Positions 1 through 64,000 of a stretch of 64,000 nt of DNA are shown in pieces. Origin of the DNA: an uncultured delta proteobacterium. Its GTDB lineage: Bacteria; Desulfobacterota; Binatia; Binatales; Binataceae. How positions within the stretch are numbered: position 1 is the stretch's first letter; every line of letters starts with the position of its first letter. Location of the stretch: assembly GCA_963724765.1 (NCBI GenBank), contig CAVRVY010000001.1, forward strand, positions 992,001 to 1,056,000, in the 5' to 3' direction. Under the pieces are notes generated by a model. It was not told where the DNA came from, ran no database searches, and saw only the letters and a list, made by a program, of their open reading frames with translations. The position numbers and the translations under genes are program-made.

Positions 1-207
1 TATGGCCGCGTCCCGGCGTCGGATCGGCCCTCGCTACTGGGCGAGTTGGCGCGGGGCGCAAGCGAGATACACTTCGCGGCGTCGTTCGGCCCGCGTCGCG
101 CACCGGGCGACGAGGCTAAGGACGATACGGTTGTAGAAGTTGTCGAAGCCGACTCCCATCGCGTCGATATGGACGACGCCGAGACGCCCGTCGAGACGCC
201 CGAGTAG
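1..207 (+). CDS. C-terminal end of a hypothetical protein of the integrated element (partial)
   Basis: Frame 1 is open from the window edge to TAG at 205-207 (YGRVPASDRPSLLGEL...ETPVETPE*). Same strand as the downstream element genes. Confidence 0.4.
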   Translation, partial: YGRVPASDRPSLLGELARGASEIHFAASFGPRRAPGDEAKDDTVVEVVEADSHRVDMDDAETPVETPE

Positions 208-676
208 CCCGGAAAGCGTCGAAACCCCCGAATAAACCTGCTGGGCTCACGACGCCACTAAAAATTTCTCGCCCTTGTATCGCGAATAAAACAATGTGTC
301 GCGCCAACTGTGGAGCTGCGTCGCCGAAAAAAGAGTTTGAGATCGAGTGGTCGAAAAGTGGCGCGCCCGAGGCCCAAATACATGAACAACAAGCACAACG
401 CACCGACGACGCCCTCGACGACGACGCCTTGGTATCGCTATCGCGATCAACGAATGGCGCATACCCGAGAGCTGCGACAGCTCGCGATCCACTCCCAGGG
501 GGCGCCGCGATGCGGCCGATGTGAGATCGTGCTCGAATTCCGACCCGCGGGCGAACCATGCCGCATCGCGCAGTGCCCGTTGTCGCGACCCGCGGATCGC
601 GACACGCTGCGCATGCCCTAATCGCGTCTACCGCTACCCCCTTTGTCCGCCGAAAAGCCGTGAGACTATTATCTCA

Positions 677-1063
677 GTGCTACCCACCGCACATCGCCAC
701 GCGAACGGCGCGTCTCCGGTCCTGAGCCTCGATGCGCCGGTGTCCTCGCTCGACGCGCTCGACTCGACGACGCTCTCGGCCCTCACGCCCGCACAGCTCG
801 CCAGCCTGATCGCGCGCCTAGCCGCGCTTCAGTCGAGCATCGCATCCGCGATGTTCCAGCACGCGATCATTCCCCACAACGCCAAGGACACGGCACCTGC
901 CCGCTGGCTCGACGCCGACGAAGCCGCCGCGATCCTCCACAAGCCGCGCCGATGGCTATTCGACAACGCGAAGCGCTACGCCTGGATCAAACGCGTAAGT
1001 CGCAAGTCGCTCCTCGTCGATGAGGCGGCGATGCTGCGCTGGATCGCCTCGCGCACTCGCTGA
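677..1063 (+). CDS. Excisionase-like helix-turn-helix protein
   Basis: C-terminal RWLDADEAAAILHKPRRWLF...VDEAAMLRWI matches the Xis/HTH_17 pattern and lies just upstream of the integrase. Start uncertain; GTG 677 chosen within ORF 521..1063. Confidence 0.65.
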   Translation: MLPTAHRHANGASPVLSLDAPVSSLDALDSTTLSALTPAQLASLIARLAALQSSIASAMFQHAIIPHNAKDTAPARWLDADEAAAILHKPRRWLFDNAKRYAWIKRVSRKSLLVDEAAMLRWIASRTR

Positions 1064-1085
1064 CGCTCGCCCTCGACGGCCGCCT

Positions 1086-1094
1086 TGTGGATAA
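1086..1094 (-). promoter_or_regulatory. Perfect DnaA box (TTATCCACA)
   Basis: TGTGGATAA on + is TTATCCACA on -. Single copy, ~40 bp upstream of the promoter. Confidence 0.35.
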
Positions 1095-1132
1095 CCGATC
1101 AAAATAAACCTGCGCTTCGCTCTCTGTAGTGT

Positions 1133-1160
1133 TTGACATAATTATGCTTTTATGTATAAT
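1133..1160 (+). promoter_or_regulatory. Consensus sigma70 promoter TTGACA-N16-TATAAT with overlapping palindrome CATAATTATG
   Basis: TTGACA at 1133-1138 and TATAAT at 1155-1160 in an AT-rich patch. Palindrome at 1137-1146. Confidence 0.8.
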
Positions 1161-1166
1161 TAGATC

Positions 1167-1340
1167 ATGAAGCGCAGGGGAGACGCGAAAGAGCCCACCA
1201 TGAAGATCACGACCATCCGCATGCCCGACCCGCTGCTCAAGCGCGTCAAGATCCGTGCCGTCGAAGAGGGTACGACCTTCCAGGCGCTTTTAATCGAAGC
1301 GCTTGAAGCGTATCTGAAGGGCCACAAGAAGCAGGGCTGA
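1167..1340 (+). CDS. Ribbon-helix-helix (CopG/Arc/ParG-like) regulator, 57 aa (absent from ORF track)
   Basis: MKRRGDAKEPTMKITTIRMPDPLLKRVKIRAVEEGTTFQALLIEALEAYLKGHKKQG*: beta-strand TTIRMP followed by two helices. Alternative ATG at 1200. Confidence 0.8.
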   Translation: MKRRGDAKEPTMKITTIRMPDPLLKRVKIRAVEEGTTFQALLIEALEAYLKGHKKQG

Positions 1341-1387
1341 CGCGACGCGACGCACCGCGCCCAAATCGCACCAGGAGGAACCGGGCG

Positions 1388-2518
1388 ATGACCAACAACG
1401 AAACCGCGAACGCACCCGAAGCGAAAGTCGAGACGAAGGCCCACGGGCGCGAAAAGGGCAGGGCGCGCGGACTCGGCTCGCTTTTCAAGCGCGGCAACAC
1501 CTTCTGGATCTGCTACTACCGCGACGGGCGCCGCTACCGCGAATCCGCCGACTCCGACAAGGAAACCATCGCCGCGAAGCTCTTGAAGCGCCGCCTGGCC
1601 GACGCCGCTTCAGGCAAACCGATCGGCCCGGAAGTCGAAAAGACCACGCTTTCGGACCTCCAGGGGATCCTGCTCGATCACTACCGCATGAACGGCAAGC
1701 GTTCGACCCGACGCGTCGCGCAAGCCCTAGATCACCTTCTCGCCCACTTCGATCCCTCCTCACGCGCCAACGCCATCACGGGTGATCGCGTCAACCGTTA
1801 TGTCGTCGAGCGTCAGGAACAGGGCGCCGCCAACGCGACGATCAACCGCGAACTCGCCGCACTCAAGCGCGCCTTCCATCTCGCCCATCGCGTAGGCCGT
1901 GTCGCGACCATCCCGTTCATCACCATGCTTGCCGAAGACAACGCGCGCCAAGGCTTCGCCGAGGCGGCCGACTTCGACGCGATCCATGCCCTATTGCCCG
2001 AGCACCTCCAAGACCCGATCCGCTTCCTCTACCTCTCGGGCTGGCGCGTCGGTGAGATGAAGACCCTCGAATGGCGCGACGTGTATACGGACGCCATCCG
2101 CCTGCGCTCCGAGAACAGCAAAAACGGTAAGGGCCGCGAGCTTCCCCTGTTGGGTGAGCTTGCCGCGATCCTCGATCGCGCCCGCGATACGCGCCGTCTC
2201 GACTGTCCATACGTCTTCCATCGCGACGGCAAACAGCTTCGCGACTTCCGCGGCGCCTGGGCATCGGCGTGCGCGAAGGCGGGTCATGCCCAGCTCCTCG
2301 TTCATGATCTCCGCCGCAGCGCGATTCGCAACATGACCCGCGCCGGCGTGGGCGAGCGGATTGCGATGGCGATTTCGGGCCACAAGACGCGCTCGACGTT
2401 CGACCGTTACAACATCACGACCGGTGACGACCTGCGCCATGCGGTCGAGGCGGTTCAAGACTTCCTCTCCAACCAGCCCGCCGAATCGCGCGTCACCGCC
2501 CTGCGAGAGGCGAAGTAG
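1388..2518 (+). CDS. Tyrosine recombinase/integrase
   Basis: N-terminal arm-binding region (GSLFKRGNTFWICYY); catalytic motifs SGWRVGE, SKNG, HDLRR, GHKT and RYNI; adjacent to a tRNA; SD aggagg. Confidence 0.95.
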   Translation: MTNNETANAPEAKVETKAHGREKGRARGLGSLFKRGNTFWICYYRDGRRYRESADSDKETIAAKLLKRRLADAASGKPIGPEVEKTTLSDLQGILLDHYRMNGKRSTRRVAQALDHLLAHFDPSSRANAITGDRVNRYVVERQEQGAANATINRELAALKRAFHLAHRVGRVATIPFITMLAEDNARQGFAEAADFDAIHALLPEHLQDPIRFLYLSGWRVGEMKTLEWRDVYTDAIRLRSENSKNGKGRELPLLGELAAILDRARDTRRLDCPYVFHRDGKQLRDFRGAWASACAKAGHAQLLVHDLRRSAIRNMTRAGVGERIAMAISGHKTRSTFDRYNITTGDDLRHAVEAVQDFLSNQPAESRVTALREAK

Positions 2519-2669
2519 AGCATGGACGCCGCCTCGCGCACGGAAACCGTCTGTCTGACCGCAAGGTTAGCCACATTTCGTCCACAATTTCGTCGAAATT
2601 GGCCCTCCGCACGCCCGTGCCCGAGGTGCGCTCATTCGCGTAATCCTTTGAATATATTGAGATTTCGAG

Positions 2670-2755
2670 TGGTGCCGAGGGCGGGACTTGAACCCGCATG
2701 TGCTTACCCACGGAGGATTTTGAGTCCTCTGCGTCTGCCATTTCGCCACCTCGGC
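2670..2755 (-). tRNA. tRNA-Leu(CAA)
   Basis: GCCGAGG...GAGGA CT CAA AA TCCTC, long variable arm, GGTTCAAGTCC, CCTCGGC A CCA: full cloverleaf with encoded CCA. Confidence 0.97.
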
Positions 2756-3081
2756 ATCGGGGTGGTTGTGCCGCGCCGACCGCCCGCTAGCGCGTCGCGA
2801 CATCGCAGTGCCGTGATTGTGCCAGACCCGAGCGCGCGCTCACAAGTGCGCCCGCCTCAAAGGTGACCGGCATGAGATTGTAGTTTTCAGTCCCGCCATA
2901 AACGTGTCGCCGCAAAATAATGGCACTGGAGCGGAGACCGCGCTTATAGAGTTTGTCAGGGGCTTTTCGTGAGGTCTTCAACAAATCTACTTTTTTGAAG
3001 ATGGTGCGACATTTGCTTTCTCGCTTGGCCCGTGGGGGTCGATATACCGCTTACACGCGCGCCGGGGGAGAAGTATCACCG

Positions 3082-4179
3082 ATGAATCTGAATCGTTTGA
3101 TCAAGGGCGCGGCATTGGCGCTCGTCGTCTCGATGTTGGCCGGAATCGAACTGTCGCACGCGTGCTCCCGGGTGCTGTGGGTCAGGAGCGGACAGCCGGT
3201 TTTGGTTGGTCGCACCATGGATTGGTTCGAGCCGATGGAAACCAATCTGTGGACCCTCCCCCGCGGGATCAAACGCAGCGGTCTGGCGGGTAAGAACTCA
3301 CTGCACTGGACTTCCAAGTACGGCAGCGTGGCCGCAGTGGTTTACGGTTTCGCCTCGGCCGATGGCATGAATGAAAAGGGGCTCGACGCGAATATTTTGT
3401 GGCTCGCCGAAGCTGACTTCGGCAGCCGCGACGACAAGCTGCCCGGACTCTCGGTGAGCCTGTGGGCGCAATACTATCTCGACAACTTTGCGACCGTGGC
3501 TGAAGCGATCGCGGCCACCGAGCAAGGCCGCTTCCAGCTCGTGCCGGTCACGATAGGGATCAAGGAAAAGATGTCCTCAACGGTGCATCTGTCGCTGGCC
3601 GATAAAACTGGCGACTCGGCGATCATCGAATATATTGGCGGCAAGACGAAGCTTTATCACAGCCGAAATTACACCGTTATGACCAACTCGCCGACTTTCG
3701 ACCGGCAGCTCGAACTGGCGCGGGACTACCAGGGGCTGGGGGGAGATAAACCGTTGCCGGGCACCAGCGAGGCGTCGGATCGTTTCGTGCGCGCCAGCTA
3801 TTACCTCAAGTACCTGCCCGGACCAGGGAACTACCGCGCGGCGGTGGCCGGAGTGCTGAGCGTGATGCGCAATGTTTCGGCGCCGTTTGGGGTCAACGAG
3901 CCGGGGAAGCCCAATATCTCGGCGACCATCTTTTGCACGGTCGCCGACCTGACCAACGGCATCTATTATTATGATTCCACGCTCAGTCCGAATATCGTGT
4001 GGCTCGATCTGCGCAAGCTCAATCTGGCCGCGGGCGCGCCGGTGGAAAAACTCGACCTGATTGGCAATCCGGGCCTGGTCGGTGATGTCACCGCCAGGTT
4101 CAGTCCCGCCACGCCGTTCAAGTTCATGCGCGCCGGAGAGCAAAAGGTTGAGGTTTTCCAGACTCCGCCGGGAGCGTGA
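3082..4179 (+). CDS. Linear amide C-N hydrolase (penicillin V acylase/choloylglycine hydrolase family), secreted
   Basis: Signal peptide ending SHA|CSR exposes the N-terminal Cys nucleophile; GRTMDW, DGMNEKGL and MTNSP motifs. Confidence 0.9.
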   Translation: MNLNRLIKGAALALVVSMLAGIELSHACSRVLWVRSGQPVLVGRTMDWFEPMETNLWTLPRGIKRSGLAGKNSLHWTSKYGSVAAVVYGFASADGMNEKGLDANILWLAEADFGSRDDKLPGLSVSLWAQYYLDNFATVAEAIAATEQGRFQLVPVTIGIKEKMSSTVHLSLADKTGDSAIIEYIGGKTKLYHSRNYTVMTNSPTFDRQLELARDYQGLGGDKPLPGTSEASDRFVRASYYLKYLPGPGNYRAAVAGVLSVMRNVSAPFGVNEPGKPNISATIFCTVADLTNGIYYYDSTLSPNIVWLDLRKLNLAAGAPVEKLDLIGNPGLVGDVTARFSPATPFKFMRAGEQKVEVFQTPPGA

Positions 4180-4232
4180 TCTGCTCCCGGCGCCGCGCAA
4201 GCGGAATGCGCCGGCGGAGCTGCCCAAGCCGT

Positions 4233-5177
4233 TCAGCGCGGCAGGAATTCGTTGATCACTCCGCCAATCAAATCCTTCGACGCGATGCGGTCGAGCGTGT
4301 CGAGGTCCCATCCCCCCTCGCGATAGAGCGAGCGCGCCGGCTCGGGCTCGGCGTAGATGCCAACGAGGTCGCCGCCGACCACGAACGTGCGGCCGTTGAC
4401 GTTCACGGCCGCGTCAGTACATAGCCACACCACCAGCGCCGCGACGTGCTCGGGCTTGTTCTGCAAGCCGCTGCGATCGATCGCCGGCGCCGCCGTCGGC
4501 CCCAGCGTCGCGCGCATCCGTTCCATCGCGTCCGCCACGCCCTCGTCGAACAGCCGCGTCGCCGCGCGCGGCCGTATCGCGTTGCATCGCACGCCATAGC
4601 GCCCGAGATCGCGCGCGATGGTGCGCGTCAGCCCGACGATTCCCTCCTTGGCCGCCGAATAACTCGCCTGCCCAAAATGGCCGAGGCCCGACTCTGAGGC
4701 AGTGTTGACGATCACGCCGCTCTTCTGCTCGCGGAAGATCGGACTGGCGAACCGAATCGTGGTGAAATGGCCCTTTAGGTGCACCGACATCATCGAGTCC
4801 CAGTCGTCCTCGGTCATGTGAAAGATTATTTTCGGGCGCACGGCTCCGGCATTGTTGATGAGGATGTCGAGCTTGCCGAACGAATCAATTGCGGTCTTGA
4901 CGATGCGCTCGCCGCCTTCCATCGTGGTAACGCTGTCGATGTTTGCCACCGCCTCGCCGCCGGCGGCGCGGATTTCCGCCGCCACCTGTCCCGCGATGCT
5001 CTGGTCGGCGCCTTTGCCGAGCATGTCCGTGCCGAGATCGTTGACCACGACCTTGGCGCCTTCGGCCGCGAGCAGCATCGCCTCGGCGCGGCCGATTCCG
5101 CGGCCGGCTCCGGTTACGATTGCGACCTTGTCCTTGAGTCTTTGCTTTCCCTGTTGCGTTGCCATCGCCGTCTCCAT
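4233..5177 (-). CDS. SDR family oxidoreductase
   Basis: TGAGRGIG, NNAG and YSAAK motifs. Start uncertain (5165 or 5177). Confidence 0.92.
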   Translation of the reverse strand: METAMATQQGKQRLKDKVAIVTGAGRGIGRAEAMLLAAEGAKVVVNDLGTDMLGKGADQSIAGQVAAEIRAAGGEAVANIDSVTTMEGGERIVKTAIDSFGKLDILINNAGAVRPKIIFHMTEDDWDSMMSVHLKGHFTTIRFASPIFREQKSGVIVNTASESGLGHFGQASYSAAKEGIVGLTRTIARDLGRYGVRCNAIRPRAATRLFDEGVADAMERMRATLGPTAAPAIDRSGLQNKPEHVAALVVWLCTDAAVNVNGRTFVVGGDLVGIYAEPEPARSLYREGGWDLDTLDRIASKDLIGGVINEFLPR

Positions 5178-5308
5178 TGATTTGATGCGAGTCGCTCTGC
5201 CGGCCACGAGGTCTTGCGCGAGGTCCTGCGAAAGTTCCTGCGAAAGTTCCTGCGAGCGAGCCTATGAATAGCGCCGAATCGCGCGCCATGCGAGAGCGCC
5301 GGCGCGCC

Positions 5309-8300
5309 CTATTGACGGTTCTCCGGAAAGTTTTCGAATGAACCGCGGCGGTGGGGCTGGGCAGGGCGCGTGCCGAGCAGGTAGATTCCGCCGGCGATTG
5401 CAGAGGACATCAGCATCGCCAGCACCAGCCCGCCGATCACCGCCACTGCCAGCGGCTGCTGGACCTTGGCGCCCGCGCCATAGCCGAGCGCGAGCGGCAG
5501 CAGACCGGCTGCCGTCGCCAGCGTGGTCATCACAATCGGCCGCAGTCGCACCACCGCCGCGTCGGCCAGCGCCGTGGCGGGCACGACACCAGCGGCGACG
5601 CCGTCCTCTGCGCGATCCAGCAGCAGGATGCCGTTCTTGGACGTGATGCCCGCGACCATGATGACGCCCATGAACGACGAGATGTTGAGCGTGATTCCGG
5701 TAAGCCCGAGCGCGGCGAAGCTGCCGACCAGGCAGGCCAGCGCCGCGATCACCGTGGCCAGCGCGGGGGCCAGCCGCCCGAACTCCCACAGCATGATCAG
5801 CAGCACCATCACCAGCCCGGTTGCCATCACCAGCGCAAGTTGATGGAACGCCTGCTGCTGCTGTTTGTAGAGCCCGCCAAGCTCGAGCGACACGCCCGCC
5901 GGCAGCACCATCTTCGCGAGCCGCGGCGTGATCTCGCCGAGCGCGGTGCCGAGGTCGACGCCCTCCAGACGCGCCGTGACGGGGACGACCGGGCGCAGCC
6001 GCTCGCGCGCAAGCTCGGTGGTCTCGCCGCCCCATCGCATCTCGGCCACGGCGCTCAGCGGTACGACGGTGCCCGACGGCGTGCGCAACTGCACCTCCGA
6101 GAGCGCGGACAGGTCGCGATGGAAGTTCGGCGGATAGCGCACCCGCACGCCGATTAGCCGGTCGCCGGCGCTGAGTTGCGTCGCGACGGTGCCTTCGATC
6201 GCGGTCTCCAGCGTGGCGCGGATGTCGTCGGCGGTGAGCCCGTAACGCGCAGCGGCGCTTTGCTTGATCGCGATCTGTTCTTCGGGGCTGCTCAGCACGA
6301 TGCCGTCGAAGACGTCGACGACTCCCTTGACCGCGCCGATCTCGGCGGCGACGCGGCGCGCGGTCGCCTCGATCGCGGCCTGGTCGGCGCCGAACACCTT
6401 GACCTCGATCGGCTCGGGCACGCCTGAGAGGTCGCCGATCAGGTCCTGCAGCACTTGCGAGAACTCGATATGCACGCCGGGGACCGCGGCCAGGATGCGT
6501 CCGCGCACGTCGTCCATGATTTCGTCGATCGAGCGCGTGCGTTGCTGTTTTAGCCGCACCGAGAAGTCGCCGCGGTCCGATTCGGTGAGGAAGAATCCCA
6601 GTTGCGTGCCGGTGCGCCGAGAGAAGGCGGCGATCTCGGGTGTGGCCCTCAAAATGTCCTCGATTTTACCCAGCAGCGCGTTGGTGTCGTCGAGCGTGCT
6701 TGGCGGCGGCGCGATGTAGTCGAGCACGAAGCCGCCTTCGTCGAGCGCGGGCAGGTAATCCGTGCCCACGGCGCCGTAAAGCACGAAGGCCGCGATGAAA
6801 CAGGCCGCCGCGGCGACCAGGCCGAGCGCCGGTACCCGGATGAATGGGCGCAACTCGGCGAGAAAAGCGGCGCGCATTGCGCCGAATACCCGGCCGGGTG
6901 GGCGGCTCTCGCGCCGCCATCGTCCGATCAACTCTTCCAGCGCAGGCGTGAAGAAAACCGCAAGTGCGAGCGAGATCGCAAGGCCGCCGCCCAGCGTGAT
7001 CGCAAGTGCGCGAAAGAACAGCCCCGTAATGTCCGAGACGAACACCAGCGGCATGAAGACCGCAATCACCGTCAGCGTCGAGGCGATGAGCGGGCGGCTG
7101 AGCTCGCTAAGCGCGTTTTCGACCGCGGCGCTGGTGGGGAGTCCGGTCGAGTGGCCGCGATGGATCGCCTCGATCATGACGATCGCGTCGTCGATGAACA
7201 GTCCGATTCCGGCGGCGATCCCGCCGAGCGTCATCATGTTGAACGTCATCCCGCACAGCGCCATCACCACCAGCGTGATCGCGATAGTGCACGGCACCAC
7301 GACCGCCGCCACCAGCGCGCTCAGCACGCTCATCGTGAAAATCCATACCACCGCGACCGACAGCACCAGCCCGAGGACGATCGCGTCGCGCACGCTGGCG
7401 AGCGACTCGGCCACCAGCGCCGCCTGGTCGTAGGAGAAGGAGAAGGTGATGTCGGGGTAGCGGCGGCGGAACTCGGCGACGATCGCGCGCGCCTGCCCGG
7501 CGATCAACTCGGTATCACCGTTGGGCGTGCGCGAAATTCCCACCAGCACTGACGGACCGTTCTCGCTGGCGGTGCGGATGTAGTCCTCCATGACGCCGGG
7601 GTCCACCGAAGCGACGTCGCGCATGTGGATCGGCTGGTTGTTGATGGTCGTGATTGGCACTGCCAGCAGTTGATCGCTCTGATGGAGGCCGCCAGTGACG
7701 ACCGTGAGCAGCATCCGATGCTGGTCGAGCAGGCGGCCCGCGGATGCGATGACGTTGGCCTGCTTGAGTCCGGTCACCACCTGATCTGGCGTGAGTCCGT
7801 GCGCGAGCATCCGCGCCGGATCGAGCCGCACCACGTACTCGCGGTACTTCGCGCCGACCATCTCGACGCGGAAGACGCCCGCGATGCGATGGAGGCTCGG
7901 GACCAAATCGTAAAACGCGACGTCGGTGAGTTCGGTCAGGTTGCGCACGCGCGAGCTCAGGCTGAGATCGAGAATCGGGAAGGTTCCGGTGGTTAGCAGG
8001 CGCGTTTCGACATTAGTGCCGGGCGCCAGATGGGCGCGAGCCTCCGCCAGCGCAGCACCGAGCAGCTCGAAGCTGGTGGTGGGATCGCTGCTTTCGGCGA
8101 AGTTGACGTCGATCTCGGCGCTGCCGCGCGTGGTGGTCGAGCGCACCAGCGTGGTGCCGGCCACGCTGTAGGCCGCCTCCTCCAGCGGACGCGTCACCGC
8201 GACCAGCATCTGGCCGGCTGGAAGCTCGGCGCTGTCGGCGAGGATGATGGCGCGATGGAAGACGAACTCGGGGAAGACCGCGTGGGGAATCGATTGCGCC

Positions 8301-8368
8301 AGGATCACGCCGAGCACGCTCAGCGCGATCACGGCAAACAGCGACAGGATGGTGTTGCGGCGGCTCAT
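5309..8368 (-). CDS. RND efflux permease (AcrB/CusA/CzcA family)
   Basis: 1019 aa; GLFIDDAIVMIE, RLRPIVMTTL and PLAVAVIGGL motifs. Confidence 0.95.
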   Translation of the reverse strand: MSRRNTILSLFAVIALSVLGVILAQSIPHAVFPEFVFHRAIILADSAELPAGQMLVAVTRPLEEAAYSVAGTTLVRSTTTRGSAEIDVNFAESSDPTTSFELLGAALAEARAHLAPGTNVETRLLTTGTFPILDLSLSSRVRNLTELTDVAFYDLVPSLHRIAGVFRVEMVGAKYREYVVRLDPARMLAHGLTPDQVVTGLKQANVIASAGRLLDQHRMLLTVVTGGLHQSDQLLAVPITTINNQPIHMRDVASVDPGVMEDYIRTASENGPSVLVGISRTPNGDTELIAGQARAIVAEFRRRYPDITFSFSYDQAALVAESLASVRDAIVLGLVLSVAVVWIFTMSVLSALVAAVVVPCTIAITLVVMALCGMTFNMMTLGGIAAGIGLFIDDAIVMIEAIHRGHSTGLPTSAAVENALSELSRPLIASTLTVIAVFMPLVFVSDITGLFFRALAITLGGGLAISLALAVFFTPALEELIGRWRRESRPPGRVFGAMRAAFLAELRPFIRVPALGLVAAAACFIAAFVLYGAVGTDYLPALDEGGFVLDYIAPPPSTLDDTNALLGKIEDILRATPEIAAFSRRTGTQLGFFLTESDRGDFSVRLKQQRTRSIDEIMDDVRGRILAAVPGVHIEFSQVLQDLIGDLSGVPEPIEVKVFGADQAAIEATARRVAAEIGAVKGVVDVFDGIVLSSPEEQIAIKQSAAARYGLTADDIRATLETAIEGTVATQLSAGDRLIGVRVRYPPNFHRDLSALSEVQLRTPSGTVVPLSAVAEMRWGGETTELARERLRPVVPVTARLEGVDLGTALGEITPRLAKMVLPAGVSLELGGLYKQQQQAFHQLALVMATGLVMVLLIMLWEFGRLAPALATVIAALACLVGSFAALGLTGITLNISSFMGVIMVAGITSKNGILLLDRAEDGVAAGVVPATALADAAVVRLRPIVMTTLATAAGLLPLALGYGAGAKVQQPLAVAVIGGLVLAMLMSSAIAGGIYLLGTRPAQPHRRGSFENFPENRQ

Positions 8369-8404
8369 CGATCGGCAATCACGGCGCTCGCGGCGCGCGA
8401 TCCA

Positions 8405-9406
8405 CTACGGCGTCACGCTCGCGCGCACTTCGAGACTGTCGGAGAGCGCGTAGCCACCCGAGGTGATGACGATCTCGCCGGGCTTGAGACCCTGCGTCAC
8501 CTGTACCTCGGTTGGGGTGCGGATTCCGATGGCGACGATGGTGCGATGGGCGCGGCCGTCGCCGCCCACAGTGAAGACATAAGAGTTGTGACGTTCGGCG
8601 TCCTCGAACAGTGCGGCCGCTGGTATCACGATCGCGTCAGGGATGGAGCTCGTTGTAACGTGGACCTCGACCGAAGCGCCGATCTCACTAATCCGATCCT
8701 GGCCTGTGAACTGCACCCACACCGGCGCGGTGGTTCCACCGGGCGAGAAACTGGGAGAGATCGACCAGACGCGCGCTGGGTAGACGACGCCCGGTTTGAG
8801 CGCGGAGACGACCGTTGCGTCCATCCCGGCTTTGAGTGCGCCGAGCCGATTGATCGGGGCCTGAGCGTTGACGTAAACGCTTGAGGGATCGGCCAATTCG
8901 ACCAGGGGATCGAATTCGTTGACGATCTGGCCTGGACTCACGACGCGCTGGGTGACGAGCGCATCCTGCGGCACGCGCACCGCGATGCCCGGGCCGCCGG
9001 AGTAGCGCTTGACCGAGCGCGCCAGCGAGGCAGCCTCGTCAGGATCGATCTTTTGCGCAGCCTCGAGGCCGGCCTGTGCCGCATCCTCCTCGCGATTGAT
9101 GATATGACCGATCACCTCGCTGCGATGGACGGAATCGCCGGTGGTCACTTCGAGTCCCACGACGCGCCCGGATGCGGGTGCGCGCAGCGTAAGCGTGCGC
9201 AGCGCGGCAGTGACGCCGGGCAGCGCAATCTCGTGGCGCATCGGCTTGACCGCGACGCGCGCCGCGCTCACCGCGAGCACCACCTTGGGCGCGGTTTCGG
9301 TTGCCGCGTCGTCATCGGTCGCCGCTTTGCGGCATGCGGGCGCGCTCAGCGCGGTGAGCAGTATCAGCGCTGCGAGAAAAGGACTTAGAGCGTTGCGCGA
9401 CCTCAT
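8405..9406 (-). CDS. RND periplasmic adaptor (membrane fusion protein)
   Basis: MRSRNALSP...APAC lipoprotein-like signal; APASGRV and GLKPGEIVITSG; ATGA overlap with the tolC stop. Confidence 0.9.
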   Translation of the reverse strand: MRSRNALSPFLAALILLTALSAPACRKAATDDDAATETAPKVVLAVSAARVAVKPMRHEIALPGVTAALRTLTLRAPASGRVVGLEVTTGDSVHRSEVIGHIINREEDAAQAGLEAAQKIDPDEAASLARSVKRYSGGPGIAVRVPQDALVTQRVVSPGQIVNEFDPLVELADPSSVYVNAQAPINRLGALKAGMDATVVSALKPGVVYPARVWSISPSFSPGGTTAPVWVQFTGQDRISEIGASVEVHVTTSSIPDAIVIPAAALFEDAERHNSYVFTVGGDGRAHRTIVAIGIRTPTEVQVTQGLKPGEIVITSGGYALSDSLEVRASVTP

Positions 9407-10686
9407 TGGTCGAGCCCGAGCACCAGCGCTCCCTGGGCGGCTGCCTGGCGCGCGGCGAACTTCTGATCGGGACGCGCGAGGCGCAACTGCTCGACCTGTT
9501 GAAAGGCGTCGAGCACCTCGAGCAATGTGACGTTGCCGCCGCCGAGAAAACGCGTCCAGGTCAGCGCGAAGTTGTCCTGCGCGGTGGGCTCCGCGTCGGA
9601 GAGCAGTGCGAGCTGATCGCGCGCCTGACGGTAGCGCGGCTCCGCGTCGGCCAGTTGCTTGCGCAGTTCGAGTTCGACCTGGCGGACCTGGGCCTGGGCC
9701 GCCGCCACCCTGGCGCGGGCCTCGTCGATGTGCGCGGAAATGAGTCCGCCGTCGAAAAGCGGCATCGAGACCAGGCCGTCGTACGACGCGCCAGCGTTGT
9801 GTGTGAAGGTGTGCGGCGGGTCGATGCCTTGCCATCCCGCGGTCAACGCCAGCTTCACGGTCGGATAGCGCTCGCGCTCCGCCGCCTGCACGGCGGCCTC
9901 GGCCGACGCGACGGTTCTTTGCGCGGCCTCGAGCATCGGGTTGCGCGAGAGATCGTTGCCGGGCCACGCGGGCAGGCCGCTGACTTCAGCGACAGTGATA
10001 TCGGACTGTCCTAACCGGCCGAACTGGCCCATCATCGCACGCAGGACGGCGGAGGTGCGCTCGACATCGTGATGCGCGCTGGAGAGCGAGAGGCCGGCGC
10101 TGTTGCTGGCGGTCTCGACCTTGAGCACGTCGTTCGCGATCGAACGTCCGCTTGCGCGCAGCGCCTTGATCACGGCCACGTAGCGCTTAAGGCGTGCGTC
10201 GTCAGCGATGAACTCGCGCTCGATCTCCTGCGCGCGCACAAGGTCGTAGTATGTGACCGTGGTATCGAAGATCATCTGAGCCCGCGCCGCGCGCAAGCCG
10301 TACCTGTCGGCCTCGCTCTGGTAGAGGGCTGCGCGCGCCTGCGCCAGGCGGCGGCCGAAGTCGTAGGCGGTGTAGTTGAGCGTGAGCATCGCGTCGGAGA
10401 GGCCGCCGTTGCTTATCGCGATGCTGTATCCCGGCGCCTGCATGTATTCGGCGCCAACAGCGAGCGAAGGATAGAGCGGCGCGCGCGCCTCCCGCACCAT
10501 CGCGGCGCTAAGCTCACTCTGGGCGCTAGCCGAGGCGACCGTTGGCGCGAAGGCGAGCGCGCGCTGGATAGCCTGGTCGAGCGTGAGCGTCTCGCCGTGC
10601 GCAGGTGCGCAGAATATCGCGATTGCCAGCGTTGCTGTCAGGAGGTAGCAAATTAGCGATAGGGCTCGCAGCGATAGAGCTCGCAT
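9403..10686 (-). CDS. TolC family outer membrane protein
   Basis: Signal peptide, LTLDQAIQRAL, two OEP repeats, PLFDGG, TLLEVLDA. Confidence 0.92.
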   Translation of the reverse strand: MRALSLRALSLICYLLTATLAIAIFCAPAHGETLTLDQAIQRALAFAPTVASASAQSELSAAMVREARAPLYPSLAVGAEYMQAPGYSIAISNGGLSDAMLTLNYTAYDFGRRLAQARAALYQSEADRYGLRAARAQMIFDTTVTYYDLVRAQEIEREFIADDARLKRYVAVIKALRASGRSIANDVLKVETASNSAGLSLSSAHHDVERTSAVLRAMMGQFGRLGQSDITVAEVSGLPAWPGNDLSRNPMLEAAQRTVASAEAAVQAAERERYPTVKLALTAGWQGIDPPHTFTHNAGASYDGLVSMPLFDGGLISAHIDEARARVAAAQAQVRQVELELRKQLADAEPRYRQARDQLALLSDAEPTAQDNFALTWTRFLGGGNVTLLEVLDAFQQVEQLRLARPDQKFAARQAAAQGALVLGLDQ

Positions 10687-10814
10687 GGTCTTGGAAACTC
10701 CGTCCGCCGAAATATGCGCTTGGGAGATTTCTCGATCAGATCTAACAAGCGGCTCCCGATGTGACTAATTAACAAACGTTCATGTTGGGGTGCGCAGCGG
10801 CGCGCGGATTTCAC

Positions 10815-12170
10815 TCAACGGATTGCGAGCGGCAGGCGCACTTGGATCTCGCAGCCGCCGGTGGCGCGGTTTGCGGCCTGAATGTCGCCGCCGTGACGGC
10901 GCACGATTTCGTGGCTGAGCGCGAGGCCCAATCCGCTGCCCGCGTCGTTGGCGGTGCGGCTGCGATAGAAGGGATCGAAGATATGATCGATATCGCGCGG
11001 ATCGATGCCGGGGCCGCTATCGCGGACCGAAACCAGCGCGGTCGATCCATTCGTGGTAACGCCTATTTCGATTTTGCCGCGCTCGGGGGTGAACTTGACC
11101 GCGTTGTCGAGCAGGTTGAGCATGACCCGGCGCAGATCGCCGGCGCTTCCTCGGACGACGATTCGCTTGTGCGCGTCAATTGCAAATTCTTGAGCGAATT
11201 CCTGATGCCTCGCCTCGGCCAGCGTCCGCGCCATCGCGGACGCTTGCGCCGCGACCTCGCTCAAATCCACCGGCATGCTCTCCACTGCGGGTTCGGCGTC
11301 CAGCCGCGCCAGGGCGAGCAGATCTTCCGCGATCGCACACAGACGCTCGACCTCGCCCATCGCCTGTTCCAGCGCCGCACGGCTTTCCTCGGCGCCGCGC
11401 GGCCGCTGCAGCGTGACTTCCAGTCCGCTACGCAGGACGGCCAGCGGGGTGCGCAATTCATGAGCGGCTTCGGAGACAAAGCGCTGTTGCGCGGCGGACG
11501 CGAGTTCCAGGCGTTCGAGCAACTGGTTGATGGCGGCGATGAGTTGCCCTGCTTCGTCGTGAACTCGCGGGAGCGGCAGGCGCTGGCGCAGATCGCGCGG
11601 TCCGATGCGGGCCAGTGCGTCCGTGACCTCGTTAACCGGGGCGAGCGCCCATCCCGCCATCCAGTAGCCGCCGGCAACGCACAGCGCCAGGATGATCGGG
11701 ATGGCCAGGAGCAGCGCGCTTCGCAGGTGCGCGATAGTGAGCCGCACCGGCGCGGCATCGGCGCCGTCCTGCAACGATGCGGACTCTCCGTTCACGCGCA
11801 GCGCAACGACCGCGAAGCGGAAGCGATGCTGCCCGCCGTCGACGACCGATTCCGGCGCCGCAAGAGCGCCGGGCAGGTCCGCGCCCGTGTCGCCGGCGTC
11901 GAAGACGACACGGCCGCCCGCGATCAAACGCACCCGGCGTTCCGGTCCCAGATCCTTTTCCTGGCTCAGGCGCTGGAGAATCTGGCTGGTGTCGGCGGCG
12001 CTGGAATGGGAAATGGCGGCCGCGGTCGTATCGGCCTCTTCCATCAATGCCGCGTCGAGCGTACCCCACATCGCGCGCGCGAACATGACCATGATGAGCA
12101 ATCCGGCCGCGAACAGGATGACGGCGGTGATCGCGGTCCAGTAAATAGTCAGTCGCAGCCGAATACTCAA
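10815..12170 (-). CDS. HAMP sensor histidine kinase
   Basis: Two TM segments; AAHELRTPL, NLLDNAVKF, DSGPG and GSGLGL motifs. Confidence 0.95.
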   Translation of the reverse strand: MSIRLRLTIYWTAITAVILFAAGLLIMVMFARAMWGTLDAALMEEADTTAAAISHSSAADTSQILQRLSQEKDLGPERRVRLIAGGRVVFDAGDTGADLPGALAAPESVVDGGQHRFRFAVVALRVNGESASLQDGADAAPVRLTIAHLRSALLLAIPIILALCVAGGYWMAGWALAPVNEVTDALARIGPRDLRQRLPLPRVHDEAGQLIAAINQLLERLELASAAQQRFVSEAAHELRTPLAVLRSGLEVTLQRPRGAEESRAALEQAMGEVERLCAIAEDLLALARLDAEPAVESMPVDLSEVAAQASAMARTLAEARHQEFAQEFAIDAHKRIVVRGSAGDLRRVMLNLLDNAVKFTPERGKIEIGVTTNGSTALVSVRDSGPGIDPRDIDHIFDPFYRSRTANDAGSGLGLALSHEIVRRHGGDIQAANRATGGCEIQVRLPLAIR

Positions 12171-12883
12171 TCGGGACCCTTGCTCTTGCTATTGTGCGCG
12201 GGCAAATCGAGGCGAAGCATATAACCAGCGCCGCGGACCGTCACAATCAACGGGGGCTGGTTTACCAACTCGATTTTCTGGCGCAGGCGGTTGATGAAGA
12301 CTTCGACGATGTTCGACATCGCGTTGTAGTCCTTGCTCCAGACCGCCTCGCCGATCATGTCCCGCGTGACGGCCAGTCCGGCGTGGCGCACCAGGTATTC
12401 GAGGACCATCAATTCCTTTGGCGAGAGATCCAGGGTGCGGCCGCCGCGCGAGGCGGCGCGGCGCGAAGTATCGATTACGATATCGTTCGCTTCGAGCACG
12501 GGGCTGTCGGCTGCCAGCCGGCGCCGAAGCAGCGCGCGCACGCGCGCCAACAGCTCGCTGAAGGCGAATGGCTTGGTCAGGTAGTCGTCGCCGCCGCCGT
12601 CCAGACCGCGTACCCGTTCGTCGGTGGAATCGCGCGCGGTCAGGATAAGCACCGGAACCACCGCGCCGGCTGCGCGCAAGTCGGCGAGAAATTCCAGGCC
12701 ATCCTGACCGGGCAGGCGCAGGTCGAGCAGTATCAGGTCGTACCGGTTCTGCGAGAATGACGCTCGCGCGGCCTCGGCGCTTGGCGCGAGGTCGACACTG
12801 AAGCCAGCTTCGCCGAGTCCGCGATTCAAATTGGCGGCAAGCTTCGCTTCATCTTCAACTACCAGCAGACGCGCGGCGTGCAT
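12167..12883 (-). CDS. OmpR/CusR-type response regulator
   Basis: LVVEDE, LLDLRLPG, DDYLTKPF and TVRGAGY motifs. Confidence 0.95.
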   Translation of the reverse strand: MHAARLLVVEDEAKLAANLNRGLGEAGFSVDLAPSAEAARASFSQNRYDLILLDLRLPGQDGLEFLADLRAAGAVVPVLILTARDSTDERVRGLDGGGDDYLTKPFAFSELLARVRALLRRRLAADSPVLEANDIVIDTSRRAASRGGRTLDLSPKELMVLEYLVRHAGLAVTRDMIGEAVWSKDYNAMSNIVEVFINRLRQKIELVNQPPLIVTVRGAGYMLRLDLPAHNSKSKGPD

Positions 12884-12963
12884 CGTGGGCCTCGGGCGTT
12901 GGCGATCCGGGCTTCAATAGCCGGTACGAGCGTACAACGCAGACGGGCCTTGCGCGATAGCCT

Positions 12964-13638
12964 TCAGATCACCAGCGAGAGCAGGCCGGCGGCGATGAGC
13001 GCGCCCGCCCAAACGGCGTCGAGGTTGATCCAGGCGCTGCGCAGGAATGCCAGCCCAACGCGGTCGTACACCACGACGGCGATAGTGCCCATCACGAGCA
13101 GCATCGCGGCCGTATGCAACAGCACCACCGCCACATCCTGCGTGAGCGAGAGCGAGCCCATCGCGGCCATCGACTGATGCATCAAGCGGCCGTGCACGCC
13201 GTGCATCATCTGATGATGCATCGCGGCGCCGCCCGGCATGTCCATCAGGATCGGAAACAGCATCAGACCCGCGCCATGTGCCGAGGCCATCAGGAACGAC
13301 CACAGCGCAAGCTCATACCACTTCACCCGCATCGCGACCCATCGCGGATGCGCGCGCGGCCGAAGGTAGCGAAAGATGCCGAACAATATCAGGATCGCGG
13401 CTCCGGCCGGGCGCAACAGTGGAGAGGCCGCCGCGAATCGCGCCCATCCGATCAATGCGACCACGGCGGCGATCGAAACCAGGTGCCCGAATGCGATCGG
13501 GCCGAGCGCGGCGAAGACCTTGGCGCGGCGGCGCTCCTGGAGCCCGAGCGCCACCGCGAACAGCCATCCCATCGACGGGTCGAGGCCGTGATAAGCGCCC
13601 AGCGCGGCGATCGCGATCCACGGCCACGCCGCGGTCAC
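12964..13638 (-). CDS. Membrane protein with His/Met-rich loop, partner of SBP56
   Basis: About 6 TM segments; GAYHGLDPSMGWLFAVA, AHGAG and MHHQMMHGVH; 4-bp overlap with SBP56. Confidence 0.8.
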   Translation of the reverse strand: MTAAWPWIAIAALGAYHGLDPSMGWLFAVALGLQERRRAKVFAALGPIAFGHLVSIAAVVALIGWARFAAASPLLRPAGAAILILFGIFRYLRPRAHPRWVAMRVKWYELALWSFLMASAHGAGLMLFPILMDMPGGAAMHHQMMHGVHGRLMHQSMAAMGSLSLTQDVAVVLLHTAAMLLVMGTIAVVVYDRVGLAFLRSAWINLDAVWAGALIAAGLLSLVI

Positions 13639-15029
13639 GGGTAGCAGAAAGAATCAGATGAGCAGTCGCCGCCTTCCAGATGGATCTGATGCGGACGTTC
13701 GCCCTCAAAGGGGATGAAGAAGTTCGGGTCGAGCGCGATTCCGCCGGCCGGGTTGACGTCGATCTTGGCGATCCATCCGCGAATGCCCTCCGGATAGAAC
13801 TGGCTGTCGAGCGCCGAATAGAGCGAGTTGGTTACGTAGATCCGGCGGCCGTCGCGGCTGATCTCGAGCATCTGCGGCGCGCCGTTGACCTTGCCGGCCT
13901 TGGGATGCGGCGTGCGAGCGGCCATCCCGCCGATCCGCACCGAGCCGGTCTGGCGCGGATGGAACGGGTCGCTCACATCGTACTGCTTGACTTCGCCGGT
14001 GCCCCAACATGAAGCGTAGAGGAACTTGTCGTCGAGGCTGAGTGCAATTTCTGGAACCAGCGGCGGCGCGGCCTTGAACTGCTTGAGCGGCGGCGGCAGC
14101 AGGGCCGGGTCGGCAGGCTCGGCGGGGATCTCGATCACCCTGCGTGCCGCCCATTTGCCGTTGCCGTTCTCGCGATGCCATAGCCAGATTCCGGCGCTGA
14201 GGTCCTTGGTCGAGATGACGGTGCAGACGAAGCCGTAGGCTTTGGTCGGATCGTGCGCCGGCCGCAGCTCGAGCGCCATCTGATGCTCCGCGCCAAGATC
14301 GATTTCCTGGAGATGGCGGCGTTTGCGCAAGTCCCACATGTGGAGCCGATGGCCGTAGTCGCCTTTGACCAGGCGCTCGAGGCTGAGCCCGTTTTCGAAC
14401 ATGTCGGGGGTGCCCCATTCGCTGCTGACCCCGACGTCGTAGCCGATGTTCCACCAGAAGTCGTAAGCGAGGAACTGCGGGCCGCGATCGACCTCCCACT
14501 GCCCGAGCACGTCGAAGCTTTCGTGATCGAGCAGGAAGACTCCGCCTGGGCCACCGCCGTTCGCGCCGCCCATGGCGCTCACGTAAATCGCGTCGGGGCC
14601 GCAATGAAACGTATGCGGGCGGCTGTAACCGGCGCGCGTAGCGATCTCTTCGGCCTCGATCACCTTGACGATTTTCGGCGCGCGCGGGTCGGGCTTGGTG
14701 TCGATCACGTGGATGCGCGAGGAGCGCAGGCCGGGAACCAGCAGGTAGCGGCGCTCGACGTGCGGATGCGGCGAGTAGGGACACAGCGCCGAGCTGCACG
14801 CGTTCCATCCGAAGTGATGCAGTTCGTTGCCGGCGTCGGGCATCTCGAGGCGTCCGACCACGGTGGCGAAGGTCGGGGAGCCGGGGTCGAGGTCGAGCAC
14901 GTTAATCGCGTCGCGTTTGCCGTGCTTGGGATCAAGACTGAAGGTCGCGACGTAGCCGAGACGCTCGCGCGGACCCTCGATCGCCATTCGCGGCGAAGGA
15001 TAAAAAGTCTGGTCGGGCTTCCAAAGCAT
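13635..15029 (-). CDS. Selenium-binding protein SBP56 / methanethiol oxidase family
   Basis: NELHHFGWNACSS, PHTFHC, YDFWW, SSEWG and terminal GGDCSSD; no signal peptide. Confidence 0.93.
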   Translation of the reverse strand: MLWKPDQTFYPSPRMAIEGPRERLGYVATFSLDPKHGKRDAINVLDLDPGSPTFATVVGRLEMPDAGNELHHFGWNACSSALCPYSPHPHVERRYLLVPGLRSSRIHVIDTKPDPRAPKIVKVIEAEEIATRAGYSRPHTFHCGPDAIYVSAMGGANGGGPGGVFLLDHESFDVLGQWEVDRGPQFLAYDFWWNIGYDVGVSSEWGTPDMFENGLSLERLVKGDYGHRLHMWDLRKRRHLQEIDLGAEHQMALELRPAHDPTKAYGFVCTVISTKDLSAGIWLWHRENGNGKWAARRVIEIPAEPADPALLPPPLKQFKAAPPLVPEIALSLDDKFLYASCWGTGEVKQYDVSDPFHPRQTGSVRIGGMAARTPHPKAGKVNGAPQMLEISRDGRRIYVTNSLYSALDSQFYPEGIRGWIAKIDVNPAGGIALDPNFFIPFEGERPHQIHLEGGDCSSDSFCYP

Positions 15030-15193
15030 GGGCGTGTGCCTCTTTCAGTTCGGGTTGTGAGCTTCGACCTTAGACAGGGCGGCACTCTCATTCAAGCAAC
15101 TGTGTCGATTCCGACGAGGGCACAATTTTATCAGGTTTTATCTTGCATTTCAGATGTCAAATGAGTTCACTACGGGAGTCTCAAGATCCTATC

Positions 15194-15766
15194 ATGCCGA
15201 TCTACGAATGCCATTGTACCGGATGCGACTTGACGTTCGAGGTCCTGGCGCCGCTTAGCCGGGCCGGCCGGCGCCATCCGTGCCCGCGATGCGACCGGCC
15301 GGCCCGGCGCATCGCGTCAGCTTTCGCAATCGCTTCAGGAGCCAGCGCGCGCGAGCAGAAAGCGGATCCGGGCGCGTCGGGGCTGCCCGCGGCGTCAAAG
15401 CCGCCGCCGCTATGTTTGCGCTATCCAAACGTGCCGATGCTCTGTCACATGGAACCCAATGCGGGCGCGCGATGGCTCGCGCGCTACAATGGCCGTGGCG
15501 CTGAATACGACGACAAGCAGGGGGCGCGCGAGGACCTGCGCCGCAAGCGCGGGCTTCCGCCCGAGCCGCCGCCTCTTCCATCGGAGCATAGCCACAGTCA
15601 CGGGCGCGACTTTCGCCGCCATCAGGCGCAAGCCGCGGCCGAGCCGGGCGGCGCTCGCGACGATGGCGCCGATCACGCAGCTCATTCCACCACGCACGGG
15701 CAAACAGCATCGCCCAAGGGGCACAGGCATGCGCATGCTCACGGTGGCCACGTTCATCGCCACTAG
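15194..15766 (+). CDS. FmdB-family zinc-ribbon protein with His-rich C-terminus
   Basis: MPIYECHCTGC...CPRC; tail HSHSHG...HRHAHAHGGHVHRH. Confidence 0.8.
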   Translation: MPIYECHCTGCDLTFEVLAPLSRAGRRHPCPRCDRPARRIASAFAIASGASAREQKADPGASGLPAASKPPPLCLRYPNVPMLCHMEPNAGARWLARYNGRGAEYDDKQGAREDLRRKRGLPPEPPPLPSEHSHSHGRDFRRHQAQAAAEPGGARDDGADHAAHSTTHGQTASPKGHRHAHAHGGHVHRH

Positions 15767-15904
15767 CGATTCAAATACGGGCGGGCGCGCGGCGCTCGTC
15801 AGCGGTGTGTTGAAAGCGGGGGTGGAAATTCCGCAAACGTGGACCGCGCCGTGACTTCGGGCAGCGGCACTTGACCGGCGCGAACGCGGGAGGCGAAGCG
15901 AACG

Positions 15905-16306
15905 ATGGATTCACTGCGTAACACGGGGGCGCTGCTCGGTCGCATCATGCTGGCGTATATCTTTGTCGCCGCGGGAATCGGAAAAATCTCAGGACCCTCG
16001 GGCACCATGCACTACATGGCGAGTGCGGGACTGCCGCATTCGCTGGTTCCCGAGCTTTTCGTGCTCTCGCTAATCGTCGAACTACTGGGCGGCCTGATGT
16101 TGATATTTGGATGGCACGCCGAACTGGCGGCACTGATCATGTTCCTGTGGATGATTCCGGTCACGTTGATTTTTCACATTTCGACTGGACAGACCATCCA
16201 GTGGGAGAAGAATCTCGCCATCATGAGCGGATTACTGATGGTCGCGGCGCTTGGACCCGGCGGATTCAGCCTCGACGGCGGGCGTGGCGGACGCCGCACC
16301 GCCTGA
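15905..16306 (+). CDS. DoxX family membrane protein
   Basis: LLGRIMLAYIF..GIGK, ELLGG, KNLAI and GPGGFSLD motifs. Confidence 0.9.
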   Translation: MDSLRNTGALLGRIMLAYIFVAAGIGKISGPSGTMHYMASAGLPHSLVPELFVLSLIVELLGGLMLIFGWHAELAALIMFLWMIPVTLIFHISTGQTIQWEKNLAIMSGLLMVAALGPGGFSLDGGRGGRRTA

Positions 16307-16416
16307 CTGGCGGCGTAGGCCGCGAGAACGAAAATAAAGCGAGCGCGATGCGGAGCTGGCCGATACCGACCAGACGCCGCATCGCGCTCGCGCAAATCGT
16401 GAGCGCCTGCTGTCTG

Positions 16417-16749
16417 TTACTGATGCGCGTTCTCGCCCAGGGCCGTTTTCACCAGCGTCCGCAGTTCGCCGCTTGAGTGCAACTCGCGCACGATGTCGCA
16501 TCCGCCGACGAACTTGCCGTTGATGAACACCTGCGGGATGGTAGGCCAGTTGCTGTAAGTTTTAACCGCGTCGCGCACTTCCTGGTCGGCGAGCACGTCG
16601 ACCGTGGAGTAGGGCGCGCCCAGCTCTTCGAAAACCTCTACCGTCGCGGCCGAGAACCCGCATTGAGGAAAGTTGCGGTTGCCCTTCATGAAAATGACGA
16701 TCTTGTCGCTGTTAATCGCCGTACGGATTCGCTCGATTGGATCGGCCAT
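16417..16749 (-). CDS. grxD: Monothiol glutaredoxin Grx4
   Basis: FMKG, PQCGFS, WPTIPQ and GGCD motifs. Confidence 0.95.
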   Translation of the reverse strand: MADPIERIRTAINSDKIVIFMKGNRNFPQCGFSAATVEVFEELGAPYSTVDVLADQEVRDAVKTYSNWPTIPQVFINGKFVGGCDIVRELHSSGELRTLVKTALGENAHQ

Positions 16750-16757
16750 CTGAACTC

Positions 16758-17006
16758 TCACCTCCGGTTCTGATACTGATTCGGGGTCATCACTTTGAGC
16801 GTCAGCGCGTGGATGCGGGCCTTCATGGCGTCGCCCAACGCGCCGTAGACCGCCTGATGGCGTTCGACCAGGCCCTTGCCCTCGAAACTTTCGCTGACCA
16901 CCAGCGCTTCGAAATGATCGCCGCCGCCGGTGAAGTCGCGCACCTCGACCAGGGCGCCCGGCAACCCGCGCTCGATTATTTCCTTGATCTCCTGCGCTTC
17001 CATCAA
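16758..17006 (-). CDS. bolA: BolA/IbaG family protein
   Basis: GDHF..VVS..FEGK..VERH..VY..IHAL; directly upstream of grxD. Confidence 0.93.
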   Translation of the reverse strand: MMEAQEIKEIIERGLPGALVEVRDFTGGGDHFEALVVSESFEGKGLVERHQAVYGALGDAMKARIHALTLKVMTPNQYQNRR

Positions 17007-17145
17007 TCCCTCATCTTAGCGCGCGGCGCCTGGCGAATTCCACCGGGCGGCCGGCGCTCTACGGCGTCATGTGTGATCGCAATCTTGCCGAAATGGCGGG
17101 CGTTTTCAAGCTGTCAGCGAGTGGCGCGCATGCTCGCGCGGATTT

Positions 17146-18114
17146 TCATTCGCGCTTTTCCGATGCGCGCTTTCCCGTTTGCCCGACGGCGACACTCTCC
17201 GGCGTTTCGGCGGCGGCGCCATCAAGCGAAGTTTGCGCCACCGGCATGACTTCGTCGAAGCGCGAATAGTCGATCCAAAAACTGCCATCGGGCAGTTCCT
17301 GCAAGACGTCCGCGAAGCGCATGCCCCAGGCAATCTCGTCCGCGGTCCACACGTAGCGCACATGAACGTTCTGCAGAAATGATTCGTCCATCCCCACCAG
17401 CGAGGCGATGACCATGCTGCGTGAGGCCTTGAGCGACGCGGCAGTCTCGCCCAGGAGCGGGCTGCCTTCGACGATGGGATGGGTCACGGTCCAGCTCAGC
17501 GAGAACAATGCGTTGCGGCCGCGCGAGAGGGCGAGGTCGTAGAAGCGGCGCATGCTGTCGCCCTCGCGCGTCGTCTCCCAGCGCGACAGTACAACGTGGA
17601 TCTGCGCCTCGACGATGCGGTTGGAGCGCTGATTGACCGCCCGAAACATCAACGACGGGACCCCGTCGCGGGGCGAGATCACCACGAGCCGGCTGAAGCG
17701 CACGCGCGCGGTCGGCCGCGAGAAGCGTGCGAAGACCAGCCCGGTCACGACCGCGAGCGCAATCAGTCCGCTCATGGCCTCGATGCTCACCAGCACGTTG
17801 GAACCGAACGATCGCGGCGCCATCGTGCCGTACCCGATCGTCGCCATCGTCTGCACGCTGAAGAAGAAGGCGTCGGCGAACGAGCCTGGGCGGGCGTTGG
17901 AGACGCCGCCGTCGATCATGTAGCCAATCGCGAACAGGCAATTGATGAATCCGAATACCCCCACGATGATGGCCAGCAGCGCCGGCCATGAAACCGTGGT
18001 CAGGTAAAAGTAGAGGTCGCTTACCGGGGGATGCGCCGGTCCGCCTGACGTCACCCGGCCGATCGTGTCGCGGGCCTTGCCGTCTAGCTTGTTTCTAGTT
18101 GAATCCATGCTCAA
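17146..18114 (-). CDS. Inward-rectifier potassium channel (KirBac)
   Basis: FFFSVQTMATIGYG filter; FARFSRP and LSWTVTHPI motifs. Confidence 0.93.
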   Translation of the reverse strand: MSMDSTRNKLDGKARDTIGRVTSGGPAHPPVSDLYFYLTTVSWPALLAIIVGVFGFINCLFAIGYMIDGGVSNARPGSFADAFFFSVQTMATIGYGTMAPRSFGSNVLVSIEAMSGLIALAVVTGLVFARFSRPTARVRFSRLVVISPRDGVPSLMFRAVNQRSNRIVEAQIHVVLSRWETTREGDSMRRFYDLALSRGRNALFSLSWTVTHPIVEGSPLLGETAASLKASRSMVIASLVGMDESFLQNVHVRYVWTADEIAWGMRFADVLQELPDGSFWIDYSRFDEVMPVAQTSLDGAAAETPESVAVGQTGKRASEKRE

Positions 18115-18228
18115 GCAAATATCTGTCGGTTAGCGGCCCTATTATGCAAGCGATATGGCTTCGCGATAGGAATTCAGGGGGGAAAGGCGCAAGTTGCATG
18201 TAGTCTCTATTGAGACTACAGTGTCTTT

Positions 18229-18528
18229 GTGGCGAAACGCAAAGCGCTTTTCGCGCCCGATGCGGTCAGGCAATTCAAACAGCTCGGCGCGGCCGAGCGG
18301 TCACGACTCAAAGAAGCGATCAAGGCGTCGCTTGTCGATGATGATGCTACGATCGTCAGCAAGAATCGCTTTCCACTCCGGCGACCCTCCGAGCGCGCCA
18401 GCCTTGAGTTTCGGGTGGGAGAGCTTCGGGTCTTCTATACGGTGGTCGACAATGAAATCAGAATAACTCTCATCGGTCGCAAGAAAGGCAATCAACTTCT
18501 CATCGATGGCAAGAAGTTCACACTGTGA
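18229..18528 (+). CDS. RelE/ParE family toxin
   Basis: 99 aa, basic; FRVGELRVFYTV and IGRK motifs. Confidence 0.8.
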   Translation: MAKRKALFAPDAVRQFKQLGAAERSRLKEAIKASLVDDDATIVSKNRFPLRRPSERASLEFRVGELRVFYTVVDNEIRITLIGRKKGNQLLIDGKKFTL

Positions 18529-18538
18529 GGTTTACACT

Positions 18539-18784
18539 GTGAAAATCGAGAACGTCCGCGAGGTCAAGGCGCGGCTCAACCGGCTAATCAGCGAGCTCCC
18601 GAAAACTGGATCGGTCGTGATAACGAAGAATGGCAAAGCGTGTGCCGCGTTGATGCCGATTACAGAGGACACTGACCTGGAGATCCTTGCCTTGTCCCAG
18701 AACAGGCGCTTCTGGAGCATTTTCGACGCAGCCTATGAGCGCGCTGAAAAGGAAGGTTGGGTCGAACTGGAAGATCTGGATTGA
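18539..18784 (+). CDS. Phd/YefM family antitoxin
   Basis: MKIENVREVKARLNRLI...VVITKNGKACAALMP; GTG start with GAGG SD. Confidence 0.85.
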   Translation: MKIENVREVKARLNRLISELPKTGSVVITKNGKACAALMPITEDTDLEILALSQNRRFWSIFDAAYERAEKEGWVELEDLD

Positions 18785-18805
18785 CGTGCGTACGACGCGG
18801 CTGCT

Positions 18806-19942
18806 TCAAATCTGTTCCACCACTGTTGCGATGCCCTGGCCGATCCCGATGCACATCGTCACGAGCCCCAGACGCGCGCCGCGCCGGCGCATCTCGTGCG
18901 CCAGCGTCACCATCAGCCGCGCCCCCGAGCATCCCAGCGGATGCCCCAGCGCGACCGCGCCGCCGTTGACGTTGAGCCGGTTCTCGTCGATCGCGAGGTC
19001 GGTGTTGCAGGCTAGCACCTGCGCCGCGAACGCCTCGTTGATTTCTACCAGGTCGATATCGCCCATCTTGAGCGCCGCGCGGCCGAGCACCTTGTGCGTC
19101 GCCGGCACGGGACCCCATCCCATGATTTCCGGCCTCACGCCGGCGACGGCAGTCGCGCGAATCCGCGCCATCGGCTTAAGCCCAAGCGCGCGCGCCCGCT
19201 CGGCGCTCATCATCAGCACGGCGGCCGCGCCGTCGCATACCTGCGAGGAGTTACCAGCGGTGACCTGGCCGCCGTCGGGTTTGAATGAAGGCTTCAGCGC
19301 CGCGAGCCGCTCCATGCTGGTGTCCGAGCGCGGCCCCTGGTCAATGTCGACCAGCCCGCTCGCCAGGCGCACCGGCACGATCTCTTCCTTGAAGCGTTCG
19401 CGCGCCGCGATCGCGCGCTGATGCGACCGCAGCGAGAACGCGTCGGCCTGCTCGCGCGTAATTCCGTACATCGCGGCCAGCCGCTCCGCCGTCAGCCCCA
19501 TCACGAACATATCCTGCGGAAACAGGTCGAGCAGCTTGGGATTGGGCAGCAGCCCGGAGCCCATCGGCACGTGGCTCATCTGCTCGACGCCGCCCGCGAT
19601 CATGACCTCGCCGGCGCCGGTCATTATTTCGTAGGCGGCAAAGTTGACCGCCTGCAGGCCCGATCCGCATTGGCGGTCGACCGTGGTGCCCGCGACCTCG
19701 ACCGGCAGCCCCGCCAGCAGCGCGATCATGCGACCGATGTTCAGCCCCTGCTCGCCCGACTGGTTGGCGCATCCCCAGACCACGTCCTCGATTTCCGCCG
19801 GGTCGAGCTTGCGATTGCGCTCGAGCAGGCGGCGCACGCACATCACTGCTAGGTCGTCGGCGCGGATGTCTTTGTAATAGCCGTCCTTGTTGGAGCGGCC
19901 GATTGGCGTGCGAATTCCGTCAACGATTACCACGTCGTGCAT
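18806..19942 (-). CDS. Thiolase (acetyl-CoA C-acyltransferase)
   Basis: RTPIG, DRQCGSG, EINEAFA, GHPLGCSG and MCIGIGQG motifs. Confidence 0.95.
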   Translation of the reverse strand: MHDVVIVDGIRTPIGRSNKDGYYKDIRADDLAVMCVRRLLERNRKLDPAEIEDVVWGCANQSGEQGLNIGRMIALLAGLPVEVAGTTVDRQCGSGLQAVNFAAYEIMTGAGEVMIAGGVEQMSHVPMGSGLLPNPKLLDLFPQDMFVMGLTAERLAAMYGITREQADAFSLRSHQRAIAARERFKEEIVPVRLASGLVDIDQGPRSDTSMERLAALKPSFKPDGGQVTAGNSSQVCDGAAAVLMMSAERARALGLKPMARIRATAVAGVRPEIMGWGPVPATHKVLGRAALKMGDIDLVEINEAFAAQVLACNTDLAIDENRLNVNGGAVALGHPLGCSGARLMVTLAHEMRRRGARLGLVTMCIGIGQGIATVVEQI

Positions 19943-20091
19943 GCTTTGCGCCTCCGGGGCAAAAATCGGGCATAGTTGACATCGAGCCGAGCGGCGGTCC
20001 ATGAGTCTAACATGCGTCGAGGCGTGCCCGGCAGAGGTTCCACAGGCGAGGCCGGCGCCGTGCCGCGGGCGCAAACGGCGGGCGAGGGTAG

Positions 20092-21288
20092 GTGACTATG
20101 GCCGCTAGCGAACGAAGCTCCAGTGCGATTTCGGCCAGCCGGCAGTACGCCCCTTACGTCGAGGCGGACTGGGGTTTCAAGAACACGTGGTACCCGGCGC
20201 TCTTCAGCCACGAGCTGGGCGAAAATAGCGTCAAGGGCGTCACGATGGCCGGCCACGACATCGCGCTGCGCCGCTCGGGCGGCAAAGTCTTCGCCTTGCG
20301 CGACCGCTGCGCCCATCGCGGAGTCAAAATGTCGCTGCGCCCGATGTGCCTGACCGCCGAGACGCTGAGCTGCTGGTACCACGGCTTCACCTACGGGCTG
20401 GACGACGGCGTGCTGAAGACCATCGTCGCCTCACCCAACGACCCGCTGATCGGCAAGGTGCGCATCCGCACTTACCCGGTGATGGAACGCGCGGGAATAA
20501 TCTTCGTCTTCGTCGGCGACGAGGATTTCGCGCCGCTGCCGCCGCTGGAAGCCGACCTGCCGATTCGGATCACTGACGACGCCAACGCCGTCGCGCACAT
20601 CCTCGATGAGAAGGTTTACGTCCGCGGTATCCATCGCACCGGCAATTCCAACTGGCGTCTGGCGGCCGAGAACGGCTTCGACCCGGGCCATCTTTTGATC
20701 CATTGGGACAATCAGATCGTCGCAGCGACTGACCGCAAGCTCGGCCTCGGCGTCGAGCCGATCGGCGAGGAGGCGATCAAGATCATCGACGAGCCCGACG
20801 GCCCCAAGGGAATAATGAACATGTACAACACGCGCGCGTACAAGTTCATCATGGAAAACAAGGCGGTGAACATGCGCGCGCGCGGCAAAAATTCCTACTA
20901 CGCGCGCACCTCGATGGTCCTGCCGGGCATCCTGCTGGTCGAGCATTGGCCAAGCCCGGGATGGGCGCAGTACGAATGGTATGTGCCGACCGACGACAAG
21001 CATCACGAGTACTGGGAAATCCTGGTCGGCCGCTGCCGCAACGAAGACGAGCGGCGCGAGGCGGATTACCTGTACGATAATTTTTTCGAGCCGCTGGCGT
21101 TGCGCGACTTCAACGACAACGACTTGTTCGCGCGCGAGGCGACGCAGGACTTCTACGAGCGAGGCGACGGATGGAACCGCGAGTCGCTGTGTGCCTTCGA
21201 CGCCGCCACCATCACCTGGCGCAAGGTCGCGGCCCGCTTCAACCGCGGCATCCAGGAGCCGCCCGAATCGAGCAACGCGTCGCACTGA
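20092..21288 (+). CDS. Rieske oxygenase, CarAa/OxoO-like (alpha3-type N-heteroaromatic oxygenase)
   Basis: APYVEADWGFKNTWYP N-terminus, Rieske CAHRG...CWYHG, ENGFDPGHLLIH iron site, YEWYVP and FNDND. Confidence 0.88.
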   Translation: MTMAASERSSSAISASRQYAPYVEADWGFKNTWYPALFSHELGENSVKGVTMAGHDIALRRSGGKVFALRDRCAHRGVKMSLRPMCLTAETLSCWYHGFTYGLDDGVLKTIVASPNDPLIGKVRIRTYPVMERAGIIFVFVGDEDFAPLPPLEADLPIRITDDANAVAHILDEKVYVRGIHRTGNSNWRLAAENGFDPGHLLIHWDNQIVAATDRKLGLGVEPIGEEAIKIIDEPDGPKGIMNMYNTRAYKFIMENKAVNMRARGKNSYYARTSMVLPGILLVEHWPSPGWAQYEWYVPTDDKHHEYWEILVGRCRNEDERREADYLYDNFFEPLALRDFNDNDLFAREATQDFYERGDGWNRESLCAFDAATITWRKVAARFNRGIQEPPESSNASH

Positions 21289-21332
21289 GAGCGATAACGC
21301 CGACATCCGACGCATCCTATCATCCCGCATCG

Positions 21333-22388
21333 ATGCCCACTGAAGCCATCTCCACGCCGCCCGCCGCCGCAAACGCTCAGCGCGTGACGCTGCGCTTCGA
21401 GGACGGCGTCGAAAAGGAGATCGAAGCGGGCGCGGATGAATTCGTGCTCGACGCGGCGCTGCGCCAGGGTGTGCCGCTGGTCTACCAGTGCCGCTCCGGA
21501 AGCTGTTCGACCTGCGTTGGACAGATGGTGAGCGGGACGCTCGAGATGGTGCGCGATCGGGCGCTCTCGCTTATCGCATCGGAAATCGCCGAGGGCAAGC
21601 GCCTGCTCTGCAGTTCGCACGCGCTTGCGCCGAGCGTGGTGCGGCTGCATTACCCGAGCGCGCTGATTTACGCGGAAGAGCGCCGCAATTTCGAGGCGAG
21701 CGTGGCGGGCGTCGAATGGCCGGCGCCCTCGGTCGCGAAACTTGAAATCAAACTCGACCGCCGCGCCGGGGTTTCGTTCCACGCCGGGCAGTACGTGCGA
21801 ATCAAGGTGCCCGGCACCGAGGAGTGGCGCTCGTACTCGATGTGCTCGACGCCGCGCGATCTGCCGAAGATGGAATTCCTGGTGCGGATCATCCCGGGCG
21901 GCGTGATGTCGGAATATCTGCGAGCGGCGCGCGAGGGCGAGGGTCTCGAAGTCGAGGGGCCGCTCGGCGCATTCATCCTGCATCCGGGCAAAAGGTTGCA
22001 CGTTTTCGTCGCCGGCGGCACCGGGCTCGCGCCGATTCTCGCGATGATCGATGAGATTCGGCGCGCGAGCGGCCCGAAACCGAAAATGCTGCTGAGCTTC
22101 GGATGCGCGAGTGACAAGACGTTCTTCTATCGCGACGAAATTGAGCTGCGTCAATGGTGGATTCCACAATTAAGCGTGCGTCTCTCGGCCGATCGCGTCG
22201 AGGACCCGGCTTCGGGGCTCATCCAGGGGACGCCAGTCGATGCGCTTGGCGCGGAGGCGATCAACGATCCCGAGGCAGCGGCGTATTTGTGCGGTCCGCC
22301 ACCGATGATCGAAGCGGCGCGCCGGCGCCTGGCGGAATTGGGCGTGCGCCCCGAGCGAATCTATGCCGAACGCTTTGTCGCGAGTTGA
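21333..22388 (+). CDS. Oxygenase reductase (2Fe-2S ferredoxin + FAD/NAD domains)
   Basis: CRSGSCSTC...LLC, RSYS, GGTGLAP, YLCGPPPM and ERF motifs. Confidence 0.92.
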   Translation: MPTEAISTPPAAANAQRVTLRFEDGVEKEIEAGADEFVLDAALRQGVPLVYQCRSGSCSTCVGQMVSGTLEMVRDRALSLIASEIAEGKRLLCSSHALAPSVVRLHYPSALIYAEERRNFEASVAGVEWPAPSVAKLEIKLDRRAGVSFHAGQYVRIKVPGTEEWRSYSMCSTPRDLPKMEFLVRIIPGGVMSEYLRAAREGEGLEVEGPLGAFILHPGKRLHVFVAGGTGLAPILAMIDEIRRASGPKPKMLLSFGCASDKTFFYRDEIELRQWWIPQLSVRLSADRVEDPASGLIQGTPVDALGAEAINDPEAAAYLCGPPPMIEAARRRLAELGVRPERIYAERFVAS

Positions 22389-22442
22389 GCGACGCGCATA
22401 ATTGTCCGAATCGCGCCGGGCGCGTCAACCCTAAGCAGGAAC

Positions 22443-23951
22443 ATGCTGATGGCCAGCACGCACGCAGTCGTAATCGGTGGAAGTTTTTCGGGCCTGTTCG
22501 CGGGCCGCGTGCTGAGCGACTTCTTCGATCGCGTCACGGTGCTCGACCGCGACAGCTTTCCCAAAGGCGTCGAGGACCGCGCCGGTGTCCCGCAGGCGCG
22601 TCACGTGCACGGTCTGCTGGTGCGCGGACTTTGGGAGTACGAGCGCGCGTTTCCCGGCTTCGAGCGACTGGCGGTCGAGAAGGGCGCGACCTTTCACGAC
22701 CATACCTGGGATTTCGTCGTGCTGCGGCCGCAGGGATGGCAGCCGCGGTACCGCTCCGATCTTAAATTTCTGAGCGCGAGCCGCGAGCTTATCGAATCAT
22801 GTGTGCGCGATCTTTTCCGCAAGCTGCCCAAGGTCGAACTGCGGGAGCGCGTCGCGGTGACCGGGCTTAAAGTTACGCGCGAGGGCGGCAGGCCGCGATG
22901 CCTCGGCGTGACGGTTCCGGCGGGCGAAAGCGCCAAGGCCGCGATCATCAAAGACGGCAACACCGCGGTCATCGAAGGCGGCAAAGCCGCAGTCATCGAG
23001 GCCGATCTGATCGTCGACGCGAGCGGCGCGGTCTCGCGCGCGCCGGCCTGGCTCGAGGCGGCCGGACTCAAGCCGCCGCGCGAGAGCGTGGTCGATCCGC
23101 TGGCGGGCTATTCCTCGCGATGGTTCAAAGGGCCGCCGCCCGGCCAGTGGCCCGAGCAATGGTGGTGGGGGGCGGGTGCTTACATCCGCCGGCGCCCCGA
23201 CGATTTGACCGAGGCCAACTTTCAGCTCAAGGAGCACAATCGCTGGCATCTCACGCTTTCCGGCTTCAATCGCCGCTATCCGCCGACCCACGAGGCCGAG
23301 TTCATGGAGTCGCTCAAGCGGATGCGCTCGCCGATCATCGACGAGATGACGCGGCTGATGGAGCCAATCTCACCGGTGTACGCCAACCGCGCGATGCGCA
23401 ATCACTGGCGTCACTACGAGCGCTGGAACGAGCGCCTGGACGGCTTCATCGCGATCGGCGACGCGTTCTGCCACTACAACCCGGTGTACGCGCAGGGGAT
23501 GACGGCGCTGGCGCTCTCGGCCACGATGCTGCGCGCATGCCTGGAGAAGTATGGGCCCGCGGCGCCGGAGTTACCGCGCGAATTTTTTGACGCCGAGGCG
23601 CGAATCCAGCACGACCCGTGGAAATTATCGGCCGGGGTGGACCTGCGCTTTCCGTTCACGCTCGGGGAGCGGCCGTTCTCGATGAAGTTATTCAACCTCT
23701 ATCTCGACGGCGTGGGATTGGCGGCGAAGGATCCGATCGTCCGCCGGCGCCTGGTCGAAGTTGCCCAGCTCATCCGCCCGCTCTCCGATCTTTTCGCGCC
23801 GGCCGTGGCAGGGCGCGTGGGCGTAGCAGCCGCGGCCAACGCGCTTCGCGCGCTGGCCGGATTTGTCGCGCGGCCCGAGCCGATCGCGATCTCACCGATG
23901 CCGCCAATGTTACCCGCGGCGGCGCCCGGCGGCGAAGCGGCGGTCGCCTAA
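22443..23951 (+). CDS. FAD-dependent oxidoreductase/monooxygenase
   Basis: VIGGSFSGL, VPQARHVH, VDASG and IGDAFCHYNPVYAQGM motifs. Confidence 0.85.
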   Translation: MLMASTHAVVIGGSFSGLFAGRVLSDFFDRVTVLDRDSFPKGVEDRAGVPQARHVHGLLVRGLWEYERAFPGFERLAVEKGATFHDHTWDFVVLRPQGWQPRYRSDLKFLSASRELIESCVRDLFRKLPKVELRERVAVTGLKVTREGGRPRCLGVTVPAGESAKAAIIKDGNTAVIEGGKAAVIEADLIVDASGAVSRAPAWLEAAGLKPPRESVVDPLAGYSSRWFKGPPPGQWPEQWWWGAGAYIRRRPDDLTEANFQLKEHNRWHLTLSGFNRRYPPTHEAEFMESLKRMRSPIIDEMTRLMEPISPVYANRAMRNHWRHYERWNERLDGFIAIGDAFCHYNPVYAQGMTALALSATMLRACLEKYGPAAPELPREFFDAEARIQHDPWKLSAGVDLRFPFTLGERPFSMKLFNLYLDGVGLAAKDPIVRRRLVEVAQLIRPLSDLFAPAVAGRVGVAAAANALRALAGFVARPEPIAISPMPPMLPAAAPGGEAAVA

Positions 23952-23965
23952 GGCGGAGGTGCACG

Positions 23966-25303
23966 ATGGCCAGTGAGACGCGGCAAGTTGCGGCCGGGCC
24001 CGAACAGGAACGATGGTACGCCGAGGCGTGCGCGCGCCTGGATCCCGCGCGGTTGAAGCGCCTGCTGCTCGGCCTGGTCGATATCCCCAGTCCGACCGGC
24101 GCCGAACGCGCCGCGAGCGAGTTTATCGCCGCCTGCATGCGCGAGCGTATCGACGGTGCGCGCGCCTTTTATCAACCGATCAATGAGGAGACCGGCAACG
24201 CGGTCGGCGAACTGCGCGGCAGTGGCGGCGGCGCGGCGCTGATGCTCTATGCGCCGCTCGATACCAACCTCGAAGGCGATCCCGACAAGGACCTTCCGTG
24301 GGCCGGCTCCACGATGCGCCGCGACATGATCCCGCGCGCCGTGGCGGACGGCGATTTCGTCTTTGGCCTGGGCGCAGCGAATCCCAAGTGCATGGTCGCG
24401 ACGCTGGTGGAGGTCGCTACCGCGCTCGGCGAGGCGCGCGTGCCGATCCGCGGCGATCTGATCGCGGCATTCGCTGGTGGTGGGATGCCGGTCAACGTCG
24501 CGGCGCGGAGCAACTGGGGGATGAGCAGCGGGCTGTATCACCTGCTCTCGCGCGGTGTGGCGCCGGACTTCGCAATCATCATGAAGCCGGTGTGGCGAGT
24601 GTTCGCCGAGGAGCCCGGGATGTGCTGGTTCAAGGTGACAGTGCGGGGCACGCTGGGCTACGCGGGAACGCCGCGCGGCACACCGGGCTTCCAGAGCTCG
24701 ATCGTTCCCGGCGCACGCATAATCGAGGAGCTCGAAGCATGGATCGCACAATACACCGCGCGCAACAGCTCCGCGGCGATCGCGGCCGAAGGCCATATCG
24801 CGGCCGTGCGCGCCGGATGGCCGGAGCGGCCGGCCTTTCCCTCAGCGGCGACGGAAATCTATCTCGACCTAAGGTGTAATCCGCGCACCACGCCGGCCGA
24901 AGTGCGCGCGCAGTTCGCCGAGGCCGTGGGCGCGATCGCGGCGCGCCATCCCGAGGTCGGCGTGGAGTGGGAGATGGTCGGAGCGGTCGCGGGCGGCGCC
25001 ACCGATCCGGACAATTGGATCGTTCAATCGTGCCGGCGCGGATGGGAGCGCGTCGCGGGACGCCCGCACGGCGATCCGCCGCGCCTGGGCGGCCAGACCG
25101 ACGGCGCCCTGATCCGCCGGATGGGAATTCCGTGCGCACGAATCGGCTTTCCTGCGCCGCCACGCAACTGTCCGCCGGAGTACCGTCAGGGGCTCGGCGG
25201 GATGGGGGTTGCGTATGTGCCCGACCTGGTCAGGACCGCGCACGCGATCATGTATGCGGTGGTTGACACGCTGACGCGCTCGCGCGCGGAACTCGGGCTG
25301 TAA
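23966..25303 (+). CDS. M20/ArgE-fold deacylase-like protein with atypical metal site
   Basis: LVDIPSPTGAE, GNAVG, GLGA and GQTDG motifs; SD ggagg; canonical His/Asp/Glu ligands appear substituted. Confidence 0.75.
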   Translation: MASETRQVAAGPEQERWYAEACARLDPARLKRLLLGLVDIPSPTGAERAASEFIAACMRERIDGARAFYQPINEETGNAVGELRGSGGGAALMLYAPLDTNLEGDPDKDLPWAGSTMRRDMIPRAVADGDFVFGLGAANPKCMVATLVEVATALGEARVPIRGDLIAAFAGGGMPVNVAARSNWGMSSGLYHLLSRGVAPDFAIIMKPVWRVFAEEPGMCWFKVTVRGTLGYAGTPRGTPGFQSSIVPGARIIEELEAWIAQYTARNSSAAIAAEGHIAAVRAGWPERPAFPSAATEIYLDLRCNPRTTPAEVRAQFAEAVGAIAARHPEVGVEWEMVGAVAGGATDPDNWIVQSCRRGWERVAGRPHGDPPRLGGQTDGALIRRMGIPCARIGFPAPPRNCPPEYRQGLGGMGVAYVPDLVRTAHAIMYAVVDTLTRSRAELGL

Positions 25304-25332
25304 CGCGCGAGCAGTAACGGCGAGCCGGTCGA

Positions 25333-26544
25333 TTAGATGATGCCGGCGGCGCGCAGCGCCGCTATTTTCTCCGCGTCGTAACCCGCGACCTCGCGCAGCA
25401 GACGCTCCGTATGTTCGCCGAGCGCGGGCGCACGGGTGTTAGGCGTGGCGGATGGTCCCGCGGCCTGGCCCGCGGTTTTGAGCGGCGAGCCAGGGACGAT
25501 AAGTCCGTCGAAGGTGGGATGCTCGGCGTGCAGGATCATCTGGCGCGCCTCGAGTTGCGGGTTGCGGCTGACCTCAGCCACGTTGGCGATCGGTGCGCAA
25601 GGGACGCCAGCGTCGCCAAGCAGCTTGAGCCAATGCTCGCGCGGTTGGGCGGCGAAATGGCGGCTCAAAATCGGTTCGAGTTCGGCGTGATTCGCCGTGC
25701 GCTCGGCGTTGAGCGTAAAGCGAACGTCGCTTTTCAGCTCAGGCGTGCCGATCGCGTCGCAAAAGCGCGCCCATAGCGATTCATTGCCGGCGCCCGCGAC
25801 GAAGTATCCGTCGGCCGCGCGAAACTGCTGAAAGGGCGTGATCGACGGATGGCGCGAGCCCAGCGGACCCGGCACTTTGCCGGTCGCGGAATAGCGCGCC
25901 AGCGCGTCCTCCAGCAGCGCGACCTGGCAATCGAGCATCGCGATATCCAGATGGCGTCCCACGCCGGTGCGCTCGCGCAGCCGCAGCGCCGACAGGATCG
26001 CGATCACGCCATAGAGCGCAGCGGCCAGGTCGCCAATCGACACGCCGCATCGCGTCGGGTCGCCGTTGGCCGGCCCGGTGATACTCATCGTGCCGCCGAG
26101 CGCCTGCGCAACGATGTCGTAAGCCGGCGCGGAAGCCATCGGGCCGCTCTGTCCGAAACCCGAAATCGAGCACAGGATGACGCGCGGGTTGGCCGCGGCC
26201 AGTTCCGCGTAGGCCAGGCCGAAACGTTCCATCGTGCCCGGCGCGAAATTCTCCAGTACCACGTCGCAGTGCCGCACGAGGTCGAGCGCGACGGTTACGC
26301 CCGCGGGCTTGCGCAGATCGAGCGTCGCGCTCAGCTTGCCGCGGTTGACGCTGTAGTAGTAGCCCGAGTCGTTGGAGTTGGGGATGCGCGGGGCGTAGCC
26401 GCGCGAGTCGTCGCCGCGCCCGGGCAGTTCGATCTTGATGACCTCGGCGCCGAGGTCGGCGAGATTCATCGCGCAAAACGGTCCCGCCAGCACCCGGCTC
26501 AGATCGAGCACGCGAATACCCGCAAGCGGCCTTTCATCGATCAT
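25333..26544 (-). CDS. CaiB/BaiF family CoA-transferase III
   Basis: LDLSRVLAGP, NRGK, ENF, SGFGQSGP and PALGEHT motifs. Confidence 0.95.
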   Translation of the reverse strand: MIDERPLAGIRVLDLSRVLAGPFCAMNLADLGAEVIKIELPGRGDDSRGYAPRIPNSNDSGYYYSVNRGKLSATLDLRKPAGVTVALDLVRHCDVVLENFAPGTMERFGLAYAELAAANPRVILCSISGFGQSGPMASAPAYDIVAQALGGTMSITGPANGDPTRCGVSIGDLAAALYGVIAILSALRLRERTGVGRHLDIAMLDCQVALLEDALARYSATGKVPGPLGSRHPSITPFQQFRAADGYFVAGAGNESLWARFCDAIGTPELKSDVRFTLNAERTANHAELEPILSRHFAAQPREHWLKLLGDAGVPCAPIANVAEVSRNPQLEARQMILHAEHPTFDGLIVPGSPLKTAGQAAGPSATPNTRAPALGEHTERLLREVAGYDAEKIAALRAAGII

Positions 26545-26568
26545 CGAAATCTTCTCTCGAACCCTTCA

Positions 26569-27747
26569 TTATCGCCGCCGCGGTCGCGCCTGTTGCTGCT
26601 GCGCGCGCATCGCCTCGGCCGGTGTCATGATGAGACGCGGCTCTTCGCGCTCGCGCTCCTGCTCTTCGGCGAAGACCGTCCCAAGCTGTGCGCGAATCAG
26701 CGCCTGGAAGAACGGGATGCGGCTCGCGTCGGCGCCGTCGCGCAGACGCGCCGCGGCGGCCGCGGCCCATCCCGCAGCGTCGCGCCGCCCGCTGCGCGCC
26801 ATGTAATAGGCGATATCCTCGAGCCGCCGCCGCACCGCGGCTGCGCGCTCGCCGCCCAGCAACTCGCCGACGGCGCGTTCGACGACGATGTTGATGCGTC
26901 CTTCCTGCTGGACGCGATTCAGCACCAGCACGCTTTCCTGGATCGACTTAATCTCGTCGACGTACGGTTTAATTTCCGCGGGCGGAAATTTCCACGCCGC
27001 GATCTCGGGCTCCTTGAGCAGGTCCGCAGCCGGTTCATGTTCCAGCGCGGAGGCCATCTCGGCATAGATCGGATGGACGATTTCCATGGGCGGCGGCGAG
27101 CCGACGATTTCCGTGCGCAGCGTCAGAAAATTTCCGACCTGCGAGCGCTTGCCAGCCGGCGTGCGGCGAAACGCCTCGCACAGGATGTAATCGGCCAGAT
27201 GCGCGTCGCCTTCGACCATCGTGACGCCCGCGCGTCGCTCCATCTCGGCGCGCTCGTTGCGCAGCTCGCGGCGCGAAAGCTCGCTCAGCGCGACATTGAT
27301 GAGGCCTTCGGTGTCCGCGAGCAGGCCCCAAAGGCGCGCGATTCCGCCGCCCCGGCGTTCCTTCAGCAGCCATACGATGCGCGCGCCGTCGGCGTCGACG
27401 GGCGAGAACAGCGCGCTCAGCGCCGGCCCGGCCGACGGCGCAGCCGCCGGCCGGGCCGGCGCTGCCGCCACGGCCGCCGGCGCGATTCCGCGCTGGCGCA
27501 GCCGGAACAACGCTCGGCGGACTTCGCGGCGCAACGCGCCGCTCGCCCCCGCTTCCATCGCGGCGAGCATCGCCGCCGCCTCCACGCTCGCGATCGCGCC
27601 GAGGGCGCGCGCGATCGCCGCCGGGCTCACGCCCTGCGCCGAGCGCAGCTCGCCCAGGCGTGCGAGCGCCTCGGCGGGCGTCGCGGCCGGGTCGAAGCCG
27701 GCCGCGCGCAGGCTTGCGTCCTCGTGCTCGATGTCGTTGTGGGTCAT
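26569..27747 (-). CDS. Hypothetical protein (helical N-terminus)
   Basis: 392 aa with protein-like composition, co-oriented with the CoA transferase; family not recognised. Confidence 0.7.
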   Translation of the reverse strand: MTHNDIEHEDASLRAAGFDPAATPAEALARLGELRSAQGVSPAAIARALGAIASVEAAAMLAAMEAGASGALRREVRRALFRLRQRGIAPAAVAAAPARPAAAPSAGPALSALFSPVDADGARIVWLLKERRGGGIARLWGLLADTEGLINVALSELSRRELRNERAEMERRAGVTMVEGDAHLADYILCEAFRRTPAGKRSQVGNFLTLRTEIVGSPPPMEIVHPIYAEMASALEHEPAADLLKEPEIAAWKFPPAEIKPYVDEIKSIQESVLVLNRVQQEGRINIVVERAVGELLGGERAAAVRRRLEDIAYYMARSGRRDAAGWAAAAAARLRDGADASRIPFFQALIRAQLGTVFAEEQEREREEPRLIMTPAEAMRAQQQQARPRRR

Positions 27748-27899
27748 CGTCGGTGGGTCATTGTTGGTGAGTCATCGTCGGTAAAATTATCGGCGATCAA
27801 AGAATATGCGGATTCGCCGCGGCGGTGCGAGCGTATGCGGCGGCTTTGCGCGATGTCAAGAAAGACGGATCAAGACGAACGCCGATTTGGCCCGGTCGG

Positions 27900-28091
27900 C
27901 TAGCCGACCAGCCCGATATGCGTCAGGAGTTCGCTCAGCCACAACGGCGGCTGGGCCTTCGCGCGAGCCGCTTTGTAGTCCGTATCGCACAGGCGCAGCT
28001 TTACTTTCTTGCCGTTCGCGGGGTCCGTCATCGTGCGCAGCTTTCCCGGCTGATCGCAGTCGGGCCGCTGGCAGGGGGTCTCTTGGGCCAT
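27900..28091 (-). CDS. Small Cys-containing hypothetical protein (63 aa)
   Basis: SD AGGAG; CQRPDC...LCDTD, possible metal knuckle. Confidence 0.65.
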   Translation of the reverse strand: MAQETPCQRPDCDQPGKLRTMTDPANGKKVKLRLCDTDYKAARAKAQPPLWLSELLTHIGLVG

Positions 28092-28209
28092 CGCCTTCTC
28101 TCCTGCTCAGGACATCGTTGGGCGCGCCTGATATTGTTGCACGGCCGCCGGTCTTTCAAGCACGGCCGCGAGCCTTTCAAAAGGCGCAGCGCAACGAAAA
28201 CGGCGTAAG

Positions 28210-28734
28210 ATGCGTAACCTTGAGGCCAAATTCTGCCTGGGCGATCTCGAAGCGGCGCGCGCGGCCGCGCTTGGTCTCGGCTATACGGCAAGCGCGAGCT
28301 TCATCCAGCGCGACACGTTCTTTGTGGTCTCCCGCGGCAAGCTCAAGTTGCGCGAGCAGCCGCCTGAGGCCTGGCTGATTCACTATGAGCGCGATCGCGA
28401 GAGTGGGCTGATGCTCAGCCGCTACGAGATCGTGCCGGTTGCCGATCCCACGCGCACGCGCGAGATGCTCACGCGCTCGATCGGCGTGCTCGCCGAAGTG
28501 CGCAAGCATCGCACACTGCTCACCCGGCGCAACGTCCGCCTCCATCTCGACCGCGTCGAGACGCTGGGCAACTTCGGCGAGATCGAAGCGGTACTGGGCG
28601 AGCGGAGCGAGAAAGGCGCGGGCGAGGACGCCGGTTCCGCGCGCGGGGCGGTCGATGAACTGCTCGCCGCGCTCGGCGTCGGCGCGGGCGAGCTTATTGA
28701 CGTGTCGTATTTCGAGCTGATGATGCGCCGCTGA
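28210..28734 (+). CDS. CYTH / class IV adenylate cyclase-like protein
   Basis: NLEAK, QRDTFF, KLRE, VRKHR, HLDRV..LGNFGEIE and SYFEL motifs. Confidence 0.9.
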   Translation: MRNLEAKFCLGDLEAARAAALGLGYTASASFIQRDTFFVVSRGKLKLREQPPEAWLIHYERDRESGLMLSRYEIVPVADPTRTREMLTRSIGVLAEVRKHRTLLTRRNVRLHLDRVETLGNFGEIEAVLGERSEKGAGEDAGSARGAVDELLAALGVGAGELIDVSYFELMMRR

Positions 28735-28772
28735 AAAGCGCGCGCGTCAGGCATTTCGCACCGGGACCGCGT

Positions 28773-29375
28773 CTAGCGCGAGGCGGAGCCGTTCATCCGG
28801 CGCAACACTTCCTCGGTGAAGCTCAGCGTGAGTCCCCAGATGACCTGGTCGTTGTAGAAGATCGCCGGATGCTCGGTCACCTGTCCGTTGTCGCGCCGGA
28901 AGCGATAGGTGCCGCGGTAGCTCGAATCCTCCAGCGCGTTCATCGGGACGAAGAAGATCGCGGCGACCTCCTTCGGATCGGCGCGCAGGCCTTCGGTGGC
29001 CGGGATGACGCCGACGAAGGGCGTCACATAGATCTCGCTGGTGCGCGCCACCGACCCCTCGATGCCGCCCAGCACGTCGACGCTCGCCGGATCGATCCCC
29101 ACCTCTTCCTGCGCCTCGCGCAGCGCCGTGTGGAGCAGGCTTTCGTCGGTCGGATCGACCCGGCCGCCGGGAAATGCGACCTGGCCGCGATGGCTTTCGA
29201 CGTGATCGGAGCGCCGGATGTAGACCACGTGCAGATCGCCATCGAGCTCGAAGACAGGCATCAGCACCGCGGCGCCGCGTCCCGCGCCGGTGCGATGGCG
29301 CGCGAGCCGGTCGGCGGGCTCGAGGCCCTGGCGCAAACGGCCGATGCGCTGATTGATTCGTTCCCGTACGCTCAT
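28773..29375 (-). CDS. Nudix CoA pyrophosphatase
   Basis: HRGQVAFPGG, ALREAQEEVG and IWGLT motifs. Confidence 0.92.
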   Translation of the reverse strand: MSVRERINQRIGRLRQGLEPADRLARHRTGAGRGAAVLMPVFELDGDLHVVYIRRSDHVESHRGQVAFPGGRVDPTDESLLHTALREAQEEVGIDPASVDVLGGIEGSVARTSEIYVTPFVGVIPATEGLRADPKEVAAIFFVPMNALEDSSYRGTYRFRRDNGQVTEHPAIFYNDQVIWGLTLSFTEEVLRRMNGSASR

Positions 29376-29445
29376 GTATCAGTCCTGACTCGCAAATAAG
29401 ATAATGCGTCTGCGAAAGAGAGCCTGGCGGGTGTAAGCGATCACG

Positions 29446-30609
29446 ATGCGCTACCTGATTGGAAGATACCACGAAATCGCGCTCAAGGGGCGCAACCAGT
29501 GGCGCTTCGTTGATCAGTTGAAGAGCAACCTGCGCGCCGTCTTCGCCGACTTCAAGCTCGGCCCGATGCGTGGCGAGGGTCCGCGCCTCATCGTCGAGTT
29601 GCCCGAAGAGATCGACGAGGAGATCGCCGCCGAGCGCGCCGCGCTGCTTTTCGGGCTGCAGAACTTCTCGCTGAGCCGCCCGGTTGCGCGTGATATCGAG
29701 GAGATAAAACGCGAGGCGATCGTGATCGCGCGCGCACATCGGAGCGCCGAGAGCTTTCGCGTACGCTCGACGCGCGCCGACAAGCACTTTGGGCTCAACT
29801 CGATGGAAATCGACCAGGCGGTCGGCGCCGCGGTCAAGGACGACGTCGGACTTAAAGTAAACCTTGAGAATCCTGCGCTGGTCATCACGGTCGAAATTCT
29901 TCCCGACGCCGCCTATATTGCGGCCGGCAAACGGCCAGGCGCCGGCGGCCTGCCCGTGGGCATCACGGGACACGGAGTGGCGCTGCTCTCCGGCGGAATC
30001 GACTCGCCGGTCGCCGCGCATCGCATGATGCGCCGCGGTCTCAGGCTCGATTTTGTCCACTTCCACAGTCATCCGCTGGTCTCGGCGGCGAGCCGCGAGA
30101 AGGCGACCGAATTGGCCGAGCATCTCACTCGCTATGAGGCCCGATCGACGCTGATGCTGGTGGCGTTCGCCGACATCCAGCGCGAGATCGTGGCGCGCGG
30201 ACCGCGTCCGTTGCGCGTGGTGCTCTACCGCCGCTTCATGGTGCGGATTGCGGCCGCGCTGGCCCGGCGCTCGGGCGCGCGCGTGCTGGTGACGGGCGAG
30301 AGCCTAGGCCAGGTCGCTTCGCAGACGCTGGAGAACATGACGGTAATCGAGGAGGCCGCTCTGCTGCCGATGGTGCGCCCGCTGGTCGGAATGGATAAGA
30401 ACGAGATCGTCGACCAGGCGCGCGCACTTGGCACTTTCGAGACCTCGATTCAGCCGGACCAGGACTGCTGCTCGCTGTTCGTTCCCGCGCATCCCGAGAC
30501 CCACGCCAACCTCGACGATGTGCGCGCGGCTGAGAGCGTGCTCGAAGTCGAGACGATGGTGGCCGACGCGGTGCGCAAGGCGGAGATCGTCCGCCTGAGG
30601 TTTCCGTAG
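29446..30609 (+). CDS. thiI: tRNA 4-thiouridine synthase (no C-terminal rhodanese)
   Basis: YHEIALKG, THUMP domain, LLSGGIDSPVA, TGESLGQVASQT and DCC motifs. Confidence 0.95.
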   Translation: MRYLIGRYHEIALKGRNQWRFVDQLKSNLRAVFADFKLGPMRGEGPRLIVELPEEIDEEIAAERAALLFGLQNFSLSRPVARDIEEIKREAIVIARAHRSAESFRVRSTRADKHFGLNSMEIDQAVGAAVKDDVGLKVNLENPALVITVEILPDAAYIAAGKRPGAGGLPVGITGHGVALLSGGIDSPVAAHRMMRRGLRLDFVHFHSHPLVSAASREKATELAEHLTRYEARSTLMLVAFADIQREIVARGPRPLRVVLYRRFMVRIAAALARRSGARVLVTGESLGQVASQTLENMTVIEEAALLPMVRPLVGMDKNEIVDQARALGTFETSIQPDQDCCSLFVPAHPETHANLDDVRAAESVLEVETMVADAVRKAEIVRLRFP

Positions 30610-30627
30610 CCGCGGATGCGATCGGCG

Positions 30628-31872
30628 CTAACCGAAGAACCGCAGCCAGGCGATATCGATGGCGAGCGTGATGATCGTGACCGGCAGGCCGACCTTCAGA
30701 TAGTCGACGAAGGTTATCGTGATACCTTCGCGGTGCGCCTGTTCGATCACGATGAGGTTGGCGATCGATCCGAGCAGGGTCAGATTGCCGGCCAGCGTGC
30801 TGGCGCTCGCGAGCACCAGAGCCGTGCTCATGCCTTGACTGATCTGCGAATAGATCGGCTTGAAGAGCAGCACCGCGGGAACGTTGCTGACCAGGTTGGA
30901 GAGCACCGCGGCGACCACGGAGAGCGTCGCGACGCTTTTCAGCCGCTCGGGTCCCGCTGCCGCCACCAGTTTCTCCAGCAGGCCGGTGGTCTCGGCGCCT
31001 CTGACCACGATGAACAGTCCGGCGAACATCACCAGCAGCGTCCAGTCGATCTGCTCGTAAATTGACCGCGGCTGCGTGCGCCGCGTGAACAGCAGCGCGG
31101 CGCCGCCGCCCAGCGCCACCAGGTGGGTCGGATAGCCCATCGCGAACAGCACCAGCACGGCGCCTGCGACGATCGATGACTTGACGAGATGGTAGCGGCG
31201 CTCCGGCGGCGGCGCGGGCAAATGCAGGTCATCACGCCGCCCGACGCGGCTTAGGCGGCCATGATAGAGCCAGGCGATAACGGCATAGTCGACCAGCAGG
31301 CCCGCCAGCGCGACCGGCGCCAGGCGAATCGCGAAGGCCGAATAACCGATACCAGCGAAGCCGGCGACGATCATGTTCTGCGGATTGCCGGTGATGGTCG
31401 CGACGCTGCCGATATTGCTGCCGGTGGCGAGCGCGATCAGGAGCGGCGCGGCGTCGATTTCGAGGATGCGCGCGACCTCGATGAGCGGGCTCGCCAGCGA
31501 CAGGCAGACCACGTCATTGATGAAAAATGCCGCCAGTACTCCTGAGGCGAGCACCGTCATCGCGAGCAATCCGTAGCCGGCGTGTGCGCGCTCCAGGAGC
31601 CATCGCGCGACCAGCGCGAAGGCGCCCGAGACGCGCAGGTTGGCCACGATGATCATCATCCCGAGCAGCAGCACGAGAGTATGAAAGTCGATCGCGGCCA
31701 GCGCCTTGGACTCGCTGAGCGATCCTGTCACCACCATCAACAGTGCGCCCGCGAGCGCCGCCCCGGTGCGGTCGAGCTTGAGTCCGGGAAAATTGCCGAC
31801 CGCGAACACCAGGTAGGTGAATACGAAGATCGCGAGCGGCACGGCGAGGCGTAGGTCCACCGATGGCATCAT
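30628..31872 (-). CDS. Anion transporter (ArsB/NhaD/citrate family)
   Basis: FFINDVVC, GNPQN, SNLVSNVPAV and GSIANLIV motifs; many TM segments. Confidence 0.9.
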   Translation of the reverse strand: MMPSVDLRLAVPLAIFVFTYLVFAVGNFPGLKLDRTGAALAGALLMVVTGSLSESKALAAIDFHTLVLLLGMMIIVANLRVSGAFALVARWLLERAHAGYGLLAMTVLASGVLAAFFINDVVCLSLASPLIEVARILEIDAAPLLIALATGSNIGSVATITGNPQNMIVAGFAGIGYSAFAIRLAPVALAGLLVDYAVIAWLYHGRLSRVGRRDDLHLPAPPPERRYHLVKSSIVAGAVLVLFAMGYPTHLVALGGGAALLFTRRTQPRSIYEQIDWTLLVMFAGLFIVVRGAETTGLLEKLVAAAGPERLKSVATLSVVAAVLSNLVSNVPAVLLFKPIYSQISQGMSTALVLASASTLAGNLTLLGSIANLIVIEQAHREGITITFVDYLKVGLPVTIITLAIDIAWLRFFG

Positions 31873-32045
31873 CGGGTGGCCTTCGCCGCCGGTCAAGCCG
31901 TTGTCCCGCGCCGGTTCCTAGTGGCCGTTCACACTTGAGCGCGCGCGGCGCTATAGTCTTTGGCGGCCGGCATCGACGCAGCCGCGCTGGGTCGGCGATT
32001 GGCTTGCGTTGTGGGTGGCAGCGCAAGATCCGGCCGGGAGGGGAC

Positions 32046-33086
32046 ATGATCTTTCGCGAATTGAACAACGCCAAGTGCAAGACCTACCTGCTCGCCTCCG
32101 AAAGCATGGAGCGCGCGGTGATAATCGATCCGCTCAAGGACCGCGTCGAGCGCTACCTCGGCGTGCTGGCGTACCATCGGCTCAAGCTCGATTTGATCGT
32201 CGACACCCATACGCACGCCGACCATCGCAGCGGCGCGCACGAGCTCTCGGAGCTCACGGACACTCCGGTTGCGATGCATCGGCGGGCCCCGGCGCCGCAC
32301 GTCACGATGCACCTCGAGGACGGCCAGCGGCTGATCGTCGGCGACTTCGAGCTCAAGGTGCTCTACACGCCCGGCCATACTCCCGATTCGCTAAGCCTCT
32401 ACGCCGAGGACCGTGTCTTCACCGGCGATTGCCTGCTCATTCACGGTACCGGGCGCGCCGACTTCGCGGGCGGCGACGCGGGCGAGCAGTACGACTCGAT
32501 CACGCGCAGACTGTTCACGCTTCCTGATTCCACCCTGGTCTACCCGGCGCACGACTACCGCGGCCATAACCATTCCACGATCGGCGAAGAGAAGGGCTCC
32601 AATCCGCGCGTGGCCGGACGCTCGCGCGAGGCCTACGTCGAGCTGATGAACAATCTCGGATTGCCCCTGCCCGAGGGGATCCAGGAGGCGCTGCAACCCA
32701 ATCAGACCGAGATCGAAGCCGCTGCGATCCACTTTCCCACGCTCGCCCAGCTCAACTCGGTGCGCCAGCTTTCGCCGGCCGAAGTCGCCGAACGCGTCAA
32801 CAGTACGGCCGCGCCGCTGTTGCTCGACGTGCGCGAGCCTGACGAATACGCGGGCGAGCTTGGGCATATCGCGGGCGCGCGGCTCATCCCGCTGCGCGAG
32901 CTGCCTGAACGCGCGGAGGCGGAACTTGCGCCCTTCAAAGATAAAGACCTCGTGGTGATCTGCCGCGCGGGCGTGCGCAGCGTGACCGCGGCGGCGATTT
33001 TGACCGGTCTCGGCTTCGAGAAGGTCTACAGCATGAAGGGCGGGATGCTCGATTGGGACGACGCGCGCCTGCCCGTCGAGCGCTAG
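32046..33086 (+). CDS. Persulfide dioxygenase (ETHE1-like MBL) fused to rhodanese
   Basis: THTHADH, TPGHT, GRADF and PAHDY; C-terminal DVRE...CRAGVRS...GGM. Confidence 0.9.
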   Translation: MIFRELNNAKCKTYLLASESMERAVIIDPLKDRVERYLGVLAYHRLKLDLIVDTHTHADHRSGAHELSELTDTPVAMHRRAPAPHVTMHLEDGQRLIVGDFELKVLYTPGHTPDSLSLYAEDRVFTGDCLLIHGTGRADFAGGDAGEQYDSITRRLFTLPDSTLVYPAHDYRGHNHSTIGEEKGSNPRVAGRSREAYVELMNNLGLPLPEGIQEALQPNQTEIEAAAIHFPTLAQLNSVRQLSPAEVAERVNSTAAPLLLDVREPDEYAGELGHIAGARLIPLRELPERAEAELAPFKDKDLVVICRAGVRSVTAAAILTGLGFEKVYSMKGGMLDWDDARLPVER

Positions 33087-33128
33087 AGATCCGGAGCGCA
33101 CGGGGATCAGGGATCGCCAGGGATCGAG

Positions 33129-34349
33129 ATGACAGCGAGGAGAGCTTGCGCGAAGGTTAGCGATAGACACGTCCGGCTGCTCGCCCTGGCGCTGGTCAAC
33201 CTGGCGCTGTTCCTTACCGGATGCGGTCAGTCGCCGCAGAGCCTGGCCACGCGGTATCTCGCCGACCTGCAGCAGTTCAACTACCCGGCCTGCTACGCGA
33301 CGCTCACCGACGAGGACCGCGCCGCGCGCCCGCTTATGCAGTTCCTGACCGAGATTCCGCTGGCGCCCGACGTCGATCCGATCTGGTTTCGCGCTATCCT
33401 TTTCAGTACGCGCTACGAAGTCGGCCAGCCGCAGGTCAACGGCGAGCGCGCAGTGGTGCCGGTCAAGGTCACGATGCCCGATCTCACGCTGTGGGAGCGG
33501 ACGATCGACGCCAAGGCGGGTCCGCAGGATTCGCTCAACGCCGCCGCCGACAAGTCGCTCGAGGCCGGCCTCTATCCCAAGATCAGGTTCGAAGACGCGC
33601 TGGTGATGGTCAAGCAGCAGCATCAATGGCGCGTGGTGGCGGACTTCGCGCGCCGCGACCTGATCCGCGACGGCAATCGCGAGGCCGTCGGCATCTACCA
33701 TCGGCAGGACTATTCCCGGGCGGCGGCGGCCTACCAGGCATTGATCGATCAGCTCGGCAAGCAGGAGTTCAGCGGCAGCCGCGGACTGGAGTTCTTTTTC
33801 AAGCGCAGGCTCAAGATGATCGAAGACCTCCAGGCGCAGCTCCCGGCGGCACGCGCGTACATCCCCAGGCTCGTGCTCAGCGACGTCGCGGTGAAAATGT
33901 CAGAGACGCGCGTGCCAGCGATCTTCGGCCGCATCAATAACGCCGGCGACCGCGGCGTGGACGAGGTGCGGCTGACGGTGACCTACTACGCGGGGCGCGG
34001 CGCCCAAAGCAAGCTGCTTTACCAGGAGAGCCACAGCGTCGTCGTGACGCCAATCGAATTCACCGGTTTTGTCCGCCCGGTGCTGCCTTTCGTGCCTGGC
34101 GAGACCCGTGACTTCGGCTTCGAGCTGGTCGCGCCGGCGCAGATCCAACAGCAATCCGAACCGACTCTGACGGTGGGCTCGATTGTTTTCACGCAATCCA
34201 AGGCGCCGCTGCCAAGGCTCGCGATCGAAAACCTCGCTCCGGCGGCGCCGCAGCCCTCGGGGGCGCCGTCATCCGCACCTATGCGGTCCTCGCCGGCGCC
34301 TTCCACGCCGGCGCCGCCCCGGCCGCGCGCGACGCCGGGTCCGCACTAG
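33129..34349 (+). CDS. Hypothetical lipoprotein
   Basis: Lipobox LTGC; Pro-rich tail. Confidence 0.75.
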   Translation: MTARRACAKVSDRHVRLLALALVNLALFLTGCGQSPQSLATRYLADLQQFNYPACYATLTDEDRAARPLMQFLTEIPLAPDVDPIWFRAILFSTRYEVGQPQVNGERAVVPVKVTMPDLTLWERTIDAKAGPQDSLNAAADKSLEAGLYPKIRFEDALVMVKQQHQWRVVADFARRDLIRDGNREAVGIYHRQDYSRAAAAYQALIDQLGKQEFSGSRGLEFFFKRRLKMIEDLQAQLPAARAYIPRLVLSDVAVKMSETRVPAIFGRINNAGDRGVDEVRLTVTYYAGRGAQSKLLYQESHSVVVTPIEFTGFVRPVLPFVPGETRDFGFELVAPAQIQQQSEPTLTVGSIVFTQSKAPLPRLAIENLAPAAPQPSGAPSSAPMRSSPAPSTPAPPRPRATPGPH

Positions 34350-34353
34350 ACAA

Positions 34354-35277
34354 TTGGCTACTCGTCTCACGCTCGCGGTTCCCACTCATAATCGCGCGGC
34401 CACGCTCGGCGAAACCCTGGCGAGCCTCGCGGCGCAGAGTCTGCCCGCGGGTGGGGAGGCGGAATGCATCGTGATCGATAACAACTCGACCGACCGCACT
34501 CCCGCGGTGGTCGCGGCGGCCGCCGCACGCGCGCCGTTTGCGATGCGCCGCGTGTTCGAGGCGCGCCCCGGCTCGAGCTTCGCGCGCAACCGCGCGGTCG
34601 ACGAGGCGGCGGGCGACTTTATCCTGTTCATCGACGACGACGCGGTAGCCGATTCCAACTGGGCGGCGCTGATGCTGGACGCGATGGAGCGGCGCGGACT
34701 CGACGCGGCGTGCGGGATGGTGCTGCCGCGATGGGAAGTCATGCCGCCGCGATGGCTGGGGCCGTCGTTGTACGTGCGCTTCGCGGTGCACGACCAGCAC
34801 GCGATCGCGGCCGCGCCCCTTAAGGACGCCGAAGTTCTGCGCAACTACTTCAGCGCCAATGCCGGCTTTCGCCGCGAGTGCTTTACGCGCTTCGGCCGTT
34901 TCCGCGAGGACCTGGGCGTGGTCGGCGGCAACCCGATCTCTGGCGAGGACACGGAACTGTTCGCGCGGATCATCGAGGGCGGCGGCGCGATGGGTTTCGT
35001 TGCCGAGGCGCGGGTTCATCACCTGGTGCCGGCCACGCGTATGAATCCCAAGTACCTGCGGCACAAGGCCTTCGCCTTCGGTGTGGGTACGGCGCAGGCG
35101 GGCGGCCGGAGCCATAATCATCTCGACAAGCTGCTCCGCAACGCGATACGGATGGCGGCGGCGGCGGCGCGCGGCGATCGTGAACGCGCGCTCTGCCACG
35201 AGTTGGAGTGCGCGAACTTCTTCGGCTACTGGTGGGGGCGGCTTCCCAAGCGCGCTGCGCCGCCGGCGAGCCGTTGA
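34354..35277 (+). CDS. Glycosyltransferase family 2
   Basis: VPTHNR, DNNSTD, ARN, FIDDD and GEDTE motifs; TTG start. Confidence 0.9.
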   Translation: MATRLTLAVPTHNRAATLGETLASLAAQSLPAGGEAECIVIDNNSTDRTPAVVAAAAARAPFAMRRVFEARPGSSFARNRAVDEAAGDFILFIDDDAVADSNWAALMLDAMERRGLDAACGMVLPRWEVMPPRWLGPSLYVRFAVHDQHAIAAAPLKDAEVLRNYFSANAGFRRECFTRFGRFREDLGVVGGNPISGEDTELFARIIEGGGAMGFVAEARVHHLVPATRMNPKYLRHKAFAFGVGTAQAGGRSHNHLDKLLRNAIRMAAAAARGDRERALCHELECANFFGYWWGRLPKRAAPPASR

Positions 35278-35352
35278 ACGCGCCGGGAGCGTGTCTTTTC
35301 AGCCGCCGATTATGAAGTCATAATCGTAGGCGACAATTTGCCGAGGCAATCG

Positions 35353-35841
35353 ATGAGTCTCAGGGACAAACTGCTGAGCGAGACCCGTCAGGATCGCGAG
35401 GCGCGCGAGCGTCAGGAGGCCGAGGAGCGTTCGCAAGGGGTTTTGCACAAGATGGTGGAAGCGATGCGGTCGCTCTGCCATCTGGTAGCCAACGACTTCC
35501 TGGGTGAGTACGAAAAAGAGCGTCTGGCGACGGTCCGGCCGCTCACGATGAAGATGGAAAACCCGGCGCTGAAGGGCGTCTTTTTTCCCTATCTTGCGGT
35601 CGTCGCGCGGAGCGTCGAGGTGACCCTCAAGCCGGTCGGTCCTGTGTTTGGCATTCCATTCCGCGCGGACCTGTCAAATGAGTCGGCGACTTATGCACTG
35701 CTGTGGGATGGTGCCGGGACCCTGGTGCACAACTGGAAAATCGCTAGCGTGGACAAGGACGCCGTCCTTCAACGCGAGCAGGCCAAGGTGCTTACCAAGG
35801 AGAATTTCGAGGCAGCGTTCGAGAAACTCCTCGGCTTCTAA
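35353..35841 (+). CDS. Hypothetical protein
   Basis: Open frame with protein-like composition and a coiled N-terminus. Confidence 0.65.
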   Translation: MSLRDKLLSETRQDREARERQEAEERSQGVLHKMVEAMRSLCHLVANDFLGEYEKERLATVRPLTMKMENPALKGVFFPYLAVVARSVEVTLKPVGPVFGIPFRADLSNESATYALLWDGAGTLVHNWKIASVDKDAVLQREQAKVLTKENFEAAFEKLLGF

Positions 35842-36012
35842 CGAATCCTCCTTTTCATCTTGAGCGACGCGACTCTGCGAAGTCCTTCGACTGCGGCAGA
35901 CTGAAGAAAGAAAGCTCTACCGAAGAGGCAGACTCGCTGCGCTTCAGGAGGGCCGCGGACGGCCGGTGCTGCACCGAGGGCATTTCGTGAGCGGCCCTCG
36001 GTATTCAGATTT

Positions 36013-36429
36013 CTACTTCAGATAATCCAGCATTCCGCGCCGCAGCATCCCTTCCAGGTAAGGAATCACGTCGCTCATCCGCGCGAGCGCGTCCACCGTT
36101 ACCCATCGGCCTTCGGCGTGCTCGCCAGGCATGAGGACAAGTTCGCGGCGCGCATCCGCCGGCCGGCATGCGAAAAGCGCCTGCACGTACGGATCCGGCG
36201 GCTCCTTGTAGAGCCCGAGCGCGCGCTCGATCTCAATCGCAAGTCCGGTCTCCTCGCCGACTTCGCGCGCGAGGCACTCCTCGAAGCTCTCGCCGAGCGT
36301 CAGATGGCCGCCGGGGAGGTCCCAATGGCCCGGCCGGTACGGCATCCGGGCCGCGCGCCGCAGCACCACTAGGCGTCCGCGGTCGGCGATTATGCCGTGT
36401 ACTCCGATCCAAAACTGCGACTCCGCCAT
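36013..36429 (-). CDS. Nudix hydrolase (MutT-like)
   Basis: WDLPGG...GESFEECLAREVGEETG Nudix box. Confidence 0.9.
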   Translation of the reverse strand: MAESQFWIGVHGIIADRGRLVVLRRAARMPYRPGHWDLPGGHLTLGESFEECLAREVGEETGLAIEIERALGLYKEPPDPYVQALFACRPADARRELVLMPGEHAEGRWVTVDALARMSDVIPYLEGMLRRGMLDYLK

Positions 36430-36570
36430 CTGATTTCCGCTCTGCGCGTCTGTGCTCTGCGCGTCTCTCTTCGGTTCGTGTGAAAAGCGTGCGTCCAGAG
36501 TAATCGCGCGGTACGGCCTGCGCCAGCATGGCGCACGCGTCGCGCATCGGCGCGGCGGAGCGCGCCGGCG

Positions 36571-38172
36571 TCAGCGGGGGCGGATGGGGCCGCGCGGCGC
36601 GCGGCCCCATCCGCCCCCGCCGGGAGTTTCGATTCGCACGCGCTCGCCCGCCGCCAGCCGCTCGTTGGCCTTGCCGGGCAGCCGGAGTCGCCGCCCATCG
36701 CGCACCAGGTAATTCGCGCCGGACTTGCCGGGACCGCCGCCGGCAAGCCCCCACGGCTGTGTGATGCGCCGGTCGGTCAGCAGGCTCAGCGTCGCCGGCA
36801 CCAGGCACTCCAGCTCGCGAATCAGTCCGTCGCCGCCCGGGGCCGCGCCGCGGCCGCCGGAGCCGCGCCGCACCCGGTACTCGGTGACGCGCATCGGGTA
36901 GTATGCTTCCAGCGCCTCGATCGGCGTGTTGAGCGTGTTGGTCATGTGCGTATGAAGGCCGGCGGCGCCCGGATGGCCGGGGGCCGCGCCGGCGCCGCCG
37001 GCGATCGTTTCGTAGTAAGAGAAATGCCGCGCGCGGATCGAGTCGTAGCCGCCGAGTGTCATGTTCGACATCGAGCCCGAGCTTGCCGCCGGGATGCAGT
37101 CGGGCGCGGCAGCGGCCAGCGCGCGCAGCAGAACATCCACGATTCGCTGCGAAGTCTCGACGTTGCCGCCCGCCACCGCGGCGGGTGCGAGCGCGTTAAC
37201 GATCGAACCGGGCGGCGCGATCACCCGGATCGGCCGCATCAGCCCCTCATTCGCCGGCACCGCCTCCGCGGCCAGGCATTTCATCACGTAGAAGGTCGCC
37301 GACAGCGTGATCGCGTAGTTGGCGTTCACCGAGCCGCGCACCTGCGGCGCGGAGCCGGTGAAATCGACGATCGCGCGACCGCCGCCGATCCGAATCGCAA
37401 CCCGGATTGCGATCGGTCCAGTGCCGACGCCGTCGTCGTCAAGGTAATCGACCGCGCCGTATAGACCCGGCCGCAGACGGCGAAGCGTCGCGCGCATCAG
37501 GCGGTCCGCGTAATCCTTTAGCGCCGCCATCGCCGCAGCCACCTGCGCTCGCCCGCTTGTCGCCACCAGCCCGCGCAGCCGCTCGGCGCCGATGTTGAGC
37601 GCCGCGATTTGCGCGCGCAGGTCGCCCTCGCGTTCCTCGCGCACTCGCGTGTTGGCGAAGAACAGTTCCAGCACGTCGCGCGCCGGCTTGCCCGCGCGCA
37701 CCAAGTGAACCGGCGGCAGGCGGAAGCCCTCCTGGTAAATCTCGGTGGAGAGCGCCATCGAGCCCGGCGCCATCCCGCCGATATCCGCGTGATGGGCGCG
37801 GTTGGCGGCGAACGCGAATGGGTGGCGCTCGTTGCCAAGGAAGATCGGCGCTACCAGGGTCAGGTCCGGCAGATGCGTTCCGCCCGCGAATGGATCATTG
37901 ACCGCGGCAACGTCGCCCGGGCCGAGCTCCAGCCGTTCGATCGCGGCGCGCACGGAAAGCGGCGTGGAGCCGAGATGCACTGGAATATGCGCGGCCTGCG
38001 CGACCAGTTCACCGCCGCCGTCGAACAGCGCGCACGAAAAATCATGGCGCTCCTTGATGTTGGGCGAGAAGCCAGTCTGGCCCAGCACGACGCCCATCTC
38101 CTCGGCGATTGCGGCGAGGCGGTTGTTCATCACCGCAAGCGTCACCGGATCGAGACTCATCGCGCGCTTCAT
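36571..38172 (-). CDS. Hydantoinase B/5-oxoprolinase family
   Basis: SPNIKERHDFSC, HIPVHLG, NDPFAGGTHLPD and TPGGGG motifs. Confidence 0.95.
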   Translation of the reverse strand: MKRAMSLDPVTLAVMNNRLAAIAEEMGVVLGQTGFSPNIKERHDFSCALFDGGGELVAQAAHIPVHLGSTPLSVRAAIERLELGPGDVAAVNDPFAGGTHLPDLTLVAPIFLGNERHPFAFAANRAHHADIGGMAPGSMALSTEIYQEGFRLPPVHLVRAGKPARDVLELFFANTRVREEREGDLRAQIAALNIGAERLRGLVATSGRAQVAAAMAALKDYADRLMRATLRRLRPGLYGAVDYLDDDGVGTGPIAIRVAIRIGGGRAIVDFTGSAPQVRGSVNANYAITLSATFYVMKCLAAEAVPANEGLMRPIRVIAPPGSIVNALAPAAVAGGNVETSQRIVDVLLRALAAAAPDCIPAASSGSMSNMTLGGYDSIRARHFSYYETIAGGAGAAPGHPGAAGLHTHMTNTLNTPIEALEAYYPMRVTEYRVRRGSGGRGAAPGGDGLIRELECLVPATLSLLTDRRITQPWGLAGGGPGKSGANYLVRDGRRLRLPGKANERLAAGERVRIETPGGGGWGRAPRGPIRPR

Positions 38173-38174
38173 CG

Positions 38175-40182
38175 TTAAATCTCCAGGTGCAGGTTGCCGA
38201 AGCCGTCGGCACGCAATGTGAACTCGGGCGCGACGTAGGCAGTGGCGCTGAGTTCGACCACGATCGCCGGTCCGCGAATTCTGACGCCCGCGCCGATTGC
38301 GTCGCGCGCGTATACCGGCACTGCTCGCGCGTGTCCGTGGGCGATGACTTTGATTCGGCGCACGGGCGACGGTGGCGTCCGCCCACGCGAGCGCGCAAGA
38401 CGCTCGGGTGCGGCGTTAGCGCCGGGCGCGGTCGCGCGCAGGCGCAAATTGACGACTTCGACCGCCGCCTCGGGGGCGGCGTAGCCGAAGGTGTGGCGAT
38501 GGGCCGCGTGGAAGTCTGCGGCGAAGCGCGGGGTAAGCCGCACCTCGATTTCGTAAGATTGGCCGCGGTAGCGCACGTCGGCAAAAAGCTCGACGCGGAT
38601 TTGGGCGGGGCGCGCGCCTTCCGTCGCGAGTTCGCGCCGCGCCCGCGTGAGCATCGGGGCCGCGCGCGCGACGAGGCGGCGGGCAAGGCGGCGGTAGTTG
38701 GGCGAGGTCTCGCGCACGGTGAGCGAGTATTCGCGTCCCAGCGGCGCTTGCAACGCGCCCCACGCGCACAGCAATCCGGGATTGCGCGGCAGCACGATAT
38801 GCCGGATGCCGAGGTCGAGCGCCAGTTCGCAGGCGTGCATCGGGCCCGCCCCGCCAAAGGCCATCAGCGCGAAATCGCGCGGGTCGAAGCCGCGCTCGAC
38901 GGTTATCACGCGCACCGCGCGTTCCATGTTGGCGTTGACCACGCGGATAACGCCGCTGCGCTGCGCCGATCGCGTCCGTGCGCATCGCACGGCCGAGCGC
39001 GGCAATCGCTTTTGCAGCGCGCGCGGGATAAAGGCGCATCGCGCCGCCCAGGAAATTCTCCGGCACCAGCCGCCCCGCAACCAGGTTGGCGTCGGTGACG
39101 GTCGGCGCCTCGCCGCGTCCATAGCAGGCCGGCCCCGGATCGGCGCCGGCGCTTTCGGGGCCGACCTTGAGCGAGCCGCCAGCGTCGACCGCCGCGATCG
39201 AGCCGCCGCCTGCGCCGACGGTGTGGATGTCGATAACCGGGGTGCGGACGGCGTAGCCGCCGGGGTAGCTGAGCGTGCGGATTGCGGCGCGGCCGTCGAA
39301 CAGAGAGACGTCGGTCGAGGTGCCGCCCATGTCGAAAGTGATGAAGCGATCGACGCCGGTTGCACGCACCAGCGCAGCCGCGCCGATCACGCCGGCGGCG
39401 GGGCCGGAAAGGATCGTGCGGACCGGTTCGTCGCGGGCGAGCCGCGCGCCGATCGCGCTGCCGTTGGATTGCATCACGCGCAGGCGTGCCGCGCGCAGAT
39501 CGCGCTCCAGCCGCCCGAGATGGGAGGACATCCGCGGCGCCACGTACGCGTTGACCACGGTGGTCGAGAGCCGCTCGAACTCGCGGTATTCGGCGAGGAT
39601 GCGATGGGAAATCGAAAGCGGGAGGCCAAGCGGAGTGAGCGCGCGCGCAAGCCGCTGTTCGCTCGCGGAATTGGCGTAAGAATGGAGCAGGCAGACGGCG
39701 ATCGAGTCGGCGCGGCTTGAAGCGGCGGCGCGACGCACGCGGTTAAGCTCGGCGGCGGTGAGGCCGAGCGCAACCTTGCCGTCGAAGTAAGTCCGCTCGG
39801 CGACGCCCAGGCGCATCGCACGCGCGACCAGCGGCTCCGGGCGCTCCGGCGCGAGCGAATAGAGATCGCTGCGGTTCTGACGGCCGATCTCGATAAGGTC
39901 CTCAAAACCGGCGTTGGTCAGCAGCAGGACGCGCGCGCCCTTGCGCTCGAGCAGCGCGTTGGTCGCCACGGTCGAGCTGTAAGTGACCAAATCGGGGAGC
40001 AGGTCGCGATGCGGTTCGTGCTGCACGCCTTCAAGCATCGCTTTAAGTCCGACAATAACCGCGCGCGCGGGGTCGTCGGGCGTCGAGAGCACCTTATGCA
40101 CACGGAGGTGTCCGCCGACGATCGCGACCAGGTCGGTGAACGTGCCGCCCGTATCGATTCCGATGATAACGGTCGTAGCCAT
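38175..40182 (-). pseudogene. Hydantoinase A/5-oxoprolinase, split by a frameshift near 38960
   Basis: GIDTGGTFTD, SGPAAG and DMGGTSTD in one frame; GVIRVVNANM, FGGAGPMHA and RYRGQSYE in another. May be a sequencing error. Confidence 0.85.
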
Positions 40183-41129
40183 CAGGGCTTGAGCAATACC
40201 TTGAAGTTTGACGAGCGTCCGGCGGCGGCGAAAGCGGCCAGCGCGTCGTCGAGCGCAAAGGTGCTCGAGATCAACGGTCGCGGATCGACCTTTCCCGAAG
40301 CGAGCGCCACGATCGCCGGCCCGAACCGGCCGCATCGCGAGCCCACGATCGTGATTTCGTTGATCACCGACTGGGCCAGGTTGAGCGCGGCGCCGGCGGC
40401 GGCAGTGCTCTTGAGAATTATCGTGCCGCGCGGGCGCACCAGCGCGAGCGCGCGGTTAAGTCCGGCGCTGTGCCCCGTGCAATCAATCACCACGTCGAAA
40501 CCCGGATCGATCTCATCTTCAAGTTGCACTTTAAGTCCGAGCGCGGCCAGGCGATCGAGCTTGTCGCGATGATGTCCGACGAGCAGGGGCGCATAGTCCT
40601 CGGCGCGGAGCACGATTGCCGCAAGCGCGCCGAGCCGCCCGTCGCCGAGCACGGCGATCTTGTGGTCGCGCGGCAACCTGGTTTGCTCGAAGATCTCATA
40701 GATGGCCGCGACCGGTTCGACGAAGACGCCAAGCTCGTCGGATAATGAATCGGGCAGGACGATCAGGTTTTCGTCGGGCAGCCGGAGGTACTCGGCGAAC
40801 GCGCCGTCGCGGCCGACGATCCCGAGCACGGTGCGGCTGGGGCAATGGCGTCCCAGGCCCTCGAGGCACCAAGCGCATCGCCCGCATGACGCATTGATTT
40901 CGCCCACCACGCGGCATCCCGCGAGCGCGCCGGTTCGGGTGTCGACGACATCACCGACGAACTCATGGCCCGGCACGCCGCGATACGACATGTACCCGCG
41001 CGCCAATTCGAGATCGGTGCCGCATATTCCGGCCATCCGCACGCGCACGATACTTTCGCCCGGCGCAGACGCGGGATCGGGATAGTCGTTACGCACGACC
41101 AGTTGGCGATCGAGCAGCAGTGCGCGCAT
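40182..41129 (-). CDS. Zn-dependent alcohol dehydrogenase family
   Basis: GICGTD, GHEFVG, CGRCAWC...C and GDGRLG motifs. Confidence 0.93.
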   Translation of the reverse strand: MRALLLDRQLVVRNDYPDPASAPGESIVRVRMAGICGTDLELARGYMSYRGVPGHEFVGDVVDTRTGALAGCRVVGEINASCGRCAWCLEGLGRHCPSRTVLGIVGRDGAFAEYLRLPDENLIVLPDSLSDELGVFVEPVAAIYEIFEQTRLPRDHKIAVLGDGRLGALAAIVLRAEDYAPLLVGHHRDKLDRLAALGLKVQLEDEIDPGFDVVIDCTGHSAGLNRALALVRPRGTIILKSTAAAGAALNLAQSVINEITIVGSRCGRFGPAIVALASGKVDPRPLISSTFALDDALAAFAAAGRSSNFKVLLKP

Positions 41130-41179
41130 CGGCCGATTGAAACAAAAAAGCCGCCAGGTCCGCTACTGGAGCGAGTCCG

Positions 41180-41320
41180 CTATTTACGGTCGGAATCTTG
41201 GCGACGCGCTGTCGGCCTAAGCAATGAGTCAACGAACCACAGGGCGACGACGCTTAGAAGAACCGCGAGCCACAAACGCATCGACGCGCGAGATTGGGGA
41301 GGTTTTTTTTCGTCGTCCAC
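41180..41320 (-). CDS. Putative 46-aa single-pass membrane protein (absent from ORF track)
   Basis: GTG..TAG: MDDEKKPPQSRASMRLWLAVLLSVVALWFVDSLLRPTARRQDSDRK; followed by a weak GC stem and T-run. Confidence 0.5.
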   Translation of the reverse strand: MDDEKKPPQSRASMRLWLAVLLSVVALWFVDSLLRPTARRQDSDRK

Positions 41321-41493
41321 TGTTAGGGACTGCTGTCTCGGGGCGGCGGCAAACGCGCTTTAAGCTAAGCATTACGCGTACCAGCTAACAGAGGAATCAA
41401 ATGGCCGATCTTTTGCAAAAACTGCTTCTGTGGCGTTGCGGGAGTGCAACCCGCGCCATCAAAATGCCTCAGAAGCGAGACGAGGCCCTGAAT

Positions 41494-41865
41494 TCAGTCG
41501 GAGGATTTGGTTTTCGTGCTTTTTTCGGAGGAAGACGATCCGCTGCTCTTGTCCGAATTGCCGCTCTTTTCCGACGAACCCGACGAAGCGGTCGCGGTGG
41601 AAGAGCCGTTGGCGCCGTTGCTCGCGGATTCGGCGGCGGGCTTGTCGCTGGATTTGTCGCTCGAGGAGTCGGCGGATTTGCCGCTGCCCGAGCGGGCGTA
41701 GTCCGTGGCGTACCATCCCGAGCCTTTAAGCACGAACGAGGTGGCGGAAATCATCCGCTCGACCTTGCTCTTGCACGTCGGGCAGCGCTTAAGCGGCGGC
41801 TCGGTGATGCGCTGCGTCGTCTCGAAGGTTCCGCACTTGGGGCAACGATACTCGTATATGGGCAT
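41494..41865 (-). CDS. FmdB-family zinc-ribbon protein with Ser-rich tail
   Basis: [12 protein letters not shown]...CPTC...[13 protein letters not shown]. Confidence 0.92.
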
Positions 41866-41991
41866 TTCGGTTGATGGATCGGCTTCTGACGCTCTTGTGC
41901 CTTAGGTAATCACGCCCCGCAGCCTTGTCAATTAGCCTTAGCCGGCCATGACTCGCTGGGGATTGTCACTTCACTCTCCATCTTCCCAGAA

Positions 41992-42252
41992 TCAGGTCCG
42001 CGATGCCATCGCGGCCACTCTCGTGGCAATCGCGGCCGGATCGTCGCAGGTTATCCGAAGCAACTTCTGCCGCGCCGTCGCACCCGCGACCAGCTCCACC
42101 GCCGAGCGCGCGACGCCGGCTATCCGCGCGACCGTCTCGATAAGCTCCGCGTTGGCCTTGCCGCGCTCGGGCGCGGCCGCGACACCGATCACCAGGCCGC
42201 GCGGGTCGACCCGCAATATCCCGACGCGCGAGGCGCCGGGCCGCGCCATCAC
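41992..42252 (-). CDS. yggU: DUF167/YggU family protein
   Basis: ARPGASR, AAPERGKANAEL and GATARQK motifs; follows yggT. True start probably further upstream. Confidence 0.85.
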   Translation of the reverse strand: MMARPGASRVGILRVDPRGLVIGVAAAPERGKANAELIETVARIAGVARSAVELVAGATARQKLLRITCDDPAAIATRVAAMASRT

Positions 42253-42313
42253 CTTGAGCGTAACCGAGCCGGCGCCGGCACTCAGCCAGGGGGGAATCGG
42301 ACGATTTTGTGAA

Positions 42314-42619
42314 CTAGACGAAGCCGTAGGCCAGCGCCAGGGAGAGATGGGGTATCGCCCATTGCTGGAGAAAAAGGATCACGATGATGACCACCATCGG
42401 CGAAAAATCGATTCCGCCGAAAAGGACCGGCATATGTTCGCGCACCCAATCAAAGACCGGTTCGGTAATCCCGTAGATTGCGCGCACTATGGGGTTGTAA
42501 GGATCGGGTGAAATCCATGTCATGATCGTCGCGGCGATGATGATCCAAAAATAGAGCTGCAGAAGTCCCGAGAGCATTCGGGCAATAAAGAAAACCAGAT
42601 CGACGTAAGCGCTGTTCAA
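42314..42619 (-). CDS. yggT: YggT family membrane protein
   Basis: WISPDPYNPIV..ITEP..GGIDFSP motif. Confidence 0.92.
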   Translation of the reverse strand: MNSAYVDLVFFIARMLSGLLQLYFWIIIAATIMTWISPDPYNPIVRAIYGITEPVFDWVREHMPVLFGGIDFSPMVVIIVILFLQQWAIPHLSLALAYGFV

Positions 42620-42651
42620 TTTGTTTTCGCGCGCCCTCGGCGTCGCCTCCC

Positions 42652-43512
42652 CTAGCTGACGCGTCCGAGTTCGCGTGAGCGCTCGGCCGCGGCATGTATG
42701 GCACGCGCCACGATATCAGAAAAGCCATCCGCGCCTAATTGCTTCAGCGCAGCTTCGGTCGTGCCGCCGGGCGACGCGACGATCCGAATCAGCTCGGCCG
42801 CAGTCATCGGCGAGCGGCGCATATTCTCCTCCGCGCCGCGAATCGTCTTGAGCGCCATCCGCAGCGCGAGATCGGCGGGCAGCCCCTGCGCGACCGCGGC
42901 GTCGGCGAGCGCCTTGGCGAAAAGATACACGTACGCGGGACCGCTGCCCGAAAGCGCGGTCACCGCGTCGAGCAGCGTCTCGTCCTTCAGCGCCACCGCG
43001 TCGCCGACAGCGCGGAAAATTTTAAGCGCGAAGGCTTCGTCCGCCCGGGTCGCGTTGCGTCCGCGCACCAGCGCCGCCATCCCTTGACCAACCATCGCGG
43101 GCGCGTTCGGCATCACGCGGATCACGCGCGCGTGGCCGCCCAGCGCGCCCTCCAGGCGGCCCAATGTGACCCCGGCCGCGATCGACACGAAGAGCTTGGA
43201 GGCGAGCCCGCCTTTGCGCGACGTGCGGTCGCCGCCGCCGCCGGCGCGGGCAAGCTCGGTCAGCACGGCGTCGATGGTTTGCGGTTTTACCGCGAAAAGC
43301 ACGGCGCGCGAGGAATTCAGGACCTCGAGATTGTCGGTCGTGACCTCGATTTTGAGCCCGCCTTTGGACCCACCCTTAAATTTGCGCCGGCGCGCCGCGT
43401 CGACGTCGGAGGCGATCAGATCGGAGGCTTTGAAGACCTTGTTTTCAACCAGGCCGCGCGCCAGCGCCTCGGCCATGTTGCCCGCGCCGATAAAGCCCAG
43501 TTTTTTCATCAC
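42652..43512 (-). CDS. proC: Pyrroline-5-carboxylate reductase
   Basis: GFIGAGNMA, AVKPQ, RVMPN, SGSGPAY and SPGGTT motifs. Confidence 0.96.
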   Translation of the reverse strand: MMKKLGFIGAGNMAEALARGLVENKVFKASDLIASDVDAARRRKFKGGSKGGLKIEVTTDNLEVLNSSRAVLFAVKPQTIDAVLTELARAGGGGDRTSRKGGLASKLFVSIAAGVTLGRLEGALGGHARVIRVMPNAPAMVGQGMAALVRGRNATRADEAFALKIFRAVGDAVALKDETLLDAVTALSGSGPAYVYLFAKALADAAVAQGLPADLALRMALKTIRGAEENMRRSPMTAAELIRIVASPGGTTEAALKQLGADGFSDIVARAIHAAAERSRELGRVS

Positions 43513-44195
43513 GCACGTTCGCCAAAGATCGCGCGGCCCACGCGCACGATCGTCGCGCCTTCTTCGATCGCCACGTCGAAATCTCCGGTCATTCCCATGG
43601 AAAGCTCGCTTAGCGCAAGCCCGGTGGCCGCCGCAAGCCGATCGCGCATCGAGCGCAGCGCGGCGAAGTGGCTCCGCGAGCGCTCTGGGTCGGAGGCCGG
43701 CGGCGGAATCGTCATCAGGCCCAGGATTTCCACTGTCACGCGCGCCTCCTCGATCAGCCGCTCGACCGCGCTGGCCGCGACACCGCTCTTGGACGCTTCG
43801 CCCCCGGCGTTCACCTCGATCAGCACCGGCACGCGCGGCGCAGGACGCGCGCGCCCCAGCGCGAGGGCCAGGCGCGCGGAGTCCAGGCTATGGATGAGTG
43901 TGAAGCGATTTGCGGCGTCGCGCGCCTTGTTGGTCTGCAGATGGCCGATCAGGTGCCATTGCAGATCGCTCAGATCGGCCAGCGCATCCTGTTTCCCCGC
44001 CGCCTCCTGCACGTAGTTCTCGCCGAACTCGCGTGCGCCGGCCGCGTAGGCGGCGCGAATCGCCTCGGGCGGCTGCGTCTTACTCGCAAGCACGAGCCTG
44101 ACCGCGGCCGGGGCGCGTTTTGCGCGAGCCGCCGCGCGTGCGATCCGATCGCGCACGCTCGCCAGCCGCGCGGCGATTTCGTCGTGTGTGAGCAT
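43509..44195 (-). CDS. yggS: PLP homeostasis protein
   Basis: ASKTQ, FGENYVQE, WHLIGHLQTNK, LSMGM and VRVGRAIFG motifs. Confidence 0.96.
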   Translation of the reverse strand: MLTHDEIAARLASVRDRIARAAARAKRAPAAVRLVLASKTQPPEAIRAAYAAGAREFGENYVQEAAGKQDALADLSDLQWHLIGHLQTNKARDAANRFTLIHSLDSARLALALGRARPAPRVPVLIEVNAGGEASKSGVAASAVERLIEEARVTVEILGLMTIPPPASDPERSRSHFAALRSMRDRLAAATGLALSELSMGMTGDFDVAIEEGATIVRVGRAIFGERA

Positions 44196-44223
44196 CAGCC
44201 TTGGGTCAGCATCCGGCTTGCCC

Positions 44224-44814
44224 TCAACTCCCCGCTCCGCGCGACACGATCGCGTTGCGCCGCAGTGCTGCGAGTACCTCGCCTAGCGGCAGGCCCATCA
44301 CGTTGTCGCGCTCGCCCTCGACCGCCACCACCAAGCCCGCGCCCTCGGCCTGGATACCATACGCGCCCGCCTTGTCCATCGGTTCGCCGGTGCGGATGTA
44401 GGCGTCGATTTCGTCGTCGCCAAGCGCGCGGAAACGGACGCGGCTGGTGACGGCGCGGCTTTCGACTACGCGGCCGTCGCGCGCGAGCGCGAAGGCGGTC
44501 ACCACGGTGTGGAAGCGCCCGGAGAGCGTGCGTAGCATGCGATGGGCGTCGGCGTGGTTGCGCGGCTTGCCGAGAATTTCGCCGCCGCATTCGACCACGG
44601 TGTCCGCGCCCAGCACCAGTGCGCCGTCGGCGCGCCGTGAGACCGCGAGCGCCTTCTCCTCGGCCATCCGGAGCGCGAATTGCGCGGCCGGCTCGTCCCC
44701 GTGGCGGGTTTCCTCGACGCCGCTTTCGCCAAGCTCGAACTCGACTCCGGCTGCCGCGAGCAATGCTCTGCGCCGCGGCGAGGTCGAGGCGAGAATCAAT
44801 CTGGTAGCGGCCAT
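44224..44814 (-). CDS. maf: Maf nucleotide pyrophosphatase
   Basis: LILASTSPRR, GADTVV, LGKP, DKAGAYGIQ and NVMGLP motifs. Confidence 0.95.
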   Translation of the reverse strand: MAATRLILASTSPRRRALLAAAGVEFELGESGVEETRHGDEPAAQFALRMAEEKALAVSRRADGALVLGADTVVECGGEILGKPRNHADAHRMLRTLSGRFHTVVTAFALARDGRVVESRAVTSRVRFRALGDDEIDAYIRTGEPMDKAGAYGIQAEGAGLVVAVEGERDNVMGLPLGEVLAALRRNAIVSRGAGS

Positions 44815-44989
44815 CGTTAAAATAAATCCATTGGCGAAAAAACCGTCGGCAAAATTCCGCTGGAGAGTCCGTTGGCAAAAGGTTGCAGGAGCCCGCCGGA
44901 CAGCGCAAGCGCGGCTGCGTGCCGCGTTGTTGGTTGGGCGATGGCAGTGTGCTTACACTGGCGCTAATTCAGTGCGGGGGCAAAAGCCG

Positions 44990-46009
44990 ATGAGCGAGCT
45001 GGTCCACAAATTCGTCAAAACCAACGGCATCAGGATGCACGTAGTTGAGGCCGGCAAGGGCTTCCCGGTGGTCTTCTGCCACGGCTTCCCGGAGCTCTGG
45101 TACTCGTGGCGTCATCAGCTCCCCGCGCTCGCCGACGCCGGCTTTCGCGCGATCGCGCCCGACCAGCGCGGCTACGGCGATACCGATTGTCCCCAGCCGG
45201 TCGAGGCTTACCAGGTGCGCGAGCTGGTGAAGGACATCGTCGGGATGCTCGACGCGCTGGAGATCGACAAGTGCGTGATCGTTGGCCACGACTGGGGCGG
45301 CTTCGTCAGTTGGCAAAGCGCGATGCGCGCGCCGGCGCGAATTGCGCGCGTGATCAATCTCAATACGCCGTTCATGCCGCGATGGCTTCCGTCGACGCCG
45401 GGCAGTCCCGAGAATCCCAAGATAATCTGGGTGACGAGCCCGCAGCCCGCGCCGCTCAAGCCGACCGAGATGGCGCGGCAAAATGCCGCCGGCAATTTCC
45501 ATTACGTGCTGCACTTTCAGCAGCCCGGCGTCGCCGAGGCCGAACTCGAACGCGACGTGCGGCGCACGCTGCGCGGTCTTTATCGCGACCCGATGCCGCT
45601 TGCGCCGCTCGCGGAGCGGCCGGCGCCGGGCGTGTTCGGTCCCGCGGGCGGCGGTCTGCTGGATCGCTTGCCCGACGGGCCGCTCGGCAAATACATGAGC
45701 GAGGCCGACCTTGAGGTTTACGTGAAGGCGTTCGAGAAAACCGGCTTTCGCGGCGGACTCAACTGGTATCGCAATATCGACCGCAACTGGGAGGAATCGG
45801 CCAACCTCGCCGATCGAGTCGATCAACCGGCGCTGATGATCACCGCCGAGCTCGACTTCGTGCTGTGGCCCGAGCAGACGCTGGGCATGGAGCGATGGGT
45901 GCCAAATCTCAAGCGCGTGAACATCAATGGCTCCGGCCACTGGACCCAGCAGGAAAAGCCTGCGGAGGTAAACGCCGCGATACTGGAATTTCTGTCCGAC
46001 CTTCGATAA
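44990..46009 (+). CDS. Alpha/beta epoxide hydrolase
   Basis: HGFPE, PDQRGYG, GHDWGG, LNWYR and GHWTQQE motifs. Confidence 0.92.
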   Translation: MSELVHKFVKTNGIRMHVVEAGKGFPVVFCHGFPELWYSWRHQLPALADAGFRAIAPDQRGYGDTDCPQPVEAYQVRELVKDIVGMLDALEIDKCVIVGHDWGGFVSWQSAMRAPARIARVINLNTPFMPRWLPSTPGSPENPKIIWVTSPQPAPLKPTEMARQNAAGNFHYVLHFQQPGVAEAELERDVRRTLRGLYRDPMPLAPLAERPAPGVFGPAGGGLLDRLPDGPLGKYMSEADLEVYVKAFEKTGFRGGLNWYRNIDRNWEESANLADRVDQPALMITAELDFVLWPEQTLGMERWVPNLKRVNINGSGHWTQQEKPAEVNAAILEFLSDLR

Positions 46010-46082
46010 AGCCCTGGCCTCGCTATGATCGTTGCGCGCCCCCCGGATTGAATTGGCGCGGGCGTCACGTTACCCTATAGCG

Positions 46083-48258
46083 ATGTTTGTGAAGCCAAGT
46101 AGTGGGCTATTGGGTTTGGTTATGGTGGTGGGGTCGGCCGCGCTTCTGGCTCCCACGGCGCGGGCGCTCGGTCCGGTCAATGCGGCGGCCGCTCCATCGA
46201 TTCGCGGCGACGCACGATCCATCCTCGGCCAGTTCGGTGTCCTCGCGATCGTTCCGATCAACCCGGAGCAATCCTTCGTCGAGGGCTACGAAGCTTACCG
46301 CGCGCACGATCTGATGAAGACGATCGAGCGGATGACGCTCGCGGCCGACAAGTACCCCGCGCTTGCCGACTACGCGCTGTTCTATCTCGGGTCGGCCCAG
46401 CGCGACAGTGGCGACAATCAGAACGCCGCCGCGACTTTCCGGCGGCTGAGCTACGGCTATCCGCAAAGCGTCCTCGCCGATGAAGCGTCGCTCCAGTACG
46501 CAGAAATCGAATTCAAACTGGGACGGCTCGGCGACGCGCAGACGGCGGCCGCGGCGCTGGCTGCTCGCAATCCTGACCCGGGAATTGACTCGCAGGCGCG
46601 GCTAATCGAGGCGCGCGCCTCGCTCGGCCTTGGCGACGCGCAAGGCGCCTTCAGCCAACTGCAGGCGCTGCGCGAAAAGTATCCGCAGGGCGCTGCCGAC
46701 AGCGATGCGCGCACGCTCGCCTACTCGATTGCCGCGGCCCATCCCGATCTGATCGACACTCACTCGCTCGGCTACCATCGCCGCGAGGCCGCGTTGCTCC
46801 TGCACGAGGGCCACTCCGCCATGGCGCTTAGCCAGGTCGACGACGGCGCTGGCGCTCGAGCCTCCGGCCAGCGTGCATGCCGAGTTGCTGTGGCTTAAAG
46901 CCCGCGCGCTGCGGGCTGATTCAGACCGCGAGATGCTCGCGCTCGACGCCTATCTCACGTATGCGCCGCATGGCGAAATGGCTCCTGAGGCGCTCTATCG
47001 GCTGGGGCATCTGCAATGGCGTACCGGCGATACGAAGGCTGCGCGCGCGACGTTCACCAAACTGGTGCAGGAATTTCCCGCGCGCGAGATCGCGCCGGCC
47101 GCGATGTTCGACATCGGGCGCGCGTACGAGGACGACGCTCAGTGGGACCTCGCGCGCGCCGCGTACCTGCGCCTGGTCCGCAGCTATCCGCATAGCACTG
47201 AGGCCGCCGATGGCCGCTTCCGCGCGCCGTTTGCGCTCTACATGACCGGGCACTTCGACATGGCCGCGCGCGAATTCGCCTCGATGCAGCCGATGGCCGC
47301 GTCGGCCTCCGAGCGCGACGGGCTCTCGTACTGGCATGCGCGCTCGATGGAGCGCTCCGGCCAAAGCATCGCGGCCACCGCGATTTACCAGAGTCTGGCG
47401 CAAAGCACCGCGAGCAACTACTACCCTGAACTGGCGGCGCGCCGGATCGGCGCGCCCACGGCCCAGTTGGCCGCGGCGGACGCGCCTTCACTCGACGCCG
47501 CCGTGCCTTCCGTGGCGCCCGGCACCCTTGCCGCGTTTCATCTGGACCGTGTCACCACGTTGAAGCGGCTCGGCATGACCTATCTTGAACCGCCCGAGTT
47601 GCGCGCGCTCGCCAACGTGGACTCGAGCGACCCGCGCGTGCGCGATTTCGTGCTCGCCGAATTGCAGCGCACGGGCGATTGGTATGCGGCGATCGAGATA
47701 GCAGTGCGGTTGGAGAAGACCGGCAGCCTCGATTCCTCGACCACCGAGCGGCTGCGCTACCCGCGGGCTTACTGGGACATGATCGCGCAGGCCGCCAATG
47801 GCGACGCGCTCGACCCTTACCTGGTGCTGGCGCTGGTGCGCCAGGAGAGCCTGTTCAATCCGCAGGCGCGATCGGTGAGCGACGCGCGCGGCCTGATGCA
47901 GTTGATGCCGGCTACGGCCGACCGGATAGGGCCGTCGGCGGGTGTCGAGCAGGCCTCGCTCAACCTCTATGATCCTTCGCTGAGCGTGCGCGTGGGCACC
48001 GCCTATCTCAAGGACCTGTTCGAGATGTTCGGCGGCGATCCATTCAAGGCGGTCGCGGCCTACAATGCGGGCGAGCATGCGGTCCAGCAATGGAACGCCA
48101 AGTATCCCGGCGACGACGATCAATGGGTCGAGAATATCGGCTTTCGCGAAACCCGCGACTACGTCAAACGGGTGATCGGCGGCTTGCGGGAGTACCGGAT
48201 GCTCTATCCGTCGCACACGGTCTCCAGCGGCGCGACTCGGCCGCAGGGCCCGTCATAG
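46083..48258 (+). pseudogene. TPR-containing soluble lytic transglycosylase (Slt-like), frameshift near 46840
   Basis: Signal peptide and TPRs in 46083-~46840; TPRs continue in the next frame into RQES, GLMQ, AAYNAG and ETRDYV. May be a sequencing error. Confidence 0.85.
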
Positions 48259-48484
48259 GGCCGTCTTCAGCAGAACCGCCATCGGCCGGCAAGCTGCGGG
48301 CGTTCGCGCAAAGGACTTCCTGGGGAGAAAGTGCGCGCTCCGCTCACGAGGCCACTAAGCGACGGCGCTAAGGCCGGTGCCATGACACATGTCAGCGGGG
48401 TTGGGTCTCGCTCAGTCGCCCAGTGGCGATGCGACGAGCGCCTCCGATTGACCGCGATCATTCGTCTGCTTACGCTACGACGCT

Positions 48485-48655
48485 ATGAAACTGCTCAACC
48501 GCCAGTTGTTCGTCCTCGTACTTAGTGTCGGAGCGTGCGTGACCACGACCGGGTGTTTCTCTTGCACTACGGTGCATAACCCACCGCCTCAAGTCACCAT
48601 CCAGCAGTCGCCTCCTGTGGTAGTCGCGCCTAATCCGCCGCCTCCAGCCCAGTGA
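48485..48655 (+). CDS. Putative 56-aa Pro-rich lipoprotein (absent from ORF track)
   Basis: MKLLNRQLFVLVLSVGACVTTTGCFSCTTVHNPPPQVTIQQSPPVVVAPNPPPPAQ*. Confidence 0.55.
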   Translation: MKLLNRQLFVLVLSVGACVTTTGCFSCTTVHNPPPQVTIQQSPPVVVAPNPPPPAQ

Positions 48656-48720
48656 CACTGTTGCGAGGCCCGCAATTTCGCTCATGTCTCGGAACAATGC
48701 AAAAAAATTAAAGACTAATT

Positions 48721-48815
48721 TGGCTGAGGGGGTAGGATTCGAACCTACGAGCGACTTTCGCCGCTAACCGGTCGTTTTTACAACCGGTTGCCTTCGGCCA
48801 CTCGGCCACCCCTCA
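48721..48815 (-). ncRNA. Non-canonical tRNA-like RNA 1: Ser-type body, 12-nt anticodon loop, encoded CCA
   Basis: TGAGGGG/CCCCTCA-G-CCA; D arm GCCGAGTGGCCGAAGGC; ACCGG[TTGTAAAAACGA]CCGGT; V arm AGCGGC-GAAA-GTCGCT; T arm GTAGG-TTCGAAT-CCTAC. Confidence 0.85.
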
Positions 48816-48840
48816 GTGCGCACCTGCCAGCGCAAGATCG

Positions 48841-48912
48841 GGAGAGCGCGCTAGGATTCGAACCTAGGTCTTCGCCGTGATCGCGACGCACTACGCTCTG
48901 TGCTACGCGCTC
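48841..48912 (-). ncRNA. Non-canonical tRNA-like RNA 2: shortened anticodon arm
   Basis: GAGCGCG/CGCGCTC-T-CC; D arm GCAC-AGAGCGTA-GTGC; TCGC[GATCACG]GCGA; variable loop AGAC; T arm CTAGG-TTCGAAT-CCTAG. Confidence 0.75.
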
Positions 48913-49330
48913 TCTATTCGCACAATGCTTGGGACTTGGATCAGATAGATTAAACCTCTATTCCAGGCACAACTTGGCGTCTTCGAACATCCAAGGCCGC
49001 TCCTGACATGGATTAAACCGGAGGCATCGCTAAGAAGTTCCATAAGCGCCTAATCTTCCCTAAAGTTGCCGTGTGGGTTGTACAAAAACTTGTACCCAAA
49101 CACTTCGATTACCCCCCGCCATGCACCCCTGCGATGGTCCGTCCGCAAGCGGAATGCAACCGCTTACCTAAATGAGTTACTGCGAGATTTCGCAATCAAA
49201 TCAGGGAGTTATGCGGCAATTTGGTTCTCGTTTCGTGCATCGTTGGCCAGCGGAATCGCTTCGGAATAGCGATAGAAACTTGTCAAGATAGCGTCCAGGT
49301 AGCTGCGGCCGTAGTGTAAAGGATCGAAGG

Positions 49331-50227
49331 GTGATAGCAGTCGGCGAGCCGCTGCCCGGACCATTCATCGGTATCGACGTCGGCGAGAATTTTCTCGACC
49401 TCGCGATCGTCGATGCTCCGCCACGCACGCTGGTTTTTAAACGCGTCGGGCTCGACGGACTGAAAGAGCCTGTCTGCGACACGCTGGCAGAGAAAATCAA
49501 AGACGCGGCGCCGGGAATCGATGCGCGCGCGATAGCACTGGTCGACTCGCCGCGATGGCCGCGCGATCTCGATTGGTCGCGCGGAACGCACAAGCGCGAT
49601 CCTGCGCCGCGCGGACGCGAGGTCGACGCCGTCCTGCGGCAAATCTATCGCACGTTAGTGGCTGTGCCCGCCGGCGAAACTCGGATGCCGGGGCTCTCGA
49701 TGTTCCCGACGCCGCGATATGACTACTTCGCGCGATGGGCGCGCGATCCACGATGCAAGCCGCATCTGAGCGCGATCGCGGCCGAACTGTTCGGCGGGCT
49801 TTTAGATGATGATCGTGATGCGGGCGGTCCGACGCAGAGCGGTGGCGGAACTTTCACTCGCTTCATGCTGGCCGGGTTCGGAACCTATCGCGCGCTGGAG
49901 CGGCTCGGCGTGCCCGTCTTCGAGTCCTATCCCGACCTGCAGTTGCGCCTTTCGTCTCCATCGACCTCGCTTCCGCCCAAAAAGCAGCACGCGAAAGCGT
50001 TGGCCGTGCGCCGTGATATCGTCGCGTCGCTCGCGGCAGGGCTTGGGCTTCGCGACGCGCCCATGCCGAAAACTGTTGACCAGGCTGACGCCGCGGCGCT
50101 GGCGCTCGCGGCCGCCTCCTCGGCGCTCGGCGATACATTGTGGGTGGTTCGCCATCCATGCGAGGGACGTTTCATGCTCGCGCTCGACGCTCGCCAGGCG
50201 CGCTGCCTCGGCATAGGAGGCGCTTGA
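49331..50227 (+). CDS. DUF429-like predicted nuclease (RNase H-like fold)
   Basis: FIGIDVG, LVDSP, REVD, FESYP and DQADAAALA pattern. Confidence 0.65.
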   Translation: MIAVGEPLPGPFIGIDVGENFLDLAIVDAPPRTLVFKRVGLDGLKEPVCDTLAEKIKDAAPGIDARAIALVDSPRWPRDLDWSRGTHKRDPAPRGREVDAVLRQIYRTLVAVPAGETRMPGLSMFPTPRYDYFARWARDPRCKPHLSAIAAELFGGLLDDDRDAGGPTQSGGGTFTRFMLAGFGTYRALERLGVPVFESYPDLQLRLSSPSTSLPPKKQHAKALAVRRDIVASLAAGLGLRDAPMPKTVDQADAAALALAAASSALGDTLWVVRHPCEGRFMLALDARQARCLGIGGA

Positions 50228-50291
50228 CAAGCGTTGATTCAACACGGGTCAAAGTTGCTTGGCGGACCCGGGCGCGCAAACATAGATCTCG

Positions 50292-50978
50292 ATGTCATCA
50301 CAGCGCGAATTCAAGGCCGTATTCTTCGATCTCGATGGAACCCTGGTCGATATCCATGGTCCGCTCTATACCGCCGTGCGCAGCGCGCTCGACGACCTCG
50401 GCCACGCCCCGCCACTGACCCGCGAGCACTACCATCAGGCGCTCGCGCAGGACGATCCGTACCTCGGCCTGCCCGAGGACAAGCGCGCCGAGTACACCAA
50501 GCTGGCGTTCGCCTATTTTCTCGCCGAGATCGACCGCACCGAGCGGCTTGAACTGCTGCCCCACGCGCAGGAGACGCTGGCCGAGCTCAAGCGGCGCGGC
50601 TACGCGACCGCGATTATCACCAGCCGTCCCGGCGACTCGCAGCGGTTGGTTCAGAAACTTGCGATGGTCGGGCTGGCGTCTTACTTCGACCAGGTGATCA
50701 CGCAAACCGGCACCACGATGCGCATCCTCGACAAGACGCATAGCCTCAAGCAGGCCGCGATGCGCGCCGCTATGTTGCCGCAGGCCTGCATGTACGTCGG
50801 TGACGAGCCGCGCGACGTGATGGCCGCGATGAATGCGGGCTACGGCGCGTCGGTTGCGGTCGCCACCGGGCCCGCCAGCTATCGCATGCTCAGCAACCAT
50901 CCGCAGTACCGCGCCGATTTCGTGATGCGCTCGATGGGCGAACTGATCGGATTGCTGGACCGGCTCAAGACCGCTTAG
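50292..50978 (+). CDS. HAD family phosphatase
   Basis: FFDLDGTLVD, ITS and YVGD..RD motifs. Confidence 0.9.
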   Translation: MSSQREFKAVFFDLDGTLVDIHGPLYTAVRSALDDLGHAPPLTREHYHQALAQDDPYLGLPEDKRAEYTKLAFAYFLAEIDRTERLELLPHAQETLAELKRRGYATAIITSRPGDSQRLVQKLAMVGLASYFDQVITQTGTTMRILDKTHSLKQAAMRAAMLPQACMYVGDEPRDVMAAMNAGYGASVAVATGPASYRMLSNHPQYRADFVMRSMGELIGLLDRLKTA

Positions 50979-50994
50979 CGTTGAGACGGCGCAC

Positions 50995-51774
50995 TCAAAG
51001 AAAGCTCAGGTGCGGCGGGGCCGCGGCGAATTCGGCGCGCAGCGCTTCGAGACTCTTCAGATCGTCGACGGTGCGAAAAAGTCCGCGATGTACGTAACCA
51101 AACATCGCCTGTCCCCGCTCTAGCAACGGGGCGAACAGGTCGCCCATCAGGCTGAACGGTGGCGGCGTGGGCGGCATCAGCTCGAACAGCGCCGGCTCGC
51201 ATAGCAAAACGCCGCAATACATGAAGGCCTCGAGGCGCGCCTCGTCGGCCGCGTCAAGCGCAGGTCCGTAGTCGTCGAATTCGACCGGCGCACGGCGCCC
51301 CAGCAAGCGCATTCGACGCACTCGCGCCTGCGGGTCGATTTCGATTCGGCTGTAGCTCCGGGGCGTATCGCTTTCGCGCAGCACCAGCGTCGCGAGACCG
51401 CCGCGGCGGCGATGGAAGTCCGCGAGCGCATGCAGATCGAGATCGATTATCGTGTCGCAGTTGAGGATCGCGAAGGTCTCGCGGCCGAAAAGTTCGCGCA
51501 GGCCCACCAGTGGGCCGCCGGTTCCCAACAGCGCCGTCTCGGGCGCATAGGTTATTCGCAGGCCTATCGCGTCGCCGCCTCCGAGCGCGGTCTGCACGGC
51601 GGCTGCCAGGTGATGGACGTTGATGACGACCTCGGTCACGCCGGCGCGCGCCAGCATCCGCAGCGGATAGTGAATCAGCGGACGCCCGCCGACCTCGACG
51701 ATCGGTTTGGGCACGGTCGCTGTGAGCGGCATCAGCCGCTCACCCTTGCCCGCCGATAACACCAGCGCCTTCAT
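50995..51774 (-). CDS. murU: Nucleotidyltransferase, MurU-like
   Basis: LSAGKGERLMPLT..PKP, NVHHL, LGTGG and NCD motifs; downstream of an amgK-like gene. Confidence 0.75.
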   Translation of the reverse strand: MKALVLSAGKGERLMPLTATVPKPIVEVGGRPLIHYPLRMLARAGVTEVVINVHHLAAAVQTALGGGDAIGLRITYAPETALLGTGGPLVGLRELFGRETFAILNCDTIIDLDLHALADFHRRRGGLATLVLRESDTPRSYSRIEIDPQARVRRMRLLGRRAPVEFDDYGPALDAADEARLEAFMYCGVLLCEPALFELMPPTPPPFSLMGDLFAPLLERGQAMFGYVHRGLFRTVDDLKSLEALRAEFAAAPPHLSFL

Positions 51775-51825
51775 CGGTCCGTTGTTGCCTCTCGCACGAC
51801 CTCGCGCATTGCCTCGCTCGCGGCG

Positions 51826-52965
51826 TCAACCCACGTCGAAGGCCGCGCGCAATCGGGGAAAGTCGTTTTTCGCCGGGGGCCTTGCCAGCAGCGTCAGTAT
51901 CCTGCGCGCCTGCGCTGCCGCATGCGGAATAAATGCCGCGTAGCCCGGCTTGCCCTGGCGCTCGAGCGCGTTGAAGCGTCCGATAACCTTGAGCGCGTGT
52001 TGCAGCACGCACAGATGATAGCTGTTGATGAACTCGTCAGCATCGGGGCAGGGCGCGCCGCGGCGCGCGAGACCCGCAATGTAATAGTCGAGCAGCCGGC
52101 GCTCCGTTTCGGGACCGATTACGCGGCCGGTGTCGCGGGTGGTGAGCAGCACGGCGAGGTCCTGCGCGGCGGGCGCGAGCAGCGCATCCTGAAAATCAAT
52201 CACCCGGATGCGTACCCGGACGCCGTCGTTTTGCGCGAAAAGATTGTGGCCGTGGTAGTCGCGATGCGACAGCACGCGCGCAAGAGCGCCGAGCCGCGCC
52301 GCGAGGTCGTCAAGCTCTGGGGCGAGCGCGCTGAGATTGGTGCCGGGTGCGACGCTCGCCGATCCCGTCACGATAAAATCCTCCATCTCCCATCGGAATA
52401 GCCGCTCGTCGTATGCGATCGACGCGGCGATACATCCGTGGCCGAGCCGCCGCGTGCCTTCAACATGAATCAGCAGAAGTTCGTCCACGGCGCTGCGATA
52501 AAGCGCCGCCGGCTTGGCGACGCCGTCAAGCGCAGCCTGGAACAATGAGGTCTCGCCGACGTCCTCGACCAGCAGCATCCGATGCTCTGGGTCCGCGACG
52601 TAAATTTCGGGTACGGCCGCGCCGATCGAATTGAGGAAGCGCTGCACGTTCAGGAAGGGCGGTTCGGCCGGCGGAGCGGACACCAGATTCAAGGCGCGCA
52701 CGTAAGCGGGCAGGTCGTCGGGGCCGAGGTCGATAGCGATCGCGGCGGCGGGCTGGCTCGTCTTTGATGCGGACGCGGTCGCGCTGGACGCGTCGCCATA
52801 AGGCGGCGCGTCCAGCGCGACCCGCCAGAAGCGGCGGTTCGACGCGTCGCCCTTGAGCATTACGACGCTTGCGGCGCGCGCGCCGGGCCATCGGTCCGCA
52901 AGCGCGCCGTCGAGCCATCGCGCGAGCGTTGACGCGAGCTTTGAATCGACGTCCCTGGAAGACAC
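51826..52965 (-). CDS. amgK: Anomeric MurNAc/GlcNAc kinase, AmgK-like (APH family)
   Basis: GDASNRRFWR, EDVG, HRDYHGHN, IDFQDA and LKVIGRF motifs. Confidence 0.8.
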   Translation of the reverse strand: MSSRDVDSKLASTLARWLDGALADRWPGARAASVVMLKGDASNRRFWRVALDAPPYGDASSATASASKTSQPAAAIAIDLGPDDLPAYVRALNLVSAPPAEPPFLNVQRFLNSIGAAVPEIYVADPEHRMLLVEDVGETSLFQAALDGVAKPAALYRSAVDELLLIHVEGTRRLGHGCIAASIAYDERLFRWEMEDFIVTGSASVAPGTNLSALAPELDDLAARLGALARVLSHRDYHGHNLFAQNDGVRVRIRVIDFQDALLAPAAQDLAVLLTTRDTGRVIGPETERRLLDYYIAGLARRGAPCPDADEFINSYHLCVLQHALKVIGRFNALERQGKPGYAAFIPHAAAQARRILTLLARPPAKNDFPRLRAAFDVG

Positions 52966-53081
52966 GACGCGATCTTAGCCGCTGCACGCGGCGGCGGCCA
53001 TGCGTGCGGGCCAAAGCCCCCGTACGCATGGCCGCCGCCACGCAGCTCATGCATCGCGCTGGCGCGGCGGGCGCGTTTGCG

Positions 53082-55217
53082 CTACGAGTCCGACCGCGCC
53101 GCGCCGCCGTCAAGGCTCATCAGCTCTTCGTACAGCCGTTCGATTTCGCCGCCGAGCCGCTCGTAGGCAGCGATGAGTTCTTTGGCGTCGGTGCGTTTCA
53201 GGTAGAAGTTGGGGTCGTTCATCTGCTCGCCGAGCGCGGCGCGCTCGGTTTCCTTGCGCCCGATATCGCCCTCGAGCGTCTGGCGCCGGCGGGCGCGCCG
53301 CTCGCGCTCGCGGCGCTCCCTGATGTCGTTGTCGTGCGCGGTGGCGCCGTCCGCCCCGGCTTTGCCGGGAGCGGACGGCGCTGCTGCGTGCGGATTGCCT
53401 GGGCGTCCGCCGTTGCCGGCGGACGCGCCGTTGCCGGAACGTCCGCCGTTGCCGGAACGTCCGCCGTTGCCGGAACGTCCGCCGTTGCCGGAACGTCCGC
53501 CGTTGCCCGAGCGTGCGCCGGGGTGCGCGCCGCCTTCGGCGGCCCGCTCCGCGGCTGCCGCCGACGCTGCGGCACGGGCCGCGGCGCCATTGGCCGCGGT
53601 GGCGGCGGACTCGGCCGCCGCCTTCTTGGCCAGGTAGTAGTCGTAATTGCCGAGGTAGCGCGTCGCGTGGCCCTGGCCGACCTCGATAACCTCGGTCGCC
53701 AGTTCGTTGAGCAGGTAGCGGTCGTGACTGACGATCACCACGGTGCCCGGAAAACGGCGCAGCGCTTCGAGCAGCGTGTCTTTGGCCACGATGTCGAGGT
53801 TGTTGGTCGGTTCGTCGAGGAGCAGGCAGTTGTTGCGATGCGCCAGCACTTTGGCGAGCGCGAGCCGCGCGCGTTCACCGCCCGAGAGCACGCCCGCGAG
53901 CTTCAGCGCGTCGTCGCCCGAAAAGAGCATCGCGCCGAGCAGGCCGCGAATTTCGCCGGTCGACATCCCCTCCGCCGCGTCGCTCAGCTCTTTGAGCGCG
54001 GTCTTGCTGTAATCGAGCGACTCGGCGAGGTTCTGCGCGAAGTAACCGATCTCGACTCCCGCGCCAACGGTGCGCTCGCCGGCGGTCATCGGTTCGATCC
54101 CCGCCAGCAGCTTCATCATCGTGGACTTGCCCGCGCCGTTGGGTCCGACCAGCGCGATTCGTGCGCCGCGCTCGATCGTCAGATCGACGCCGTCGTAAAC
54201 GGTGATGTCGCCGTAGCGTTTGACCGCGCCGCGCAGCTCGAACACCCGGCGACCGCCGCGCTCGCATTGGGGGAAACGGATCGCAGGTGGGTTTTCACTG
54301 CCCGCGGGCGGCTCCAGCCGTTCAATTTTCTCGAGCTGCTTTATCCGGCTTTGGACCAGCTTGGCCTTGCTTGCCTGGTAGCGGAAGCGGCTGATGAAGG
54401 CTTCCATGTGCTCGATCTCGGCGCGCTGGTTCTCGTAGGCCGCCTGCTCCAGCTCGCGGCGCTGCTCGCGCTCGACCAGGTAGGCCGTGTAGCCGCCCCG
54501 GTATTCGACCAACCGGCCGCGTGAGACCTCGACCGTGCGGTCGGTCACGCGATCGAGAAAGTAGCGGTCGTGCGAGACCAGAATTATTCCGCCCGGATAG
54601 TTTGCCAGGTAATCCTCGAGCCAGTTGCGCGCCTCGAGGTCGAGATGGTTGGTCGGTTCGTCGAGCATCAGGAATTCCGGCCGGCGCACCAACAGCTTGG
54701 CCAGCGCGATACGCATCCGGATGCCGCCGGAAAACTCGGCGACGTCGCGCGCGAGGTCGGCCTCGCTGAAGCCCAGCCCGAACAGCACCGCCTTGGCGCG
54801 GCTGTCGGCCTCGTAGAAGCCGTGGCGCTCCAGTTCGCTCAGTACGTCACCGAGTTCGGTCAGTGCGGCGTCGTGCTCGGGGCCTCTATGATGCTTGGCG
54901 AGCACCTCTTCGAGCTCGACCCGGCGGCGGTCATGCGTTTGCATTTCGCTCAGCGCAGAGAGCGTTTCCTCTAGCACCGGCCGGCCGCTCATCTCGGGTG
55001 CGTCCTGGGGCAGATAGCCGACAGAAGAGCGCTGGGGACGCGCGATCCGGCCGGAGTCGGGCGTGATGACTTCGGCGATCATGCGCAGCAAAGTGGTCTT
55101 GCCGGCGCCGTTGAGGCCGACCAGACCGACCCGTGCGTCGTCGGCCATCGCCCAGCTCACGCTGTCGAAGATCGTGCGTCCACCGTAGAACTTTGAGACT
55201 TTATCGAGCGCTAGCAT
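53082..55217 (-). CDS. ABC-F family ATPase with repeat-expanded linker
   Basis: Two NBDs (GLNGAGKT / GPNGAGKS, SGG, LDEPTN, SHDR), no TM segments, C-terminal coiled coil. Confidence 0.95.
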   Translation of the reverse strand: MLALDKVSKFYGGRTIFDSVSWAMADDARVGLVGLNGAGKTTLLRMIAEVITPDSGRIARPQRSSVGYLPQDAPEMSGRPVLEETLSALSEMQTHDRRRVELEEVLAKHHRGPEHDAALTELGDVLSELERHGFYEADSRAKAVLFGLGFSEADLARDVAEFSGGIRMRIALAKLLVRRPEFLMLDEPTNHLDLEARNWLEDYLANYPGGIILVSHDRYFLDRVTDRTVEVSRGRLVEYRGGYTAYLVEREQRRELEQAAYENQRAEIEHMEAFISRFRYQASKAKLVQSRIKQLEKIERLEPPAGSENPPAIRFPQCERGGRRVFELRGAVKRYGDITVYDGVDLTIERGARIALVGPNGAGKSTMMKLLAGIEPMTAGERTVGAGVEIGYFAQNLAESLDYSKTALKELSDAAEGMSTGEIRGLLGAMLFSGDDALKLAGVLSGGERARLALAKVLAHRNNCLLLDEPTNNLDIVAKDTLLEALRRFPGTVVIVSHDRYLLNELATEVIEVGQGHATRYLGNYDYYLAKKAAAESAATAANGAAARAAASAAAAERAAEGGAHPGARSGNGGRSGNGGRSGNGGRSGNGGRSGNGASAGNGGRPGNPHAAAPSAPGKAGADGATAHDNDIRERRERERRARRRQTLEGDIGRKETERAALGEQMNDPNFYLKRTDAKELIAAYERLGGEIERLYEELMSLDGGAARSDS
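53409..53516. repeat. 18-bp coding VNTR (GCCGTTGCCGGAACGTCC; encodes SGNGGR)
   Basis: Four perfect copies at 53427-53498 plus a degenerate copy on each side. Confidence 0.95.
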
Positions 55218-55614
55218 CCGGGCAAATTCAGGCTATTCCAGAAAATTCGGTTAATTCCGTAAAGGGCGCGGGGAGCGTGCAGCGCGTCTTCCGGGAAGGC
55301 ACGCGGCGCGTATCCCGATGTGCCGGCCGCGCCGCCTCGGGCACCCACCGCGGGCTCGCCTAAGCCCATCATTGTAGCCGTATCGGCGGGCGTGCAAAAG
55401 CCGCGGGCTGCGATCGGGGCCATCTTAGTTCTTGCTTAACTCTCGGTGCTTACTTAACTCTCGCGTAACGCTTGTCCGGCGGGCCGAAGTCCACGCTGCG
55501 TGCATCGGACGCCGGGGTATGGACGGGACATGGCACAATCCGTTTAATGGTGGGTAAAGTCTGATGGGGAGAGCCCGGACCGGCGCGGCCGTCCGGCGAC
55601 AACGGAGAGACGAT

Positions 55615-55959
55615 ATGCCCGCAATCCGGGACGGCGACCACATCCTCGTAATCGATCGCAAGCTTTTTCACGACGACAACACGCGCTTCTTCGTCGGCGT
55701 GGTCGAAGAGTACGATGACCGAGTGATACGCCTGCGCGGCTTTCCGTTCCATCTGAGTCCCTACGAGGTCACCGGCGTGGAGCGCCATGGCGAGCAGCGA
55801 GTAAGAGTGCTCTCGATGTCTGGCGACATATTGCTCTACATGCTTCCGCGCGAGACCGAGCTCGACAAGATGCAGTTGCGCCGCTCGCCCAAGTCGCTCC
55901 AGATGACGGACGGCGGCGCGGTGACGATCGATCTCAGCGAATGGCTGATGCGCGCTTAA
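55615..55959 (+). CDS. Hypothetical protein
   Basis: SD ggaga; beta-rich 114 aa (ILVIDRKLF...RFFVGVVE). Confidence 0.7.
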   Translation: MPAIRDGDHILVIDRKLFHDDNTRFFVGVVEEYDDRVIRLRGFPFHLSPYEVTGVERHGEQRVRVLSMSGDILLYMLPRETELDKMQLRRSPKSLQMTDGGAVTIDLSEWLMRA

Positions 55960-56408
55960 GGTTCGCGGCCGCGCTTGCCGGGCTGCTGCTGGTCGCGATA
56001 GGGCCGTCGCCGGCCTTAGCCCAGTCGCAACAGAATCAGGATCTGTCACAAGAACCGATGCCCGCGCCCGGGGCCATGCAGACGCCGGCAGCGATGCCCG
56101 GACATAGCTTCAACCACGTCGACCTTCCGCAACCGCCCTTGATCACGATGACTGCCGTGCCCGGCTACGGCCCCGCGCCGCTCACGGTCGGATTCTTCGT
56201 CAATACGGTCGACCCCGAGGGCAAGGGCTTCGTCTCGTACGTGTGGAATTTTGGCGACGGGCAGGTCTCGATGGATCCGCCACTGAGTTTTTTCCACACT
56301 TACACAACCGCAGGCACCTACGTCGCGACGGTCAACGCGACCACCGCGGACGGCCGCACTGCTACCACCTATGTCGGAATCACGGTGCGTCCGGGCGTCC
56401 CCGATTAG
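55941..56408 (+). CDS. Secreted PKD-domain protein
   Basis: Signal peptide; GPAPLTV, SYVWNFGDG and HTYTTAGTY motifs. Confidence 0.85.
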   Translation: MADARLRFAAALAGLLLVAIGPSPALAQSQQNQDLSQEPMPAPGAMQTPAAMPGHSFNHVDLPQPPLITMTAVPGYGPAPLTVGFFVNTVDPEGKGFVSYVWNFGDGQVSMDPPLSFFHTYTTAGTYVATVNATTADGRTATTYVGITVRPGVPD

Positions 56409-56413
56409 GCGGC

Positions 56414-57097
56414 TCAGTCGCCCGGGTTGAGAATTTCGACCTTGCCGCTTTCCAGGTCGTAGCGGGCGCCGACGATTTTCAGGCTGCCATCGGCGACGCG
56501 TTTTTTGAACTGCGGCGAGCGCGCCAATGTCTTTACCTGGTCGATCACATTCAAATCGATCGCGCTCGATTCGAGATTGTCGCCGCCTTTCTTGCGCGCC
56601 TGCTCGACCGCCGGGCAGATGTTGGCGAAGATTTCGGGTAGTTTGGCCGCGGGCTTGCTGACGCACTCAGCGAGTGCGCCTTTGACCGCGCCGCAGCTCT
56701 GGTGACCCAGCACCATGATCAAATTCGTGCCCAGGTGATCGACCGCATAGTCGATACTTTCGAGGCCCGCGCGGGTGACCGTATTGCCTGCCAGGCGTAT
56801 CACGAAAAGATCGCCGAGCCCCTGGTCGAAAATAAGCTCCGGCGGCACCCGCGAATCCGAGCACGATAAGATCACCGCGAACGGCGCCTGGCCGGCGGCA
56901 AGTTCCTCGCGCCGTTTGGCGTGAAGATGAGGATGGCCGGTGGTGTCGCTCTGGAAGCGCTGGTTGCCCGCCATGAGTTGCGCGAGGGCCTGAGCCGGAG
57001 TCATCGCCGTAGCGCCCATGTCAGCGGCCGCCGAGACCGTGGAGAGTTGCCCGGTTCCAAAGATCCAAAGCGCGGTCGTCAAAACCGCAAACGTCAA
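56414..57097 (-). CDS. Beta-class carbonic anhydrase, secreted
   Basis: GNQRF, CSDSRV, DQGLGDLFVIRLAGN and GHQSCGAV motifs; see finding on the upstream in-frame TGA. Confidence 0.93.
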   Translation of the reverse strand: MTFAVLTTALWIFGTGQLSTVSAAADMGATAMTPAQALAQLMAGNQRFQSDTTGHPHLHAKRREELAAGQAPFAVILSCSDSRVPPELIFDQGLGDLFVIRLAGNTVTRAGLESIDYAVDHLGTNLIMVLGHQSCGAVKGALAECVSKPAAKLPEIFANICPAVEQARKKGGDNLESSAIDLNVIDQVKTLARSPQFKKRVADGSLKIVGARYDLESGKVEILNPGD

Positions 57098-57277
57098 TTG
57101 TATTCAACGCATCTCGGGTAAACGCATCTCGGGTTCCTCTTTTTTTGCACTCGCTCGTTCGCATGAAAACACGCTGCCTCCGTCTCAACGAACCGGGATT
57201 TTATCATCCTTGTTCGCCGATTGAAGGTGTACCGCGCGCGCATTGACAGCGGCGTATCGCTTGGCAACTAAGTAGAT

Positions 57278-57769
57278 ATGCGACGCGTGTGGATTTCCGC
57301 TTCAGCAGGATTGGCGATCGTGATCGCCCTGAGCGCGGCCGGATGCCTCTCCGAGGCGATCAAGCAAAACCAGCAACAACTCGATCAGCAGAAGATCGAA
57401 CTGGAGCAACTCAAGCAGCAGGTAGCGGATCTCAAGGCCGCCCAACAGCCCTCCTATCCGACCACCCCGCCGCCGCCCGGGTCGTGCGACAAGGCCGTGA
57501 TGCAAGTGGCGACCAAACACGGTGGTGAGCGGTTTGCGGCCAGCGAATTTGACAAGGCGCTCGGCTACTACCAGGATGCCGTCACCGCCTGCCCGACCAG
57601 CGCGCAGGCTCAGCTCAACGTGGCGCGCGCCTACGAGGCGCTAGGCGATCGCGACCAGGCGATAGGCTATTACAGGCGTGTCGTCCAGTCCGCGCCATCC
57701 GACCACGACGCCGACCCTGCCGTCTCCGAGCAGGCGCAACAGGCGCTGGCGCGGCTGGCTGCAAAGTAG
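57278..57769 (+). CDS. TPR lipoprotein
   Basis: Lipobox AAGC, coiled coil, TPR repeats. Confidence 0.8.
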   Translation: MRRVWISASAGLAIVIALSAAGCLSEAIKQNQQQLDQQKIELEQLKQQVADLKAAQQPSYPTTPPPPGSCDKAVMQVATKHGGERFAASEFDKALGYYQDAVTACPTSAQAQLNVARAYEALGDRDQAIGYYRRVVQSAPSDHDADPAVSEQAQQALARLAAK

Positions 57770-57826
57770 TGCCTGCGTGATGGAAGCGACTCGAACGACC
57801 GAACGCGTGTGAGGAGGGATGCTCCC

Positions 57827-58621
57827 TTGAAGGACGTATTCAGCGTCGAAGGCAAGGTCACAATCGTAACCGGCGGCGGCACCGGAATCGGCGCCGTGAT
57901 CGCGCGCGAGTTCGCGCTGCGCGGAGCGCCGGTGCTGGTCGCAAGCCGCAACGCCGGGCATCTGGAGCCCGTGCGCGACGCCATCCGCAAGGCCGGCGGC
58001 AAGTGCGAGATGGCGGTGTGCGACGTGCGCAACGCGGAGTCATGCGACGCGCTGGTGGCCGAAGCGGTCAAGTACTTCGGCCGGCTCGACGTGATGATCA
58101 ACAACCACGGCGCGAGCATCGCCGCCCCCAGCCTCAAGCTCTCGCCCAACGGCTGGCGCGCGGTGGTTTCGATCAACCTCGACGGCGTGTTTTTCTGTTC
58201 CAAGGCCGCCGCCCGCCAGTTCGTCGAGCAAAAGGGCCCCGGCACTATCATCAACCTGTCCTCCACCGCCGGCGTTCACGGCTCGGCCACGATGCTGCCC
58301 TATGCGGCGTCCAAGGCCGGCGTGATCAAGCTCACCGAATCGCAGGCCGCCGAGTGGGGCCATCTGGGTATCCGCGTCAACTGTATTGCGCCCGGCCCGG
58401 TCACCACCGAGGGCGCCGCCGAACGTATCTGGCCCAATGAGAAGGTCAAGGCCGCGATGCTGATGTCGCGCGCGCTGCAACGCTTCGGAACCTGCGAGGA
58501 AATCGCCTACCCGTGCATCTTCCTCGCCTCCGACGCGGCGAGTTTCATCACCGGCGCGCTGCTAATCGCCGACGGCGGGAACCTGCGTTACGGCGACGCG
58601 TTGCAAATCCTGCCCGAGTAA
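57827..58621 (+). CDS. SDR oxidoreductase (2,4-dienoyl-CoA reductase-like)
   Basis: TGGGTGIG, YAASK and NCIAPG motifs. Confidence 0.9.
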   Translation: MKDVFSVEGKVTIVTGGGTGIGAVIAREFALRGAPVLVASRNAGHLEPVRDAIRKAGGKCEMAVCDVRNAESCDALVAEAVKYFGRLDVMINNHGASIAAPSLKLSPNGWRAVVSINLDGVFFCSKAAARQFVEQKGPGTIINLSSTAGVHGSATMLPYAASKAGVIKLTESQAAEWGHLGIRVNCIAPGPVTTEGAAERIWPNEKVKAAMLMSRALQRFGTCEEIAYPCIFLASDAASFITGALLIADGGNLRYGDALQILPE

Positions 58622-58769
58622 GTCCCGCCCGAATAAGCCCTGCCCGAGTAACGGTCGGGCAGGGGCGCGGCACGGCTCGGCAAGGCGGCGCTTGTCGCAG
58701 CGCGGCGCGCCGTGGTATCCGAAATCGCGCGCTGTTGGATTCGGGCCGCCGCCGAAGGGATAGAGAAAC

Positions 58770-59915
58770 TTGGATTTCGGATTCAGCGAAGAGCAGGAGA
58801 TGCTGCGCCAGAGCGCCAGGTCGCTGCTCGAGCGCGAATGTCCCTCCACGCACGTGCGTCAGATGATGGAGGACGAGCGCGGATATTCGCCCGAGCTGTG
58901 GCGCAAGATGGCGTCCCTCGGATGGCTCGGCCTCGTGCTGCCCGAAGAGCATGGCGGTGCCGGACTCAACTACGTCGATTTGGTGGTGGTGGCGGAGGAG
59001 ATGGGCCGCGTGCTGCTGCCGTCGCCATTTATCTGGACTCTGATGTTCGCCGAGGCGATCAGCCGCGCCGGCTCCGACGAGCAGAAGCGCCGTTTCCTTC
59101 CCCCGATCGCGCGCGGCGAACTAATTGCCACCGCCGCCCATCTGGAGGCGAACGGAAGCTGGGAGGAAAGCGGCATCACGATGGTCGCGCGCAAAAGCGG
59201 CGCGAGTTTCGTGCTCGAGGGCGAGAAATTGTTCGTCAACGACGCGCACATCGCCGATTTCTTCCTGGTCGCGGCGCGCACCGGCGGCAAACGCGGCGGC
59301 CGCAAGGTCGACAAAGACGTGACGCTGTTCGCGATCAGCGCGAAGCGCCCCGGTATCACGGTGACGCCGCTCAAAACGATGGATCAGACGCGCAAGCTCG
59401 GTGCGATCGCGATGCGCGGCGTGAAGGCGACGGCGGCCGACGTGATCGGCGAAGTCAGTAACGGATGGCCCGTGCTGGCCGCTGCGATCGATCGCGCCAA
59501 GGTGGCGCTCGCGGCCGAGATGATGGGCGGTGCGCAGAAAGTGCTCGAGACCACGGTCGAATACACCAAGGTGCGCGAGCAATTCGGCCGCCCGATCGGC
59601 AGCTTCCAGGCAATCCAGCACAAGTGCGCGAACATGATGGTCGACGTCGAGGGAGCGAAGTCCGCCGTGTACTACGCCGCGTGGGCGGTCAGCAACGACG
59701 CCGTCGACGCCGCGACCGCCGCGGCGGTCGCCAAGGCCGCCGCCTCCGACGCTTACCGGCGCACTGCGGCCGATGGCATCCAGGTCCACGGCGGGATCGG
59801 CTTTACCTGGGAGCACGACATGCATCTTTATTTCAAGCGCGCCAAGTCCTCGGAGTTCACCTTCGGCGACGCCAATTTCAATCGCGAGATCGTGGCGCAA
59901 TTGATCGGGCTATAA
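58770..59915 (+). CDS. Acyl-CoA dehydrogenase family protein
   Basis: REQFGRPIGSFQAIQH and QVHGGIGFTWEHD motifs. Confidence 0.93.
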   Translation: MDFGFSEEQEMLRQSARSLLERECPSTHVRQMMEDERGYSPELWRKMASLGWLGLVLPEEHGGAGLNYVDLVVVAEEMGRVLLPSPFIWTLMFAEAISRAGSDEQKRRFLPPIARGELIATAAHLEANGSWEESGITMVARKSGASFVLEGEKLFVNDAHIADFFLVAARTGGKRGGRKVDKDVTLFAISAKRPGITVTPLKTMDQTRKLGAIAMRGVKATAADVIGEVSNGWPVLAAAIDRAKVALAAEMMGGAQKVLETTVEYTKVREQFGRPIGSFQAIQHKCANMMVDVEGAKSAVYYAAWAVSNDAVDAATAAAVAKAAASDAYRRTAADGIQVHGGIGFTWEHDMHLYFKRAKSSEFTFGDANFNREIVAQLIGL

Positions 59916-60002
59916 AACGGTCCGGGCTATAAATTGATCGGACTATAAATCGAGCGCGACGGGGCGGCGCGCCTGCGCGGGCCGCCAGGGAGAATTTCAA
60001 CG

Positions 60003-60461
60003 ATGGTGGACAAGAGCATAGTCGGCAAAACCGGCAAACCGTTTTCGATGCCGATCGAATGGGGCAAGGTGCGCGAGTTTGCCCGCGCGGTGCGCGATCC
60101 CAATCCGATCTATTTCGATCCTGAACTGGCCAAAAAGGAATGCGGCGGGATTCCGATACCGGTCACTTTTCTCCAGACCAGCGCCTTTTGGCAGTCCGCC
60201 GAGTCGATGCCGCCGCTCGATGTCTTCGACATGCGGCGTATCCTGCACGGCGAACAGGAGTTCGAGTTCTTCAAGCCGATCCTTGTGGGCGACACCTTGA
60301 CCGGGGTCGCGCATGTCGCCGACATCTACGAAAAGGAAGGCGGGCGCGGCGGCAAGATGACTTTCCTGGCGGTCGAAACGACCTACAGCAATCAGAAGAA
60401 CGAAAAAGTCGCACGTTCGCGCTTCGTGCTGGTCGAGACCGGCCACGCAGTCGGCGGATGA
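60003..60461 (+). CDS. MaoC-family dehydratase N-terminal-type (hot-dog) subunit
   Basis: IEWGKVREFA..DPNPIY, PVTF and LHGEQEF motifs. Confidence 0.88.
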   Translation: MVDKSIVGKTGKPFSMPIEWGKVREFARAVRDPNPIYFDPELAKKECGGIPIPVTFLQTSAFWQSAESMPPLDVFDMRRILHGEQEFEFFKPILVGDTLTGVAHVADIYEKEGGRGGKMTFLAVETTYSNQKNEKVARSRFVLVETGHAVGG

Positions 60462-60520
60462 GCTGAGCGAACAGGCGATCGCAAGTGTGCGCGGAACATT
60501 TACACCACAGTGAGGCAGCC

Positions 60521-60946
60521 ATGGCATCGAAACTGAAATTCGACACGATAAAAGTTGGCGACGCGATTCCCACCATCACGATCGACAACGTCGCGCGCCC
60601 TGATTTCGTCCGGTACGCCGGGGCCTCGGGCGATTTCGTGCCGCTACACTACGATCAGACTTTCGTCGAGGCGGCCGGTATTCCGACCGTGTTCGCGCAG
60701 GGGATGTGGACCGCGGGATGCCTTTCGCGATGCCTGACGGATTTTGCCGGCGCCGGCCAGGTCCGTCACTTCAAGGTGCGCTTCGCGCGGCAGGTATGGC
60801 CGGGCGATACGCTGACCTGCCGCGGCACGGTGACTGCCAAGAACGAAGCGAACGGCGAAAAGCTGGTCGAGGGCGAGCTCGAAGTGGTCAATCAGAAGGG
60901 CGAGGCCGCGGTCAAAGGCGCGTTCCGCGTCGCCGCGGCCTATTAA
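60521..60946 (+). CDS. MaoC-family dehydratase subunit
   Basis: YAGASGDFVPLHYD..AQGM and VWPGD motifs. Confidence 0.9.
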   Translation: MASKLKFDTIKVGDAIPTITIDNVARPDFVRYAGASGDFVPLHYDQTFVEAAGIPTVFAQGMWTAGCLSRCLTDFAGAGQVRHFKVRFARQVWPGDTLTCRGTVTAKNEANGEKLVEGELEVVNQKGEAAVKGAFRVAAAY

Positions 60947-62021
60947 GTTCTGTATAATATAGTGACAAATGCTCTGGTCGGTGCTAATATGTGGCGCATG
61001 GGTAATCCAGCGGGTGTGCGGCGGGATTTCGCTGCGTTGGAAGAGCGGCGGATGGAGGCGGCGCGATTACTGCGACAAGGGCTTAGCCAGTCCGAGGTCG
61101 CGCGAGAGTTGGGCGTACACCGCCAGTCGGTTAGCCGCTGGGCGCGGGAACTTGGAGCATCGGGAGTGCGCGGCCTGCGCAAGGCCGGACGCACCGGGCG
61201 TCCAGCGAAGCTCATCCCGGCCCAGTTGCGCGACCTCGAGCGCGCACTCAAGCGCGGACCCGAGGCGTTCGGATTTGCCAGCGGACTGTGGACCGCGAGT
61301 CGGGTGCGCGATCTCATCGAGTACCGGACCGGGGTGCGATACCACGAGGACCACGTCTGGCGCATCCTGCGCAAGCTTAACTGGACCTGCCAGCGTCCCA
61401 CTGGAAAAGCGCTCGAGCGCGACGAGCAGGCAATCCGGCAGTGGAAGAAGTACCGCTGGCCGCAGATTAAAAAAAAGCGCTCTGCGAGCGGCGCACCATA
61501 GTGTTCATCGACGAAAGCGGACTGAGCGAACGGCCGCATCGGGTGCGGACCTGGGCGCCGCGCGGGCAGACTCCGGTGCTGCAGTATCACTTCAACTGGA
61601 AGGTGCTGTCGGCCACAGCCGGCATCACCTGGTGGAACTTTTACTTCCGGCTCTATCCCACAACCATCCGCGCCCCTCAGGTGGTGGACTTCCTCGGCCA
61701 CCTGTTGCGTCATCTGCCGGGGAAGCTGTTGGTGGTGTGGGACGGACTGCCGGCGCATCGGGCGCGCTTGGTAACCGAATTTATCCGCGCGCAGCGTGGC
61801 CGGCTGGCGCTCGAGTGGCTGCCGGGTTACGCGCCGGAACTCAACCCGGTGGAGTACATCTGGGGTTACTGGAAACACCACGAACTGCCCAACTTCTGTC
61901 CCCGCGATTTCACCCAGCTCAGCCATCAGGCCCGCCGCGCGCTGCGCCGCATGCGTCGGCGCCCACGCTTGGTGAGATCCTTCTGGCATCAAGCAAAACT
62001 GTCACTATAAAATGCAGGACT
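60946..62021 (+). mobile_element. IS630-family insertion sequence
   Basis: 22-bp imperfect TIRs (AGTTCTGTATAATATAGTGACA 60946-60967; TGTCACTATAAAATGCAGGACT 62000-62021) and TA duplication at 60944-45 and 62022-23. Confidence 0.93.
60998..62010 (+). CDS. IS630 transposase (HTH OrfA + DDE OrfB joined by a -1 frameshift)
   Basis: OrfA HTH ends IKKK at A-AAA-AAG (~61470); -1 frame gives KALCERRTIVFIDES...WDG..YAPELNPVE. Confidence 0.9.
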
Positions 62022-62081
62022 TAATAGGTGTTCGCTCGATCACCCATGGCGCGCAGGGCGCGCCGAACCTAAACTTGGAGT

Positions 62082-63542
62082 GTGATGTCCGAACTGCGCT
62101 ACGTGATCATTCACGGCCATTTTTATCAGCCGCCGCGTGAAAGCCCGTGGACCGGACTCATCAGTCCCGAGCCCGGCGCCCTGCCGTTCCCGAACTGGAA
62201 CGAGAAAATTCTAAGCGAGTGCTATATCGCCAACGGGCGCGCGCACATCATGGACGGGCGCGTGGCCCATATCCGCAACAACTACGCGGCGCTTAATTTC
62301 GACTTCGGCCCGACGCTGATTAGCTGGCTGGAACGCCACGGTGCGCATGCCTATCGCGCGATCCGCCAGGGCGACCAGCAGAGCCTGCAGACGCGCGGCG
62401 GGCACGGCAACGCGATCGCGCAATCCTACAACCATTCGATTCTGCCGCTGCTGCGCCCGCGCGATCGCGCATTGCAAATCGCCTGGGGGATCGAGGATTT
62501 CGTAGTGCGCTTCAAACGCCGGCCCGAAGGGATGTGGCTGCCGGAATGCGCCGCCGACCACGATACGCTCTGCGACGTCGCGGCGGCTGGAATGAAATTC
62601 ATCATCCTGGCGCCCGAGCAGGGCACTTTTAGCGGTGCGCGGGCGGGACGCCGCGGCGCTGGCCCTTTCATCTGGCGCTCCGAATCGCGGAGCCTCGCGG
62701 TCTTTCGTTTCGATCGCGACCTTTCGCGCGCGGTTTCATTCGACCACGCCCTGGCGGACGGCGGCCAGCTCGCGAATTCGATCGCCGAGGCGGCGACGGA
62801 GATCGAGCCTGGAGGGGTCGTGATGGTCGCGACCGACGGCGAGACCTTCGGTCATCACAAGCGCCACGGCGACGCCGAGTTGGCCCGCGCGATCAACGGG
62901 CTGGAGCTGCGCGACGACGTGCGGCTCACCAACTGCGCCGAGTACCTGGCGCTCTTTCCGGAAGGTGTGGGCAGTTTCGAGATCGGCGCGCCGAGTTCAT
63001 GGAGCTGCCCGCACGGCGTCGAGCGATGGCGCGCGGCGTGCGGATGCCGCCTGGAGCAGGGGACAAACCAGGACTGGCGCGGGCCGCTGCGCGAGGCGAT
63101 GGACTTCGTGAACAATCATGCCACGGCGGTTTACGATCGTTTCGCGCCGCCCCTGGTCGACGACGCCGCGGCCGCGCTTAACGAATCGATCCGGCTTGCG
63201 AGCGACGCCAACCCGGCGCTGCACGAGGAATTTTTCGTCCGTCATCGGGTACCCTCCGAGGCCAACCGCGAGAGCCTGATGCGCCTGTTCGAGATGGAGC
63301 GGGCGGCGCAGGCGGCGCTGACCAGTTGTGCATGGTTTTTCGACGACTTCGGCGGTCCCGAGGGGCGCGTGGTGCTGCGATGGGCGGCGCGCGCGGTCGA
63401 GCTGGCCGCCGAGTTCTCGCTCAGCGTCGAGTCCGAGTTACTCGAGCGGCTGCGCCAGATCCGCTCCAACCGCCGCGAGACCGGCGACGCCGGCACGTTA
63501 TACTTGAGCCTCAAAACACGCGAAGCACGCGGGAGGGTATGA
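62082..63542 (+). CDS. Glycoside hydrolase family 57 / DUF3536 protein
   Basis: [31 protein letters not shown] and TSCAWFFDD motifs. Confidence 0.9.
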
Positions 63543-63547
63543 TTGCC

Positions 63548-64000
63548 ATGGCGGACACCCACCACGACGACATCGAATCAATACTCCGCGAGGGCCGCAA
63601 GTTTGCCTCGCCGCCCGAGTTCAGCCGCGCCGCTCACGTCAAGAGTATTGAAGAGTACGAGGCGCTCTACCGGCGTGCCGAGCAGGACCCGGAGGGCTTC
63701 TGGGCCGAATGCGCAAAGGAGCTGAGCTGGTTCAAACCCTTCGACAAAGTTTTGGAGTGGAAGTTCCCCTTCGCCAAGTGGTTCCTTAACGGTAAGCTCA
63801 ACGCGGCCTACAACTGCCTCGACCGTCATCTTACCACCGCGCGGCGCAACAAGGCGGCGCTCATCTGGGAGGGTGAGCCGGGCGACGCTCGCGTGCTCAC
63901 CTATCAGATGCTGGCGAGCGAGGTCGCGCGTGCGGCCAACGCGCTCAAGAGCCTCGGCGTGAAGGAAGGCGACCGCGTCGCGATCTACATGCCGCTGGTG
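63548..64000 (+). CDS. acs: Acetyl-CoA synthetase (5' part, runs off window)
   Basis: [38 protein letters not shown] and GDRVAIYMP motifs. Confidence 0.93.

Follow-up and report, generated by a model that had tools for sequence, protein, structure and literature searches.

Two tRNA-like genes with altered anticodon arms on a lineage-specific DNA segment of an uncultured Binataceae bacterium

The insertion and its two tRNA-like genes

The window, i.e., the whole 64,000-nt stretch of DNA that was analysed, contains two neighboring tRNA-like genes on the minus strand, designated t1 and t2. ARAGORN placed t1 (74 nt) at 48840–48913 with the label 'tRNA-SeC(tca)' and t2, a type-II gene of 95 nt, at 48721–48815 with the label 'tRNA-???(ta)'. 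Against Rfam RF00005, which has a gathering score of 29, t1 reached 51.1 bits (48843–48912, E = 4.9e-8) and t2 reached 46.5 bits (48724–48815, E = 9.4e-7), the E values being computed over the 64-kb window. Among the 54 RF00005 matches of the genome, these scores rank 48th and 50th, respectively. The spacer between the genes is 24 nt long by the ARAGORN ends, or 27 nt counted from the t1 discriminator. The two minus-strand cloverleafs described in the first-pass annotation were, therefore, borne out by both tools.

Both genes feature a fully paired 7-bp acceptor stem, a paired D stem and a 5-bp T stem with a UUCRAnY-type T loop, which the sequence and the ARAGORN drawings demonstrate in agreement with the earlier description. 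The T arms, CTAGG-TTCGAAT-CCTAG in t1 and GTAGG-TTCGAAT-CCTAC in t2, are crossed by a 15-nt identical core. Neither gene possesses a 5-bp anticodon stem with a 7-nt loop carrying U33 and a purine at position 37. The size changes of +5 and −2 nt attributed to the anticodon arms were found as well: t2 has 95 nt against the 90 nt of its parent gene (see below), and the t1 arm has 15 nt against the canonical 17. Of the canonical D-loop GG and 3′ CCA, t2 contains both, and t1, ending in U-CCC, encodes neither.

The pair is located in a lower-GC insertion of about 1.05 kb (48280–49330), delimited by homology breaks, synteny and GC content, which, besides t1 and t2, comprises a gene for a small lipoprotein and orphan non-coding DNA. 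Homology to seven same-genus loci stops at 48227–48279 and resumes at 49332–49357, the left edge being uncertain by about 25 nt. The lower GC-content noticed earlier is real, with values of 0.50–0.58 across 48450–49349 versus 0.61–0.71 in the flanks. On the left lies a forward gene for a TPR and SLT lytic transglycosylase (46873–48258), identified with Pfam and tblastn, and on the right a forward DUF429-like gene (49331–50227), the start codon of which abuts the insertion; both are syntenic in relatives. The latter gene scores 21.4 bits against Pfam PF04250, below the cut-off of 23, and its nearest protein clusters are DUF429. The SLT-to-DUF429 spacer is 1,072 nt in this genome; of the 12 genomes of the same genus in which DUF429 was matched, 11 have SLT about 90 nt or less upstream. 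ARAGORN predicted no tRNAs in the SLT/DUF429 loci of all 17 relatives. By sequence comparison, the pair is placed on a DNA segment inserted between SLT and DUF429 in this soil/peat lineage only. Such tRNA-free syntenic loci, seen here in 11 same-genus genomes, are what the first-pass annotation had named as evidence against its own proposal of a tRNA shape kept by selection. Both insertion junctions are bridged, with no deletion form, in contigs of three studies, and the insertion is therefore stably kept.

The small predicted lipoprotein ORF (48485–48655, plus strand, 56 aa) is convergent with t2 and encodes a signal peptide with ...VGAC. Its frame is conserved in a paralogue (C4:575173-575298; 86% over 42 aa) as well as in further copies in genomes G016 and G009; the minus-strand ORF overlapping it gave no match to a Pfam family. 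The paralogue adjoins a decayed tRNA copy. This was treated as coincidence, since the G016 and G009 homologues have no tRNA within 1.5 kb. The orphan region upstream of t1 (48914–49330, minus strand, 417 nt, ~50% GC) yielded neither an ORF with a paralogue nor a match to Rfam or to a consensus promoter. A promoter and terminator consensus scan of 48200–49450 returned no sites; it is uninformative, as the same rule matches within 200 nt upstream of only 5 of the genome's 59 tRNA predictions. Reading upstream regions by eye revealed no convincing promoter for t1. A TTCGAAC repeat at 48982–48995 was considered as a third tRNA remnant and rejected, Rfam giving nothing there even at E up to 10. A repeat flanking the insertion (48283–48303 and 49292–49312, 76% over 21 nt) is too weak for a target duplication or an att site.

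The sequence of both genes was compared with Logan metagenome contigs from different studies. A contig of run X1 (record 3, covering 48786–49215) spans all of t1, one of run X2 (record 9, 48473–48829) all of t2 and one of run X4 (record 14, 48556–48807) the t2 anticodon arm. Each showed zero differences and no indels, one matching run possibly being the very sample behind the assembly of the window. The sequence of t1 and t2 is accurate and is not an assembly error.

Structure and parentage of t2 and t1

The best own-genome match of t2, at 84%, is tRNA-Ser(UGA) (C1:178460-178549, 90 nt, 62.1 bits against RF00005). The two align with 79 identical positions and an edit distance of 16, and on this alignment t2 is a diverged paralogue of the genome's own tRNA-Ser(UGA). 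Its 16-nt variable arm is identical to that of the parent and to that of four of the nine same-genus copies listed, and the variable arm of tRNA-Ser(UGA) differs between genera. No similarity between t2 and the parent was found in the flanks outside the tRNA. t2 would thus have arisen by the copying of the genus's tRNA-Ser(UGA) gene, with the tRNA itself as the boundaries of the copy.

The remodelled anticodon arm of t2 (48766–48789, minus strand) replaces the 5-bp stem and the 7-nt loop CUUGAAA of the parent. In both the MFE and the centroid structure, and likewise in a 236-nt context, it folds into a 10-bp helix with an AAAA cap, a 4-nt loop where ARAGORN draws one of 6 nt. The helix includes eight Watson–Crick G-C or A-U body pairs, one G-U pair and a closing U-A pair. 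As DNA, the arm is a near-perfect inverted repeat (9/10 complementary, 4 nt between the arms). Of the five nucleotides gained relative to the parent, the loop accounts for three, position 26 for one and the junction of the anticodon and variable arms for one. The separate alterations of the arm and its surroundings, namely an added A, UU in place of C and the rewritten loop, each create base pairs. Elsewhere, all four stem substitutions amount to two compensated pairs (G1:C72 to U1:A72, and a T-stem G:C to A:U), and three D-loop changes leave G18G19 intact. The predicted folding of t2 is more stable than that of the parent by 6.6 kcal/mol.

Random mutants of the parent rarely behave in this way. 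All 21 non-anticodon stem pairs were retained in 81 of 20,000 mutants with 11 substitutions, and 16 of 3,000 mutants with 11 substitutions and five insertions folded as stably as t2; these fractions carry an ascertainment bias, since only copies with intact stems get detected at all. Random decay would not be expected to yield the differences between t2 and its parent. The claim made beforehand that random decay is improbable is accordingly upheld for t2 by the simulations, and is weakened by the detection bias and by decayed tRNA copies elsewhere in the genome. Canonical tRNA-Ser(UGA) is nearly invariant across the family; therefore, the t2 copy evolved fast yet remained structured. The T-arm pair that had been read as compensatory does differ between the two genes (in RNA, CUAGG-UUCGAAU-CCUAG in t1 and GUAGG-UUCGAAU-CCUAC in t2). 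However, judging by the 15 identical nucleotides there, the T-stem A:U swap in t2 could have come from a single gene conversion from t1.

Bacterial SerRS does not read the anticodon of tRNA-Ser. In E. coli and T. thermophilus, tRNA-Ser identity lies in the long variable arm, G73 and G2:C71, with no need for the anticodon. The acceptor and 3′ end of t2 include U1:A72 in place of G1:C72, G2:C71, A3:U70, G73 and an encoded GCCA. If transcribed, t2 would probably be cut by RNase P and serylated, because G73, G2:C71, A3:U70 and the long variable arm are kept and SerRS ignores the anticodon, yet it would be unable to pair with a codon. The extra t2 pairs at 26 and 44/45 may reorient the variable arm needed by SerRS.

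The acceptor stem of t1 (48840–48913) has 7 bp, with a possible eighth A-U pair. [quoted passage not shown] The discriminator U is followed by CCC, not CCA; a CCA end is encoded in 43 of the 59 ARAGORN predictions of the genome, and that of t1 could be added enzymatically. According to the sequence, the ARAGORN drawing and the Rfam alignment, in which four stem pairs are aligned, the anticodon arm (48872–48886, minus strand) consists of a 4-bp stem UCGC/GCGA and a 7-nt loop GAUCACG with the central triplet UCA, A at position 33 and C at position 37. Among the genome's own tRNAs, no parent of t1 was detectable, the closest being identical at only 53 of 74 nt. The missing D-loop GG, CCA and close paralogue are putative signs of decay or foreignness. 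t1 may thus be a tRNA copy of older or foreign origin, whose anticodon stem is shortened, whose loop departs from the canonical form and which does not encode CCA.

Homologues and other irregular tRNA copies

BLAST searches of 60 relatives, 120 family genomes and 400 phylum genomes (~580 in total) retrieved homologues of neither t1 nor the aberrant form of t2. Unpublished genomes were among those tallied (G033 in the sets of relatives and of the family; G472, G497, G470, G510 and G485 in that of the family), and G472 supplied one of the tRNA-Ser copies compared (locus L053); no conclusion depends on these genomes alone. The full-length t2 matches in related genomes were only canonical tRNA-Ser(UGA) genes of 88–91 nt, and all 19 loci re-scanned from the search of the 60 relatives were normal tRNA-Ser(tga). 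Matches of t1 in the same three genome sets were T-arm fragments at most. Pattern scans gave no matches in viral contigs and none in metagenome contigs. In genome contigs, the tandem pattern occurred at 13 loci, all unrelated (12 in Clostridia-type MAGs and one in a deltaproteobacterial MAG). Phage and plasmid collections contained only generic tRNA-Ser matches of 74–76%. A conserved structured ncRNA family is recognized by homologues with covarying pairs, and the genome, viral, phage/plasmid and metagenome searches provided no homologue for the pair. In the literature, no description of such an anticodon arm was found; the irregular tRNAs in Figures S5 and S6 of PMC5389517 may be similar.

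The genome harbors at least six further irregular or decayed tRNA copies. A tRNA-Arg(ACG) copy at C4:574959-575035, the upstream flank of which was copied too, has its D-loop GG changed to AA, contains mispairs and lacks CCA. A decayed tRNA-Lys(UUU) copy is located at C1:473332-473405. An Arg-like tRNA gene at C4:37370-37444 is drawn by ARAGORN with a 6-nt loop; the predicted fold of its anticodon arm comprises a stem of 7 bp and a loop of 4 nt, and this arm is perfectly palindromic. Another tRNA-like match at C4:1574959 was rejected as support and is not a conserved tRNA shape, because its homologue in genome G004 carries indels in the D loop, T loop and acceptor. With several tRNA copies decaying in the genome, the presence of two well-preserved ones partly reflects what tRNA finders can detect.

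The genome encodes only one SerRS, at C4:588552-589745, in addition to the usual five class-IIa matches. No tRNA-dependent transferase was found in the genes flanking the pair. The neighbors SLT, DUF429 and HAD are conserved in relatives without tRNAs and show no functional link to t1 or t2. Genes of mobile elements, including integrase, are absent from the insertion and its flanks.

Origin and possible roles of the pair

The form of both anticodon arms supports the view that neither t1 nor t2 could act as an ordinary decoding tRNA. Directly established are the structures, the origin of t2 from tRNA-Ser(UGA), the insertion, the lack of the pair in relatives and the correctness of the sequence. 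The reading that we favor, with modest confidence, is that t1 and t2 are tRNA-derived copies that have lost decoding, reside on a segment of about 1.05 kb confined to this lineage and are likely relics. In this scenario, t2 would have been remodelled after the copying event, its anticodon arm turning into a closed 10-bp hairpin, and both genes would now most likely be evolutionary relics outside translation. The low-GC insertion and the lack of tRNAs at the relatives' SLT-DUF429 loci point to this reading, as do the parentage of t2, the non-decoding arms, the putative signs of decay or foreignness in t1, the outcome of the genome and pattern searches, which retrieved no homologue, the frequency of tRNA copies in the genome, several of them visibly decayed, the single SerRS, the absence of partner genes and the housekeeping-type flanks, which are syntenic without tRNAs. 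The pair shares with ordinary bacterial tRNA pseudogenes its restriction to one lineage, its absence in relatives, the loss of decoding and the company of decayed copies. In a way that is unusual among copies in decay, t2 has retained all its stems outside the anticodon arm and is more stable than its parent. Its compensated and helix-building changes, which random mutants seldom match, its fast but structured evolution next to a nearly invariant tRNA-Ser(UGA), the recurrence of a tetraloop-capped arm at C4:37370 and the stable maintenance of the insertion in three studies' contigs all speak against simple relics.

Most of these observations also underlie the main alternative, namely that t2, perhaps together with t1, is a functional non-decoding mimic that is transcribed and processed, t2 being serylated. 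The rigid arm would bar decoding. The RNA would then donate seryl groups, draw off or divert tRNA-binding proteins or tRNA-targeting toxins, or play a regulatory part. We consider this possible but not probable. It gains from t2 having retained the encoded CCA as well as the acceptor and variable-arm features of tRNA-Ser, from the T loops intact in both genes, from the second capped arm in the genome and from an islet kept in populations of three studies. It is opposed by the singleton status of the pair, absent from 11 syntenic same-genus loci, some 580 related genomes and the pattern scans. Furthermore, t1 lacks the D-loop GG and CCA, no second SerRS or adjoining transferase was found and clearly decayed copies coexist in the genome. 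The extra pairs at 26 and 44/45 may shift the variable-arm orientation for SerRS, the T-stem swap is perhaps one conversion event from t1, and the simulations are biased toward intact-stem copies. The first-pass annotation had proposed selection for a tRNA shape without decoding. The non-decoding part is supported by both anticodon arms. Selection for a 'system' is not supported, the locus being absent in relatives, the neighbors being conserved without tRNAs and the SerRS being single. The more far-reaching version, in which t2 is an anticodon-less seryl-tRNA mimic kept chargeable and L-shaped by selection with its arm sealed, and forms with t1 and C4:37370 an islet-borne non-decoding set (decoys for toxins or phage nucleases, or aminoacyl donors), appears rather unlikely.

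Known systems offer partial parallels. tRNA-Other of Bacillus cereus is a tRNA-like small RNA charged by the LysRS1/LysRS2 complex. Like the pair, it is encoded on the chromosome, has the shape of a tRNA and does not decode in the ordinary way, and it can itself be aminoacylated; it differs in amino-acid identity, in conservation within a species group and in a dedicated synthetase pairing. tRNA-Other is mentioned by Mukai et al. (2017, NAR, PMC5389517), who describe, in the parts of their paper concerned with irregular tRNAs, polycistrons of such genes in soil and peat bacteria, some charged and unused in translation. These charged, non-translating tRNAs, for which PMC7609411 is a further partial source, make a functional class of this kind conceivable and lend the mimic a precedent that counts against mere relics. 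According to the same parts of PMC5389517, some of the irregular tRNAs are charged in vitro, and some are pseudogenes linked to mobile DNA. The Acidobacteria set described there resembles our pair in consisting of tandem non-standard tRNA-like genes from soil and peat, some of Ser type. In that account, however, the genes have 8/4 or 9/3 branches, G-1 or an extra loop and lie near toxin-antitoxin or transposon genes, whereas t1 and t2 have a 7/5 branch, a lesion in the anticodon arm and no adjacent toxin-antitoxin or transposon gene. The allo-tRNA, as characterized there, combines a 12-bp acceptor branch split 8/4 or 9/3 with a long variable arm and a Sec-like D arm, and the 7/5 architecture places both t1 and t2 outside this type.

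A further reading, which would supply a mechanism for relics and not a separate function, is mutational remodelling without selection, where inverted-repeat copying or recombination at the anticodon arm makes arms look paired. tRNA anticodon loops serve as integrase targets. Candidate events are template switching, conversion between the neighboring T arms and imprecise recombination at an att site in the anticodon loop; all of them, like the reading itself, seem quite unlikely. The near-perfect inverted repeat of the t2 arm, the 15 identical T-arm nucleotides of the pair and the perfectly palindromic arm of C4:37370 are consistent with such events, and template switching is reported in a preprint to generate and preserve hairpins in RNA, along with compensatory changes, through a single event (bioRxiv 10.1101/2021.04.15.439925). 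Against it, inspection of the alignment revealed no single template switch from the parent that gives the t2 arm, so that several steps are needed; the G-U pair is not expected from DNA copying, the U1:A72 swap is left unexplained and neither integrase nor any other mobile-element gene lies in or beside the insertion.

It is very unlikely that the genes are working decoders, with t1 as an opal suppressor or selenocysteine tRNA and t2 as a frameshift or quadruplet reader. UCA is indeed central in the 7-nt loop of t1, and the t2 loop can be drawn with 8 nt if a G-C pair is opened. However, the t2 loop closes to 4 nt in the MFE and centroid structures, and t1 has A33, C37, 4-bp anticodon and D stems, a 7/5 architecture, a short variable loop and no match to RF01852 (tRNA-Sec) even at E up to 10. 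Of the tRNA-Sec features (8/5 architecture, 6-bp D stem, long variable arm and UCA), t1 shares only the central UCA triplet; the genuine selC, with the first three, lies at C3:1323593-1323688 (96 nt). Indel errors of sequencing or assembly in otherwise normal tRNA genes, an alternative raised by the first-pass annotation, have a practically negligible chance, since the contigs of three studies span t1, t2 and both insertion junctions with zero differences and no indels, the comparison yielded nothing in favor of errors and all runs would have to derive from one mis-assembled source, which is improbable for three studies.

Overall, t1 and t2 have the appearance of leftover tRNA copies that were remodelled, more so than that of a new and proven RNA system. 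As relics, they would document in a clean and datable way how the copy of a bacterial tRNA gene is reshaped once duplicated, since its parent has been identified and hardly varies. If functional, t2 would represent an uncommon natural case of a tRNA scaffold that can be charged and is shut out of ribosomal decoding. Such a case would bear on uses of aminoacyl-tRNA outside the ribosome, on defence against toxins that cleave tRNA and the corresponding counter-defence, and on how orthogonal tRNA scaffolds are designed. For annotation, the pair carries a warning: the ARAGORN label 'tRNA-SeC' for t1 is wrong, the true selC being encoded elsewhere in the genome.

Architecture and sequence accuracy of the tRNA-like genes

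ARAGORN called three tRNA genes in the window: a normal tRNA-Leu(caa) (2670-2755) and two tRNA-like genes on the minus strand, t1 (48840-48913, labelled 'tRNA-SeC(tca)') and t2 (48721-48815, labelled 'tRNA-???(ta)'). Both scored above the cut-off of 29 bits with the Rfam tRNA model RF00005 (t1, 51.1 bits; t2, 46.5 bits), and the GC-content across their region falls to 0.50–0.58. The sequence and the ARAGORN drawing give t1 an acceptor stem GAGCGCG/CGCGCUC; its D stem is GCAC/GUGC with the D loop AGAGCGUA, its T arm is CUAGG-UUCGAAU-CCUAG, its variable loop has 4 nt and its discriminator U is followed by CCC. The anticodon arm of t1 comprises 15 nt, with the loop GAUCACG on a 4-bp stem. The second gene, t2, is a tRNA with a long variable arm (GAAA loop on a 6-bp stem), the acceptor UGAGGGG/CCCCUCA, a normal type-II D arm retaining GG, the T arm GUAGG-UUCGAAU-CCUAC and a 3′ end with discriminator G and encoded CCA. 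Its anticodon arm was folded by ViennaRNA into a 10-bp helix with an AAAA cap, both alone and in a 236-nt context; t2 alone reached −49.2 kcal/mol (z = −5.74), and none of 200 shuffles was equally stable. The tRNA calls, Rfam, the sequence and the fold thus agree that the first-pass annotation accurately described two tRNA-shaped genes with aberrant anticodon arms, and the conclusion that t1 and t2 are non-decoding is well supported.

The sequence itself is real. In differently coded studies, contigs of public metagenomes span t1 in full (run X1), t2 in full (X2) and the t2 arm (X4), and also reach across both ends of the insertion in which the genes lie. These contigs showed no differences from the window, no indels and no joint bypassing the t1/t2 region, one of the matching runs possibly being the source sample of the window.

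Genomic setting and search for homologues

Both genes lie in a lower-GC segment of about 1.05 kb between the SLT gene, ending at 48258, and a DUF429-like gene, starting at 49331, with a spacer of 1,072 nt. The DUF429-like protein was used as a query against 40 relatives, 16 of which matched. Twelve of the matching genomes were same-genus; in 11 of these the SLT gene was directly upstream with a gap of at most ~90 nt, and ARAGORN found no tRNA in any of the relatives' 17 DUF429-like loci, a result that goes against the proposal of a tRNA-shaped pair kept by selection. Nucleotide homology to the loci of seven relatives ends at 48227-48279 and restarts at 49332-49357; as judged from these alignments, the t1/t2 locus is an insertion. 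It also carries 417 nt of orphan non-coding DNA and, on the plus strand, a gene for a 56-aa predicted lipoprotein (48485-48655). This small, proline-rich product matches no Pfam family; together with members in the same genome (C4:575173) and in the related genomes G016 and G009, it forms a small family at genus level. No integrase, transposase or toxin-antitoxin genes were found in the insertion.

BLAST searches with the pair or the entire insertion against 60 relatives, 120 family genomes and 400 phylum genomes returned only canonical tRNA-Ser genes aligned to t2, paralogues of the lipoprotein gene and short fragments of the T arm; a normal tRNA-Ser(tga) was present in all 19 re-scanned loci from the 60-relative search. 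Pattern scans in which the anticodon arms were left free gave no matches in viral or metagenome contigs and 13 loci among 185,579 species genomes, all unrelated (12 in Clostridia-type MAGs and one in a deltaproteobacterial MAG). Phage and plasmid collections yielded generic tRNA-Ser matches only. Within these searches, of collections that may omit records from the window's own genome, the locus is a singleton. The most likely reading, held with moderate confidence, is a lineage-specific islet with remodelled tRNA copies and without demonstrated function. In the family genome G479, three tRNA-Ser(UGA)-like matches with 82–83% identity to the t2 query fall within ~51 kb (C13:833083-884095).

Parentage of t2 and the nature of its changes

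The best own-genome match of t2 is tRNA-Ser(UGA) (C1:178460-178549; 84%, 79 identical positions), taken here as the parent. In the alignment, t2 has U1:A72 in place of G1:C72, three substitutions in the D loop, an extra A following position 26, UGUAAAAACG where the parent has the loop CUUGAAA, UU in place of C on the 5′ side of the variable arm and, in the T stem, one A:U in place of G:C. The variable arm (16 nt) is exactly that of the own tRNA-Ser(UGA) copy and of four of the nine listed same-genus copies; this arm differs among genera, and the remainder of tRNA-Ser(UGA) is near-invariant family-wide. No similarity was found between the flanks of t2 and those of the parent, so that either the copying was confined to the tRNA itself or enough time has passed for the flanks to diverge. 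No close relative of t1 was found among own-genome tRNAs, the best match sharing 53 of 74 nt.

In a simulation, 20,000 mutants of the parent were generated with 11 random substitutions each; the 21 stem pairs outside the anticodon arm all survived in 81 of them. With 5 insertions added, 16 of 3,000 mutants attained the folding energy of t2 (mutant mean −35.6 kcal/mol, sd 4.8; parent −42.6 kcal/mol). These low frequencies indicate that random decay would not typically yield t2, as read from a biased sample, since tRNA copies with decayed stems would escape detection. The argument of the first-pass annotation against random decay holds for t2, whereas its inference of selection is weakened by this ascertainment bias and by possible gene conversion or template switching. 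A single gene conversion with t1 as donor could account for the T-stem swap of t2, and the two genes share 15 identical nt at the T arm. Replication template switching is described as able to generate hairpins and compensatory substitutions in a single event (bioRxiv 10.1101/2021.04.15.439925); by inspection, the t2 arm cannot be derived from the parental arm by one such event alone. Because the pattern of changes in t2 is non-random, the locus might encode a candidate functional tRNA mimic, an explanation that we consider rather unlikely next to that of remodelled copies in a lineage-specific islet.

Irregular tRNAs in the literature and in the same genome

Mukai et al. 2017 (PMC5389517) describe soil and peat bacteria with irregular tRNA polycistrons and inactive allo-tRNAs, some of them charged yet not used in translation; toxin-antitoxin or transposon genes are often found close to these RNAs. 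The review PMC7609411 gives the same account. The RNAs presented there have 8/4 or 9/3 architecture, whereas t1 and t2 are 7/5 with lesions limited to the anticodon arm and, therefore, are not members of that class as it is described there; the pair may be a related phenomenon.

Among the 54 own-genome matches to RF00005, t1 ranks 48th and t2 50th by score. Further irregular copies emerge from the bottom of this ranking combined with the ARAGORN calls. An Arg(UCG)-like gene (C4:37370-37444, minus strand; extracted locus L073:1071-1145; 60 bits) has all stems paired and no encoded CCA; since its 6-nt anticodon loop UUCGAA is palindromic, the arm folds into 7 bp with a 4-nt loop. It lies in ~3.8 kb of unannotated ORFs, with holA-like and MazG-like genes on either side, and its flanks matched nothing in 40 relatives. 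A decayed tRNA-Arg(ACG) duplicate (C4:574959-575035, minus strand; L076:1460-1536) retains ~30 nt of the upstream flank of its parent gene, 7.6 kb away; the D-loop GG has become AA, ACG has become TCG, stems are mispaired and CCA is gone. It lies 138 nt from a gene paralogous to the one for the 56-aa lipoprotein in the window.

A 91-nt Sec-family match with a long variable arm and a GCA (Cys) anticodon (C4:64275-64365, minus strand; L074:1078-1166; Rfam tRNA-Sec 61.9 bits, cut-off 47) is similar to RNAs of the selC*-type or allo-tRNA classes as described in PMC5389517; ARAGORN places the true selC at C3:1323593-1323688. An 88-nt tRNA-like gene with a long variable arm and a UGG (Pro) triplet (C1:265448-265535, plus strand; L075:1049-1136; 41.6 bits) encodes an ACCA end, and a normal tRNA-Pro(UGG) is located elsewhere (C3:835233). 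In a 107-nt match missed by ARAGORN (C4:1574959-1575065, plus strand; L099:1460-1566; 52.2 bits), a 49-nt arm replaces the anticodon arm. Its homologue in the related genome G004 (L102, 88% identity) shares the long arm and ~80 nt of upstream sequence, but its D loop, T loop and acceptor are interrupted by indels, a pattern that suggests a different conserved element, only partly tRNA-like. Two degenerate Lys(UUU)-like copies have an expanded D arm (C3:686737-686818; L100:1438-1519; 35.4 bits) or T-stem and anticodon-stem mispairs without CCA (C1:473332-473405; 52.8 bits). Tandem t1 and t2 aside, these irregular genes indicate that this genome frequently carries copies of tRNA genes, altered to various degrees.

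Follow-up and report, generated by a model that had tools for sequence, protein, structure and literature searches.

tRNA-like genes at the locus

The window, that is, the whole 64,000-nt stretch of DNA that was analyzed, carries a serine-type tRNA-like gene of 95 nt on the minus strand (48721-48815), recognized by ARAGORN, by Rfam, by its predicted fold and by paralogy to tRNA-Ser(UGA). A second irregular tRNA gene (48840-48913, minus strand) is located 24 nt upstream of it on the same strand, and both genes lie on a low-GC, genome-specific insertion of about 1.05 kb (48280-49331). The source genome (G000; 5.4 Mb in four contigs, 62% GC) encodes the complete range of standard tRNAs, among them four tRNA-Ser, tRNA-Tyr(GUA) and a true tRNA-Sec (on contig C3).

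The 95-nt gene was returned by ARAGORN as 'tRNA-???' with an unassignable anticodon, and the Rfam tRNA model RF00005 aligned to it end-to-end (full model, 1-71) with a score of 46.5 bits, above the gathering score of 29 that defines membership in this family. The acceptor stem has 7 bp with U1:A72 as the first pair, the D-stem has 3 bp with GG in the D-loop, the variable arm has 6 bp and a GAAA cap, and the T-stem has 5 bp with the T-loop UUCGAAU, giving a 7/5 acceptor/T branch; the 3′ end consists of the discriminator G73 and an encoded CCA. The anticodon arm (48766-48789, minus strand) is composed of a 5-bp stem (ACCGG and CCGGU) and a 12-nt loop, the 5′ side of which reads U33-G-U-A-A-A. 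In the minimum-energy fold this loop zips, and the whole arm becomes a 10-bp helix that contains one U.G pair and is capped by an AAAA tetraloop. A preliminary description of the locus had listed G73, the 6-bp GAAA-capped variable arm, U1:A72, the CCA and the 12-nt loop, all of which are present on the minus strand, and had proposed an anticodon-arm hairpin of 9-10 bp, which corresponds to the 10-bp helix of the predicted fold.

The minimum-energy fold of the full-length RNA was a cloverleaf of -49.2 kcal/mol (z = -5.7), and 0 of 200 shuffled sequences were as stable. For the anticodon arm alone, the closed form was calculated at -13.6 kcal/mol versus -5.8 kcal/mol for the open 12-nt loop, a difference of about 7.8 kcal/mol, and the four extra inner pairs of the arm had probabilities of 0.90-0.999 in the full-length ensemble. 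By our own arithmetic, the chance that four random loop pairs are all standard is about 2%, (6/16)^4. The sole non-Watson-Crick pair of the arm is U.G on the tRNA-sense strand, and the opposite strand would have an A/C mismatch at this place; this single position may be taken as a weak hint of selection at the RNA level.

Compared with a canonical decoding tRNA-Ser, the candidate has the long variable arm and G73, and lacks a 7-nt loop with U33 and a serine anticodon. From the pairs G1-C72 and G2-C71 of the canonical tRNA-Ser it keeps G2:C71, position 1:72 being U:A, and G1 is found in all four tRNA-Ser and in the tRNA-Sec of the genome. The stem-disrupting substitutions of a decaying pseudogene were absent (0/21 pairs outside the anticodon arm broken), as was the open 8-nt loop with which a +1 frameshift suppressor presents a quadruplet anticodon. 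The candidate likewise lacks the 8/5 branch, 6-bp D-stem and UCA or GCA anticodon of tRNA-Sec and selC*, its branch being 7/5 without such an anticodon, and the 8/4 or 9/3 branch of the allo-tRNAs, with an acceptor stem of 7 bp and a T-stem of 5 bp.

The second gene (48840-48913) was labeled 'SeC (tca)' by ARAGORN and scored 51.1 bits with the Rfam tRNA model; despite this label, its best Rfam model was RF00005, and the long variable arm of the tRNA-Sec/selC* type is absent. A 4-bp stem carries the GAUCACG loop, which contains the UCA and has A33 and C37; the acceptor stem possibly has 8 bp, and the gene has neither a long variable arm nor an encoded CCA. Its minimum-energy fold was not a cloverleaf (z = -2.4), and no close parent was found among the tRNAs of the genome. 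The two genes are arranged in the manner of the irregular tRNA polycistrons of soil bacteria, in which at least two such genes follow each other on the same strand, and their spacer is 24 nt. This spacing is compatible with a tRNA operon, and the candidate and 48840-48913 are probably co-transcribed.

The insertion and its contents

The limits of the insertion were determined from the breaks in similarity to relatives, from the GC content and from bridged junctions. Similarity to relatives ends at 48274-48279 and restarts at 49332-49357, and the GC content is 0.55 in the insertion versus 0.65-0.69 in the flanks. At 8 of 12 same-genus loci both flanks were aligned and were 31-103 nt apart, versus about 1,077 nt in G000, and ARAGORN detected no tRNA at this site in 19 loci from other genomes. 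The insertion separates a transglycosylase gene from a DUF429-like gene, two genes that adjoin each other in same-genus relatives, and the flanking genes are of a housekeeping type (TPR-SLT transglycosylase, a weak DUF429 match, HAD hydrolase, nucleotidyl transferase and kinase). The TPR-SLT transglycosylase is encoded here in two overlapping frames (46032-46898 and 46873-48258, plus strand), reflecting a frameshift or an assembly indel, and in same-genus relatives it occupies one open frame of about 717-784 aa.

Local alignment revealed an imperfect direct repeat of about 24 nt just inside the ends of the insertion, with the left copy at 48292-48315 and the right copy at 49301-49323 (both plus strand); 8 of 500 shuffles scored equally. 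An ORF of 56 aa (48485-48655, plus strand), convergent with the tRNA-like genes, encodes a lipoprotein-like product with a signal peptide, a Cys lipobox and a proline-rich tail. Members of this ORF family were found in 18/151 family genomes and 10/30 genera, with a patchy and often multi-copy distribution, and the similarity among their loci is confined to the ORF cassette. The ORF was considered as a marker of a tRNA module and rejected as such, with irregular tRNAs at 0/25 loci from other genomes and ordinary tRNA-Met at two.

Upstream of the tRNA pair lies a conserved dispersed element of about 130-175 nt (49138-49312). Three copies of it were found in genome G003 (L072 1501-1675, L073 1501-1625 and L074 1501-1627), two of which lie on the downstream side of ordinary tRNA-Phe and tRNA-Arg genes, at a distance of 150-185 nt; it was by way of this element that 48840-48913 with its upstream DNA had its only match, in G003. 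L073 and L074 also share a 1.6-kb repeat with 98% identity. No integrase was detected within 1.5 kb of the G003 copies, and no integrase or transposase in the insertion itself. The small ORFs of the insertion, including the 56-aa ORF, matched no Pfam or PADLOC family, and the same two resources indicated no toxin-antitoxin or defence genes in or beside the insertion. The neighborhood showed no partner enzyme and no tRNA-dependent transferase, whether of the Fem type or another, no Rfam family besides the two tRNAs was found in the insertion below E = 0.1, and a simple scan returned 0 promoter and 0 terminator sites.

Sequence support in public data

The 1.08 kb around the genes is contained, in part or for the most part, in ten public DNA runs, which come from seven studies of soil, peat and freshwater sediment, and no RNA run carrying the locus is on record among the listed holders. 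Contigs from four runs of four studies, one of which may be the source sample of the genome, were aligned to the locus. The contig of X2 record 9 (48473-48829) and that of X4 record 14 (48556-48807), which belongs to another study, both span the anticodon arm without a difference or a gap, and the contig of X1 record 3 (48786-49215) spans the neighboring tRNA. Both junctions of the insertion were bridged by public contigs, and the same sequence was present in soil and peat metagenome contigs of several studies. The preliminary description had named reads backing a 7-nt loop as evidence that would overturn it; the contigs of two studies match the 12-nt loop exactly, so the loop is not an assembly error. 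Among the contigs of the four runs, neither variants within the insertion nor an empty-site allele, that is, a contig joining across it, was seen; with no variants, the population data yield no covariation.

Origin from tRNA-Ser(UGA) and occurrence in other genomes

The closest parent of the candidate is the tRNA-Ser(UGA) of the same genome (G000:C1:178460-178549), with 84% identity overall. The two genes share acceptor pairs 2-7, the D-stem, the T-loop, G73, CCA and the variable arm, the last of which is identical in the candidate, in this tRNA-Ser(UGA) and in several same-genus orthologs. The candidate differs in the pairs 1:72 (U:A) and 51:63 (A:U), in three positions of the D-loop and in its rebuilt anticodon arm, which is 5 nt longer than that of the parent and deviates from it at several stem and loop positions. 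Outside the anticodon arm there are thus seven substitutions (G1 to U with C72 to A, G51 to A with C63 to U, and three in the D-loop), after which 21/21 stem pairs are intact and two pairs have changed on both sides. Since G1:C72 and G51:C63 were kept in all 19 tRNA-Ser(UGA) orthologs examined from relatives, U1:A72 and A51:U63 of the candidate are derived.

When seven substitutions were placed at random in 200,000 trials, the share of trials in which all stems stayed paired was 0.8% with uniform and 3.1% with transition-biased substitution, and all stems stayed paired with at least two double-sided changes in 0.03-0.05%. This simulation takes the present tRNA-Ser(UGA) as the ancestor and does not distinguish a copy that is selected now from one that was working until recently. 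Removal of five nucleotides from the loop would restore a canonical 7-nt loop, for example one with GUA, which leaves room for a recent insertion into a working loop. Judged from these comparisons, the candidate is a derived and species-specific paralog of tRNA-Ser(UGA), probably a recently acquired copy.

Neither of the two irregular tRNAs was found in 40 relatives, and the 95-nt version was found in none of 164 other family genomes, a count that includes five flagged as unpublished (G075, G101, G073, G049 and G114; 0/159 when these are excluded). Full-length matches to the candidate in the family genomes were 84-90 nt long, the ordinary length of tRNA-Ser, with at most 84% identity, and there was one partial match of 45 nt. 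An exact scan for the anticodon arm gave 0 matches in the genome collection and 0 in the viral collection; its single match in the metagenome collection (L021), inside a protein-coding gene where no tRNA was called, was rejected as a chance occurrence. A degenerate pattern of the variable arm and T-arm gave four matches in the genome collection, all of them ordinary tRNA-Ser(UGA), two from MAGs named 'uncultured delta proteobacterium'. The search for other tRNA-like genes with the same arm, as proposed in the preliminary description, therefore returned none in the 164 family genomes or in the exact scans of three public collections. With no other 95-nt version in these genomes and scans, there is no comparative covariation and no conservation. 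An origin of the arm as a dispersed palindromic repeat was rejected, because the genome contains the arm only once, even when as many as 4 mismatches are allowed.

Other irregular tRNA copies in the genome

Four further irregular tRNA genes were noted in G000. An Arg(UCG)-type tRNA at G000:C4:37370-37444 (minus strand; L081 1072-1144) has a 6-nt anticodon loop, intact stems and an Rfam score of 60 bits, and same-genus relatives matched it with ordinary tRNA-Arg only (78-82% identity). A 91-nt gene at G000:C4:64275-64365 (minus strand; L082 1078-1166) scored 61.9 bits with the Rfam tRNA-Sec model, has a GCA anticodon, resembles the published selC* tRNA-Cys and was found in 1/30 relatives searched (G002). 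An extra copy of tRNA-Arg(UCG) at G000:C4:574959-575035 (minus strand) has 4/5 T-stem pairs; this imperfect copy adjoins a 58-aa paralog of the 56-aa ORF (L042 3174-3350, plus strand). A second copy of tRNA-Lys(UUU) at G000:C1:473332-473405 has 3/5 T-stem pairs and is decaying, and its flanks share segments of 207 nt (88%) and 43 nt (98%) with the selC*-like locus on C4.

All five irregular-tRNA loci, including that of the candidate, are low-GC patches (0.49-0.59), and some flanking segments are common to them; on this ground the organism appears to have received its irregular tRNA copies as cargo of acquired DNA. In three copies the stems are intact while the anticodon loop is altered, being 12 nt long in one, 6 nt long in another and non-canonical, without U33, in the third, and this repeated alteration suggests selection against copies that would mis-decode.

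Predicted charging and EF-Tu binding

[quoted passage not shown] The candidate retains the variable arm, G73, G2:C71, A3:U70 and the D and T loops as compared with tRNA-Ser(UGA), and a single canonical SerRS gene is present in the genome (G000:C4, in the region of 589428-589745). Serylation of the candidate by SerRS is therefore plausible, and U1:A72 in place of the conserved G1-C72 could lower charging.

The contribution of the T-stem to EF-Tu binding was predicted from the terms in Table 2 of PMC3239215. It was -0.4 kcal/mol for the four genuine tRNA-Ser versus +0.7 kcal/mol for the candidate, and this shift of 1.1 kcal/mol toward weaker binding is below the outlier threshold of 1.3 kcal/mol used in that paper. 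The pair A51:U63 occurs in 13 of the 55 G000 tRNA calls with a recognizable T-arm. As a hallmark of irregular tRNAs it was rejected, being found also in standard tRNAs for Tyr, Trp, Gln, Ile, Met, Val and Sec, and the hint from EF-Tu is weak for the same reason.

Interpretation of the locus

The locus contains a real and correctly assembled gene derived from tRNA-Ser(UGA), with an occluded anticodon; together with the irregular tRNA that stands in tandem with it, this gene is carried by acquired DNA inserted over a length of about 1.05 kb. That the anticodon is hidden had been recognized in the preliminary description; the species-specific paralogy, the insertion of about 1 kb and the tandem irregular tRNA had escaped it, and the frameshifting that it entertained lacks support, as set out below.

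Our leading reading, to which we give not quite an even chance, is that the gene specifies a maintained, non-decoding tRNA-like RNA, a paralog of tRNA-Ser(UGA) that has been neofunctionalized or is at least structurally maintained. The paralog would be carried on acquired DNA and probably co-transcribed with the second irregular tRNA. In its acceptor, D, variable and T arms it matches a functional serine tRNA, from which an L-shaped fold, cleavage by RNase P, a CCA end and, most likely, recognition by the single SerRS would follow. The anticodon loop, rebuilt as a closed 10-bp hairpin, would on thermodynamic grounds be withdrawn from codon reading, and A51:U63 in the T-stem would, by the published values, be a weaker pair for EF-Tu. 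Such an RNA might serve as a serine carrier or sink outside translation or as a decoy for tRNA-binding proteins; alternatively, it might be the tRNA-like module of a longer transcript, comparable to tRNA-Other of Bacillus cereus. A more specific form of this reading is unlikely in our estimate, namely a natural 'anticodon-less' seryl-tRNA in which aminoacylation is uncoupled from decoding by the zipped loop and a weakened EF-Tu contact, and which acts as a dedicated serine carrier or as a decoy of an enzyme or toxin on mobile DNA, expressed together with a second disarmed tRNA. In favor of a maintained RNA we count the identical variable arm, the intact stems after seven substitutions, the near-perfect helix of the arm, the anticodon-independent serine identity, the tandem spacing and the recurrence of the sequence in soil and peat metagenome contigs of several studies. 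Counted against it are its occurrence as a singleton, the small foreign-looking insertion, the poorly folding partner tRNA, U1:A72, the commonness of A51:U63 among standard tRNAs of the genome, the lack of a partner enzyme, toxin-antitoxin or defence gene nearby and the negative result of the simple promoter and terminator scan.

A serious contender, though well short of an even chance, is a non-functional relic, that is, a tRNA-Ser copy on mobile or acquired DNA, the anticodon arm of which was disabled recently, perhaps in one complex step (for instance a 5-nt insertion, or template switching within the arm, which is quasi-palindromic), and which is too young to have decayed. Its species-specific position on the low-GC insertion of about 1.05 kb, its pairing with another aberrant tRNA and its lack of conservation in the 40 relatives and 164 family genomes all fit a relic, as do the further defective or irregular tRNA paralogs in the genome, with five low-GC loci and some shared flanks, and the return to a canonical 7-nt loop when five loop nucleotides are dropped. 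Decay in this genome, as pictured by tRNA-Lys(UUU) and tRNA-Arg(UCG) with 3/5 and 4/5 T-stem pairs, looks different from the intact stems of the candidate, and the retention of 21/21 pairs outside the arm despite seven derived substitutions argues against a relic. The arm, moreover, differs from that of the parent by several changes and still forms 10 consecutive pairs, and it was not copied from a dispersed palindrome. The argument from stem compensation would also suit a copy whose work as a tRNA ended only recently.

It is improbable that the locus is a cis-acting DNA or RNA element, either an attachment site left by an integrative element that targets tRNA genes or a structure that processes or stabilizes a neighboring transcript. 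The imperfect terminal direct repeats and the dispersed stretch at 49138-49312, copies of which lie at island-like DNA in G003, 150-185 nt downstream of ordinary tRNA genes, would suit such an element, and as described in PMC3399842, B. cereus tRNA-Other flanks an island and acts within a larger RNA. Neither the insertion nor the 1.5 kb around each of the G003 copies, however, was found to contain an integrase or transposase. Integration usually duplicates only the 3′ part of a tRNA, whereas two complete tRNA-like genes are present here.

Less probable still is an active decoder, in which the loop would open and present GUA, so that Tyr codons would be read as Ser, or would promote frameshifting. 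U33-G-U-A-A-A on the 5′ side of the loop and the anticodon-independent serine identity are compatible with such a role. The anticodon nucleotides are, however, paired in a helix that is predicted to exceed the open loop in stability by about 7.8 kcal/mol and whose inner pairs have probabilities of 0.90-0.999, which bears out the earlier suggestion that the RNA is unable to decode, and a normal tRNA-Tyr(GUA) exists in the genome. Known +1 suppressors have anticodon loops of 8 nt, and the loop of the candidate has 12 nt and is self-paired, so the frameshifting put forward in the preliminary description lacks support. By these calculations, codon reading or frameshifting by the candidate is unlikely. 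A sequencing or assembly artefact concealing a true loop of 7 nt, for which the general possibility of indel errors and the adjacent transglycosylase, split here and a single frame in relatives, might speak, is effectively refuted by the contigs of two different studies, in which the arm recurs unchanged and ungapped, and by the bridging of both junctions.

Comparison with known systems

The finding matters for annotation, since tRNA finders label such genes 'tRNA-???' or 'SeC'. If expressed and charged, the maintained RNA favored above would be a clean natural case of a tRNA kept for its body and its amino acid and not for its anticodon. It would enlarge the small set of non-translational tRNAs (cell-wall tRNA-Gly, tRNA-Other and inactive allo-tRNAs), and closing of the anticodon loop would offer a design principle for orthogonal aminoacyl carriers. 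If the gene is a relic, it still illustrates that, in this lineage, the loops of tRNA copies carried by acquired DNA have repeatedly been altered with the stems left intact. Literature searches on expanded anticodon loops in bacteria and on non-canonical serine-type tRNA-like molecules yielded no natural example, and the irregular sequences in the supplementary figures of PMC5389517 may bear on this.

Among +1 suppressors such as SufB2 (bioRxiv 10.1101/2020.12.31.424971), the anticodon loop exceeds 7 nt as it does in the candidate; these suppressors have one extra nucleotide and an open loop, whereas the candidate has five extra nucleotides that are paired back. The 'non-proteinogenic' tRNAs with weak EF-Tu binding, e.g., the Staphylococcus cell-wall tRNA-Gly (Schrader & Uhlenbeck 2011, PMC3239215), are likewise extra isoacceptor copies with T-stems predicted to be weaker for EF-Tu than those of their class. 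As presented there, these tRNAs have a normal anticodon loop and known transferase partners, whereas the loop of the candidate is closed and its shift of 1.1 kcal/mol is smaller than the threshold of 1.3 kcal/mol.

Soil and peat data have yielded polycistrons of irregular tRNAs as well as inactive allo-tRNAs (Mukai et al., NAR 2016/17, PMC5389517; PMC7609411). In the account of Mukai et al. (PMC5389517), whose sequences include the tRNA0/1/2 groups, some irregular tRNAs are charged yet unused in translation, some have nonsense-like anticodons, and a link to mobile DNA is suspected. Like the pair reported here, these polycistrons consist of tandem irregular tRNA-like genes from soil or peat bacteria. 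The allo-tRNAs described there have an 8/4 or 9/3 branch, whereas the candidate has the canonical 7/5 branch without an E-loop and without G-1, and the proximity of toxin-antitoxin genes considered by Mukai et al. is not seen in or beside the insertion by Pfam and PADLOC. The 12-nt self-paired loop, which is the peculiarity of the candidate, does not figure in the text passages of that paper that the comparison covered.

tRNA-Other of B. cereus (Rogers et al. 2012, PMC3399842) is reported there as an island-associated pseudo-tRNA with a non-translational role, recruited as a tRNA-like element. It resembles the candidate in being tRNA-like, associated with an island and outside translation, the last of these being a prediction for the candidate. 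According to that report, tRNA-Other is expressed, has phenotypes and acts in a larger regulatory RNA, whereas the candidate, which is unrelated to it in sequence, is a putative RNA predicted from DNA. Among the known systems, the candidate most resembles the irregular tRNA polycistrons and the tRNA-Other of B. cereus.
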